Shown here: in pieces, positions 1 to 64,000 of the stretch
Layout: each line of letters opens with the position of its first letter
Position numbering within the stretch: position 1 is the first letter of the stretch
Origin: Salpingoeca rosetta
Lineage: Eukaryota > Protista > Choanoflagellata
Length of the DNA stretch: 64,000 nt
Assembly (NCBI GenBank): GCA_033442325.1
Contig: JAWQFM010000002.1
Location: 2,693,144 to 2,757,143 of the forward strand
Reading direction: 5' to 3'
Notes under the pieces: model-generated
The model's database searches: none
Seen by the model: only the letters and a program-made list of their open reading frames with translations
What the model was told of the DNA's origin: nothing
Made by a program: the position numbers and the translations under genes

Positions 1-22
1 AATCACGCAGTTGTTTACTCAC

Positions 23-512
23 TTCTGATCAAGGGTCCATAGCCCTTCTCCTCAAACTGCTCGAGCTGAACCGTGCCCATGTTGGCCAGCAGGTCTTCCA
101 ACGACAGGTTGGTGACCGCAGCCACCGTGTTGAGAACCAGGAGCGTCTCTTTGTCGTCATACCTGGTGGTGTGGTGTGTGGGGGCGGGGGAAGGGAAGGC
201 AGAGGGACGTTAGTCTGCTGTGGTTTGCCATTGAAGGCATACGCACCCGACAAGAGCGCGCGTACTGATGCACAAGCAGATAGACATACATACACACACA
301 GACACACACACACACATACACACACACACAGAAACACATACACACACAGACACAGACACACACACGGCTGTGCCTTTGTGGTGGACGCACTGGGTGTAGA
401 AGTTTGTGTTGATGTTGCCGTCGAGGCGGCGGCTGATTTTGTCCAGGAGATCTTCGCTGTTGGGCAGCTGCTTGACAAACGCCAGCGCTGCCGCTGGGAT
501 GAAACCATACAT
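23..512 (-). CDS. H-NOX (heme NO/O2-binding) domain protein, soluble guanylate cyclase-like; 5' part only, continues past the window start
   Basis: Exon 1 512-391 (MYGFIPAAALAFVKQ...NFYTQ) and exon 2 162-23 (YDDKETLLVLNTVAAVTNLSLEDLLANMGTVQLEQFEEKGYGPLIR) join in phase across a GT-AG intron. Matches the sGC-beta N-terminal pattern MYGF...YDD..T...GY..ILR. Confidence 0.8.
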
Positions 513-1558
513 GCTGGCGTAGCAGTCCTTTGTCGTTTTGAGGGAGAGAGAGAGTGTGCGTGTGTTTGTGCGTGTGTGCGTGTGACGTAGCACGAGCTGG
601 TACTATGTACGAGTGTGGAGATGAAGAAGAGAAGAGCAGCGTGAGTGCTCGCTGAGAAAAGACACGACTGTTGGGCGACAATGACGACGTTCGTGTGGCC
701 CGCTCGAGCTTTGCTTGCTCACTCCGCTTACTCCCTCGCTCGCTTGCTGCAACTTGGATGACATTACCACTCATTCACCCGCGCCCGCACCTGTCTTCCA
801 AGCAAGGCGAAGTTGGCGAGTCGTTGTAGCTCCGGTTCTGGGAAATGATGACACAGGACTGACACGACACCGCAAGGGCTTGAATGATTGAATGGCGTGC
901 CACAAAGTTCCAAACGGTTGCTTGCACCACAACAATCGAAGACTGCGCACAAGTTTGTTGGGTGTACCCCGTGCCACGACACCCCACGATGCAATGGAGA
1001 TGAACAAGGGTTTTCGATATGTGAGCTCGTGGTGATGGATGGATGGGCAGGGAGGAAATGCTTGCTTGCCTGCCTGCCTGCTTGCTTGGGGGATGCCTTT
1101 GTGGTGATCGTTACCACGTTGCTTGCAACCAACTCACCTTCAATCAACCACAAGGCACACAACTTTGGTGGTTGCCACAGCGGCTGCGCTGGATGTGGCA
1201 AGGCTGACAAATATGGCAGTTCGTGACATGATGGCAATCACCTTCGAGGCCCCGAATCACGTCAGCCTACAGCTGCCCACTACGCAACATAGAATAATGG
1301 CGAATATCTTCACGGAAAATCGCAACACTTTAATGGTGGCCGGTGGCGAACGATGACGCGAAGGAAAGGGAAAAGCCTCGCAACACCAAGCAACCAAGCG
1401 ACACACGAAAGCAAAAAGAACACAGCAGTGCAACGAAAGCCAAAGCAGTCAACGCGCAAGGCAAGCAAAGAGGGGGGGGGGGGAGGAAAGCAGAGAACAC
1501 AGCACACAGGCACCACACGGTGTGTGCAGAGTGCTTTTTGGGAGAGGGCGCCCACTCT

Positions 1559-1610
1559 CTAGTAGGAGAAGTAGTGGCCGAAGTAGCCCTCAGGCTGTAC
1601 GGTGGCAAAG

Positions 1611-1642
<32 letters not shown>

Positions 1643-3365
1643 GAACAATTGTGTGAGTAGGGTGGCGATGATGATGTGATGATGGGTAACGATGTATGTG
1701 GCGGGGGTGCAACGGGGTTGGGGAAGCGAAACATGATGTGGGTGAGGGTGGTTGGTTGGTTGGTTGGTTGGGATGTGTTGTGAGGATAAACGGTGGTCGC
1801 AACAGGGATGGGCACAGGAACATACCACAACAGAGGAACAGACAACGGAAGCACAACGAAGCAACATCACAAGACAACGCTGGCACCAAGGGGTACGCAC
1901 CTCCTTGACAAACTTGGTGAGGACGTTCCTGAGGCTGACGACGCGGAGGGGGCGGCCATCGTCATCCACAACGTAGATGCGGTGGATGCGCGAGCGCACA
2001 AGCTGTGAAATGACAGTCTCAAGCTTGTCTGTGGACTTGCACGTGATGGCAGAGTTCTCGGCGCCATCCGTCACCACATCCAGGTACGTCTGCGGTGTGT
2101 GGTGGTGGTGGTGTGTGTGTGTGTGTGCGTGTGATTGCATGGGAGGGCAACGGAGGGGGCGCGTGTGTGCATGTCAGCGTGTATATTGTTTGTGCACGTG
2201 TGTGTGTGTGCGTAAGTGTGAGGCCGTATGCAAACACGCGCACAACAACAACGCAAACAACACAAATTACACACACACCGCAAACAACACAAACACACCT
2301 TGATGGGCATGTCGAGGAGCTTGTAGATCTTGGTGGAGCCGACGATAAGGCGGGCATCGCGCGCGCTCACGTTGCCGTGGATCTTGCCTGCGGAGCCACG
2401 CACGCAGCAGGGGTGGCAGGATGCAAGGGCGCAAGGGTGAGCAGGAAAAGTCACAGTGAGGGAAGCGTTTGAAGAAGGGGGGGGGAGGAATAGCGAGGGC
2501 ATTGTGCATGAACAACGGCAGAAAAGGGCCCAATATGCATGTGCAGATGAACACACACTTAGGCGAAGATGAGTAACAAACAACCAAGCCAAGCCAAACC
2601 ACACAAAACAAAAACACAAACGAAACCAAGCAAAGTCAAAACCAAACACAAGCTCACCTTCGGCGTCGACGACCGGGACAGCGCTGATGTCGTTCTCCTT
2701 GATCTTCTCAAAGGCGGAGCGGAGCGGGTCGTCGAGGGAGACGGTGAACAAGAGGCCCTTGTCCCCAAGGCCAACCTCCTTCAGCGTCTTCGTGCCAACA
2801 TCCTGTCGCACGCGCAGCGACAGGGGGAGAGAGAGTGTGTGTGTGAGTGTGAGAGTGTGTATGTGTGTGTGTGTGAGGGGGGTGTACGTGTGAGTGTGTG
2901 TGTGAGTGTGTGTGCGTGAGTGAGTGTGTGTATGTGTTGGAAAAGTTGCAGAGGTGAGGTGGGAAAGACAGAGGGGAAGCAGGCGGAGTGGGGCGTTGAT
3001 GGCGTAGCGTTGGAAATGTAGAAAACAATGGGGTATTGTTACATGTGACGTGGCGCGACAAACAAGGGCGAATGAAGCAAAACCGAACAGGCGAACACAA
3101 GAGTCACAACATAGAACATCCAACACAATCCCAAAGCGCACTGACCTTGAAGCGGTTGAGGTTTGCCTCGAGCGTCTGGACGAGGGCGCTCTGGGTGATG
3201 ACGTTGACAATGTCACCACCTGGAGTCTTGACGACGGGGACGCGGCGGATGCCATGGTGCCCGCACAGCAGCATGCAGTCAAGCAGGTTGCCTCGCTCAA
3301 GGTCAACAGGCACAAACGGCCCAAAGCGGAAGAACGCTATGTGTGTGCGTGTGTGCGCGCGTGTG

Positions 3366-3412
<47 letters not shown>

Positions 3413-4109
3413 TAGTGGTGAGCACAAGCTCAATGCAGCAAACTCAGAGTTCGGAAGCAAACACACCAAGAGAGCGTCTCAAAGTGACAAATGCAATGAC
3501 AATGCACACACCAATCACACAACGGGCACCACCAGGCAAAGCAACCATGCACGCCTGATACACAAGCATGCAATTGTGTTACGTACAGATTGCGTCCTTG
3601 ACCTGCATCTTCTGGAAGCTCTCCACAGACTCAATCTGCTTGGAAAAGTCCTCCTCCTTGCCGGCGGCAGAGCCGAGAACGCCAAGCATGTGGAACACAA
3701 TGCCAACCATGTCCACCATGCCAATGTACTTGTCGGTCCACGAGGCGTCCTCGGGCTGGGTCACGTCGCGCACGGGCGCAGACAGGATGTGGTTGGACGA
3801 CAGCGTCTTCACCGCATCAAGGATCGTGGCATCAGAGTTGATAATCACAATCTTGCCCAGCGCGGGCGTGGGGAAGACTGCATCACGTTCAAGGCGTAGA
3901 TGTGTGTAAGAGAGAGAGAGTGTGTGTGTGTGTGCACGTGAGTGAGTGAGAGTGAATGAAGAAGTGAGAGAGTGAGGTTGTGTTTGCGACAAAGTCACTC
4001 GGGCTTGTGCACGCATCGCACAACGGCTGCGTGCACGCACAAAAAAACGACAAGCAGCAGTTGGTGCAACAACCACATTGCACTGTCGAACGAACACACA
4101 CACACACAC

Positions 4110-4154
<45 letters not shown>

Positions 4155-4290
4155 CACACACNNNNNNNNNNNNNNNNNNNNNNNNNNNNNNNNNNNNNNN
4201 NNNNNNNNNNNNNNNNNNNNNNNNNNNNNNNNNNNNNNNNNNNNNNNNNNNNNNNNNNNNNCACTAGTCGACGAACACACACACACACAC

Positions 4291-4335
<45 letters not shown>

Positions 4336-4825
4336 CACACACACACGCACGCACGCACACACACTTACTTGTCATGGGAACGGCCTCAAACTCTGGGTTG
4401 AGCTTGCCATCGCCCTCCTCCTCGGCGCGGGCGTCGGCCATCTTGATCTGTTTCTCCTGGAACTCCTTGTCCTTGGCCACGGTGACGGTGAGGACGCCGT
4501 GCTCGCAGGTGGCCTTGACGTTCTCCACGTCTGTGCCGGCCGGCAGGCGGAAGGTGCGGCAGAAGGTGCCGAAGGAGCGCTCCATCCTGTGGAAGTGCTG
4601 GCCGGTGCCCGTGGTGCGCTGCTTACGCTCGCCAGAGAGCTGCAGCAGGTCTGTCGTCACGCGCACGTGCACGTCCTTGGAGGAGAGGCCGGGGCAGTCT
4701 GTGATGAAGACATACGAGTCGTCCGTCTCGTAAATGTCGACAGGGCCCATAAAGGGGGACGTGGCGTGGTGAACGGCCTTGCTTGGCTTTGAGCCAAGCG
4801 TCACGGGGTCATACTTGAAAGGCAT
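1559..4825 (-). CDS. HSP20/alpha-crystallin domain fused to a 4xCBS (SnRK1/AMPK gamma, KING1-like) module, ~465 aa
   Basis: Exons 4825-4369, 3877-3587, 3336-3146, 2802-2658, 2387-2299, 2089-1901, 1594-1559. All introns GT-AG and phase-compatible, total 1398 nt. ACD motifs VDIYET...PGL...SGERK...MERSFGTFCRTFRLP...GVLTVTVAK. CBS motifs HILSAPVRD, GIRRVPVV, ISAVPVVD, IHRIYVVD. C-terminus PEGYFGHYF. Confidence 0.85.
4162..4261. other. Assembly gap (100 N) inside an intron
   Basis: N run. The flanks carry near-identical sequence (cactgtcgaacgaacac.. at 4081 and cactagtcgacgaacac.. at 4262), suggesting overlapping contig ends. Confidence 0.95.
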
Positions 4826-5815
4826 CCTGCTGGAAGTGGATTTGAAGATGTGGCGGGGGGGGGAAGGGTTTCGCTTGCAAAGAAAACGGTAGGCTGTGTG
4901 TGTGTGTGCGTGTGTTCTTTCAAGGTGAACATGCACAAAGAGAGAGAGAGAGAGTGTGTGTGTGTGTGTGTGTGTGTGGTGAGGGGAGGAAGGAGGTAGG
5001 ATTCGCACCGCAACGAGAAAGAGCGCACAGTGTGCATCCAATGTGAGTGGGTTGGAGACGTGGTAAAGCAATAGGGAAGCAAGTAAACGAGGTAAAACAC
5101 AAACAAACAAACAAACAAACCAACCACACACACACAAGCCACGCACACATGCACACACAACTCACCGAAACGAGAGATGAATGAATGGCGTCGTTGACCA
5201 GGTGGAGAATAAAGTGGCCAATGCAAACAAGCCAAGCGAGTCAAGTGGTTGGAAGGTGCAAGTGAGGAGACGCGAGTGTATTGTGTGTGTGTGTCGGGGG
5301 TTGATGAATGCCTTGCTGAGTATGTAACGTGTACACCATGCAATCACTCTTCCCATCTCATGCACTCATCACGCTGGCTGGCTGTTGTGGGTTGTTTCTC
5401 TCTCATCAGGGAGCAAGGCAAGGCAAGGCAAGAAGGCACGGCAAGACGAGTAAGCAAAGCAAGCAAAGCAAGCAAGGAGGCAACGATCAGGCAAAACCCA
5501 CCTCTTGCTTGTTTGCTTGTTTGCTTGGAGTGGTCGACAGTGGAAATGCAATCAAGCAATCACTCAAAAGCCCTGACGCAACGCAATCGCCATCGTCGCC
5601 ACAGCAAGACAGGACAGGACAAAAACATTCCAAACACGACACCACAAAATGGGTCGCACACTTCTCCACCATCCATGATGATGATGATGGTGGTTGTGCA
5701 CATGAGGTGCGTGCTATCAGAACGACAGGCGCGTTCACGTCACGTCATCACTTGTCACATCAACGACTTTAATTATCGTACAGTTTCAGTTAGAAAAAGA
5801 CAAACATCCCTCACC

Positions 5816-5863
<48 letters not shown>

Positions 5864-5935
5864 CACGTTGTAGCCTTGTGCCTGTCCTGTGAAGCCAGTC
5901 GCGGTGCAATCCCCACAACCACACTGCTGTTCCTG

Positions 5936-7484
5936 TCACGTGTGCTTGTTGGGTACACGCATCTTGCGTTGCTTGTGGGCAACACGCACAAGAGATTCCT
6001 GGTCACCGCCACGCATCACGTCACCACTCCACTGTTTCGGCGCGTTTTCCGAATCCTCCTCATCGTCATCGTCGCTGCTCCAGTCCCCCTTTGGCTCGCG
6101 CTTGAGCTTCAGCCTGTCCCTGCCCGCACCCACACGCGAAGAAGCATCGCCTGGCATCTGCACTGACTGCTGCTGCTGCAGCTGGTGCTGCATTGATGCT
6201 AGAGTAGTGGTGGTGTTGTTGTGGTGGGCAGGGGACCGTGTGTTTTGCTTACGGTCATTGCTTGCTGTTTGGCTCAGCGTTGCCTTTCCCACGGGCGATG
6301 CAGCTGTTGGCGTGTTTGATGTGGTGGGGGCGCCGTGCTTCCTGGGCACGGAGTCTTGGAGAACACGAGGGTGTGCGTGGCGTGTGCTGTTGCCGTCCTG
6401 GGCCGCCTGCCGCCTCCTCCGCAGAAAGTTGGCAAACGTGCCCTTCCTCTGTGCTGTGAGGTCTGGTTGGATTGCACGCGCCGGTGGGTGTGCTGGCAGC
6501 AGTGCGCTGTCGCCACACGTATCCATCGTCAGCGTGCCGAGCAGGCCCATCCCGGGATCCAGCTTTGACGCCTCCGTAAGCTTACTTGATAGCGCGCTCA
6601 AGTCCATGTCATCTCTACCGAGTTTTTTTGTGCGAGTATGTGAGTGAGTGAGTGAGTGTGTGCGTGTGTGTGTGCGTGTGTGTGTGTGCGTGTGCGTGTG
6701 TGAGCATGTGTGTGCGTGTGAGTGAGCGTGGGTGTACGTGTGTGTACGTGTGTGTGCAAGTATGTGCGTGAGTATGTAAGCGGTTCAATGAGGCACTTGT
6801 TTTGTCAGCGAGTACACTGAAACAGAATCATGTGTGTGAGTGGGTCGAGGCAACAAGCGCTGAAGACACCAACCCCACACTGCATCAAGTACAAGTCTTA
6901 ACAAGCAACGAGAAACGCATAAGATCCGCACTCGTGGGCCGCGTTCTCCGTTGTTGCCGCTTCAACCAAGTGTGCATACAATGTCTTGGCCGACACCACA
7001 CCTGTAGGTGTGTGCGCGCGCGTGTGCGCGTGTGCGCGATGCGTGAGTGAGGCATCACAAGACAGACAGCGTCACAAGACAGACAGCGCCGTGGTATACT
7101 GATTTGCACGCAGAGCGTGCGGCCACCAGTGCCAGCATAAAATATAACGCGAACCTGTGTCGTGTGTGTGCTTGCGCGTCCATTCCAGCAGTTGCTTGAG
7201 CGCATCTCGAAACCCGCACACATACGCCAACCGAATCTCCTTTGCACGCACTGCAATCGAACGCCCATGCGCGTGTGTCAGGCGTGGTGTAAAGAGAGGG
7301 CAGAGAAGCATGCATGGTGACAGGCAGAGTGTGAGAGCGAGACTGTGTGTGTGAGTGTGTGTGTGTGTGAGTGTGAGTGTGTGAGAGAGAGAGTGTGTGT
7401 GTGTGAGTGTGTGAGTGTGTGAGAGAGACAGGCACATACACACACAGACGCACACACAGGCACAGACGCACACACACACACACA

Positions 7485-7525
<41 letters not shown>

Positions 7526-8152
7526 GCACCCACTTCGGTTGAGTTCCGCGAGGGACATGCGCGCCTTCATCATGCCCTGGTCGTAGTGCATGTCGTCCAC
7601 GTAGTGCCAGCCAAGGTTTTGTCGGCGCCGTGCCGCCGCGTCAGGATCGTGCGCACGCAGCGCAGTGCGGGGCGTCGCTGGTGGGTGCGGATATGGGCGC
7701 TCACCTGGATCCGTGCACGCCGCTTGCTCCTCCATCTCCAGCAGCTCGCGCGCCATGGCGCTGACCAAGGAGAACGTCACGCGCACGTGGTCCGCCAAGC
7801 TCAGAACCCGGGCAGCCATGATCTGGAACGCATCCACCCGACCAGCACGCTTCGTCGTCTCACACCGCTTCTTGCACCCTACACAAGCATGTGTGCGTGC
7901 GTTTGGATGAACAAGTGCTCGTGTCTGCTGCACATGAGGCATGAAAGCAGACACAAGATGCTTCCACACACACACACACACACAGACAGGCAGGCAGACA
8001 GACAGACAGACAGACACACACACACACACACAGACAGACAGACATACAGACAGGCAGGCAGACACACACACACACACAGACACACAGACACACAGACACA
8101 CAGACACACAGACACACAGACACACACACAGACACACACACACACACACACA

Positions 8153-8199
<47 letters not shown>

Positions 8200-8413
8200 A
8201 CACACACACACACACAAAGCAATACGTACGGTCCATGAGCGGGCTGAGGGATTCCACGACGGTGTGAAAGGAGTGCTGCATGTCAGACGTGAGCGTCCAG
8301 TGCGCATCCTCTGTTGCTGCCACCCCAGCTGTCCGAACAGGGAACCTCCACACCTTCCGCAGCCCACCACCAACACCCCCACCATTGCTGGTGCTTTTGC
8401 TCTGTCTCTCCAT
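5936..8413 (-). CDS. Hypothetical multi-exon protein
   Basis: Non-repetitive coding-like blocks at ~8413-8231, ~7880-7530, ~7270-7155, ~7000-6890 and ~6620-5936, separated by microsatellite introns. No recognisable domain; exon boundaries approximate. Confidence 0.45.
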
Positions 8414-9202
8414 CCTTCAGCAACGTGCTTCTTCGTGTTTGTGCGCGCTTTGCTGTTCTGGCGACGATTGTACACTTACTGTTGTTACGCCTGCCTTGCT
8501 TGACTTTTGGGTGTTGTTGTGTTGCGTTGTCTATTGAACCTGGTTGTCGCCAACGGCTGGCAACGAACGAACAGCCATCCACCCACTCAACGTGCACATC
8601 CATACACTCAACACACGACCACGAAGGAGGGCGCTAGCGTGCATGCAAACCAAGCAACGTGTGCTGGCAGAAGCGAACGAATCGAAGCCAAGCTTGGTGT
8701 TTCGAGCGCAAAGTGGAGTGAAGCAAGCAGATGACGCGCCAAACGCGGGTCATCACGGCAACAGCAAGCAAGCAAGAGGAGGAGGAGACGCTGTAACAAT
8801 GGGGCCGCACACAAAACGCACACACACACCTGCGTGTGCCCAGTGTCTCCTCCAACACAACGCTGAAGCAACAAGCAAAGTAATGCAGAGCGAAAGAACG
8901 GAAATGCAAAACCAAACACACCACCGGCGACGAGCATTTAGGAATCAGCAGTGAAGAAGCAGGGCCCCACAGGAGAACAATGGTGATGGGGTTCACTACT
9001 GCTAAACAGGTATCATTAATGTAAAACAACAGGCATAAGGCATAAGGAAAGGAAAGGTGGGGATGATTAATTGTAACATGGATAATGGAAATGAGATGGC
9101 GCGTGGGACAGCAGGTCCACGCCAACAGCGCAAACAGCGCAAACACTCCCACATTACCAACACCTCCAAACAACAGCAACAACAACAACATCGTCACGGC
9201 CG

Positions 9203-9473
9203 TCATTGCTGCTGGAAGATGTGCTGGTGGTTTGGCTGCGATGTCCACAGGGTGTAGAGGAGGGAGGTGGCGTCGTCGAGGGCTGCAGATGCAGTGGCAA
9301 TCTGCTGCCGCAGCTCTTTGTTGCGTCGGTTCACCTCCTGCATGCGCTTCTCCCGCTGTCGTCGCGTCTCGCGCGGGGCAAACAACTCGTCATAGCCAGT
9401 GGACGACGACGAGTACGAGTACGCCGACGGCGCGGGCGACGCGGCAGGCTTCATTGCAGACACCCGCGATCGT

Positions 9474-9534
<61 letters not shown>

Positions 9535-10223
9535 GAGAGGGAAGGGGTTGGCACAAGTCTGTGAGGTTGTACTGGGAGGCGAGCATGGCCTTGATGTTGT
9601 CCATGAGCTGTGGGTCCGAGGGGACGTGCGTCAAACACGCAGAATCGTCCAGATTGAAGCTGCCACACGACATCAGCAGCGCATCGCCATCCGCAGCAGC
9701 GCACGACGTCGAGCCCACAGCCGGCATCTCAGTTTCCATCTGCTGCTGCTGAGGCTGCTGGGTTGCGACAGCGCTCGCGTGGCTGTCGCTGTGGTCGCTC
9801 AGGGCAGGCGGCGGCGGCGGTGCCATGGGCAAGCCGGCCAAGTCGCACGGCCCCACCTCAAAAACATCGTCCTCGTCGTCTTCGCCCAAGATGAACGAGA
9901 CGCGGCTGGAAAAGGCGCTTCCGTCGTCAGCCGCCGCGGCGTCACCGCCCTCCACCATCTTTGACATGCTCGGGATGGAGGCTCCGAGGCACATGGTGCT
10001 GTGGAAGATGCTGCTGCCTGTGGAGGGGAGGTTGCGGCGGGCGCTTGTCGCTGCGGTGGCGACGGTGGCCTTGCTGTTGGTTGGCGAGCAGAAGCTGGCA
10101 CGGCCCCACCACAACGAGGACGATGACGGCGTTGTCTGCATGGCCTGCGAGTGCGATTGCGATTGCGACTGCTCTCGCTGCTGCTGCTGTTCCACAAACG
10201 AGTGCAGCGGCTGAGCACCATAT

Positions 10224-10255
<32 letters not shown>

Positions 10256-10759
10256 CTGCTGTTGTGGTTGGAGGGGTGCGAACTCTGCATCAAAGACTGT
10301 AAAGAGGTCGGAGAAGGAGGCGAGGCCCTGCATGGACGCCGAGGGCGCCATGGCGGACGCAGATGAGTCGCTTGTGCGCTTGGAGCGCTTATGGCGTGGC
10401 TCGCCAGCCAGCGAGTCTGTTGATGGCAGTATCATATCCGAAGACAGCTGCTGTTGTTGTTGTTGTTGTTGTTGTTGTTGTGGTTCCTGTGGGGAGGAGA
10501 GGAAGGCGGCCAAGCTTGCGCTGCTCGTGGCGCGTGAGGGCAGGGCGCGGGTGGCATCGAGCACGGATGAGTGGATCGATGACGGCTGAGTGCGAACGTG
10601 GTTCGTGTTGTTGTTGGTGTTGTTGGTTTGCTCGTGGAAGTTGTTGAAGAGCAGGGACACCTCCGTGTTCAAGGCAGGTGTCAGGGAAGGAATGACCCTT
10701 TGAAGGGATGCCATGGTGGCTTTGGCGAACTGCTGCACATGGTGTGGGCCAACAACCAT
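9203..10759 (-). CDS. Intronless Q/S-rich low-complexity protein with C-terminal basic region and coiled coil (bZIP-like), ~518 aa
   Basis: Continuous ORF from ATG 10759 with several polyQ tracts. C-terminal RETRRQREKRMQEVNRRNKELRQQIATASAALDDATSLL. Confidence 0.6.
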
Positions 10760-10828
10760 GGTTGGTTGTGTGTGTGTGTGTGTTGTTGTTTGTTGTTGTT
10801 GTGGTGGTGTGTGTGGTGGTGGTGGTGT

Positions 10829-10860
<32 letters not shown>

Positions 10861-11414
10861 CGTGGTGTGTTTGTGTGGTAGTGTTTGAGTGGCGCGTGGT
10901 GTTGTTGTTGGAGTGAGGAGGAGGATTGGTTGGAAATTGGGCGAAACGAGGCAAGACAAGGCAAGACGAGGCAAGACGGCATCAGGCTAAGGCAAAGGCA
11001 AAGGCAAAGGACGAGCCCAAGCAAGCACCAAAAAAAAAAAAGTCTCAAGGTGGGGTGCAACCACCATCATGCAGCCGTCATGACGGCCACAAACAAACCA
11101 CCCAACACCACACACAAACACACATCTGGCTGGCTTACCACGCAAGCGGGAGGCGAGTGAGAGGAGTGGTCAGGTCTCTTTTGTGCTGTGTGCGCTCTGT
11201 GCAAGTGGGGGAAATGCATGGAAGAACGGAAAAGAGACGTACGTGGCAAGCCAACGCAAGCTGTCGTGGAAATTGCCTGCAATCGCCCGTCATCTCACAC
11301 CGCCATGACGCACAAAATGTGCGCCTCGGTCGTGCGCGAACCACAGCAGCAGAGGACCGGTTTCCTTTGCGCTGTTTTTTTTGCTGACTCATCATGCCGT
11401 GACTCCCAAAACCA

Positions 11415-11460
11415 GTTGCAAATTGTAAAACGCTTGGTTGTGGGTTTTGCAATTTGCAAC
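11415..11460. promoter_or_regulatory. 17-bp inverted repeat upstream of legumain
   Basis: GTTGCAAATTGTAAAAC (11415-11431), 12-nt spacer, GTTTTGCAATTTGCAAC (11444-11460). 16/17 complementary, ending 54 bp before the ATG. Confidence 0.5.
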
Positions 11461-11513
11461 ACAACCATCTCCTCCATAAACACCCGCCCTCCCCTCTTCC
11501 CACGAACAAGAAG

Positions 11514-14170
11514 ATGGCTCGGACTGCTGCTGCTGCTGCTGTTGCTGTGCTGTTGGTTGCGGCCTGTGTGGTGGCGCCTTCGATGGCGCTTCCCTTCACG
11601 GGCAGCACCAACGCCGCAGGCGGAAAGAACTGGGCCGTCCTCGTCGCAGGCTCCAAGTGCGTAGTCGTGTGTGTTTCGTGGTGCTGCGAATGTGTTTTGT
11701 CGTTGTTTATTGTTTGTCGTTGTCGTTGTTTGGTATTGTTCGTGGTGTTGTTGTTGTTGTTTGTTGTTGTTTGGTATTGTCGGTGTTGTGTCCTGAGCCC
11801 CCACCGGTCGTTGTGTTTCCTCCCTCCCTCGATCTCTCAATCTCTCAATCCCCCCCTCACACTCCCTCACACTCCCACACCCTCTCCCTCACCCTCACCC
11901 ACTCATGTGCCATTGGTTAGCACGTGGGGCAACTACCGCCACCAGGCCGATGTGTGCCATGCTTACCAGGTCCTGATCTCCCACGGCTTTGATCCCGACA
12001 ACATCATCACCTTCATGTATGACGGTAAGCTCAGGCGTGCGTGTGCTTAAGTTTGTGTGTTTGCATGTGTGTGTATGGTGCAGTGTGTGTGATTCGTTTC
12101 ATGTGCTTTTGTGTGTATGTTTGTGTCGACAGACCTTTGACTCAGTCACGATCAGTCAATCCTACTCACTCGTACTCGCTCGTATTCACTCATGCTCACC
12201 CATACTCACTCGTGCTCACCCATACTCACTTGTACTCGCTCGTACTCACTAAAACTCGCTCGTACTCACCCACAAACACACACACGCAAACACACACGCA
12301 CACACACGCACACACAAACCACCACCAGACCTTGCCCAGAACATCCAGAACCCCAACAAGGGTGTGATCATCAACCGCCCCAACGGGCCCAACGTGTACC
12401 AGGGCGTGCGCAAGGACTACACCAAGAACGACGTCACCCCACAGAACTTCCTTAACGTCATCAAGGGCAACAAGGCCGCCATGTCCGGCATCGGCTCCGG
12501 CCGCGTCCTCGAGAGCGGCCCCAACGACAACGTCTTCATCAACTTTGTGCGTCCCCCGCAACCACAACCACACACAACACCATCCACATTGTGATCTCGC
12601 GTGCGGCTCTGCTTCACAATGTTTCCTATGCTTCCTTGTGTGTGTGTGTGTGTGTGTGTACGTGTTTGTGTGTATGTATGTGTGTCTCTGTGTGCGTGTA
12701 TCCTCGTTGTGGCTTTTCCCACCTTCCATTCTATTTCCAAACTGCAAACCTCACCGACCGTGCCAACGTCACAACAAACGCACTGCAGGTTGACCACGGT
12801 GGCCCCGGCATCATTGCGTTCCCCTCGGACGTGCTGCAGGCCTCTGACTTGAACAACGCCCTCAGCTACATGAACCAGAACAACATGTACGCGCAGCTGG
12901 TCTTCTACCTCGAGGCCTGCGAGTCGGGCTCCATGTTCCAGAACATCCTCCCCACCAACACCAAGATCTTTGCCACCACCGCGGCCGACGCCACCCACTC
13001 CTCCTACGCCTGCTACTACGACTCCACCCTCCACACCTACCTCGGCGACGTCTACAGGTGTGCAGACAGTCTGTCTGTTTTGTTTGTTTGTTTGTTTGTT
13101 TGTATGTTTGTATGTTTGTCTGTCTGTCTGTATCTGTTTTGTTTGTTTGTTTGTTTGTTTGTATGTTTGTATGTTTGTATGTTTGTCTGTCTGTCTGTAT
13201 CTGTTTTGTTTGTTTGTTTGTTTGTTTGTTTGTTTGTTTGTTTGTTTGTTTGTCTGTCTGTCTGTCTGTCTGTATCTGTTTTGTTTGTTTGTTTGTGTCC
13301 TTCTTTGTTGTGTATGTACTGCAATGTATACCTCGTAATGCCTCACCACCACCACCACCACCACCACCACCACCACCACCACCACCACCACCACCACCAC
13401 CACCACCACCACGACGCATCTACCGTCGCCACTGCCACCACCAACAGCGTGAACTGGATGGAGAACTCCGACTCGAGCGATCTTCGCCAGGAGACGCTGT
13501 ACCAGCAGTACACCATTGTCAAGCAAGAGACCAACACCTCCACCGTGTGCCAGTTTGGCGACACCTCCTTTGACAGCAGCCCCGTCATTGACTTCCTCGG
13601 CGGCAACAACAGCACCGCCACGCTGACACACCTGCACAGCGCCGACGGCCACATGCACTTCCGCCGCCGCCCCACCGCCGACGCCATCGACTCCCGCATG
13701 GTTGAGATTGACATTATGCTCAAGCGCATTGCAGAGGCGCGCGACGACCAGGAGACGCGCACGGCCCTGCAGCAGGAGCTCGTCAGCATGCTCCAGCTGC
13801 GCGCCGACACCCGCGCCCGCTTTGGGCGCATTGTGTCCCGCGTTGCTGGTGAGGACAGCGTGGAGCGCCACATGACGACCCGCCTCTCCCTTCCCGACTA
13901 CACGTGCGTGGAGAAGGCCACGCGCGCGTTCCACGATGCGTGCCTCAACCTTGGCGCGAACGCGTGGGCGCTGGAGCACACAATGGCGTTTGTGAGCATG
14001 TGCTCGGAGGGCGCAGACCCGGCCGATATTGTCGCCGCCATCAACGACGACTGCTCCGTCAAGACGGTACGCGCTGATTGCGTGTAGATGTGTGTGTGTG
14101 TGTATGTGTGTATGTGCGTTTATGTCTGTCCCTGTCTCTCTCTCTCTGTCTCTCTCTCTCTCTGTCTCTC

Positions 14171-14233
<63 letters not shown>

Positions 14234-14377
14234 GTCTCTCTGTCTCTCTCTCTCTCTCTCTCTGTAGCTCTGTTTCTGCTGCGATTTGACCCCGCTGCTC
14301 CCCTCCAATTGATTGCGCTGCCTTGCTCACACCATTGTCTTTGCATCACCCCTTGACAGATGAAGCTGAAGCTCTAA
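11514..14377 (+). CDS. LGMN: Legumain / asparaginyl endopeptidase (peptidase C13)
   Basis: Signal peptide; [23 protein letters not shown]; catalytic His in DHGG and Cys in EACESGSM; C-terminal prodomain. Exons 11514-11656, 11921-12024, 12329-12546, 12789-13057, 13448-14066 and a probable 14360-14377 (last exon less certain). Confidence 0.93.
12160..12270. repeat. Degenerate ~10-bp tandem repeat (ctcgtactca-like) in a legumain intron
   Basis: Repeated cgtactcact / cgtactcgct / catactcact units. Confidence 0.7.
13344..13411. repeat. (CAC)n microsatellite, intronic
   Basis: Direct reading. It produces the spurious polyH/polyP/polyW ORFs. Confidence 0.9.
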
Positions 14378-15028
14378 GCCGCTTCCCTTGCTCATCATCT
14401 CCCCAACCAACCCATGTGTCTCTCTGTCTGCCACACTTTGCGTTCTCTTGTTTTCGTGTACCGCTTCACCTTGCGTGCGTTCTTTGCTGCGTGTTTGCAT
14501 CGGTCCCTGAAACGTTACGGTTGCAGGCGTGGCTTGTGCTCTTTCTTGTCCGTGCGCTTTGTTCTGCTTCACCCGCACCACACCGCAGTCACCACCACCA
14601 CCCCATAAACACACACACCCACACCCACACCCACCCGATGAGGAAGCGTTGCTTCGTGGTTTGTGACTGAGCAAGAGTTAAGGGCGGTTTTCTTCTTGTT
14701 TGAGGTTGATCAGGGGCAAGCACACACTCATACACAGGGCAAGGCAGACACAGTGCAGCAGGTACACAGGGCAGTGGAAGAAGAAACAAGAAAAGCATAA
14801 TGTGTTGACACCATCGACGACAACAATTCGCATACACACGTGCACAAAGGGTGGGGTTCACAGACGCACAAACACGAAGAACAAACACCCAACACTGCGC
14901 AAACAAACAGCCACGCAGTGCACACACGTAAAAGAACACCCGTGCTGCTGCTGTTGCGCGCGAGCCATGTACCTTTTGCTGCCACATGATGCAGTGTCCC
15001 GTCCCGTCGTGGCAGCGGTAGTGGTGGT

Positions 15029-15926
15029 TCAGTCGTCCTCGTCCTCGTCCTCGTCATCGAGGTCATCTTCCTCCTCCTCGGCCATCTGCGCCTCAAACTC
15101 CTCCTCCTCCTGCCGCGTCGGGTCAACCGCCTCTGCAACATCCTCTCCGCTGTACTCAACCTGCGCTGGCGGCGGCAGCTGCGGGCTGTGGCGGGTGAAA
15201 AAAAAAACAAAAAAAAACAAGAGCGAGTGTATGTGTGTATGTGTGTGTGTTGTGTATGTGTGGTGTGGTGTGGTGTGGTTTGTGAGATCTCGCGGTGAGC
15301 GAAGAGCGCAAAGCCAAGAAGCAGCAGCAGAAGAGCCGCTGAACAAGTTGGCGCAGGGCAAAACAAACAAACAAACAAACAAACAAACAAACAAACAAAC
15401 AAACAAACAAACAAACAAACAAACAAACAAACAAACAAACAAACAAACAAACAAACAAACAAACAAACAAACAAACACACAAACCCTGCACTTGCCGCCC
15501 CACTCCACCCACGCGCTTAACACGACTAACCTGAACGGCTCTGCCTGGTACTTGAGGCCATCGCCAATGTAGATGTTGGCAAACTTGCGGTCGACAGCAA
15601 AAGCGTGTGCGCCCGGCCATCTGTTTGAGGACACGCGCACGCACGCGTAGGCCGGATGCGCGGTGCTGGAGAGGCGGGTGGACCACGCAGGCAGCCCGTC
15701 CACATCTGAAGTATGAGGGGAGAGAAGGGGAGAAAGAGCGTGAGGAGTAATGGTGGGGATGATGAGGATGTGGTGCAATGAGTCGTTATTGGTGTGCATT
15801 GCACAGCTCGGGTGGTTTGGGGGGGGGTGTTACACACGCACAAACGAACAATTGGGGAGAAAAAAAAAGAAATGGAGACCAAGGTCCACATAAATGCACA
15901 AAGCTGCAGGACACAAACAGATGAAC

Positions 15927-15962
<36 letters not shown>

Positions 15963-18202
15963 AGACACACACTAACACATGCAAACACGCACGCACACAC
16001 ACACACATTAACACACACAATTACGCACCGTCGTCGTTCTGGAGCGGGGTGAGGAGTGGTGGGCCGGCCTCTGGCTCAATCTCTTCCTCCTCCTCCTCGT
16101 CTTCATCTTCGTCCTCCTCATCAAGCTCATCCTCTTCGCCCTTGAGGTTCGGGTTGACCCACTTGCTGCGACCCTGCGGCAGAATGTACGGCGCGTGGTG
16201 CACCCACCCCGAGAGGTCTGCCTCCAGCAGCTCCGCAAGCGACTTGCCCTCAAACTCCTCGTCCACAATGAAGTTGTCGCGAGCTGCGTGGTTGGTGTGG
16301 TTGGAGGAAGGAGGGGAATGGAGAGGGGTGAATGTATTGTGAGAGCGCTGTTTGCTCGTGGACGTTTGGGCGTGTTGATTCGGGGTAGATGCAAGCGCCT
16401 GTTCACACACGATATTGCAGCAAGACGGAAACGCACACACACACATGCACACACACTTTGCCTCACACAGCCATGCAAACACACATTCACACCACCACCA
16501 CGACCACCACGACCATCTTCGCCACCACCACCACGACCATCTTCGCCACCAGCGCACCTTCGTCGTCGCCGTCGTCCTCCTCCTCGTCAAAGGTAAAGTA
16601 CCCGACAGGGCTGACGTGTGTGCCGGCGGTGATACGGGCAATCTGCGCGCGAAGCAGTTCCATCTCCGTGCCGGCAAACGGCGGATATGCAACCACTGGC
16701 GCGTCCAGGCGGCCCGTGAAGCGCTTGCGGATTTGGCGGCACACGGAAATGTGCTTTGGCTTGACATTGGGGAGGAGGTGCCACTCCTGCCCGGGTTCGT
16801 TGCACACAAAGTACACCTTCTTGTTTGTGCCGGCGCCGTACTCCTCTGTGGGGAGGTCGGGTGGGGGCTTGTATGTCGACTTGGGCAGCGGGGTCACCCC
16901 GTTCTCCTCGTCCTCCTCGCCCTCGTCAGGCGTCTCCGGCTGCTCATCCGGTCGCTCCTGCACACGTGACATTGGCGATGAAACGTGAGCATCCACGCAA
17001 GCGCAAGGGGAGTCGTTGATGCACATGTGTGTATGTGTATGTGCGTACGTGCGTACGTGCGTACGTGCGTATGCGTGCGCAGGTGTGCAGCTGAGCGGGC
17101 ACCCACAACGAACTACAAAACACAAACACGCACAGCGACACCCAGCAACCACACCAACACACACACACATTCACTCAAACTCAACACACATGCATGCGCA
17201 CACATAAAACCACACACACACACACACGCACACACGTTTTCACACACACAAACACGCACAGCGACACCCAGCAACCACACCAACACACACACACACACAC
17301 ATTCACTCAAACTCAACACACATGCATGCGCACACATTCACTCAAACTCAACACACATGCATGCGCACACATAAAACCACACACACACACACACGTTTTC
17401 ACACACACACACACACACGTTTTCACACACACGCGCGCACTCACACACTCAGACCAGACCTCTTCCTCTGGCTGCGGCTCTTCGCCCTCGCGGTACTCGG
17501 CTTCTGCAATGATGTAGTCCTGCTCTGTGCCAAAGATCTTGCCCCAGAATGTGACGGACTTGAGCGGCTGCTGCTCTGCCAACTGCTTCAGTGCAAGGAA
17601 GATGCGGAACATCTCTTGCTCCCCCAGGCCGACGTCAGCGTCGGCAAAGTACCGCGCAAGGTCAAGCAGGTTTGGCACCACCTGCTCCGGCTCTGCCTCA
17701 TCTTCGGGAATCTCTGTCTCGTGCTTCAGCAGCGTCGATCTCGCCTTGGCCGTCAGCACGTTGTCTGGCGTCTCCGGTTGATCCTGCGATGCATGCGTTG
17801 GTGTTTGTGTTTGCGGTGTTTGTGGTGGCAGTGTGCGTGATCATGTGCATGCGTGAGGATAGGGGTGCATGCGTGAGGATACGTGTGTGTGTGTGTTTGT
17901 GTGTGTTTGTGTGTGTGTGTTGTTTACGTTTGCATTGCTGCTCAACGAACACAAGTCGCACACGCTCACAGCACACGCTCACAGCACACACACGCTCACA
18001 GCACACGCACCTTGAGAGAGTCCTCTGGAGCAAACTTGTCGGCCTTAATCTGGAAGGAGAGCTGCTCGACAACATCTGCCGCGTTGTTTGGGCGCTCGTC
18101 GAGCAGGCGTGTGATGAGCGTGGACAGGTGCTCGTACACAGACAGGCCGCTGTGGTCGCTCGCCTGCAACAGAAAGGCCTTGGCCGATTCAAAGTCAGCC
18201 AT
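15029..18202 (-). CDS. RSPH4/6: Radial spoke head protein 4/6 homolog
   Basis: [15 protein letters not shown]...[17 protein letters not shown]; [16 protein letters not shown]; [19 protein letters not shown]; [19 protein letters not shown]; [20 protein letters not shown]; [13 protein letters not shown]; [24 protein letters not shown]; acidic tail. Multi-exon. Confidence 0.93.
15360..15478. repeat. (AAAC)n microsatellite
   Basis: Direct reading; lies in the last RSPH4/6 intron. Confidence 0.9.
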
Positions 18203-18376
18203 GGTGATGTCTGTATGTGTGTGTGCGTATTGTGTATCGACTGCTTGGCAGCTGTGTCGCTTCGCTGGCTGGGAAGGTGACTGGAGTTGCTGGCTGTCGT
18301 GTCGCTTGGCTGCCTGATATCTGCTGGTAGTTGTGGTGGTGTTGTCTTGTGTGCTGTATGTGCTATGCTGTGGGAG

Positions 18377-18481
18377 GTTGCCAAGGATTGAAATGCAGGG
18401 CCAAAGTCAGGGTGTGATACGCACGAATGACGAAAATTTATGAAAGATATTCGCTGAATACTTGTTGGCAACGACGGCAAC
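18377..18481. promoter_or_regulatory. RFX/X-box-like half sites in the RSPH4/6-kinesin bidirectional promoter
   Basis: GTTGCCA at 18377-18383, its reverse complement TGGCAAC at 18466-18472, and GGCAAC at 18476-18481, upstream of a core ciliary gene. Confidence 0.6.
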
Positions 18482-18637
18482 AACAAACAGGTGCGTCGCT
18501 TCTTCTTGTGTTGTTTGTCGTTGCGCGCAAAGGACAAGCAAGGCAAGCAAGGCTGACACGAACGAAAGCCCAGCAGCCAGCCAGCACGACCCACCCATAT
18601 ATTGTAGCCACCACCTAAGCACCCGACACACATCACC

Positions 18638-18735
18638 TCACACGTACACCCCACAGGCACATCGCACGTCCACCACACGTACACCCCACAGGCACATCGC
18701 ACGTCCACCACACGTACACCCCACAGGCACATCAC
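18638..18735. repeat. ~35-bp tandem repeat (about 2.7 copies) just upstream of the kinesin ATG
   Basis: cacacgtacaccccacaggcacatcgcacgtccac repeated. Confidence 0.8.
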
Positions 18736-18779
18736 ACCGCAGCACACATACATCGCACACCGCACACCCACGGTGCACG

Positions 18780-19505
18780 ATGGGATCTGGTGCGAGCAAA
18801 GACCTGTCGGAGACGTCCAAGGCTCGCGTGAAGCAGTCGCGCACGCGTGCAGGGGCGGCCGGCGCAGGGCACTCGGATTACTTCCACGACATTTGCATGA
18901 TTGTGTTCCAGAATGCAGATGCAGACAACAACGGCGTCCTGGACGTGGACGAGTTTGAGTCCGTCCTCTCCAGCGACACGCTCAAGCTCAACCTGAGCAA
19001 AGACGAGATGGAGCAGATTCGCCGCAGTGCAGACCAGGACGGTGATGGCAAGATCTCCTACGAGGAGTTCATCCCCGTCTTCAAGGAGGTCCTCACAGTC
19101 ATCTACCAAGAGAAGGAAGAAGACTGGAACGACTGGTGCCAGGTGCGCGTGTGTGGGTGGGGCGTGTGTGTGTCGGTTTGTGAATGTGTGTGTATGTGTG
19201 TATTGTGTGTGTATGTGTGTGTATGTGTGCGTATGTGTATTGTGTACGTGTGTGGAGTGTGTTTTGTGTCTGCTTGTATTTGTTTGTGCGGTTGTGTCTG
19301 TCTGTTGCCTGTGTTAGTGCGTTGCCGCTTGTGGTCGCGTGCAAGCACCTGTTGTGTGTATCGAGTCATTTCAAGCGTGCCAACCCACAAGGTCGTCCCT
19401 CCATGTCGTTTCACGCCCACACATGCAACCGAACATGAACTCATCTCAAAACACACACACACACACACAATACACACAATACACACATTCACAAACCAAC
19501 ACACA

Positions 19506-19551
<46 letters not shown>

Positions 19552-19773
19552 ACAAACAACACACACAACACACTCACACACAAACGCCTCTAGANNNNNN
19601 NNNNNNNNNNNNNNNNNNNNNNNNNNNNNNNNNNNNNNNNNNNNNNNNNNNNNNNNNNNNNNNNNNNNNNNNNNNNNNNNNNNNNNNNNNNNNNNNNNNN
19701 NNNNNNNNNNNNCAACAACACACACACACACACACTACACACAACACACACACTACACAACAACACACACAAC

Positions 19774-19812
<39 letters not shown>

Positions 19813-21122
19813 TCACAAACAAACACACACAAACACACACACACACACACGCACAGCTGCGTGACCCACGTGACGGCAACGTGTACTACCTGAACAAGCG
19901 GACCGGCGCAACGCAGGTGGAACGACCACACAACTTCCACGAGGAGCGCGTGGAGATCCGCTCGTTTGAGTACGTCACGCTGGACGACGGCTCCGAGGTG
20001 ACCACCTACGTCGATGACAACGGGCAGCGCATGTACATGGACTGGGACCGGCAGGAGTGGATGCCGTTCCCGGACGAGTGGTACCCGCAGCAGCCGGAGA
20101 CGGAGCAGGCCCTTGACGAGACAGACGCGCGCGTGGGCCAATACAACCACCCGACGCGCGGCGTGCTCACCACATATCTGTTTGAGAACGAGCGCAACAC
20201 GCGGCTGTACTACGACGAGGACATGGGCCAGTGGGCGCGCATGCCGCTGCAGTGGGAGTGCGACATCCCCGAGGTGCGCGCCATGCTGCACGACATCAGC
20301 GAGAGCCTCCCGCACTGGACCAACGTCAACGAGCAGCTGCTGGCGCTGCGCGAGTGCAACTACAACCTCCCCGACGCCATTGCCTTTGGCGAAATCAACT
20401 TCCCTGCGCAGGGCGGCAAGGGCGGCAACAGCAAGCAGGGCGGGGCGCTGACGCTGGCGGCGGTCGAGCGGATTGCCGAGCTTGAGCGGCAGGTGGCAGA
20501 GAAGGACCAGCAGCTGAACAAGCTGCTGGAGGACAAGCAGCATCAAGAGTCGTCGGCGAAGCGCGAGCTCGTCAGGGAGAAGACGCGCGTCGAGGGCGAG
20601 ATGATGCGCAGGGAACGCTTCGCCGCAGACGCAGAGGTGTGTGTGTGTGGCTTTGTGTGTGTGTGTGTCTGTGTGGTTTTGTGGTTTTGTGTGTGTGTGT
20701 CTACTTGTGGTGTGTGTCTACTTGTGTTTGTGAGGGCGCTAGCTTGAGTGCAGTTACCCGTATCTGTGCCCTCAGCGGTGTCACACACAGTCACGTGTGT
20801 CCACGCCTTCACGCGCCCCTTCACGCGCCCCATTCCCCAACCCAACCACAACCCCCTTCCCCTCTTCCTTTCCCTCGAGACAGGAGCGCATTGAGAAGCT
20901 GATGAACACGAACAACGAGCTGCGGGACAAGGTGCGAGAGCTTGAGTCGCAGCTTGTGACACAGCAGGCAGACGCTGACCGCCTTGCCCAGCTTGAGGAC
21001 CAGGTTGCCTCCCTCGGCGGCGACGAAACAGGGGTACGCTCTCATCGTGGGGGTGTTGTTGCTGTTGGTGGTGGTAGTGTTGTTGCTGTTGGTGGTGGTG
21101 GTGTTGTTGCCGGTGGTGGTGG

Positions 21123-21168
<46 letters not shown>

Positions 21169-23030
21169 GGTGGTGGTGGTCATCTTGTTGGTGTTGTTGA
21201 GGTGCGTACTGTGTCGAACACACGCCCTTCGCCCTTCCAACAAACGTAACACAAGACTATTCCCCCCCTCCCTTTTTCCCCCTTAATTCTTAGGCGAAGA
21301 AGAAGGCAAAGGAGCTTGCGAACCAGCTTGAGCAGATGCGCATGGAGAATGTTGCGCTGAAGCTGAAGGTGCAGGAGTACAAGGACAAGGCGACGGACGG
21401 CGCGGCGCGGGCAGACGTGCTGCGAGACTTGCAGCGGCAGGTGGCCAACCTCAAGCGCGAGCAGCGCCAGACACAGGAGGAGCTGCAAGGCAACATCGAC
21501 ACGCTGGTGCCCATGTTCAGCACGGCCATCACGCATGCGCGCGGGCTGCTCACCAACGTGCACGCGCAGCTGGACGAGGTGACGGCCAAGTATCTCAAGG
21601 AGCAGATGCAGCGCAAGCTGCTGTACAACAAGGTGCAGGAGCTGCGCGGCAACATCCGCGTGTTCTGCCGTGTGCGGCGCGATGACCGTGGCGATTGCGT
21701 GTTCCGGTTTGCCTCGGACACGGAGATGGAGGTGAAGACGCTGCAAGGCAAGACGGCGCTGGTTGAGTTTGAGCGGTGCTTTGGTCCTTCCTCCACGCAG
21801 GAGCAGGTCTTTGCCGACACCAAGCCCATCATCCTCTCCTGCGTGGACGGGTACAATGTCTGCATCATCGCATACGGCCAGACTGGTGCGTGGTGTGCAT
21901 TGTACTGTGCTGTACTTGTTTGTGTGCGTGTTTTGCGCCGTGTATTTTGTGTGTTGTGCGTGTGTGTGTGTTTTGCACTGTGTGTTTTGTGTGTTGTGTA
22001 TGCGTGCGTGTGTTTGTGCATGCGTGCGTGTTTGTGTTTTGTCTGTGTTGCGGGTGTGTGCGTCGTGTGCGTTGTGTGTGTGTTGTGTTGTGTGTGTAGA
22101 CATGGCGGCATGTGTCTGCGTTTGAGCATCGCGTGCGAACATGTCACAACTTGTGTGCTCCGCTCCCCTTGCTTACTTCTGGTTGTGCTCATTCGCCGCG
22201 CGCCTCCCCCTCCCCCAAACACACACAACCTGACGCGTGCGCATTGCTGCTTCCCTTTGCGTGACTGCGCAGGCTCTGGCAAGACGTACACAATGATGGG
22301 ACCGCCCAACAACCCCGGTGTGAACCGTCGCGCCATTCAAGAGCTGTTCACACTCATGGGCGAGCGCAAGGAGACGGAGTACAAGGTGCAGGTGTCCATC
22401 ATGGAGGTGTACAACGAGAAGATCTTCGATCTGCTTACTGCCGAGCGCAAGAAGGACCTCAAGCTGCACTCGGGCCCCAACGGCACATATGTTGGCGGGC
22501 TGGTTGAGATTAACGCGACGTGTGAGGAGGACGTGCTCAAGGCAATTGAGACGGCCGAGCAGCACCGCTCTGTGGGCGCCACGCTCATGAACACAGACTC
22601 GTCGCGGTCCCACCTCCTGCTGCAGCTCACGGTCACCGCATACAACACCATCTCAAAGGCCACGACGGTGGGCAAGCTGACGCTGGTTGATCTTGCCGGG
22701 TCTGAGCGCGTGTCCAAGACGGAGGCGAGCGGCGAGCGGTTGGTGGAGGCCGCAGCCATCAACAAGTCCCTGTCTGCACTGGGCCAGGTGTTTAAGTCGC
22801 TGGCCACCAACTCCCCGCATGTGCCATACCGCAACTCGAAGTTGACGCACGCGCTGCAGGACTCGCTTGGCGGTGACTCGAAGACGGCCGTATTTGTCAA
22901 CGTCAGCCCCTTGGCGACCAACCTCTCCGAAACACACATGACCATCAAGTTTGGCCAGGGCATCCGCAAGATTGAGCTTGGGCCCGCCACCAAGCACAAG
23001 AAACCCGGGCCTCCACGCCCGCGCAAGTAG
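18780..23030 (+). CDS. Kinesin-14 (C-terminal motor) with N-myristoylation motif, EF-hand pair, WW/WW-like repeats and coiled coil, ~880 aa
   Basis: Exons 18780-19142, 19857-20636, 20884-21033, 21294-21885, 22273-23030 (2643 nt, in frame). MGSGASK; DADNNGVLDVDEF and DQDGDGKISYEEF; neck RKLLYNKVQELRGNIRVFCRVR; P-loop GQTGSGKT; SSRSH; DLAGSE; HVPYRNSKLT. Confidence 0.88.
19595..19712. other. Assembly gap (N run) in kinesin intron 1
   Basis: N run. Confidence 0.95.
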
Positions 23031-23050
23031 CGCCCCTTGTTGTTGAGGGT

Positions 23051-23090
<40 letters not shown>

Positions 23091-23446
23091 TTTGGTTGCA
23101 TTCGCGTGTTTGGTTGTTTGTTTGGTTGGTTGTTTGCGCTGTGCGTGAGTGAGTGTGGTTTGTTTGTGTCGTGTGTGCACGTGCGTATGCGCGTGTCGTG
23201 CATATGCGTTTGTGCGTGAGTGTACATTGCTGTGGGTGTCCGGGTTGATCTTGGGGACTCTTTGTTTCGTTGTTGACACGTGCACGATTTCCGACCACGC
23301 TGCTTTGTGCGTGCGCCTCAATCTGGGTGTTGTGACCAAGCCGTTCGTCGTTCTGCTTCTTGTGTGTTTTTGCGTTTTCTTCGCCTTTTGCTTAGAGTTG
23401 TGCATCCGTTGGAACACCTGTTCACCTGTCCATTTGGTTTTCCGCA

Positions 23447-23585
<139 letters not shown>

Positions 23586-23920
23586 ACATGACCTGATGTG
23601 AAGACGACCAATCCGCCCGCCCGTTTCACCACTTTACCCTCCTTTTCTTTCTTCTTCCACCTCCTTTTGACCCCGCCCGCCTGCAACAACGTGGGAGGCA
23701 GCATTTACAGCGTGTCTGCGCGTCCTTGTTGGTCTCCGTTCAACTAGTAAACACGTGCTTCTTTGCAAAGCTTGTGAGGTGTGTTTGTGTGGTGCAGTGT
23801 CTTGTTTGTTTGTTTGTTTGTTTGTGTGCATGTATTCGTGTGTGGTTTGTGTTTTGTGTGGTTTGTGTTTTTCGCGGCGAGCTGGGTGGCAAAATCACCA
23901 TTTTACCCACACACGACTGA

Positions 23921-25978
23921 CAGAGGATGACATCAGTGAGCGGAAAAAATAAGTTTTCATCACCGGCACACATTCAAAACCACCCGAAATATGCGTCAAT
24001 CGCTTCCATTTTCCGTTGGCTGTCCCACGCACAACAGAGAACGAAGACAGCAAACCTCAGAGCGCAAGCACAGAACCATCTTTTCCTGTTACCTCCGGGA
24101 TTGCCGATTATTCACATTGATGCCAACGACTTTCTGCATCCAAGATGGCGCAGCGCAGATCGGCCACCGCAGCAGGCAGCACTGACGGAACACCGCCGTG
24201 TGTCAAGAAGAAAGAAGGCCGATTGTACACCGGGAGCCTTGACAATGAGGAGTACGACGCCTTCAAGAAGTGGCTCAAGAAGCAGCGCAAGGAAAACTCC
24301 AGGACGCTGACGGTGGACGCAAAGCTGGACATCGTCGCCGTGCAGGCGTACTTTCGCCATGAGAAGTTTGTCCACGCGAACAAGTCAGGGAGGCCCAAGC
24401 AGTATCGGTTCACGGCACTCGCAAAGAACGTCCTTCAGCGCAGCACAGACGTCTGTCAACAAGCATGGAAGGACTACGAGCGCGCGCAAGCGGTGTCAGT
24501 CGCGACGGCCACGCGGGAAAGACGACGAAGTTCAAGCGCACTGAGGCATTGCGTGTGAAGCTGCAGACTGGTTGTACGAGCGCACTGTCAAGGGCAACCG
24601 AACTGTGGCAAAGGACGTGCTCGGCTTCTTCTGCTCCTCCGGTGTGCTGCCGATGTACTCTGATCCCACTTCGAAAGCGAACGCCCTGAGAGCTGTGCAA
24701 CGATACCTGGAGTCCCTTGGCTACGAGAGAGGTCAGCGAGGCGGTTGCACCACCTACATGGAGAAGGAGGAGGTGCTGATCAAACGAGACGCGTACATCA
24801 CCCAGATGATCAAGGCCCGACAGCAGCGGCGACGCATTGTCTACCTCGACGAGAGCTACATACACCACCACTACCGCCGGCATGATGAGTCGCTGTACGA
24901 CCCCGGTGATAACCGCCTGCTCCCCAAGCAAAAGCACAAAGGCCGGCGCTTCTGTTTCATCGCGGCAATCATCTCAAGCGACCCTGCAGTACCAGAAGCA
25001 GAGCGATCCGAGGAACATCGTGCACAGCTGTTACCCGAGACGCTGGACATCTTTGAGGGGGGCAAGAAGCAGAGTGGCAAGGCGCAGACCAAAGACTACC
25101 ATGGCATGTTTGACAGTGCGTACTTTGAGCGCTGGATGCAGACGCTGCTCGCCACGCTCGACGCCCGTGGCATCAAAAACACCATCATTGTCATGGACAA
25201 CGCCAAGTACCACAAGTCACTCCCAGCGGACACGCCCAAGCAATCATGGAAGAAGGCAGCCATGGTCGAGGCCTGCACGGCGCGCGGCCTGCCAGTATCC
25301 GACACCGACACTCGGGCCTTGCTGTGGGCCAGGCTGCGCGACCACATTGCACAAACAGTCAAGCCCGTCGTCGTGCAAATGGCAGAGGACGCTGGGCACG
25401 AGGTGCTGTGGACACCGCCGCATTACTCCGACCTTCAGCCCATCGAGATTGTTTGGGCAAACGTGAAAGGAGACGTTGGTCGACAGTACAACTACGACAC
25501 AACGTTCAAGGACGTGCGCCAGCGGTTGGACGAGGCGTTTGCAACCCTGACACCGAAGACAGTTGAGGGATGCATTGCAAAAGCAAATGCTCGGCTGGAT
25601 GAGCTTTACAGGCAGATCACGAGCCTCGATGAGGTGGATGAGGAGGCAATCGATGATGGGGTGTTCGATGACGAGCAGTGTGATGATGATGATGAGAATA
25701 TGGAAGAGGTCGATGTTGTGAACGAGGACAAAGACAAGGACAGTGACGAGGACAGTGACGAGGACGACGATGAGGGTGAACATGAAGACGAGGATTAGTG
25801 TGAGTGGTTTGCCTGTTGTGTGGTTCATTGTGACTTGGTGGGTGGATGTGGGGTGGGGTGCCGTAGTCAATTGTGCTGAGGGAAAGGGGGTTTTTAGCGT
25901 GTTCTCTGTGGTCGAGAACGGCGAAATAAATCGTCAAACACGTTAATGTGATTTTCCGCTCACTGATGTCATCCTCTG
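23921..25978 (+). mobile_element. IS630/Tc1/mariner-type DNA transposon (DD82E, Sailor-like), 2058 bp with 27-bp TIRs
   Basis: TIR CAGAGGATGACATCAGTGAGCGGAAAA at 23921-23947 and its exact reverse complement at 25952-25978. TGA on both flanks (23918-23920, 25979-25981). Internal DDE transposase. Confidence 0.92.
24145..25798 (+). pseudogene. DD82E transposase, apparently frameshifted near 24505-24567
   Basis: IVYLDESY, IIVMDNAKYH and WTPPHYSDLQPIEIVWANVKG, with 82 residues between the second D and E. The N-terminal ORF 24145-24558 and the catalytic ORF (open from 24545) are in different frames, and no convincing intron joins them. Confidence 0.75.
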
Positions 25979-26329
25979 TGAATACAGTGTTTCCCTACGC
26001 GAAATTCTTTTTGCTTCTTTGGTTTCCCCGCCCCCTTTCCTGAATTGGTGGATGCCGACGTTTGGCGCTTTGCTGTCCGCGCTATTTCTGTGTCAAACGC
26101 CCACACCGCAAGCCACTCGTGCCACCCTTTCCCGTTGTGGCAGGGGGCTATCTCTGCAACCAACACGCAAGCCAGCTGTGTCTCTTTGTCCGCTGTCTTG
26201 CTTGCAGGCTTCGCTGGCGTGGCATGGCGCAGTGAGTTGGCACAACAAACATAGCACAACAACAAAGCAAAGAAAGCACAATACGGACTGCACGCTGCAC
26301 GTTTGTTTGTCAAATCATCATCACGTTGA

Positions 26330-27571
<1,242 letters not shown>

Positions 27572-28158
27572 GCAGGCACGCGGACGAGCTAGCGAACGAG
27601 CGAGCGCGAGCACCCAAACATAAATACAAACACTGCTGTTTTGCCGTTGTTTGCCTGCTTGCTTGCTGCTGCTTCTGCTGGCGATAACTTTTGCCTATCG
27701 ACGTTCCCCTTCTTCTTATCTCTCTTCCCCTGTTTGCATTGCACCCCCCCCCCTTCTTTTTGCTTATCTCTTGCCCTGCTGTACATTTTGCCTACCCATG
27801 TATGTGTGCGTGTTGAGCGCATCGCAGCTGCTGCGACTGCGTGAGTAAAACAAGCACCAATCCAACTCGAAAGAAAGTTCATGCGTGGGTGGGTGGGTGG
27901 GTGTTGTTTGAGCTGGGGAGTTGAATCGAACGCACGCGTTCCCCCCCCCCCCTTATCTGTTTAGAAGGCGCAACACAAGCGTATGACACAGCATCCAAGG
28001 TGACATACACACACACACACACACTCTCTCTCTCTCTGGCACACTGTCTCACTCTCAAGCACATGGCACACTCAATACACACAGACACACAGACACACAC
28101 AACAGAACAACCAGCACACACGCACAGCACACACAGACACAGACACAGACACACACGC

Positions 28159-28218
<60 letters not shown>

Positions 28219-28980
28219 GAACCCAAACACACACACACCAGTGAACTGCCTGCTGTCCGGCTCAATCAAGGTCCGGAGTTTTGTTGGCTTGCTCGTTCAG
28301 GGATGTGGAATTCTTTGCAGATTTCTGTAAAGAAGTTCGCTGCCGAAAATAACTGTAAAATAAAACAAATCGCCCACGTCACCACCAAAAAGAAAATCAA
28401 GAAATTCTCGAGAGACGGTTGCTGGCTCGGTTGGCACTGTTTCACTTTTCGTCTGCGCTCTCGATCCAGCTGTTCTTGCTCCGTTGCATCTCCGAACCAC
28501 CGACCACCTACCACCACACCGTCAAAGTGAGTGCGAGCGACCGACCGTACGGATGCACCGTGCTTGTCGTCGTGGTGTTTGCACTGTGTCTGGATTTGGG
28601 TTTGTGGATGCTTCGTTGATGGCGTTGTGCTGCGCGTTTGGCTGATGCTGTTTTGTTTGTGATTGTGGTCGCTTGCTGCGATGATGGCTACGTCAGCAAG
28701 TGCGCACGCACAGAGCGTTGTTTGTGTTTGTGTTTGTGTTTGTGTTGCATGTGTGTGTGGTGTGTGCGCCTCTTGCGATGCGGTGATTCGCCTGCCGCAG
28801 TGTATCTAGCACGGCCAAGCAGCCCCGGTCTCTCCCCCTGTCTGCATTCCTTTTTGGCAACGCAGCATGCACTCACGTTGCTTTTCTTGACAACCTCGCG
28901 CTTCTGCTTTTGTTCTTGGCGCGATTTCCGTTATCGTTGCTGCCCAATCGACCTGACTCTGCAACCATCCATCACACAGC

Positions 28981-29715
28981 ATGGTGAGTCGTGCGCGGGA
29001 TTCTGCGGATCCCCAATGCCTCCTTGCCATGCACCTTCTTTCTGTTTGGCTTTCGTGTTGGTGTTGTTGTGTTTATGTTTCTTGTTTGTCGACACCATGC
29101 GTGACATGCTCAGTGATCGCTGGGTCCTGTCTTGCTCTGTATGTGCTCTGAATGCTGGTGTCGTCGTTTATGTTTGCTTTGTTTGACGTTCTGCTTCTGC
29201 AACGATTTGCTTCCTTTTGGTTTTGTTCATCATCAATCGTGTTGTGTGTTGCTTTGTATGTTAACGCCCCCTCCTTATCTCGCAACGAACGCACCCCCCC
29301 CCCCCAACACACTCATACTGTCCCAGCACGTTGACATCCGTTCTTGCTCTTTCTCACCCGTGTGCATGTGCGTGTGTGTCACTGTCACTTGTATGTTGCT
29401 GGTGCTGTAGGCCTCTGGCATTCAAGTGAACCCCCAGGTCGTTGAGACCTTCAACCAGCTGAAGATCAAGCACGACATCTCCTACGCCATCTTCTCCCTC
29501 AGCGACGATCTCACCGAGATTGTTGTGCAGGAGGTCTCCGCCAACGGCGACTACGACGAGTTCATCAGCAAGCTCCCCACGGTGCGTGCAGTGGTGGTTG
29601 CGTTGGATGGGAGGTTGCTGTTGGCCCTTGCTTGTGTGCGTTGCGTTGCGTTGCGCTGAGAATTTATTCATTTGCAAGTGTACATGTGCACATGCGTGCA
29701 GCGACCATTATCAAG

Positions 29716-29750
<35 letters not shown>

Positions 29751-30360
29751 ACACACACAACAGCGTACAAGTGTGCTCACGCCTCTCGCCTGTCAATGCT
29801 GTTGTCATTTTTGCCTGCCTGCCTACTTGCATTCATGCATGCATGCACACAGGACAAGTGCCGCTACGCCGTCCTCGACTTCAAATACACCCTCAACGAT
29901 GGTGGCCAGCGCGACAAGATTGTCTTCTTCGCATGGTGCGTTTGTGTGCAAGCTGTAACATTGCGTGTGCCAGTGCTGGCAGCTAGCTGTTCTGACATGC
30001 TTATCCCTCTCTGCCAATGAAACATGCGCACATGAACCATGCGCACCGTCACACGTCACACTGACGCTTGACATGCGCGCACACGCCATCACGCTCGCTC
30101 TCTTTCTTCGTTCCCAACACTCAATCACGCTCGCTCTCTTTCTCCGTTCCCAACACTCAATCACACACACACACACACACACTTGCACCAACAGGACCCC
30201 TGACACGGCGTCCATCAAGGACAAGATGCTGTTTGCGTCGTCCAAGGACGCGCTGAAGAAGCAGCTCAACGGCATCCACACTGAGATCCAGGCCACAGAC
30301 CTCGACGAGGTTGAGTATGAGGAGGTCTACAACAAGGTCTCCTCTGGCGGCACCAAGTAA
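28981..30360 (+). CDS. COF: ADF/cofilin, 140 aa
   Basis: Exons 28981-28983 (ATG only, followed by gtgagt), 29411-29581, 29853-29935, 30195-30360; 423 nt. MASGIQV...[10 protein letters not shown]...[43 protein letters not shown]. Confidence 0.93.
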
Positions 30361-30891
30361 CCGCGCCACCACGTTCTCTCCCCTCCTGTCTTGGCTGTTT
30401 CCCATTTTGCGCTGATTCCATCCCTCGCTCCTCATGTCTTCCCACACCACGTTATCCCTCGCTTCTGCTTTTCTGACGCCTGAATGGGTGCGTGTGGTGC
30501 TGTTCAACGTGGAAGCATGGTTCGTGCCTCTCTGTCTCCGTGCCCCTTGTGTTTCTCCCGTCTTTTTTACCCATCAACAACCAAGACGTACGTGCGAATT
30601 GCCATCCCCCTATTCAGGTGCAATCTCAATCGTGTCCTCTCTTCTTTCGTGTGCATCAATGAATTTCCCCTGCGCCTGCAAAGGGGATTGATCCTCCAAA
30701 AAATAAAATGCCCAAAACAACCGCATTTCAAGTTTGTGTGTGTGTGTATGTTGTTGTTGTTGTTGTTGGTGTTGGAGGGACCCCAATACGACCTCCCCAA
30801 CTGCCTAGAATGCTTTCATTGCTGTAACCCCAACGAAGAGAGGCGATATGTACAACAGGCAGGCAGCACGCGTAACCCTGGAGCGTGGTGC

Positions 30892-33739
<2,848 letters not shown>

Positions 33740-33754
33740 CGCCTTTGTGTGTTT

Positions 33755-33786
33755 TGCAAATTGCATACTGGGTGGTGCAAATTGCA
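33755..33786. promoter_or_regulatory. Two copies of the quasi-palindrome TGCAAATTGCA in a ~195-bp divergent intergenic region
   Basis: At 33755-33765 and 33776-33786, 21 bp apart start to start. Confidence 0.45.
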
Positions 33787-33933
33787 ACGACAACCCTCGT
33801 CCAAAGCGCTACACCCTGCCTCATAGCTTGCTTGGGGTAGCTGCTCTTCTCTCCGGCCGTTGAGCTGTTGTTGAGGAGTGAGTGTCGTAGGAACGCTGTT
33901 CGCTCTTTTCGCCGCTGGTTCATCCACAGAGTC

Positions 33934-34320
33934 ATGCCCAACTCAAGTTCAGCGACCATCACGCGCATGGGCGGGCAGCCAGAGCCCGCCAAGGTCTCCA
34001 GGCACACGATTGTTCTGATCTGGCTCATGCTCACCGTCGCCGCGCTGGTGTGTGCGACTGTAGGACTGTGTGTGTGAGGTTGCGTGAGCTGGTGTTTGCC
34101 TATGTGTGTCTGTGTGAGTGCAAGTGTGTGTGCGTGTGTGAGCTTGTATGTGAGTGCAAGTGCGCACGAAATGGTGTGTATGTGTAAATGTACTCGCGAA
34201 TGCTGTTTTGTACCGATTCTACATCCGCTGGGACGCCAGATCAACCCTCTCCTCCTACATGTACATATGTGCTGTGGCTTTGCTCAACGCCTCTTCCCCC
34301 CCCCCCCACACACACACCAC

Positions 34321-34357
<37 letters not shown>

Positions 34358-35144
34358 GCACACATGCGTTAGATTTGTCTGATTGTGGGACTTGCGTCCC
34401 CGCGTCTCATCTCTGGAACGGTGCTGGTCCAAGGCAATGCCACGGAATACACGGCCAAGTTTCTCTTCTCAAGTGAAGAAATCTCCTGGTGGAAAGCAAG
34501 CAGCTCTGCCTTTATGCTCTCGTGAGTACAACACGCGTATAAGCACATCGAGGCACACTGACTTGTTTGCCTCGCTGTCTCTCTGGTCTTCTCGTGCAAC
34601 CACTGCTCAACCGCCCTGCTTGGGGCACTAGTGTACACAAACGCCGCTTCATGCACCGGATGCGTTGCATACATTGCTCCGTGACTCAAAAACAACACAT
34701 GTGCATCCCTGCTCATGATGTTGTGGCTGGCGCAGGGTGCTGGGAACCGTGCTGACGATTGTGCTGCTGCTGCGCGCGCTGGGGCGCATGTCTCTTGTTC
34801 CATACGCGCAGACAGCTGCCACGTTGACAAATGTCGCGGGCGTCTCAGGCATGATGTGTCTTGCCGCGGGCTTCGCATACCTGGACGACTCGTGCGAGCA
34901 AGGCGGAAGGACCGAGAACTGCGACCTCGCGTGCGCACCAGACGAAGAAATGTCGTTCTTCATCTTGTGCCGGCCATATGACGTTGACGCCGGCATGTTT
35001 CTGCTCATCCTGGGTGTCTTTCTCGGGCTCGTCGGCGCCATCACGTCCATGTGTCTACGCATCCCGCTCTATCGCGAACCCCCTCTTCCAAAGCAAGGTA
35101 TGCTGCCAAGTGTGCTCAAAAGCCGTTCATTTGCCCAAGTGTAA
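33934..35144 (+). CDS. Small multi-pass (probably 4-TM) membrane protein with Cys-rich loops, claudin/LHFPL-superfamily-like
   Basis: Hydrophobic segments IVLIWLMLTVAALVCATVGL, GTVLTIVLLLRAL, VAGVSGMMCLAAGFAYL and AGMFLLILGVFLGLVGAITSMCL, with a Cys-rich loop before the last. Internal exon boundaries uncertain. Confidence 0.5.
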
Positions 35145-35483
35145 CATAACGTACATTGATGTGTGTGTGTGTGTGTGTATGCGTGTGTGCGCGCGCGCGT
35201 GTGTGGCAGGCAGGCATGTATATGTACAAAGAGAAGCATCGCGGAGGAAGCGGTGCCAACACGCACACGCACACCAAAGAGCGTAACAAAAACCAATGCA
35301 GGCAGAACACAATCACACACGCACACACGCACACATCATCAGCATCATCATCATTCTCCCTCTCCACCTCTCTTCGCTCTGCATCGCGTACACGACAACC
35401 TCACACCTCAGCCTGCTGTCCCATCCATCACTCCACACCACCACAACACCAATATGCAGAGTCGTTCATGACAGTTGCGCGTC

Positions 35484-36241
35484 CTAATTGAGAGTGAGGC
35501 GGCATCGCCCGCGCGTGCTGTGCCGCGGGCACGTCGACTCGTTCTCCATGCAGTGCAGGTGCACCAGCGTCCCTGTTGCGGTCAGCACATGTGCACGTCC
35601 ACGTGAGCGAGTGTGATTGTGTGTGCGTTTATGCATGTGTGTGTGTTTGTTTGTTTGTTTGTGTGTGTGTGTGTGTGTGTGTGCGTGCGTGTGTGTGTGT
35701 GTGTGCGTGTGTGCGTGTGTGCGTGTGTGTGTGTGCGTGTGTGCGCGCGTGTGTGTGGTGATCCCGTTGACGTCAACCACAACAGAAAGATCAAGCAAGC
35801 AGAAACAGTCTGGAATACACACGCGTGTGTTCCCAATGTAAGCACCAATAAAAACACCACCCAAGCTCAAAGATGCACTCACCACACGGGTAGATGGCGA
35901 ATGCGTGTGTGCGAATGGGTTTGCGACACTCAAAGCAAAGCCTGGTGGAGGGAGGCAGAACAAGTGAGCACACAAGAACACAAGAGCGCGTGTGTGAAGG
36001 CAAGGCAAGGCGGGGGCGATCGTACGGTGGTCATGTGCACGTGCATGCAAGCATCAGGCAGGGCGAGGCAATGTACGCACGAGTCTTCGGTGACTTTGAA
36101 GTGTTTGCTGTGGATGGCGATGCGACGCTCAGACACCTGCCAGCATGAGCACGGACATGTGCGTGTTCAGTGGTTGTGAGGGGATGACCATGTGGTCGCG
36201 TGCTTGTGCATGCATCCTGCGCACATGCGCGCACGGTGCAT

Positions 36242-36307
<66 letters not shown>

Positions 36308-37171
36308 GCATACGCATGTGCGTGCATACCCTGTCACCCTCGCTCCCAATGCAACCGCCCCACCCCCACCTGCAGCTGCTCGGTCTTTGCGAGATTTGCC
36401 TGCACGGCAACGGCGCGGCGCGTGTGCTCGCGCTCCGTGAGGATCGCCATTAGGAAATCCTCAATTTCAGAGATCTGCAACGCAGGGTGTGTACGTGTGC
36501 GTGTGTGTGCGTGTGTGTGTGAGTGTGTGAGTGTTTGTGTGTTTGTGTGTGAGTATGAAATAATGATGAGGTGGTGAGATGTAGGTGGGTGCACTCGTGT
36601 TGACTATGCAACAAAGATGCGCACGGCAACAGATACGCATGACATCAACTGCGCACCTTTGTGTCGAGTGGAAGCATGTCCAACGCCTTCAACGCATTCA
36701 CTTTCTGCTCAAACACAGAACCACAATCACAAACCCGTGCGTCAGTGGTGGCGTTCGAGCAAACAAGAAACGGGTGCTTCACACATAGACATACACACCC
36801 ACACCCACACACAGACACAGACACACACAGACACACACACGACCCGCACGACGCACGTCCGAGTGTTTGCCGAGGATGGTGAGGGCCTGCTGCGTCTTTG
36901 GCGGCCCGCTCGCCGGTCTGAGGTAGTGCTCGAGCAGCACCATGTACAGGTTGCGGCGATCAAGGTCGTGCGGGTCGTAGTTGTCGTTGCAATAGTCCTC
37001 GGCAAAGGACGGGTCGGCAACGTCGTTGGCCAGGATGCGCAGCGCCTCCGCGTGTCTGTTCAGTTGTCCCAGCAGCACAGCGCGCTCCTCAACCAGCACT
37101 AGCGGCGATGGTGGTGGTGATGGTGATGGTGATGATGATGGTGATGAGGGTGATGAGGGCAATGAAGATGG

Positions 37172-37231
<60 letters not shown>

Positions 37232-38664
37232 ACCAATGCAGATGCTTACTCCCCTCAAGAACACCATCACAACCACAACCACAGCCACAGCCACGATGGC
37301 GAAGCAGCTGCCTTGCTCAGTGCTCACCGTCTCCCGCAGAGGCGACGCGTCGCATGATGAGCGAGGCGTCAATGTGGTCCGACGTCCGCAGGAACCGATA
37401 CAGCCGTTGCCGCTCGGGCGCTGGGCAGCCAGGACAGCCATGAAGCGAAAAAGATGTGTGTGTGTGTGTGTGTGTGTGCATGTGTTTGGGGATATGGCGA
37501 TGCGGTTGTGAGTGGAGGCGGTTGTGAGTGAGTGAGTGAGTGAGTGAGTGAGTGTGTGTGTGTGTGTGTGTGGTCGTGTGCATGGTTGGTTGCCCATCTG
37601 CGCGTTTCGAAACGTGCGGGAAGCGGGGGGTGACAGTGCTGTGGATGTGCAATCATGCAACAAAGTGCGCTCACATGAAAGAGGCGGTGTCTTCTTCATC
37701 TTGAGGACGGCGTTGAGGTAGGACAGCGCCAGCGCCGTGTGGATCTCGCGTGACGTGTCGTTCCACTCCGTCACCACAAACTCCTGCGCAATCATGCAGT
37801 CATGCAGCAGCAGCAGCAGCAGCAGGTGGTTTGTTGTGGTCTCAGTACTCGACTCAGCGCATACACACACGCACACGCATAATCACCTCACACGTGTGGG
37901 AGGAAGTAACGATTCAAACGTCATACAACATATGCACACACACACAGACAGACAGACAGACACAGACACAGACACAGACAGACACACCAGGTACTGTGTG
38001 AGCAGGTGCGGGTAGTGTTCTTGGAGATGCTGCATGATGGGAACCTGCGGGGGTCGAGCAACACAAGCAGTGGTGTCGGGTATGTGGATATGAGAATGGA
38101 AGCAAGAGCGCTGTTTGATGAAATTGGCAGGGGGAAAACTGAAGAGTGTTCTGCAAGAAGCAATACGAGAGGGAGTCCGAGGATCACACATACACAGACA
38201 CACATACTTTCATACAGACGCACATACATCCAAACACACACACACACATACATACATACAGACGCACACAAGCACACGCACCCGTGGAAAGGTTTTGACG
38301 TTTGGAAAGTCCTTTGACATGAAAATGCCGAGCCCTTGCTTCTCGTCAATGTCGAGGATTGTGGACGAGTACTCCACCACCAGGCCCACGTGCTCCGGCT
38401 TCAAGTTCTGCAAGTGCGAGATCATTGCGTGCATCCACTTTGCGCGCCGCTGCGCCATTGCCTTGCACTCCTCCTCGTCCATGGTCTTTGGGTCTGGCGT
38501 CGTCTTGTTGATGTTGGAGCGCAAGAGCTCGAGTGCTTGCCGGTGCAGTCCCCTGTTCTGATACAGCAGCACGAGCTCTTCAAGCTTGTCGGCACTCTGC
38601 CCACGCATGACGGTGGTGGTGACGGCCGGCGGGGGGGGGGGGAGGGTGATTGCGAGCGTATGGG

Positions 38665-38699
<35 letters not shown>

Positions 38700-39095
38700 A
38701 GTGCGTGAGTGTGTGTGTGTGTGTGTGTGTGTGAGTGCGCGCGCGCGTGTGTGAGTGAGAGAGAGTGTGTGCAATTATGTGTCTGTGTATCATTGCAAGT
38801 AAGTGTCATGTGTGCGTGCAATCAATCCGCTTGACATATACAAGCGACACCATTTGAACAAGCAACAAGCAATATGCTTGAACGGCGCAGGCACACGAGC
38901 GTGGCTGTAATACCTTGAGGACTTTTTCGCTCTCGCTGATGTCGCAGTGATTGTTCACGCGCACAAATGAGCGAAGCAAACTCGAGCCCGTCTGTGCACG
39001 CGTGCGGAGGTGCATGTATATGTGCGTGTGTGCGTGCGTGAGTGAAGCGTATCATGGAGGGAATGTAACTGGCCCACAGCGCATAACGCGCGCAC

Positions 39096-39138
<43 letters not shown>

Positions 39139-39410
39139 GGCAGACAGACACACACACACACTCCATGACGGCCATAGGCGTGACGGGTGCGCAGCGTACC
39201 CTGACGTAGCAGATGAGGAGGGTGGTGTCGACGATGCTCATGAGTTTCTTGCGCTTGTCTGCTTCGTCCGGGGCCTCCGCTTTGCTGTCAAACTTGTACA
39301 GTTGTGTTCGTTTCTGGACACCGTCGTGGGGGGTTGGGTGGGGATGGGGGTTGAGAGAGGATGGCGTGAGGAAGCAGCGATGCGATGGCGCAAGCAAGCA
39401 AGTCGACAAG

Positions 39411-39450
<40 letters not shown>

Positions 39451-40716
39451 CACACACACACACACACAGACAGACACACACAGACACAGACACAGACACA
39501 GACACACAGACACACACACGGACCTCGGTGAGGTAGAGGATGAGGGCTGCGATGGCCTCCTGCTTCTGCTGCGGGGTGAGTTGCGGTGCGCCGGGCACAC
39601 CCTCTGCCGGCGTGTGTTTCGGCAGCAGCCACGGGTACAGCCGCAGGACCGTTGCCGGCGACACCTCGATGCCCTTGAGGAGGTCGAGGGCGACCTTGAA
39701 GTGCTTCTTGCGGTTGAACTCGTAGTAGGCGTGCGCCTTGTCCATATTGTAGCGCCGCTTCATGCGCTCTTCGGGCGTCCCAGGCATTGCAGCCTGCACA
39801 TATGCACACGCAGAGAGAGAGAGAGAGAGGGGGAGGGGGATGGTGGCATGAGGAGGTGCGTGGAGTTTGTGTGTGTGCGCGCGTGTGTGTGTGCGCGTGC
39901 GTGTGTGTGTGTGTAGGAGGAGGAGGAGGAGGAGGAGGAGGAGGAGGAGGAGGAGGAGGAGGAGGAGGAGGAGGAGGAGGAGGAGGAGGAGGAGGAGGAG
40001 GAGGAGGAGGAGGAAACAAGGCAAACAGACAAGTCCACAGACACGGACACAGACACAGACACAGACATTCACACAGAAAGACAGAAAGATAGACACGCAC
40101 ACACAAACGCAGCTACACAGACACAGACACACACGCAGATTCACAGCCCACCTCGATCTTCTTTGCGTCGACAAATCGGTTCACGTCGAGGAGGGAGTCA
40201 ATCTGCTGGTCGTAAGGCACCGGGTGCAGCTGCCACAGCGCTGACGGCGAGGCAGCCAGGATGGTGTGACCGTGCACAAGGAACTGCGGACTGTCGAGGT
40301 GGATCAGCTGCATCAGCTTGGACGTCTCGTCGTTGAACCGAACCTCAATGCCCCTTTGGACCGTGGGGGCGATGATGCGTGTGTGTGTGCGTGTGTTAAT
40401 GTGTGTGTGTGTGTGTTGTGCGTGTGTGCATGTGTTGAAAAGTGTGGGTTCGTTCAAAAGTGTGTGTGTGTGTTGTGTCAGGATGTGTGTGTGTGTGTGT
40501 GTTGACGCGTGCGAGGGTGGGCGAGAGCACGTTTGCATGTACGCGGGAACAAAGCAGGCGCCAGGTGCCTGCAGGACTCACTTGTCTGTCACGCCGAGTA
40601 TGTACGGGCCGTACACATCTGGGAGTGGTTAAGTTGATGGGAGAAAGGAACGGTGTGAGTGGAGGGCTGAACACACGTTACTGTATACGCACACACGCAC
40701 ACACACACAGGTGCGC

Positions 40717-40779
<63 letters not shown>

Positions 40780-42707
40780 GCGACAGACTCACCGATGGCA
40801 CGGGGCCAGTCCTCCCATTGGATTCCGTACGACGTAAGCGGTTTCCCCTCAATGTCCTTGAAGATCACAACGGGTCTGACGCACGCCGCACAAGCGACAA
40901 GGGCCACAAGGCGTGTGTTGCAGTCAGCACAGGGTGTGTCATGATGTCGTACACACAACGCCCTCGCTCAGAGACATGAAGCAGCACCAGCAGCAACGGC
41001 AGCAACAGTCACAACCTCCACAGAAACAACAGCAGCATAAACAACAGCAACAGAAGCAGCAACACGACATTGCAACCGCCTACCCTCACCCTCCACCTCC
41101 CTCAACACCCCTCATACCACCGACCTGCCGTCGCGCTCTGCGGTGAGGGCGAATGTGTTGTTTGGGAGGCGGACAGCGAGGCGGTCGAACGAGCCCGTGG
41201 ACTCCGTCGGCACCTCCACCACCCGGCCCGTCTCAATCTGGCCAGCACAAGGCGGCAGTGATGAGGGTTGGTGTGGTGCAGGGTGGGAACAGTGTGAGGA
41301 TGTGTGTTGGGTTGTGGACGAGAGGGGAGAAGGAAAGACATCAAAAGCGCATAAGAAAGCAAAACAAGGTGATACAAATGAGCAACCGTGTGCTTGTTGC
41401 ACCTAGATACACACATACAACACGCACATACACACAACCACACACAACCACACACAACCACACACAACCACACACACACACACACACACACACAACCACA
41501 CACACACACACACACACCTCGACTTGATCGTATTCCCGCTTGAAGCCAAAGAACAGCTTTCGCCCACACCACACGGCTGTCTGTGGTGTGTCTGGCAAGG
41601 GCTGGTCCTGCACAAGTGACCATTTTCACAAGCGAATGTGTACAGACACGATGCATGCACACAGGCATGGGCACAGTCAAGGACAAGGTGTGTTGACGCG
41701 AGCGTCGTCAGCGCACGCTGAAAAACAAAACACCATGGCAATCACATGATCATCTCACACGTACGTATGTGTGTGTATGTGTGTGCTCATGCTTGCCTTG
41801 ATGTGCTTGGCTTCGTCGCGGCCGACTTCAAAGACGAAGAAGCGTCGCTTGACGATGCAGCAGAGCTGGAGTGTGAGGCGGTCCACGGGCAGGGTGCTCC
41901 GCGTCTCGCTGAGGCGATGGGTGTCTGCCTGCGGCATACCACGGACATGGAGGTCTGCGGCGAAGAGGAGCGTGCCCTTGCTCCGCTCGATGGTGTACAA
42001 GGACGTGAATGTGGTGAGGTCGTGGACGTGTACGTAGGTGTCTGCGAGGCACAGCAGGATGTTGAGCTCCGGCACAGCGAGCAGCTGGGAGATTGGCGGC
42101 TTTCGCGATGTCTTCAAAAAGTCCTTCTTTGTCAGTCGTAAGCTGGGCACAGCGCCCACAGACCCCTCTGGCAGGTCATACACCAGCAATTGGCCCTGGC
42201 TTGTTCCCACCAGCAAGTCCGTTCCTGCCAGTGTGTGTGCGTGTGTGTGCGTGTGTGTGAGTGTGTGTGAGTGTGTGTGAGTGTGTGTGAGTGTGTGTGT
42301 GTGTGAGTATGTGTGCGTGTATGTGTGTATGTGTGTGTGAGTGTGTGTGTGTGTGTGACGTGAATGTGTGTGTGATGTGTGAATGTGTGTAAAAGTGCAC
42401 AGGTGTGATGTGAGATGGTGGAGTGAAGACGAAAACGATCCAAGGTGCGTGTGTCAGGTGCGTGGTTTCTGCTCGACAACCACCAGCAGCGACAACACAC
42501 AGCAGCGATGCATCACATAAGCGAGCAAACGCACAGACACAGACACAAACCCACAGAGTCGCACACACACACAGACAAAGACACACACACACAACACAGA
42601 CACACACACAGCTCACCGTTGAGTTCAACGGATTGGATGTGAAAAGGAACGCTGCGCCATTGTACAATGGGATGGACCTCGAACGCTTGCAGCTCCGGTG
42701 TCTGCAT
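35484..42707 (-). CDS. VPS39: Vam6/Vps39-like HOPS subunit (CNH domain, clathrin-like repeat, C-terminal Zn finger)
   Basis: [14 protein letters not shown].../[15 protein letters not shown]; [19 protein letters not shown]; [10 protein letters not shown]; [18 protein letters not shown]; [19 protein letters not shown]; [19 protein letters not shown]; [25 protein letters not shown]. Many exons. Confidence 0.88.
39915..40013. repeat. (GGA)n microsatellite
   Basis: Direct reading; intronic in Vps39. Confidence 0.9.
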
Positions 42708-42879
42708 CTCGCTCTGTGTGTGCTGCTTGTCTTGTCTTCCCCTCCACTCGTCAACTCATCAACTCACTATATTTTTGCATGTCGCACTGTCGGATCTTCA
42801 CCAACGAGCACCTCCATCAATTTATGCTGTATTTTTGCATACCCAAAATTCATGTCAATCGTGTTTAATCGTTGCTACT

Positions 42880-42950
42880 TTTCCTTCCGCGCCAGATTTT
42901 CAAAAGCGCGCGCGCGCCAAATCCGTCCATCATCTCCCGCGCGTTCAAAC
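42880..42950. promoter_or_regulatory. E2F-like and CHR-like elements in the Vps39/RRM1 divergent promoter
   Basis: GCGCCAAA (reverse complement TTTGGCGC) at 42914-42921; TTCCGCGCC near 42886; TTCAAA (reverse complement TTTGAA) at about 42899 and 42944. Confidence 0.5.
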
Positions 42951-43181
42951 AAACACACACAACACAGCCCACACACTGCCACGAGCGAGTGAGCAAGCAA
43001 GCAAGCGAGCAAGAGGGTGGCAAGAAGCCTTCCACCAACACGACCAGACCACCATCATCCCGCCGGTCGGTTCATTTTCTTCCAAGCGTATCGCATAGGC
43101 AGTTCCCCCTCCCCACAAGCCAACACCACCATTCCACTCCCCAGTCCCCCTTCCAGCCCATCCTCAACACAACCTCCCAGG

Positions 43182-45085
43182 ATGTATGTCGTCAAGCGAG
43201 GTACGCACTCCGCTGTGTGCCGGCACAAAGCTCCCGCGCTCCGTTCCGTCTCCACCATTACCCACGCTTCGCACGACTGCTTGGCGTGTTCTCCATCTCA
43301 CTCACACCATTATTGTTGCGCGCCCACGCTCGTGTTTGGTTGTTGTGATTCTTGCACAGACGGGCGCAAGGAGAAGGTTCTCTTTGACAAGATCACTTCC
43401 CGCGTCTCCAAGCTCAGCTACGGCCTCAACACAGAGCACGTCGATGCTGTACGTACTTCGTACCACAACACCACAAACGTGCACCAAGCAAGCTCGAATG
43501 CATGTGTGACTGCGAATGCATGTGTGCGTGTTGTTCAAACCCTGTTCATCACCATCTCACGTCGTCACTCGGCTTGCGCGCGTCCTCGTGCTCGTCGTAC
43601 ACAGGTTGAGATCACCAAGCGCGTCATCTCTGGCGTGTATACCGGTGTCACCACGGTTGAGCTTGACCAGCTTGCCGCGGAGACAGCCGCCTCCTTCACC
43701 ACCAAGCACCCGGACTACGCCATCCTCGCCGCGCGCATCGCCGTGTCCAACCTCCACAAGATGACACACAAGCAGTTCAGCGGTATGTCATCCGTGTGTC
43801 AAAACACTGCAATCGCTGTTCATCGTTGCTGTGATTGTGACGGTGTTTCATCAAACGAGCAATGCCCCCACACCTTGTATTTTCACGCAACTGCCACGTT
43901 GACACAAACGTTGCAATCACCACCACTCACACCGACCGCATTGCGTGCGTGCATGCAGATGTCATTGATGCTCTGCACCACTACGTCAACCCGGAGACAG
44001 GCCGCCCAGCTCCGCTCATCTCCAAGGAGACGTACGAGCAGGTCATGGCCAACAAGGAGGTGTACAACTCGCACATCATCTTTGAGCGTGACTTCAACTT
44101 CAACTTCTTTGGCTTCAAGACGCTTGAGCGCTCGTACCTGCTGAAGATGAACGGCAAGGTTGCCGAGCGCCCCCAGCACATGTTCATGCGCGTCGCCATT
44201 GGCATGCACGGCGAAGACGTTGACGCAGCCATCGAGGTAACGCACCTCTGTGTGTGTGTGCTGTGTCTCGCGTGTGTCGACAAACGTCATGCTGCAATCT
44301 TCGTCCATGTGTTGCACTCTTCGTCTGTTTGTCTCACCAAAGCCCTTTCTCACAACAACCTTATCACACACACACACACACACTGTACTGATCTGATTAG
44401 ACGTACAACTACATGTCCGAGGGCTTTTTCACGCACGCGTCGCCAACGCTGTTCAACTCTGGCACGCCCATCCCGCAGCTGAGCAGCTGCTTCCTCCTCA
44501 CCATGAAGGACGACAGCATCGAGGGCATCTACGATACGCTCAAGACGTGTGCCATGATCTCCAAGACAGCCGGCGGCATTGGCCTTAGCGTGCACAACAT
44601 CCGCGCCAGCGGCTCGTACATTGCCGGCACCAACGGCCACTCGAACGGGCTCGTGCCCATGCTGCGCGTGTTCAACAACACGGCGCGCTACGTCGACCAG
44701 GGCGGCAACAAGCGGCCCGGCGCCTTTGCCGTGTACCTCGAGCCGTGGCACGCAGACATCTTTGACTTTCTCGAGCTGAAGAAGAACACCGGTGTTGAGG
44801 AGCAGCGTGCCCGCGACCTCTTCTTCGCGCTGTGGGTGCCCGACCTGTTTATGAAGCGCGTTGAGGCCAACGAAGAGTGGACGCTCATGTGCCCGCACGA
44901 GTGCCCCGGTCTCTCGGACACATACGGCGACGAGTTTGAGCGCCTGTACGAGAAGTACGAGGCCGAGGGCAAGGGCCGCAAGAAGGTGTCGGCATCCAAG
45001 CTCTGGTTTGCCATTCTCGACGCCCAGACGGAGACGGGCACCCCATACATGCTCTACAAGGACGCGTGCAACAAGAAGGTGTGTG

Positions 45086-45149
<64 letters not shown>

Positions 45150-46847
45150 GTATGCGTTTGTGTGCGCGCGTTTGTGTACACGTATGCGTTCGTGTGTGTA
45201 ACACGTGGCGACTACACAACCATTTTCTGTGCAGTCTGTGTCTCTGTTCAACCACACAACGTGCGTGCTCACATCCTCCCCCATCTCCATACATGCAGTC
45301 GAACCAGAAGAACCTTGGCACCATCCACAGCAGCAACCTCTGCACGGAGATTATCGAGTACAGCAGCCCCGACGAGGTCGCCGTCTGGTGAGTCTTGATG
45401 TTGCTTTGCCTCTGCACCCGGGGTGCGCGCGCGTGTGTGTGTTTGCGCCAATGAGAACAGACTCCTTGCTCGACACTGACAACATCACCCAACGTGTCAC
45501 CAACCCATAGCCCATTCACCGCCACACTAACATCCGCACCACCTTTGCCCTCTCTCTCTCTCCAAACACGCTTGCAGCAACCTCGGCTCGATTGCGCTGA
45601 ACAAGTTTGTTGGGGACAAGACGTTTGATTACAAGAAGCTGCACGAGGTTACCAAGGTGCTCACGCGCAACCTCAACAAGATTATCGACATCAACTACTA
45701 CCCTGTCCCAGAGGCGCGCAAGTCCAACATGCGCCACCGCCCCATTGGCATTGGCGTGCAGGGCCTTGCCGACGCGTTTATCCTGATGCGTCTTCCCTTT
45801 GACAGCGACGAGGCACGCGAGGTGAACCGCAAGATTTTCGAGACCATCTACCACGGCGCCCTCGAAGCCTCCACGGAGATTGCGTCCGTTGAGGGGCCAT
45901 ACGAGACTTTTGAGGGCTCGCCCACCTCTGAGGGCATTCTTCAGTTTGACATGTGGGATGTGAAGCCCACGGACCTGTGGGATTGGGAGTCGCTTCGCGA
46001 GCGCGTGAAGAAGGACGGCATTCGCAACTCGCTGCTGGTTGCGCCCATGCCCACCGCGTCCACTGCCCAGATTCTCGGCAACAACGAGTCGATTGAGCCC
46101 TACACGAGCAACATCTACTCGCGCCGCGTGCTCTCTGGCGAGTTCCAGGTGGTGAACAAGCACTTGCTCAAGGACCTTGTTGAGATGGGTCTGTGGTCCG
46201 ATGAGGTCAAGGATCAGATTATCCTCAACAACGGCTCCATCCAGAAGATTGAGGGTGAGTTTCATGTGTGTGCGTGTTTGGGGGGGGGGGGAGTGGGGTT
46301 GTGTGTGTGTGTGTGGTTGTGGTTGTGGTTGTGTGTGTGTGTGTGTGTGTGTGACTTGCCGTTATGCACTGTCACTCGTTGTGCATTGTCTGTTTGCTGC
46401 TTGACATGACGTGCGATACAGCCACGCCGAAAACTGTCATGCACATCTCGCTCACCTTCCATCCACCCGCCCCCCCCTTCCTCTCAAACAAACTTTGCTT
46501 CCCTGTTCATTGCAGGCATTCCCGATGACATCAAGGCCCTGTACAAGACGGTGTGGGAGCTCTCCCAGCGTACGCTGATTGACATGGCTGCTGATCGCGG
46601 CGCCTTTATCGACCAGAGCCAGTCGTTCAACGTGCACATCTCCGACCCCAACTTTGGCAAGCTCACGTCCATGCACTTTTACGCGTGGAAGCGGGGCCTT
46701 AAGACGGGCATGTACTACCTGCGCTCGCGTGCCGCCACCAACGCCATCCAGTTTACGGTCGACGCGAAGAAGGCGCGGGAGGCCAAGGAGGCCGCCATGA
46801 TGTGCTCCATCGACAACAGGGACGAGTGCGTCATGTGCAGCGCGTAA
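43182..46847 (+). CDS. RRM1: Ribonucleoside-diphosphate reductase large subunit (class Ia)
   Basis: ATP cone [21 protein letters not shown]; [10 protein letters not shown]; QLSSCFL; [21 protein letters not shown]; SNLCTEI; [15 protein letters not shown]; KTGMYYLR; C-terminal CVMCSA. Confidence 0.97.
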
Positions 46848-46860
46848 TGACAACCAACGT

Positions 46861-46900
<40 letters not shown>

Positions 46901-47302
46901 CATCTTCCGACATTGACTGTCGTGGTGGTTGGTGGGGAAAGTGTTGAATTGAAGGTTTGTCATGAGCAATCGTGTGACAATGCGCTGATGAATGTAACAA
47001 GTGTCGGTCAGTCTTTTCTCTGCCTCCCCTCCCCCTTTGATTTGATTCCTCTGTGGGTTGCTTCTCTCTTCTCCCCTCTTCTCTCTGTTGCGTTACCCTG
47101 CTTCTTGTGCTTGACGAACGAATAAACAAAATATGCTTTGACATGAAGAGCAGGCGGCTTCGCTTATTCGTGCAATGGATTGCTTGCTTTGGAGGGGAGA
47201 CAGGAGGTGGACGTGGTACAAACACAAGATTGATCGGTGTGCACACGCATACACACACACACATATACACACCCACAACAGGCAAAGTGAACACGCACAT
47301 GT

Positions 47303-47375
<73 letters not shown>

Positions 47376-47378
<3 letters not shown>

Positions 47379-48376
47379 TTGACGCTTGACCTTGGCTGGG
47401 CGGGGAGGGCAGCAGCAGCAGCGCACGAGGGCGCGACCGAGCACAAAGAGGAGAAACGCAATCCCGCCGAGCAGGAAGACAACACTCGTGTGCAGCATCA
47501 CGTTGTGGTACAGCATAAACGCCCAGTTGTGCTGGCGAACGGTAAACGCATATGTCGGCTCTGCGCCGGCGGTCGGCACGGTGATGCGAAGGAAGTTGTT
47601 GATGAGCTTCATGTCATGAAACCGCAGGCTGTAGTGGCGGTCCTCCACACTGAATGTTGGCCAGGGTGCCAGCAGCACCAGGCTGTCGAACAGCGTGATG
47701 ATGAACCCGCGGATGCCCTCTGAGCCTTTGGTGATGCTGGACGACACAAGCGCCGGAATGCACGTCGTTGTTGTTGATGACGACGACGATGTTGTTGTTG
47801 TGGACTCATGTGCGTGCTGGTGGTTGGTGTCGTCGTCGGTGTCGTCGCTGCCGATGCGTTGGCACATGGTCATGGACGCGGTCATGTGGAGATCGCCGGC
47901 CGCGATGGTGACGTGCTTCTCCCGCGCCGCGCGGAAGAGCGGAGACAGCAGCGCATCCTCGCTCGCGTGATACGAGCGGTGGTTCGGATACAGGTCGTCT
48001 GGCAATGGGGGAGAGGGTGTGCATGTGTGTTGTTGGTGATGTATAGGGCGCAGCTTGTGGATGAGAAGGGTGCAACGGCAAAGAGTACAGACGGACATCA
48101 GCAATAGGGCGGATGGCCGGACGCGCGAATGTGCGTAGAGGCAAAGAGAGCGAGATAAAAGCAAAGGAGAGAGAGAGAGAGAGACGGAGAGGGGAGGGGG
48201 CCGACACACGCGCACATAATCAGAGACAGACAGGCAGGTAGACAGACAGGCAGACAGACAGGCAGGCAGACAGACAGACAGGCAGACAGGCAGGCAGGTA
48301 GACAGGTAGACAGGCAGGTAGACTGGCAGACAGACAGGCAGGTAGACAGGCAGGTAGACACACATACACACACCAA

Positions 48377-48443
<67 letters not shown>

Positions 48444-50200
48444 ACTGCCCTATTGCTTACGTTCGACGACTTCGACAATGTCGGCCATGAATGTGTTTGG
48501 GTACATGAGTGGGAGGTTGGTGAGGACGAGGATGTTGGAGACGTCCTTGTCCTGCCTCCACGCCTCGATGGTGCTGGTGAACCGGGCCAGCTGTCCGGTG
48601 CCCACGAGCGTCGGGTGCGCCTCGTTCTCTGCGAGTGCGCGGTGGTAGCGCAGGTCAAGCAGGAACACGCCCACGCCATTGGACACAAGGGCGTCGTCGA
48701 CAGTCGTGTGCGCAAACAGGGCCGTGTCATCCACTTCCCCGCGCAGCAGCGCTTCAACGTCAAGCACAATGTCTGTACGGGACATTGCATGCATGCATGC
48801 AAGCAACACGCGCGCGTGAGTCAAACGGCAGAGGTCATGTGGCTGTGTGTGTGTATGCGGTGGTGATTGTGTGGTTGTGTTATTGTGTGATTGTGGTGGC
48901 GGTCGTGATTGTGTGAACGTGCGTGTGCGACTGTGTGTGCCCAGAGTTCAAGCCACAGCGAAGCAAGTACAACAACAGCTACATGCGTGGGACAGCAAGC
49001 ATCACTGGCAACAACGCATGCACTACAGTCTGCATTACCGTGTGAGAGTTGACGCTGGAAGAGCAGGACGGCCAGGTGCGCTGCTTTGATAAACGCCATG
49101 TCAACAGCATGCGTCTTCAGCACGCCAGGGCTGCAGCAAGGTGTGAGTTGGCGTGAGGCAGCGCAGCGGTCACAGGTGAGAGTGGGTGAGAGGGACGGGA
49201 GAGATGAGAGAGGTGAGAGCGATTCATGAACAACACCACCGGCGCTGGCGTGACATGGTCGCAGCAGCATGTTGTTGGTGCATGTGGATTTGTTCGCGTG
49301 TGGACATGCCAGCGCCACAAGACAAGACAAGACAAGACAAGAGAGAAGAGAGAGAGTGTGTGTGTTTTGGTCGGACCTGAGGGCGTTGAAGATGTCATGA
49401 TCGTCCGGAAGCATGATGTGCGAAGCCTTTCGAAGGATGCTGGCCATTGCTGGGCGCGTCCATGACTTGTGGTACAAGCGACGTACGTGCTGGTATGCCT
49501 CTGGGAACGACGCATGCGCCAGGGCCTTCCGTGGCAGGTCAAGGTAGAGCTGGTCGCCAATGTGGAACATGGTCTCGTTGCCCGTGAGGCTGGCATCAAG
49601 CAAGGCCACAAACTCGTCATCGTGATCCTCGAGGTAGCGGTCGCAGGACACGACGACCGCATCCATCGCCATGTCGCGACCAGGGCACTCTGTGTGGATG
49701 CGCGACACGCCCACGGTAATGCCATGGGCATCTGTCACCGCCAAGGTGTACTTGGAGCACGGCCTCAGTCCTTTGTTGAGCACCAGTGCGTTGGGCAGCC
49801 GGGTCGTATCCAGGGTTCCTCGCGCAACGACGCTACCGCCATCACTGGCGTCTCCAGTGGTCAGCTTGTAGTACAGCGTGAACTCACTGCCGTCGTTCTT
49901 GATGTTGGCCGTCGTGTTGTCGTCGTCATGGTCGTGATCGTCGCTGGCTTGCTCCTCGGTTTGTTGCTTGTTGTTGTCGTTGTTGTTGGTGCTGGTGTTG
50001 GGCTGCGGTGGCGCCTCTTGTTGCTTGTCCAACAAGATGTCGTACAGCACACGTGCAGATGTTGTGGTCACACGCCCGTTTGCCAGCAAGAAGGACTCCA
50101 CCTCCTTTGCAGCAAGCACGCGCGGATCTGCACGCGCTGTTGCCATACACACGGCAGCAAGCACAGCTGCTACTGCCACAACCTGCCACTGCCGGCCCAT
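47376..50200 (-). CDS. PhoD-like (alkaline phosphatase D family) metallophosphatase, type I membrane protein
   Basis: Signal peptide MGRQWQVVAVAAVLAAVCMATARA; motifs VVSCD, HIGDQLYLD, MLPDDHDIFN, LLDLR, AGDLH; C-terminal TM VVFLLGGIAFLLFVLGRAL followed by CCCC..KVKRQ*. Confidence 0.75.
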
Positions 50201-50475
50201 GACAGCGATGCAGGGATGAGTGATAATGAGATGGGAGGTGAGGTGAGAGGTGTTCAGTGAGCGAGGAGAAAGCAACAACAAGCGAGAAGCAAGATGCAAG
50301 ATTCCACGAAAGATGATTGAAATTATTCACAAATCCTCCCAACTTCACTGGTTTGCTGACAGACAGGACCAACCAAACCAACCCGACTGCTGCCTTCTCT
50401 CCTCCGTCATCTTCATTGTCATCTTCATCATATTCAACTTCTTCAGCAACATCAACAACATCAACAACATCAACC

Positions 50476-51259
50476 ATGGCTACCAGTGGGGTGTTGAGAC
50501 AGCTCATGTACACGGCGCATGGCCCGCCGCTGTCGGCGTTGGCCATGCGTTCTGGGACAATTCCAACGCCAGGTGCCAGTGAGGTGCTTGTCAAGTTCCT
50601 TGCGTCACCAATCAACCCATCCGACATCAATCAAGTGGAGGGCGTGTACCCCAAATCCCCAAGCCTCCCTGCTGTCGGCGGCAACGAAGGTGTGTGTGTG
50701 TGTGTGCGTGTGTGTGTGTGTATGTGTGTGTGTGTGTCGAGTTAGTGGGGGAAGATACATTGTTGCATTTCAACAGCAGCAGCAGCAGCAGCAGCAGCGG
50801 CAGCAAGCACGCTGACGCTTACAACAATGTGTACGGTAGGATTGGCCGAAGTTGTGCAGGTTGGCCGCGATTGCGCAACAGACTTGAAAGAGGGCGACCG
50901 AGTCATTCCCAGATGGTCTTGCCTTGGTGAGTGTGCATACGTGTGAATGTGTGTGCGTGCATGCGTGTGATTGTGTGTGTGCGTGCGTGTGTGTGTGTGT
51001 GCGTGCGTGCGTGCGTGTGAATGTGTGTGTGTCGTGTGTGTGTGTGTGTGTGTGTGTGTTCAGATGTGAGGTGGACAGTTTCATGGGTTCGAGCACTTTT
51101 GCGATTCTCAGAGTTACCTATGCCTCGGCCCTGTTGGACTAATGTTGAAGCTAGATTGCATGTGCGAAGCTTCTCAGACGGGGGAGCTCGAAATGCGGCA
51201 ACTCACGGCTATCGCCCGAGAAGAACCGTTGTAGCATTGAGGTTCAAGGAAGCGGCTTT

Positions 51260-51336
<77 letters not shown>

Positions 51337-51779
51337 AAATGTGTGTGCGCGTGTGCATGCGTGCGTGCGTTTGCGTTTGCGCGGGGTGTCGTGTTTTGTG
51401 CACGGTTTCTGATTGAAACCAGTTGCTTTTGAACTCAAGCGAGCGTGTTCTGTGTTCGTGAATGTTGGTCAGCTTGCAGCTTCTCACGCTTGTCATGCTC
51501 CCTTTTTGTCATCACTCTTGCCTCTTTGAAAGGCACATGGACAAGCCATCTGGCGAGCGACGCGGGGAACTTCATCAAGCTGCCAGGAGACGTGGACCCG
51601 CTGCAGGCGGCAACGTTGAGCGTGAACCCTTGCACTGCATATCGCATGTTGCACGACTTTTGCCAGCTCCAGCCAGGTCAGTCGAGATGCACATGCGATC
51701 CGACGAACAGCGGCACAATCTGCTCTTGAAACTGCTGCAGCTGGTGACCACATCCTTTCGTGTTCTCTCGCTCCCTGTC

Positions 51780-51812
<33 letters not shown>

Positions 51813-52217
51813 TTCTCTGTCTGTCTGTCTCTGTCTGTCTCTGTCTGTCTCTCTGTGTCTGTCTGTCTCTCTTCCTCTCTCTCCCTCGTTTCTCAGTCCT
51901 GCCAACAGTTATCATGTGTGGCTTTGGGTTGTTTTGCCGCCCCTGCTTGCTTGCCATTGGACTTGACATGTGTTAGCTGCTGCCAATATCACATGATGAC
52001 TCACGCCAGCACATCACCCGCAACAACACCCACGTGACCAGGGGACTACGTGGTGCAGAACGGGGCGACGTCGGCTGTTGGCCAAGCAGCGATTCAGCTG
52101 GCAAAAGTGTTTGGCTGGAAGACCATCAACATCGTTCGCAAGAGGTGTCATGGCTCGGCTGACTGCATCTACGATGACTTGCTTGCCTGAAGAACTCTCA
52201 CACGCTTCCATTTGGTG

Positions 52218-52252
<35 letters not shown>

Positions 52253-52738
52253 TGCAGGCCTGAGGATCAGGCCAAAGGGGATGCAGAGATGAGAGCGCAC
52301 CTGCAGGAGCTGGGAGCAGACCACATTGTGTATGATGACGAACTGATGGAGCCAGACACGCGTGCACTGTTCAAGGAAACGCGACCACGGCTCGCGCTCA
52401 ACTGCGTTGGCGGAAAACCGCTGTCGACGCTGTGCAAAGTCATGCCGCAACACGGCACCGTGGTCACATATGGCGGCATGTCCAAGAAGCCCATCATGCT
52501 GCCAACGGTATGCACCCTTGTGCGTGTGAGGGTGTTCATGTGTTTTCGTGTGTGTATATGAGAGAGTGTGCTTGTACATGTATGTGAGTTTTCCTTGTGT
52601 ATGTGTACATGTGCGGTACTTTGGTTGTGCAACATCAGTGTTCACGCCGTCAATCTTCTCGCAGGCGGCCCTCATCTTCCAAGACCTGCACTTCCACGGC
52701 TTTTGGATGACCCGATGGAATGACGTGCGTCATGCGTG

Positions 52739-52834
<96 letters not shown>

Positions 52835-53156
52835 TGCACGTGCATCATGCGTGTGTGATTGCTCCTCCTCCTCCTGCCCCTGTTGCCTTTGCTTGGTGTG
52901 CTTTCATGTGCGAGTTCAGAGGTTCACGCTGTCGATGTTGACTGCAGACAACGGACCTGGCTGAGCGGCAGCGCATGCTCGACACGCTTCTGGACCTCAT
53001 TCGCAGCGGACAGCTCGCCACGGTACGCACATGTCACGGGTGTTCCGCACGCGGTCGCATGTGTGGCGTGGTGAACGTCTTTGTATTGGGGGGGGGGAGG
53101 CAGCGTGAAGGACGCGGTTACATAAGAAAATGCACACACATGCACACTCATATGCG

Positions 53157-53196
<40 letters not shown>

Positions 53197-53382
53197 TGCA
53201 CACACACATGCACACATATGCGCACACACACACATGCACATTTTGTTCGCATTCATGCTCATATGATGGATGGTTTGTTTACTTTGCAGCGGGTTCAAAC
53301 GCATGCGCTGGAGAACTGGGAGGAGGCCATCACACAGGCGACAGCGCCGTACAAGCTGGACAAGCACGTGCTTGTCTTTTGA
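50476..53382 (+). CDS. MECR: Trans-2-enoyl-CoA/ACP reductase (MECR/Etr1, MDR family)
   Basis: [18 protein letters not shown]; PAVGGNEG; [15 protein letters not shown]; [18 protein letters not shown]; LALNCVGGK; [10 protein letters not shown]; [16 protein letters not shown]; KHVLVF*. Start codon not certain. Confidence 0.9.
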
Positions 53383-53603
53383 CTGACGAAAAGAGGGAGA
53401 AGGGCGTCCCGTTTGAGCCGCTGTCACATGTCACAAGGCCACACACGCACACACCCACATTGCTTGAACGCCATGTTACAATTGCGCTTGCACATAACCT
53501 CACAGGCCCAAGCACTTGCGCCCTATTAATGCACACACGATGCACACACATGAACACACACAATACATCGAAACCTACATCAGCTACTTGCGCTGCCGAA
53601 GAA

Positions 53604-53720
53604 CTAGTTGGGCCCCTGGGCATCTGTCCTGCGCTCGCCTGTTGATTGTGGTTGTTGTTGCTGTGAGTGGGCAGGCACTGCAGGCACTGTTGGCTGTTCC
53701 GGCTTGTCCTTGGTCCCGCG

Positions 53721-53812
<92 letters not shown>

Positions 53813-54247
53813 GCTGCTGCGGTGTAGACTGTGCGATGGTGTCTCGGAAGAGCTGGAGCTTCTTGAGCGGCTTGATGATGTTGTCCTTGGGGATGGGGAT
53901 GGTAGCGAGGCACGTGGGCATGTTCTCTGGCTGCTCGTTCCAGAGGTGGTGCGGGATGCCCGCCTCCCTCAGCTTCTCACTCAAGTTCAGCAGTTGCTGT
54001 TCGCTTTTCACCTGCAAGTGTACATATGTGTGTTGATTAGAGGGGGTGGGGGGACAGTGAAGGAGTCATGAGCAGAGGCGTGGGCGTAGACAGGTGTGGA
54101 GGTGTGGGTATGGCACGTGTGCAGAGATGTACATCAGGACACAGACAGACAGACAGACAGACAGACACAGACAGACACAGACACACACACACACACAGAC
54201 AGACAGACAGACAGACACACACACACACACAGACAGACAGACAGACA

Positions 54248-54295
<48 letters not shown>

Positions 54296-54485
54296 AACCA
54301 ACCTCCTTGACGTGCTTGGTCATGTGAGGGACGTCGGCCGTGTATCGCTTGACATTGTCATGGTCCATGTTCTCAACAATGACAGCGATTGCGGCATGAG
54401 CGCCCTGAGCCACAATCGACCCAATGCTCCACCCACACGCCCGCCACAAGTCTCGCCGCACCACAATCACCTGCACCAAGTCCAT
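53604..54485 (-). CDS. PTRHD1: PTH2-family peptidyl-tRNA hydrolase-like protein (PTRHD1) with polyQ tail
   Basis: [13 protein letters not shown]...[15 protein letters not shown]...[21 protein letters not shown]...[20 protein letters not shown]...LKKLQLFR; one intron. Confidence 0.85.
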
Positions 54486-54720
54486 CCCTGCTTGCTTGTC
54501 CTTCTTATTCTGCTGCTTTTTTCTTGCTTGCTTGCTGACCGATTTGTCCCCCAAGCAACACAAACAACAACAAACAGTAACGGTTGCTTGCAGCACCCCA
54601 CCCCCACTCCTCCCTCACCTCACGCCACCCACTCACACCACCCCCACTCCTCACATCACGCCACTCCACATCAACAGTCACCCCCCCCAACTCCTTTCTC
54701 ACACCACCCCGTCGCTGACA

Positions 54721-57700
54721 ATGGCCTCGAGGGTCGGCAGCGCAACAGGCGACGACGGCGGGTTGGAACTGCGCAACGTCTCATCTCCACCCACGCCGCC
54801 AATGGATCTCGCGCAGGATGGCCGCCCGCAGTCCCGGCGCATCGCATCGGTCGTGCGCCGCGTCTCGCGAAGCGCCCGCCGGGCATCCTCGCCGCTGGTC
54901 CAAAGCGACGGCAGCACAGCCGCTGCCACCGACACCGCCGCTGCCACCGCGACGAGGACATCGACGCCGCTCACAGCCACAACAGCGTTTTCGGTGCGCA
55001 CCACGCCCGACACAACCAAGCCGCGGCACCACAACTACAACGGCAGCGAGGAGGAGGAGGAGGACGACGACGACGAGGACGGATCGGCAGATGCAGAGGC
55101 AGTGACGCCCGGAAAGCTGGATGGCCACCTTGGGCACATCGAGACGGTGGTCGCCTGCTCGGACTCGCTGGCGCTCTCGGGTGCGGCAGACGGCGTGGTC
55201 AAGGTGTGGCGCATCGCCGATGATGGCCTGGAGCGCATCGCCGAGCTCAAGGGCCACGCAGAGGGCATCACGCAGGTGGTGCAGACCACAGATGGCACGC
55301 GCGCAATTACGCTCAGCAGCGACGAGCTGGTGCTCAAGGTGTGGGATTTATCGACGCGCAAGTGCCTGCGCACGTTTGACTTCTTTGAGTACCGCCAACA
55401 GGAGGAGGAGCACGCAGAGCCGTTTGGTGAGAGCGACGTCGATGGCCACCACGCGCCAACAACAACAACATCAGCAACAGCAACAACAGCGACAGCAACA
55501 AGACCATCCAAGGCAACGCCAGGGTCTCCAATCCATGTGAAACGCACATCAAAGCACAAGGGCCGGCACACGGTGCATGCACGCAAGAGTGGCGCGGACA
55601 GCAGCCATTCAAATCAAAGCGGAAGCGGCGGTGGTACGAATACGAAAGCGAACAGCAAGGGCAGTGCCAATGCTAATGCTGGTACTGGTGTTGGCGGTGA
55701 TGAAAACGCTGATGATGCTGATGATGATGACGATGCCGATGATGACGACGACGAGGATGATGAGCTGGATGTTGACGCTGCTCATTCAGACACGCCGACC
55801 AGCCGCGCTGGCGGCAGCGGTGGCGGGCGACCGCCATGGAGGCAGGTGCGCATTGCGCCACCGCATCCTCCACATGGCAGCAAGAACACGACAGCAGCGG
55901 TGCCAGCGGCAACCAGCAAGGACATTGAGGTGGAGATTGATGCGTGGGTGACGACGATGGTGCTGTCTGCGGACAACAGCACGCTGTATGTGGCTGCCGG
56001 TGATCCGCCAAAGATCTACGCCTGGGATCTGAACACGTTCGTGTGGGAGCCCGTGGTTACAGAGGCCACGGGCATCGTGCAGTGCATGGCCATTGACGCG
56101 ACGCACAACCGCTTGTTCACCGCCACAGACACGGGCATGGTGGATGTGTGGGCGCTGCCGCCGCCCAAGGCATCAACGCCGTCGGCGCCGCTCAGGCACG
56201 TGGCCACCCTGCCTGCGTTTGCCGACAAGAAGAAGACGAAGAAGACTGCGGTGTGGTGGATTGCCGCTGCGCCCGACGGCACGTTTGTTGCGGCCGGCGG
56301 TGCGAGCAAGCACGTGCTGGTGTGGTCCAGCGACAGCGTGGCCGCAGCCATCAAGCGGGGCAGCGCAACAAGGACATCAGCAACAGCAGCAGCGACCACA
56401 GCAGCAACAGCAGCAGCGGAGGTGGTGGGCGTCGCAGCGGTGATCAAGGGCCACGGCACGCATGTGTGCTGCGGCATCATCTCTGCGGACTCGAACCGGC
56501 TGGTGACGGGAGACCAGACGGGCATCATCAAGGCGTGGTCGCTGCGGGAAGGCTTCCCCTGCGAGGCCACGCTGCCTGGCCACCGGTACGCGGTGTTGAG
56601 CGTGGCGCTGTCGCCGAGCGGGCGGACACTCGTCTCCGGCGGCGAGGCGTCGGAGCTGCGGGTGTGGGACATGGATGCGCTTGAGTGCAAAGGCGTCATG
56701 TGGTCGGTGAAGAAGATGATGCTGGACTTTATCCGCACGGAGCCCTCGCACGCGCTGGCCATGGCGCAGGAAGCGGAATTCCCTGGCCGCCACCTGGCCA
56801 GCGTGCGGCTGGCGCTGTTCCGGGCGGCGCTTGGCGCGGACACGGCGCTGGTGCTCAAGCTTGCAGAGGGCCTGTTTGCGCTGGAGGAGGCCGAGGTGGA
56901 GGCTGGGGCGCCACGCGCGCGCCTTCGCCCGGGCGAGTTTGCCGTGGTCGACCCGCACCTGCTTGATCGCCCAAAGCGGCTGCGGGCGCAGCTGTCGCGG
57001 CAGGAGGACCGCAAGGCGACGCGTGTTGCCACGCGGCCGCTGGTGCTGGACATGCACCAGCTGTGCGGGGAGCCGGGGGAGCGCAACACGCTCTTCTCCG
57101 AGCTGGTGGACAGCAACACGCCCGAGCTGTTCCAGTTCCTGCCGCTGCGCGCGGCGGTGCACTACCGGTGGACGCTGCAGGGCCGGGCATGGTTCCTGAT
57201 TGAGACGGCACTGTACCTGGCGACGCTTGGGCTGCTGGTTGCGTTGTCGCTGACGACGACGGATTGGCGGCAGCCGCCGACGGGGGCAGACGCCGGGCTG
57301 ACGATTGCGCTGCTTGTGCTCTTTGCCACGCTGCTTCTGGACGAGCTGCTACAGCTGATCACGCGCCCGCGCACGTACTTCACCGACATGTGGAACATAC
57401 TTGACCTTGGGCGAGGCGGCCTCATGTGCGCGTTCTGCGTGCTGCGCTTGCTTGGCGACGGAAACGCGCGCACGCCGCTGGCGGTGGTGGTGCTGCTGCA
57501 GTGGGTTGGCCTGCTGTACTTCCTGCTGCCCTTCAAGAACCTTGGCCCGATTGTGATCATGGTCATCCGCATCCTCCAGGACACGTATGTGTTCCTCGGG
57601 CTGCTGATCATTGTTGTGCTTGGCGCGACCAACAGCTTCTTTGTGTTCTTCCGGGGCTCTGGCGGCGGCACGGGCTTCTCCGACATTGCGCTGGGCGCGT

Positions 57701-58323
57701 TCACCACGGCCAACATGGTGCTGTTTGGCGACTACGACCAGTCTGTGTTTGTGGACAGCTCGGACTCGCTGGCGTCGCGGATTGTGTTTCTGGCGGTGAT
57801 GTTTCTCTCGCTGGTGATCCTGCTGAACCTGCTGATTGCCATCCTGTCCGACTCGTACGAGCGCGTGCAGCAGAACTCGATGCACGAGCTGACGCTGGCC
57901 AAGGCGCGCATCCTGGAGGGCCAGTACCAGTCCATTCAGCGCTGGGCCAGCCAGTTTGTGCTGGTGACGCTGCTTCTGCCGCTGCTGGTGCTGTCGTCCC
58001 TTGTTGGGCTGCTCACGTTTGGGCACTGCGGGCATCGGCTGCTGGCTGTGGGGCAGTGGTTGCAGGGCATTTTCCTGCCGCGCAAGTGGCCGCAGCACCT
58101 GCTCGTTCTGATTCCGCAGGGGACCGAGCAGGGCGAAACGCCGCGGCACGAGTGGCAGGGCGTCCTGAACGAGCTCAAGACGTGCGTGCGCGTGTATCAT
58201 GGGGACACAACCAATGCGGTGGCGCATCTCCAGAGCAAGGTCAACACGGTTGAGCGGCGCCTCGATGCCATCGAACAGCGCATCACGGCCCTCCTCGACC
58301 GCCTCCATCCCCGCCAGCCCTAA
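54721..58323 (+). CDS. WD40-repeat TRP-like cation channel (TRPW-type), 1200 aa, intronless
   Basis: GH...WD repeats (GHLGHIE..VKVWR; GHAEGI..LKVWDL; GHGTHV..IKAWSL; GHRYAV..LRVWDM), then YFTDMWNILDL, LGPIVIMVIRILQD, pore FTTANMVLFGDYD, S6 VILLNLLIAILSDSYERV and a C-terminal coiled coil. Confidence 0.9.
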   Translation: MASRVGSATGDDGGLELRNVSSPPTPPMDLAQDGRPQSRRIASVVRRVSRSARRASSPLVQSDGSTAAATDTAAATATRTSTPLTATTAFSVRTTPDTTKPRHHNYNGSEEEEEDDDDEDGSADAEAVTPGKLDGHLGHIETVVACSDSLALSGAADGVVKVWRIADDGLERIAELKGHAEGITQVVQTTDGTRAITLSSDELVLKVWDLSTRKCLRTFDFFEYRQQEEEHAEPFGESDVDGHHAPTTTTSATATTATATRPSKATPGSPIHVKRTSKHKGRHTVHARKSGADSSHSNQSGSGGGTNTKANSKGSANANAGTGVGGDENADDADDDDDADDDDDEDDELDVDAAHSDTPTSRAGGSGGGRPPWRQVRIAPPHPPHGSKNTTAAVPAATSKDIEVEIDAWVTTMVLSADNSTLYVAAGDPPKIYAWDLNTFVWEPVVTEATGIVQCMAIDATHNRLFTATDTGMVDVWALPPPKASTPSAPLRHVATLPAFADKKKTKKTAVWWIAAAPDGTFVAAGGASKHVLVWSSDSVAAAIKRGSATRTSATAAATTAATAAAEVVGVAAVIKGHGTHVCCGIISADSNRLVTGDQTGIIKAWSLREGFPCEATLPGHRYAVLSVALSPSGRTLVSGGEASELRVWDMDALECKGVMWSVKKMMLDFIRTEPSHALAMAQEAEFPGRHLASVRLALFRAALGADTALVLKLAEGLFALEEAEVEAGAPRARLRPGEFAVVDPHLLDRPKRLRAQLSRQEDRKATRVATRPLVLDMHQLCGEPGERNTLFSELVDSNTPELFQFLPLRAAVHYRWTLQGRAWFLIETALYLATLGLLVALSLTTTDWRQPPTGADAGLTIALLVLFATLLLDELLQLITRPRTYFTDMWNILDLGRGGLMCAFCVLRLLGDGNARTPLAVVVLLQWVGLLYFLLPFKNLGPIVIMVIRILQDTYVFLGLLIIVVLGATNSFFVFFRGSGGGTGFSDIALGAFTTANMVLFGDYDQSVFVDSSDSLASRIVFLAVMFLSLVILLNLLIAILSDSYERVQQNSMHELTLAKARILEGQYQSIQRWASQFVLVTLLLPLLVLSSLVGLLTFGHCGHRLLAVGQWLQGIFLPRKWPQHLLVLIPQGTEQGETPRHEWQGVLNELKTCVRVYHGDTTNAVAHLQSKVNTVERRLDAIEQRITALLDRLHPRQP

Positions 58324-58343
58324 AGACTGTTTCTTCTGCATGG

Positions 58344-58442
58344 TGCTGTTTTGTGTGCTGTTTTGTGTGCTGTTTTGTGTGCTGTTTTGTGTGCTGTTTT
58401 GTGTGCTGTTTTGTGTGCTGTTTTGTGTGCTGTTTTGTGTGC
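58344..58442. repeat. 12-bp tandem repeat (gtgctgttttgt) x ~8 in the channel 3' region
   Basis: Direct reading. Confidence 0.88.
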
Positions 58443-59097
58443 ATAACAGTAGCAGTAGCAGTAGCAGTAGCAGTGGCGGTAGCAGTAGCAGTGGCGGGGG
58501 AAGAGGAGGAAGTGTGGGGGGGGGGCGTTAAGCGGTTGTTGGTGTTTGTTGTTGAGATGTGGAAGCCTTTGTGTTTGCCTTTGCCCTTTTGTTTTCTGAT
58601 AGCTGATTCCATGCAATTTTACGGGACGGAACTGCTGAAATTTTTTAAAATTTTTGCAGAATAGAAAAAACCCACAAGTGTGCAAACTGAATCAATTTTA
58701 TGATATGTTAGAGCGCTTTGTGAGAAGAGCATCTTTGCGCAGAGGCAAGACGGCGCGCAGTGAGGTGCAAACCGAGCGGCTGTTTTTGCTGATTGAAAAC
58801 TTTCAGTTCCAATACCCCGGGCTGGCTTCATTGCTTGACCCAATATTTGGAAACCGAAAGGTTAAACCCCTCTCAACACAAAACAAAGAAATGTACCTGA
58901 AGATGGCTTTTGCAGCCTTCTGCGTGTGTCTGTATGTGTGTGTGTCTGTGTCATTCCATTGCATCACAACAGCTATCACCATCGTCACAACCATCATCAT
59001 CATCATCGTTTACAGCGAGGAACGCAACAAGAGCACATGTCATGAGGAGTGTAACAGAAAAAGCAGTACTGACAAAGGAGAGTGCACCCCGGTCAAT

Positions 59098-62227
<3,130 letters not shown>

Positions 62228-62340
62228 CCTCCTGGTGGGTTGGCTGGTTGTCGTGGCAGACACTTTGGGTTGTTTGTTGTTTGTGTGTTTGCGTCAGAAG
62301 CCGCTTTTGGCGTCATGCATGATTGCTGTGCTGACTCATC

Positions 62341-62398
<58 letters not shown>

Positions 62399-62661
62399 TT
62401 TGTTTGTGCGATCTCACATGCTTGCTTGTCGCTTGCTGGCGCCTTTGGTGTGGAGTGTCTCTTCGTTGGTGTCATCCTCTCTGACCCCCTTTACTCCTTC
62501 TGCCTCTCCGTTCAAGAATGGTGGTGGCGGGCACAACGGTGTACTGCTCTCAGCCGCACCAGTGCACCACGCGACGCACACAGAGGAACAACAAGACAAG
62601 GGTGAGGAGGGGAAGGAGACAAGACAACGCGCAACATCCACCAACAACAAGGGCCTTGCAC

Positions 62662-62784
62662 TTAGAGGTCCGTCTGGATGAGGCCTGTACAACAGCAAAG
62701 CAGAGCAGGCAGGCAGGCAAGCAAAGCAAGCCAAACGCACATGCGCGTGTGATGCGATGTCATGTGAGTGGGAATCAAAGCTGG

Positions 62785-62817
<33 letters not shown>

Positions 62818-63397
62818 ACAAACACACATGCACCTGCACAAACAAACGGTACACGTGCACACAATCTTTCTCAAGTGCAACATCCACAAAGCAGCTCGAC
62901 ACAGTGCAAGCGACATCTGCTGTCACAACGCTGTGACAACACACAGCCCCATCAAGACAACAACAACAAAACTTCACAGATACGAAAACAACATGCACTC
63001 GTGCCTGCACTGACCAGGAGGAAGCGATTGCCTCAGCTTGTCTGCCTTGTCTTGGTCTGTGACTTTGAGGGTGTACAAGTACCGGCTGCAGCGGACCTTG
63101 AACTTGACGTAGCCCTTGGTCTTCATGATCTTGACGGCTGTGGATCAGCAGCAACAAAACAATCAAGCACGGTGAGTCGGTGGTGCACGGGTTGTACAGA
63201 CGATCAAGCAGGTGAAGTGTGGTGTAACGAGGGGAAAGTGAAGCGCGTCAAGTGGTAGCATATCGGCGACCAAAGACAAGCACACACAAGCACATTCAAA
63301 CACGCAGTCTTTCTCTCCCTCTTGGACTCTCTTGAGCGCAGACACAAACAACAACAGTTACAACAGCGACAACAACTCCCGCCTTGATAACACTCGC

Positions 63398-63429
<32 letters not shown>

Positions 63430-63517
63430 AAGCACAAGGACGACGAGCAAACGCACTCTTCGCGTCCTTGCGGCGCGCGGTCATGAGGAACTCCTTGATC
63501 TCCTTGATCTCCTTAGG
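62662..63517 (-). CDS. RPL38: 60S ribosomal protein L38 (start-codon exon not located)
   Basis: Exons 63517-63457, 63137-63015, 62684-62662: [68 protein letters not shown]. Confidence 0.92.
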
Positions 63518-64000
63518 CTGTGCATGACACGGAACAACAACATGAGCGACACGAACAAGCGGTAGCGCATGATTGGTTGTGAGCACGGATGGATGGCAAA
63601 AAGGAGAAAGGTGGTGCGTGTGGTTGTGTGTGGTTGTTGTTGTGTGTGTGCGATTGTGGTTGTGCGTAAGGGAATAGGGAGGCTTGGGGAGCCATGCGCA
63701 GTTGCCCTCTTCCACCACCACCATCAGCCAGCTCCTGCTGTCTTGGCTGCGCGCACCGCATCTTAAGCACCGCCATCAATCAGTGGCTGTCTCTGTCTCT
63801 TCGAAACAAACGGCCTTGTGCTGATGATGCTTTCTTTGCACGGGGATGACAGAGCGAGGGCGAGCTTGTGCCGTCGTCAAACTCGTCACAGTGGTGCGTT
63901 GTCTCGGATGCCGCATCACTCAATGCAACGTGTCAAACAGCCTTGTCGTTGTTGTTATTAGTTGTTGAAGATGCTGCTTGCGCGGCTCCGCAATGGTGCG

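What the first reader, a model, noticed from the sequence alone, without database searches (positions are those of the whole stretch)
1559..4825. Small heat-shock protein fused to an AMPK-gamma/KING1-type CBS module: candidate adenylate-sensing chaperone
Seen: one exon (4825-4369) encodes a complete alpha-crystallin domain, has no stop, and runs into KLNPEFEAVPMT. It splices in phase 1 to IFPTPALGKIVIINSDATILDAVKTLSSNHILSAPVRDVTQPEDASWTDKYIGMV. From memory this aligns with plant SnRK1 gamma-1 (KING1: KLNACFESIPVSAFP...SDTSLAEAVQTL...LSAPVVDVDAPEDASWIDRYIGIV), and the C-terminal PEGYFG motif also matches. Because the gamma-subunit homology begins inside the HSP20 exon, the fusion is not an artefact of exon joining or of the N gap. 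Known: sHSPs are ATP-independent holdases and CBS pairs bind AMP/ADP/ATP. Inference: a holdase whose oligomeric state is gated by energy charge, or a gamma-like subunit that links AMPK/SnRK1 signalling to proteostasis. I know of no characterised protein with this architecture. The ACD looks bacterial/plant-type (ERSFG.F.R.F.LP) rather than animal-type.
Basis: partly seen in the sequence, partly recalled or inferred. Interest (0 to 1): 0.85.

Follow-up and report, generated by a model that had tools for sequence, protein, structure and literature searches.

The report
Small heat-shock protein fused to CBS sensor
A choanoflagellate (Salpingoeca rosetta) gene really does encode one expressed protein that joins a complete small heat-shock chaperone to a four-CBS module of the kind that senses AMP/ADP/ATP; the fusion is conserved in other choanoflagellates, no paper on it was found, and it could link protein protection to the cell's energy state.

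Summary
Observation confirmed. On the minus strand, seven GT-AG exons (4825-1559) give a 465-aa protein. It is identical to the Salpingoeca rosetta database entry 'hsp16-like protein, variant' (XP_004997523).

- **Domains:** residues 29-118 are an HSP20 alpha-crystallin domain. Residues ~137-465 are a four-CBS module.
- **Assembly gap:** the gap (4162-4261) lies inside intron 1 and does not affect the coding sequence.
- **Transcript evidence:** spliced contigs from two studies and raw RNA reads from a third join 4369 to 3877 exactly. Intron 1 has zero depth.
- **Conservation:** the same fusion (449-472 aa) occurs in Hartaetosiga balthica, Salpingoeca infusionum, Choanoeca perplexa, C. flexa, S. 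helianthica and environmental transcripts. They form one well-supported clade.
- **Rarity:** among the 150 best-scoring of 1.84 billion protein representatives, only this cluster had the architecture.
- **CBS part:** it is KING1-like (33-35% identity to plant SnRK1 gamma-1) and has the AMPK-gamma fold. Nucleotide-binding residues are kept at sites 3 and 4 only. The residues that couple gamma to the AMPK alpha subunit are absent.
- **Structure prediction:** AlphaFold gives one compact body (pTM 0.84-0.85) for two divergent orthologues.

The function is inferred, not shown. A ligand-regulated small heat-shock protein is my favoured reading (about 0.4). No paper on this protein or architecture was found.

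The parts
4369..4825 (-). Exon 1, coding part: Met1 to first base of codon 153. It holds the short N-terminal region, the alpha-crystallin domain, the C-terminal anchoring-type motif and the start of the CBS-module homology.
   Evidence: covered by spliced RNA contigs.
4472..4741 (-). Alpha-crystallin domain (HSP20), residues 29-118. It has the F.R.F.LP and GVLTVTV signatures and a long beta6 loop (residues 68-85).
   Evidence: Pfam PF00011 E 1.8e-21. PDB sequence hits: pea HSP18.1 2.3e-18, wheat HSP16.9. AF2 strands 29-118 at pLDDT 83-97.
4439..4447 (-). Hydrophobic-x-hydrophobic motif I127-K-M129, at the position of the sHSP C-terminal I/V-x-I/V anchoring motif.
   Evidence: Aligned column reads IPI, IDI, VTI, IAV, VPI, VNV, IMV, VEI in the more distant fusion orthologues and IKM/LTL/LSM/LAL in the S. 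rosetta subclade. AF2 puts it in a helix in S. rosetta and in a short strand in P0013.
4370..4417 (-). Residues 137-152 (EGDGKLNPEFEAVPMT): conserved pre-CBS1 segment of the KING1-like module, encoded inside exon 1.
   Evidence: Conserved in fused and unfused relatives and in plant KING1. Alignments to unfused proteins start at residues 132-148. pLDDT 98.
3878..4368 (-). Intron 1 (phase 1, GT..AG). It contains the assembly gap 4162-4261 flanked by (GT)n, so its true length is unknown.
   Evidence: RNA depth 0 and spliced out in contigs and reads.
3587..3877 (-). Exon 2: CBS1 (about residues 157-215) and the CBS1-CBS2 linker. At site 1 the ribose Asp position is Gly211; the gamma-1 R70 position is Leu184.
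3146..3336 (-). Exon 3: CBS2 (about residues 255-307). R280 and R281 sit at the gamma-1 H151/R152 positions. At site 2 the Asp position is Ala300. S299, A300, Q303, T304, N308 replace the alpha-RIM contact residues.
2658..2802 (-). Exon 4: first half of CBS3 (includes S353).
   Evidence: Pfam CBS 1.2e-05; splice joint 2801/3145 seen in 272 and 210 reads.
2299..2387 (-). Exon 5: second half of CBS3 with the G-N-V-S369-A-R-D372 motif (ribose-binding Asp of site 3, invariant).
   Evidence: splice joint 2386/2657 seen in 330 and 192 reads.
1901..2089 (-). Exon 6: CBS4 with H427, R428 (gamma-1 H298/R299), S443, and N446 (Asp/Asn of site 4).
   Evidence: Pfam CBS 3.7e-09.
1595..1900 (-). Intron 6: 306 nt, in frame and without a stop; retained at a low level.
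   Evidence: ORF 1559-2140 reads through it. Depth 15-22 against about 450 in the flanking exons in X21; retention contigs X13 record 2 and X4 record 3.
1559..1594 (-). Exon 7: PEGYFGHYFSY plus the TAG stop. This is the C-terminal motif shared with plant KING1.
4826..4916 (-). 5' untranslated part of exon 1. A 5'-UTR intron (4917-5163) probably precedes it.
   Evidence: RNA contigs reach 4884-4886 and X13 record 1 has 110 further letters. Depth is 0 at 4909-5000. The 559-aa database isoform P0227 uses an upstream exon ending at about 5164.

Best explanation
**Shown.** This is one expressed Salpingoeca rosetta gene. Its 465-aa product has four parts in order:
- a short disordered N-terminus;
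- a complete small-heat-shock-protein unit, made of the alpha-crystallin domain with its beta6 dimerisation loop and then a hydrophobic-x-hydrophobic motif at the place of the I-x-I oligomerisation anchor;
- an acidic EGDG linker;
- a four-CBS disc with the AMPK-gamma fold, belonging to the KING1-like branch.

The fusion predates the divergence of the choanoflagellate lineages sampled here (the placement of these species in several craspedid groups is from memory) and both halves are conserved.

**Inferred.**
- The second CBS pair (CBS3 and CBS4) binds an adenine nucleotide or a related ligand. The residues involved would be S369/D372 and S443/N446, with H427, R428, R280 and R281 holding the phosphates.
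- Because the chaperone domain and the CBS disc are predicted to form one rigid body, ligand occupancy would change how the alpha-crystallin domain and its anchoring motif are presented.
- That would change the protein's assembly state and its ability to hold unfolding proteins. The result would be an sHSP switched by energy charge rather than by heat alone.
For: - **Gene model and identity to XP_004997523:**
- **Spliced RNA across every intron, including the one with the gap, in three studies:**
- **Both domains pass Pfam thresholds:**
- **Fusion conserved:** five named choanoflagellate species besides S. rosetta plus at least eight environmental sequences, in one clade with support 99.
- **Both halves under constraint:** ACD identity 48-74% and CBS identity 60-76% to S. 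rosetta.
- **Anchoring-type motif:** canonical (IPI, IDI, VTI and similar) in most orthologues.
- **CBS module:** aligns over all four CBS repeats with AMPK gamma-1 and S. pombe gamma (E 1.5e-15). The model superposes on gamma-1 at TM 0.86.
- **Nucleotide-site residues:** D372, S369, S353, H427, R428 and R281 are invariant in 19 clade members; R280 is R in 18; position 446 is N or D.
- **Compact predicted structure:** mean pLDDT 90 and pTM 0.85 and 0.84 for two orthologues only 58% identical, with linker pLDDT 90-98.
Against: - There are no biochemical data of any kind.
- Sites 1 and 2 lack the ribose-binding Asp (G211, A300), so at most two ligand sites remain.
- I found no report of the ligand of KING1-type proteins in the papers searched.
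- The N-terminal region is only 20-28 residues and poorly conserved (17-58%). From memory, sHSPs with very short N-termini such as C. elegans Hsp12.2/12.3 are poor holdases.
- In S. rosetta itself the anchoring motif is degenerate (I-K-M) and predicted helical.
- No three-unit heat-shock element lies within about 1.4 kb upstream.
- The gene is well covered by reads in the two raw RNA runs sampled (conditions not known to me), so nothing seen here marks it as a stress-only gene.
- The rigid-body claim rests on pTM alone. I could not inspect coordinates or the predicted aligned error.
Confidence: 0.4

Rival explanations
1. Scaffold reading. The alpha-crystallin domain is not a chaperone here. 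It is a structural or oligomerising beta-sandwich bolted onto a KING1-like regulator, much as plant KIN-beta-gamma carries a carbohydrate-binding beta-sandwich in front of its four CBS repeats. The working part would be the CBS disc, which binds an unknown partner, and the ACD would only dimerise or localise it.
For: - AF2 predicts one compact body with a well-ordered linker.
- The ESM-Atlas shape search returns the plant CBM+CBS (KIN-beta-gamma) cluster aligned over query residues 18-453, TM 0.59.
- The N-terminal region is short and variable.
- Salpingoeca urceolata, nested inside the fusion clade, has a transcript without the ACD, so the CBS part may be able to stand alone.
Against: - The sHSP signature residues and, in most orthologues, a canonical I/V-x-I/V anchoring motif are retained. 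A pure spacer would not need them.
- TM 0.59 is weak, and most of it comes from the CBS part.
Confidence: 0.3
2. AMPK-subunit reading. The protein is a gamma subunit, or gamma-like accessory, of the S. rosetta AMPK complex, and brings a chaperone domain to the kinase.
For: Full four-CBS module with the gamma fold. H151/R152 and H298/R299 equivalents are conserved.
Against: - About 200 bits to plant KING1 against about 60 bits to AMPK gamma-1 and S. pombe gamma.
- The alpha-RIM contact network K170, R171, K174, F175, F179 is S, A, Q, T, N (roles from PMC6274893).
- The R70 position is Leu and site 1 is lost.
- Plant SnRK1 gamma (KING1) is reported not to join beta subunits or complement snf4 (PMC4033248).
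- I could not check whether S. rosetta has a separate canonical gamma. That it does is an expectation from general knowledge.
Confidence: 0.1
3. Artefact reading. Two neighbouring genes, an sHSP and a CBS protein, are wrongly joined because of the assembly gap or an over-long gene model.
For: The gap and the (GT)n tracts lie between the two parts.
Against: - Spliced contigs and raw reads join 4369 to 3877 in three studies; intron 1 has zero depth; no separate start is seen at exon 2.
- Complete 461-472-aa ORFs with both domains exist in independent transcriptomes of five other species.
- The CBS-family homology starts inside exon 1.
Confidence: 0.02

Closest known systems
Plant SnRK1 gamma-1 (KING1 / SnRK1-gamma) and the wider family of gamma-like four-CBS proteins, including unfused choanoflagellate paralogues such as Monosiga brevicollis MONBRDRAFT_37974
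   Same: - 33-35% identity over the whole CBS module, E about 1e-50.
- Shared pre-CBS1 LN..F..IP..FP segment, PEDASW insertion in CBS1 and C-terminal EP.GYFG motif.
- Same pattern of lost site 1 and site 2 Asp and kept site 3 and site 4.
   Different: - None of these carries an alpha-crystallin domain.
- Plant KING1 has K and S at the H151/R152 positions, where the fusion clade has R R.
- The fusion clade is separate from the plant clade and from the unfused choanoflagellate paralogues.
AMPK gamma-1 / Snf4 / S. pombe gamma (adenylate sensor of AMPK)
   Same: - Four tandem CBS repeats forming one disc; Foldseek TM 0.86, rmsd 3.2 A over about 300 residues.
- Sequence E 1.5e-15.
- Site 3 Asp and the H298/R299 and R152 equivalents are kept.
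   Different: - Only about 20% identity.
- R70, D90, K170, R171, K174, F175 and F179 are not conserved.
- No evidence of alpha or beta partners.
- It has an N-terminal sHSP in place of a variable tail.
Plant class I cytosolic and bacterial small heat-shock proteins (pea HSP18.1, wheat HSP16.9, Xanthomonas HspA)
   Same: - Alpha-crystallin domain, E 2e-18 to 5e-16.
- Long beta6 loop, typical of sHSPs that dimerise by strand exchange.
- Conserved Arg in F.R.F.LP, the GVLTVTV.K strand, and an I/V-x-I/V-type motif after beta9.
   Different: - The N-terminal region is much shorter.
- The C-terminal extension does not end after the anchoring motif but runs into a 35-kDa CBS disc.
- The motif is degenerate in S. 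rosetta.
Plant KIN-beta-gamma (CBM48 fused to a four-CBS gamma)
   Same: Same layout, an N-terminal beta-sandwich followed by a gamma-type four-CBS module. It was the only other multi-domain cluster returned by the Atlas shape search.
   Different: The beta-sandwich is a carbohydrate-binding module, not an alpha-crystallin domain. According to the literature, KIN-beta-gamma is the canonical SnRK1 gamma (PMC4033248).

Membership tests
Small heat-shock proteins (HSP20, PF00011) | Alpha-crystallin domain above the Pfam gathering score | tested here: met
   76.6 bits against a cut-off of 20.8, residues 30-127; 73.6 bits in the whole protein.
Small heat-shock proteins (HSP20, PF00011) | C-terminal I/V-x-I/V anchoring motif after beta9 | tested here: inconclusive
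   Canonical in most fusion orthologues (IPI, IDI, VTI, IAV, VEI). In S. rosetta it is I-K-M and predicted helical.
Small heat-shock proteins (HSP20, PF00011) | Dimer and large-oligomer formation, and ATP-independent holdase activity | not testable with these tools
   Needs purified protein. No multimer prediction was available.
AMPK gamma / Snf4 subunits | Four tandem CBS repeats with the gamma-subunit disc fold | tested here: met
   Alignment over gamma-1 residues 43-323; Foldseek TM 0.86 to 6b1u, 4cfh and 2ya3.
AMPK gamma / Snf4 subunits | Ribose-binding Asp at CBS1, CBS3 and CBS4 (three working nucleotide sites; PMC6274893) | tested here: not met
   CBS1 position is G211 (G/A/S/K in the clade). 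CBS3 is D372, invariant. CBS4 is N446 (N in 15, D in 4).
AMPK gamma / Snf4 subunits | Residues that couple nucleotide binding to the alpha subunit (K170, R171, K174, F175, F179; PMC6274893) | tested here: not met
   They are S299, A300, Q303, T304 and N308, invariant in 19 clade members.
AMPK gamma / Snf4 subunits | Assembly with alpha and beta subunits | not testable with these tools
   Needs co-purification.
KING1-like (SnRK1-gamma-like) four-CBS proteins | Full-length similarity, with the pre-CBS1 LN..F..IP..FP segment, the PEDASW-type insertion in CBS1 and the C-terminal EP.GYFG motif | tested here: met
   E 1e-47 to 1e-55 to named plant SnRK1 gamma-1 proteins; motifs aligned. The tree places it among KING1-like rows as a clade of its own.

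The most novel reading that the evidence does not exclude
A natural small heat-shock protein carries its own adenylate sensor, so that falling energy charge directly switches on an ATP-independent holdase at the moment the ATP-dependent chaperones stall. By the Rosetta-stone logic of gene fusions, the enigmatic unfused KING1-type proteins of plants and protists would then also work with small heat-shock proteins rather than with SnRK1/AMPK.
Probability: 0.3. Interest if true: 0.8.

Novelty: new variant of a known kind. Interest (0 to 1): 0.6.

Why it matters
- **A new kind of switch for sHSPs.** Small heat-shock proteins are textbook ATP-independent chaperones. Their known switches are heat, pH, redox and phosphorylation. 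A built-in nucleotide-sensing module would be a new kind of switch and would tie the first line of defence against aggregation to energy stress.
- **A functional clue for KING1-type proteins.** The role of these gamma-like proteins in plants has stayed unclear since they were shown not to act as the canonical SnRK1 gamma. The fusion suggests they may partner with sHSPs.
- **It is directly testable.** From general knowledge, Salpingoeca rosetta can be transfected and gene-edited, and the protein is small and predicted to be well folded.

The caveat is that everything beyond architecture, expression and conservation is inference.

Tried and rejected
- **Mis-joining across the gap:** rejected by the RNA contigs and reads.
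- **Heat-shock elements:** a scan for three-unit elements (at most one mismatch) from 4826 to 6300 found none; the whole window has 5 per pattern.
- **Other proteins with both domains:**
  - The exhaustive representative search listed only one fusion representative (P0011).
  - The one other candidate with two matched stretches in the ACD (P0170) is a double-ACD protein.
  - Long CBS proteins in the list carry PAP2, GAF or nothing else.
  - Fusions of an ACD with a single CBS pair would score below the 150 rows shown, so they are not excluded.
- **ESM Atlas:** the search by features gave no usable hit. The shape search gave only plant CBS clusters.
- **ACD-alone search:** it found just 9 candidates and no close free-standing paralogue, so the origin of the ACD stays open.
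- **Literature:** five topical searches and one search for the protein accessions found nothing on this protein or architecture. The one sHSP paper that mentions S. rosetta uses a different protein, XP_004994845.
- **Ramon et al. 2013** is not held, so I rely on the summary in PMC4033248.
- **Earlier notes of the scan:** nothing relevant.
- **Canonical AMPK gammas:** group B of the tree proved not to be canonical gammas. No canonical gamma sequence was available for the tree.
- **Neighbouring ORFs:** no Pfam domain above its gathering score, only a weak sub-threshold SR-25 match for one ORF.
- **Model coordinates:** not available, so the ACD-CBS interface could not be examined.
Full report
**What is in the sequence.** Read on the minus strand, the region holds seven exons: 4825-4369, 3877-3587, 3336-3146, 2802-2658, 2387-2299, 2089-1901 and 1594-1559. 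All have GT..AG borders. They sum to 1398 nt and give a 465-aa protein.
- Pfam finds an HSP20 alpha-crystallin domain in exon 1 (E 1.8e-21) and CBS domains in exons 2, 3, 4 and 6. The same two families are found in the whole protein.
- The window is 56% G+C, and most of the gene's introns hold (CA)n/(GT)n tracts.
- The assembly gap 4162-4261 sits between two (GT)n runs inside intron 1 (4368-3878). Its unknown length therefore cannot affect the reading frame.

**Is it one gene?** Yes.
- A search restricted to exon 1, but allowing longer candidates, returned a 465-aa protein 100% identical to my model. It is 'hsp16-like protein, variant' of Salpingoeca rosetta (XP_004997523.1 / EGD80962.1) and carries both Pfam families.
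- Reads and contigs of four runs were laid on 1400-5000. One 1787-nt contig of a 2011 run covers all seven exons with every intron removed. A 999-nt contig of a 2024 run covers exons 3, 2 and 1.
- In both contigs, the block ending at 3877 is followed after 5 letters by the block starting at 4374. Those 5 letters are 4369-4373, so the joint is exactly 3877|4369.
- In the 2026 raw RNA-seq run X22, 49 reads that stop at 3877 continue with 17 letters identical to the end of exon 1.
- Depth in intron 1 is zero. Exon 1 depth (81-296) is comparable with that of the later exons. No pile-up of read starts is listed at exon 2.
- The first mate lies almost only on the plus strand, as expected for a minus-strand RNA in a standard stranded library.
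- The second database isoform (559 aa, P0227) differs only by 94 low-complexity residues translated from an upstream 5'-UTR exon. Orthologues start at the same MPF(F)KYDPV as the 465-aa form, so I take the 465-aa form as the product.

**Where the two halves meet.**
- Local alignments of the full protein to unfused four-CBS relatives begin at query residues 132-148. Exon 1 ends at residue 152.
- The segment EGDG-(K/S)LN-x-EF-xx-VP-xx-FPTP is among the best conserved parts of the fusion proteins. Its core LN..F..(I/V)P..FP is present in plant SnRK1 gamma-1 proteins and in unfused choanoflagellate paralogues.
- The junction therefore lies at about residues 130-137, inside exon 1, and not at today's intron.

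**Distribution.**
- Full-length fusions of 449-472 aa with both Pfam families occur in transcriptomes of Hartaetosiga balthica (74% identity), Salpingoeca infusionum (66%), Choanoeca perplexa (64%), Choanoeca flexa and Salpingoeca helianthica (59%). At least eight more come from environmental or run-derived contigs.
- In a maximum-likelihood tree of the CBS module, all fusions fall in one clade of 19 rows (SH-aLRT 99). This clade is separate from the plant KING1 clade (100) and from the clade of unfused choanoflagellate paralogues that holds Monosiga brevicollis MONBRDRAFT_37974.
- Three ACD-less rows in the fusion clade (P0016-P0018) are N-terminally truncated fragments.
- P0019 (335 aa) starts just before the pre-CBS1 segment and may be a genuinely unfused form.
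- Salpingoeca urceolata has a 'complete' ORF whose N-terminus is unrelated to an ACD. This is either a secondary loss or an assembly problem.
- HMMER read all 1.84 billion representatives. Only one fusion representative appears among the best 150. The one other row with two ACD stretches is a double-ACD protein.
- An ACD joined to a four-CBS module elsewhere should have scored above the last row shown (101 bits). An ACD joined to a single CBS pair might not, so that architecture is not excluded.

**The sHSP half.**
- The best solved relatives are pea HSP18.1 (2.3e-18), a bacterial HspA, wheat HSP16.9 and yeast Hsp26. No animal HSPB chain reached E 0.01.
- The signature F.R.F.LP and GVLTVTV.K strands and an 18-residue beta6 loop are present.
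- About ten residues after beta9, most orthologues have a textbook I/V-x-I/V motif (IPI, IDI, VTI, IAV, VPI, VNV, IMV, VEI). The S. rosetta subclade has I-K-M, L-T-L, L-S-M or L-A-L.
- The N-terminal region is short (20-28 residues), poorly conserved (17-58% identity) and predicted disordered.
- The ACD is 48-74% identical across the fusions, against 60-76% for the CBS part. Both halves are under constraint.

**The CBS half.**
- It aligns over all four repeats with human AMPK gamma-1 (residues 43-323) and S. pombe gamma (E 1.5e-15). The AlphaFold model superposes on gamma-1 at TM 0.86.
- It is far closer to plant SnRK1 gamma-1 / KING1: about 200 bits and 33-35% identity over the whole module.
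- I mapped the gamma-1 residues through the HMMER alignment and counted them in 19 clade members, as tabulated below.

| Gamma-1 feature | Gamma-1 residue(s) | Fusion clade |
|---|---|---|
| CBS3 ribose Asp | D245 | D372, invariant, in a G-N-V/I-S-A-R-D motif |
| CBS4 ribose position | D317 | 446: N in 15, D in 4 |
| Phosphate-binding residues | H298, R299, R152, H151 | H427, R428, R281 invariant; R280 in 18 |
| CBS1 ribose Asp | D90 | G211 |
| CBS2 Asp position | R171 (Arg in gamma-1) | A300 |
| Site 3 phosphate contact | R70 | L184 |
| Alpha-subunit coupling network | K170, R171, K174, F175, F179 | S, A, Q, T, N |

- The alpha-coupling roles and the three working gamma-1 sites are taken from PMC6274893.
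- My reading is that a ligand site, probably for an adenine nucleotide, survives in the second Bateman pair, and that the surface which talks to the AMPK alpha subunit does not.
- The review PMC4033248, citing Ramon et al. 2013, reports that plant SnRK1 gamma does not join beta subunits or complement snf4. The nearest named family is therefore itself not a canonical AMPK subunit.

**Predicted structure.**
- With an 80-row alignment, the S. rosetta protein folds at mean pLDDT 90.4 and pTM 0.85. Residues 1-22 are disordered and residues 120-134 form a helix. The linker and pre-CBS1 segment have pLDDT 97-98.
- An environmental orthologue only 58% identical, with an I-P-I motif, gives pLDDT 90.2 and pTM 0.84. 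Its motif sits in a short strand.
- A pTM this high for a two-domain chain suggests a fixed arrangement of ACD and CBS disc. This is an inference, because I could not see coordinates or the predicted aligned error.
- The Atlas shape search returned plant KING1-like clusters. It also returned the plant CBM+CBS (KIN-beta-gamma) cluster aligned over residues 18-453, TM 0.59. That is a weak hint that the layout 'beta-sandwich in front of a gamma disc' has a plant parallel.

**How it most likely works.**
- Shown: a single conserved, expressed polypeptide with an sHSP unit and a KING1-like four-CBS disc.
- Inferred step 1 (about 0.7): the ACD dimerises, and in most species oligomerises through the I-x-I motif.
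- Inferred step 2 (about 0.65): the CBS3/CBS4 pair binds a nucleotide-type ligand.
- Inferred step 3 (about 0.35-0.4): ligand occupancy changes assembly or client binding.
- Points against this reading are the short N-terminus, the degenerate motif in S. rosetta and the absence of a heat-shock element. The RNA runs sampled also give no sign of stress-only expression.
- The main rival (about 0.3) is that the ACD is only a structural or oligomerising appendage of a regulator whose business end is the CBS disc. A true AMPK gamma role is unlikely (about 0.1), and an annotation artefact is excluded.

**Novelty.**
- The gene is in the databases under a name that mentions only the sHSP. One automatic JGI label lists both domains.
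- Five topical full-text searches and a search for the accessions found no paper on it.
- Both domain families are well known, while their combination appears undescribed and confined to choanoflagellates. I therefore class it as a new variant of a known kind.
- It is of moderate to high interest because it yields two sharp, testable hypotheses. One is a nucleotide-gated sHSP. The other is a proteostasis role for KING1-type proteins.

Noticed in passing
window 1595-1900 (minus strand): The last intron is 306 nt, in frame and free of stops. Retention would insert 102 low-complexity residues just before the PEGYFG tail. Low-level retention is visible: depth 15-22 against about 450 in one run, plus two retention contigs. 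The S. infusionum ORF (P0003) ends ...KFVKEVCLSTKHSYAV, which looks like read-through at the same intron position.
   Followed up: partly
window 4917-5365 (minus strand): The gene seems to have a 5'-UTR intron (about 4917-5163). The 559-aa RefSeq isoform XP_004997524 starts at an upstream ATG near 5356 and adds 94 low-complexity residues that no orthologue has. This is probably an annotation artefact. My read stretch ended at 5000, so the upstream exon was not covered.
   Followed up: partly
window 1471-1472: In the 3' UTR homopolymer, 67 of 156 and 21 of 78 RNA reads and one contig carry one extra base relative to the assembly. This is a length error or polymorphism in the poly-G/C run.
   Followed up: no
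window 4080-4365 and other introns of the gene: The assembly gap is bracketed by long (GT)n tracts, and most of the gene's introns carry (CA)n/(GT)n microsatellites. The gap is most likely a collapsed microsatellite.
   Followed up: no
P0020 (Salpingoeca urceolata) and P0019 (environmental): Two members of the fusion clade lack the alpha-crystallin domain. P0020 has an unrelated N-terminus, then a possible internal start at MTEVKYEDLQGDGSLN. P0019 starts just before the pre-CBS1 segment. This is either secondary loss of the ACD or an incomplete transcript.
   Followed up: partly
P0094 and P0232 (run-derived genomic contigs of close relatives): Prokaryote-style gene calls of 164 and 188 aa are 76% and 89% identical to exon 1. 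P0094 runs into non-homologous sequence right after ...VPMS, at the same exon 1 boundary, so the intron position seems conserved in that relative. The sequence of P0232 was not inspected.
   Followed up: no
PDB hits 9e6q, 9e7f, 9znf, 9zng, 9zni: Archaeal four-CBS ribosome-hibernation factors (Dri, Sri) appear among the structural neighbours of the CBS module. A 2026 preprint (10.64898/2026.01.19.700304) describes an archaeal ribosome-hibernation complex said to sense energy status; it mentions CBS domains, but I did not read how. It may be another case of an energy-status sensor attached to a non-kinase effector.
   Followed up: no
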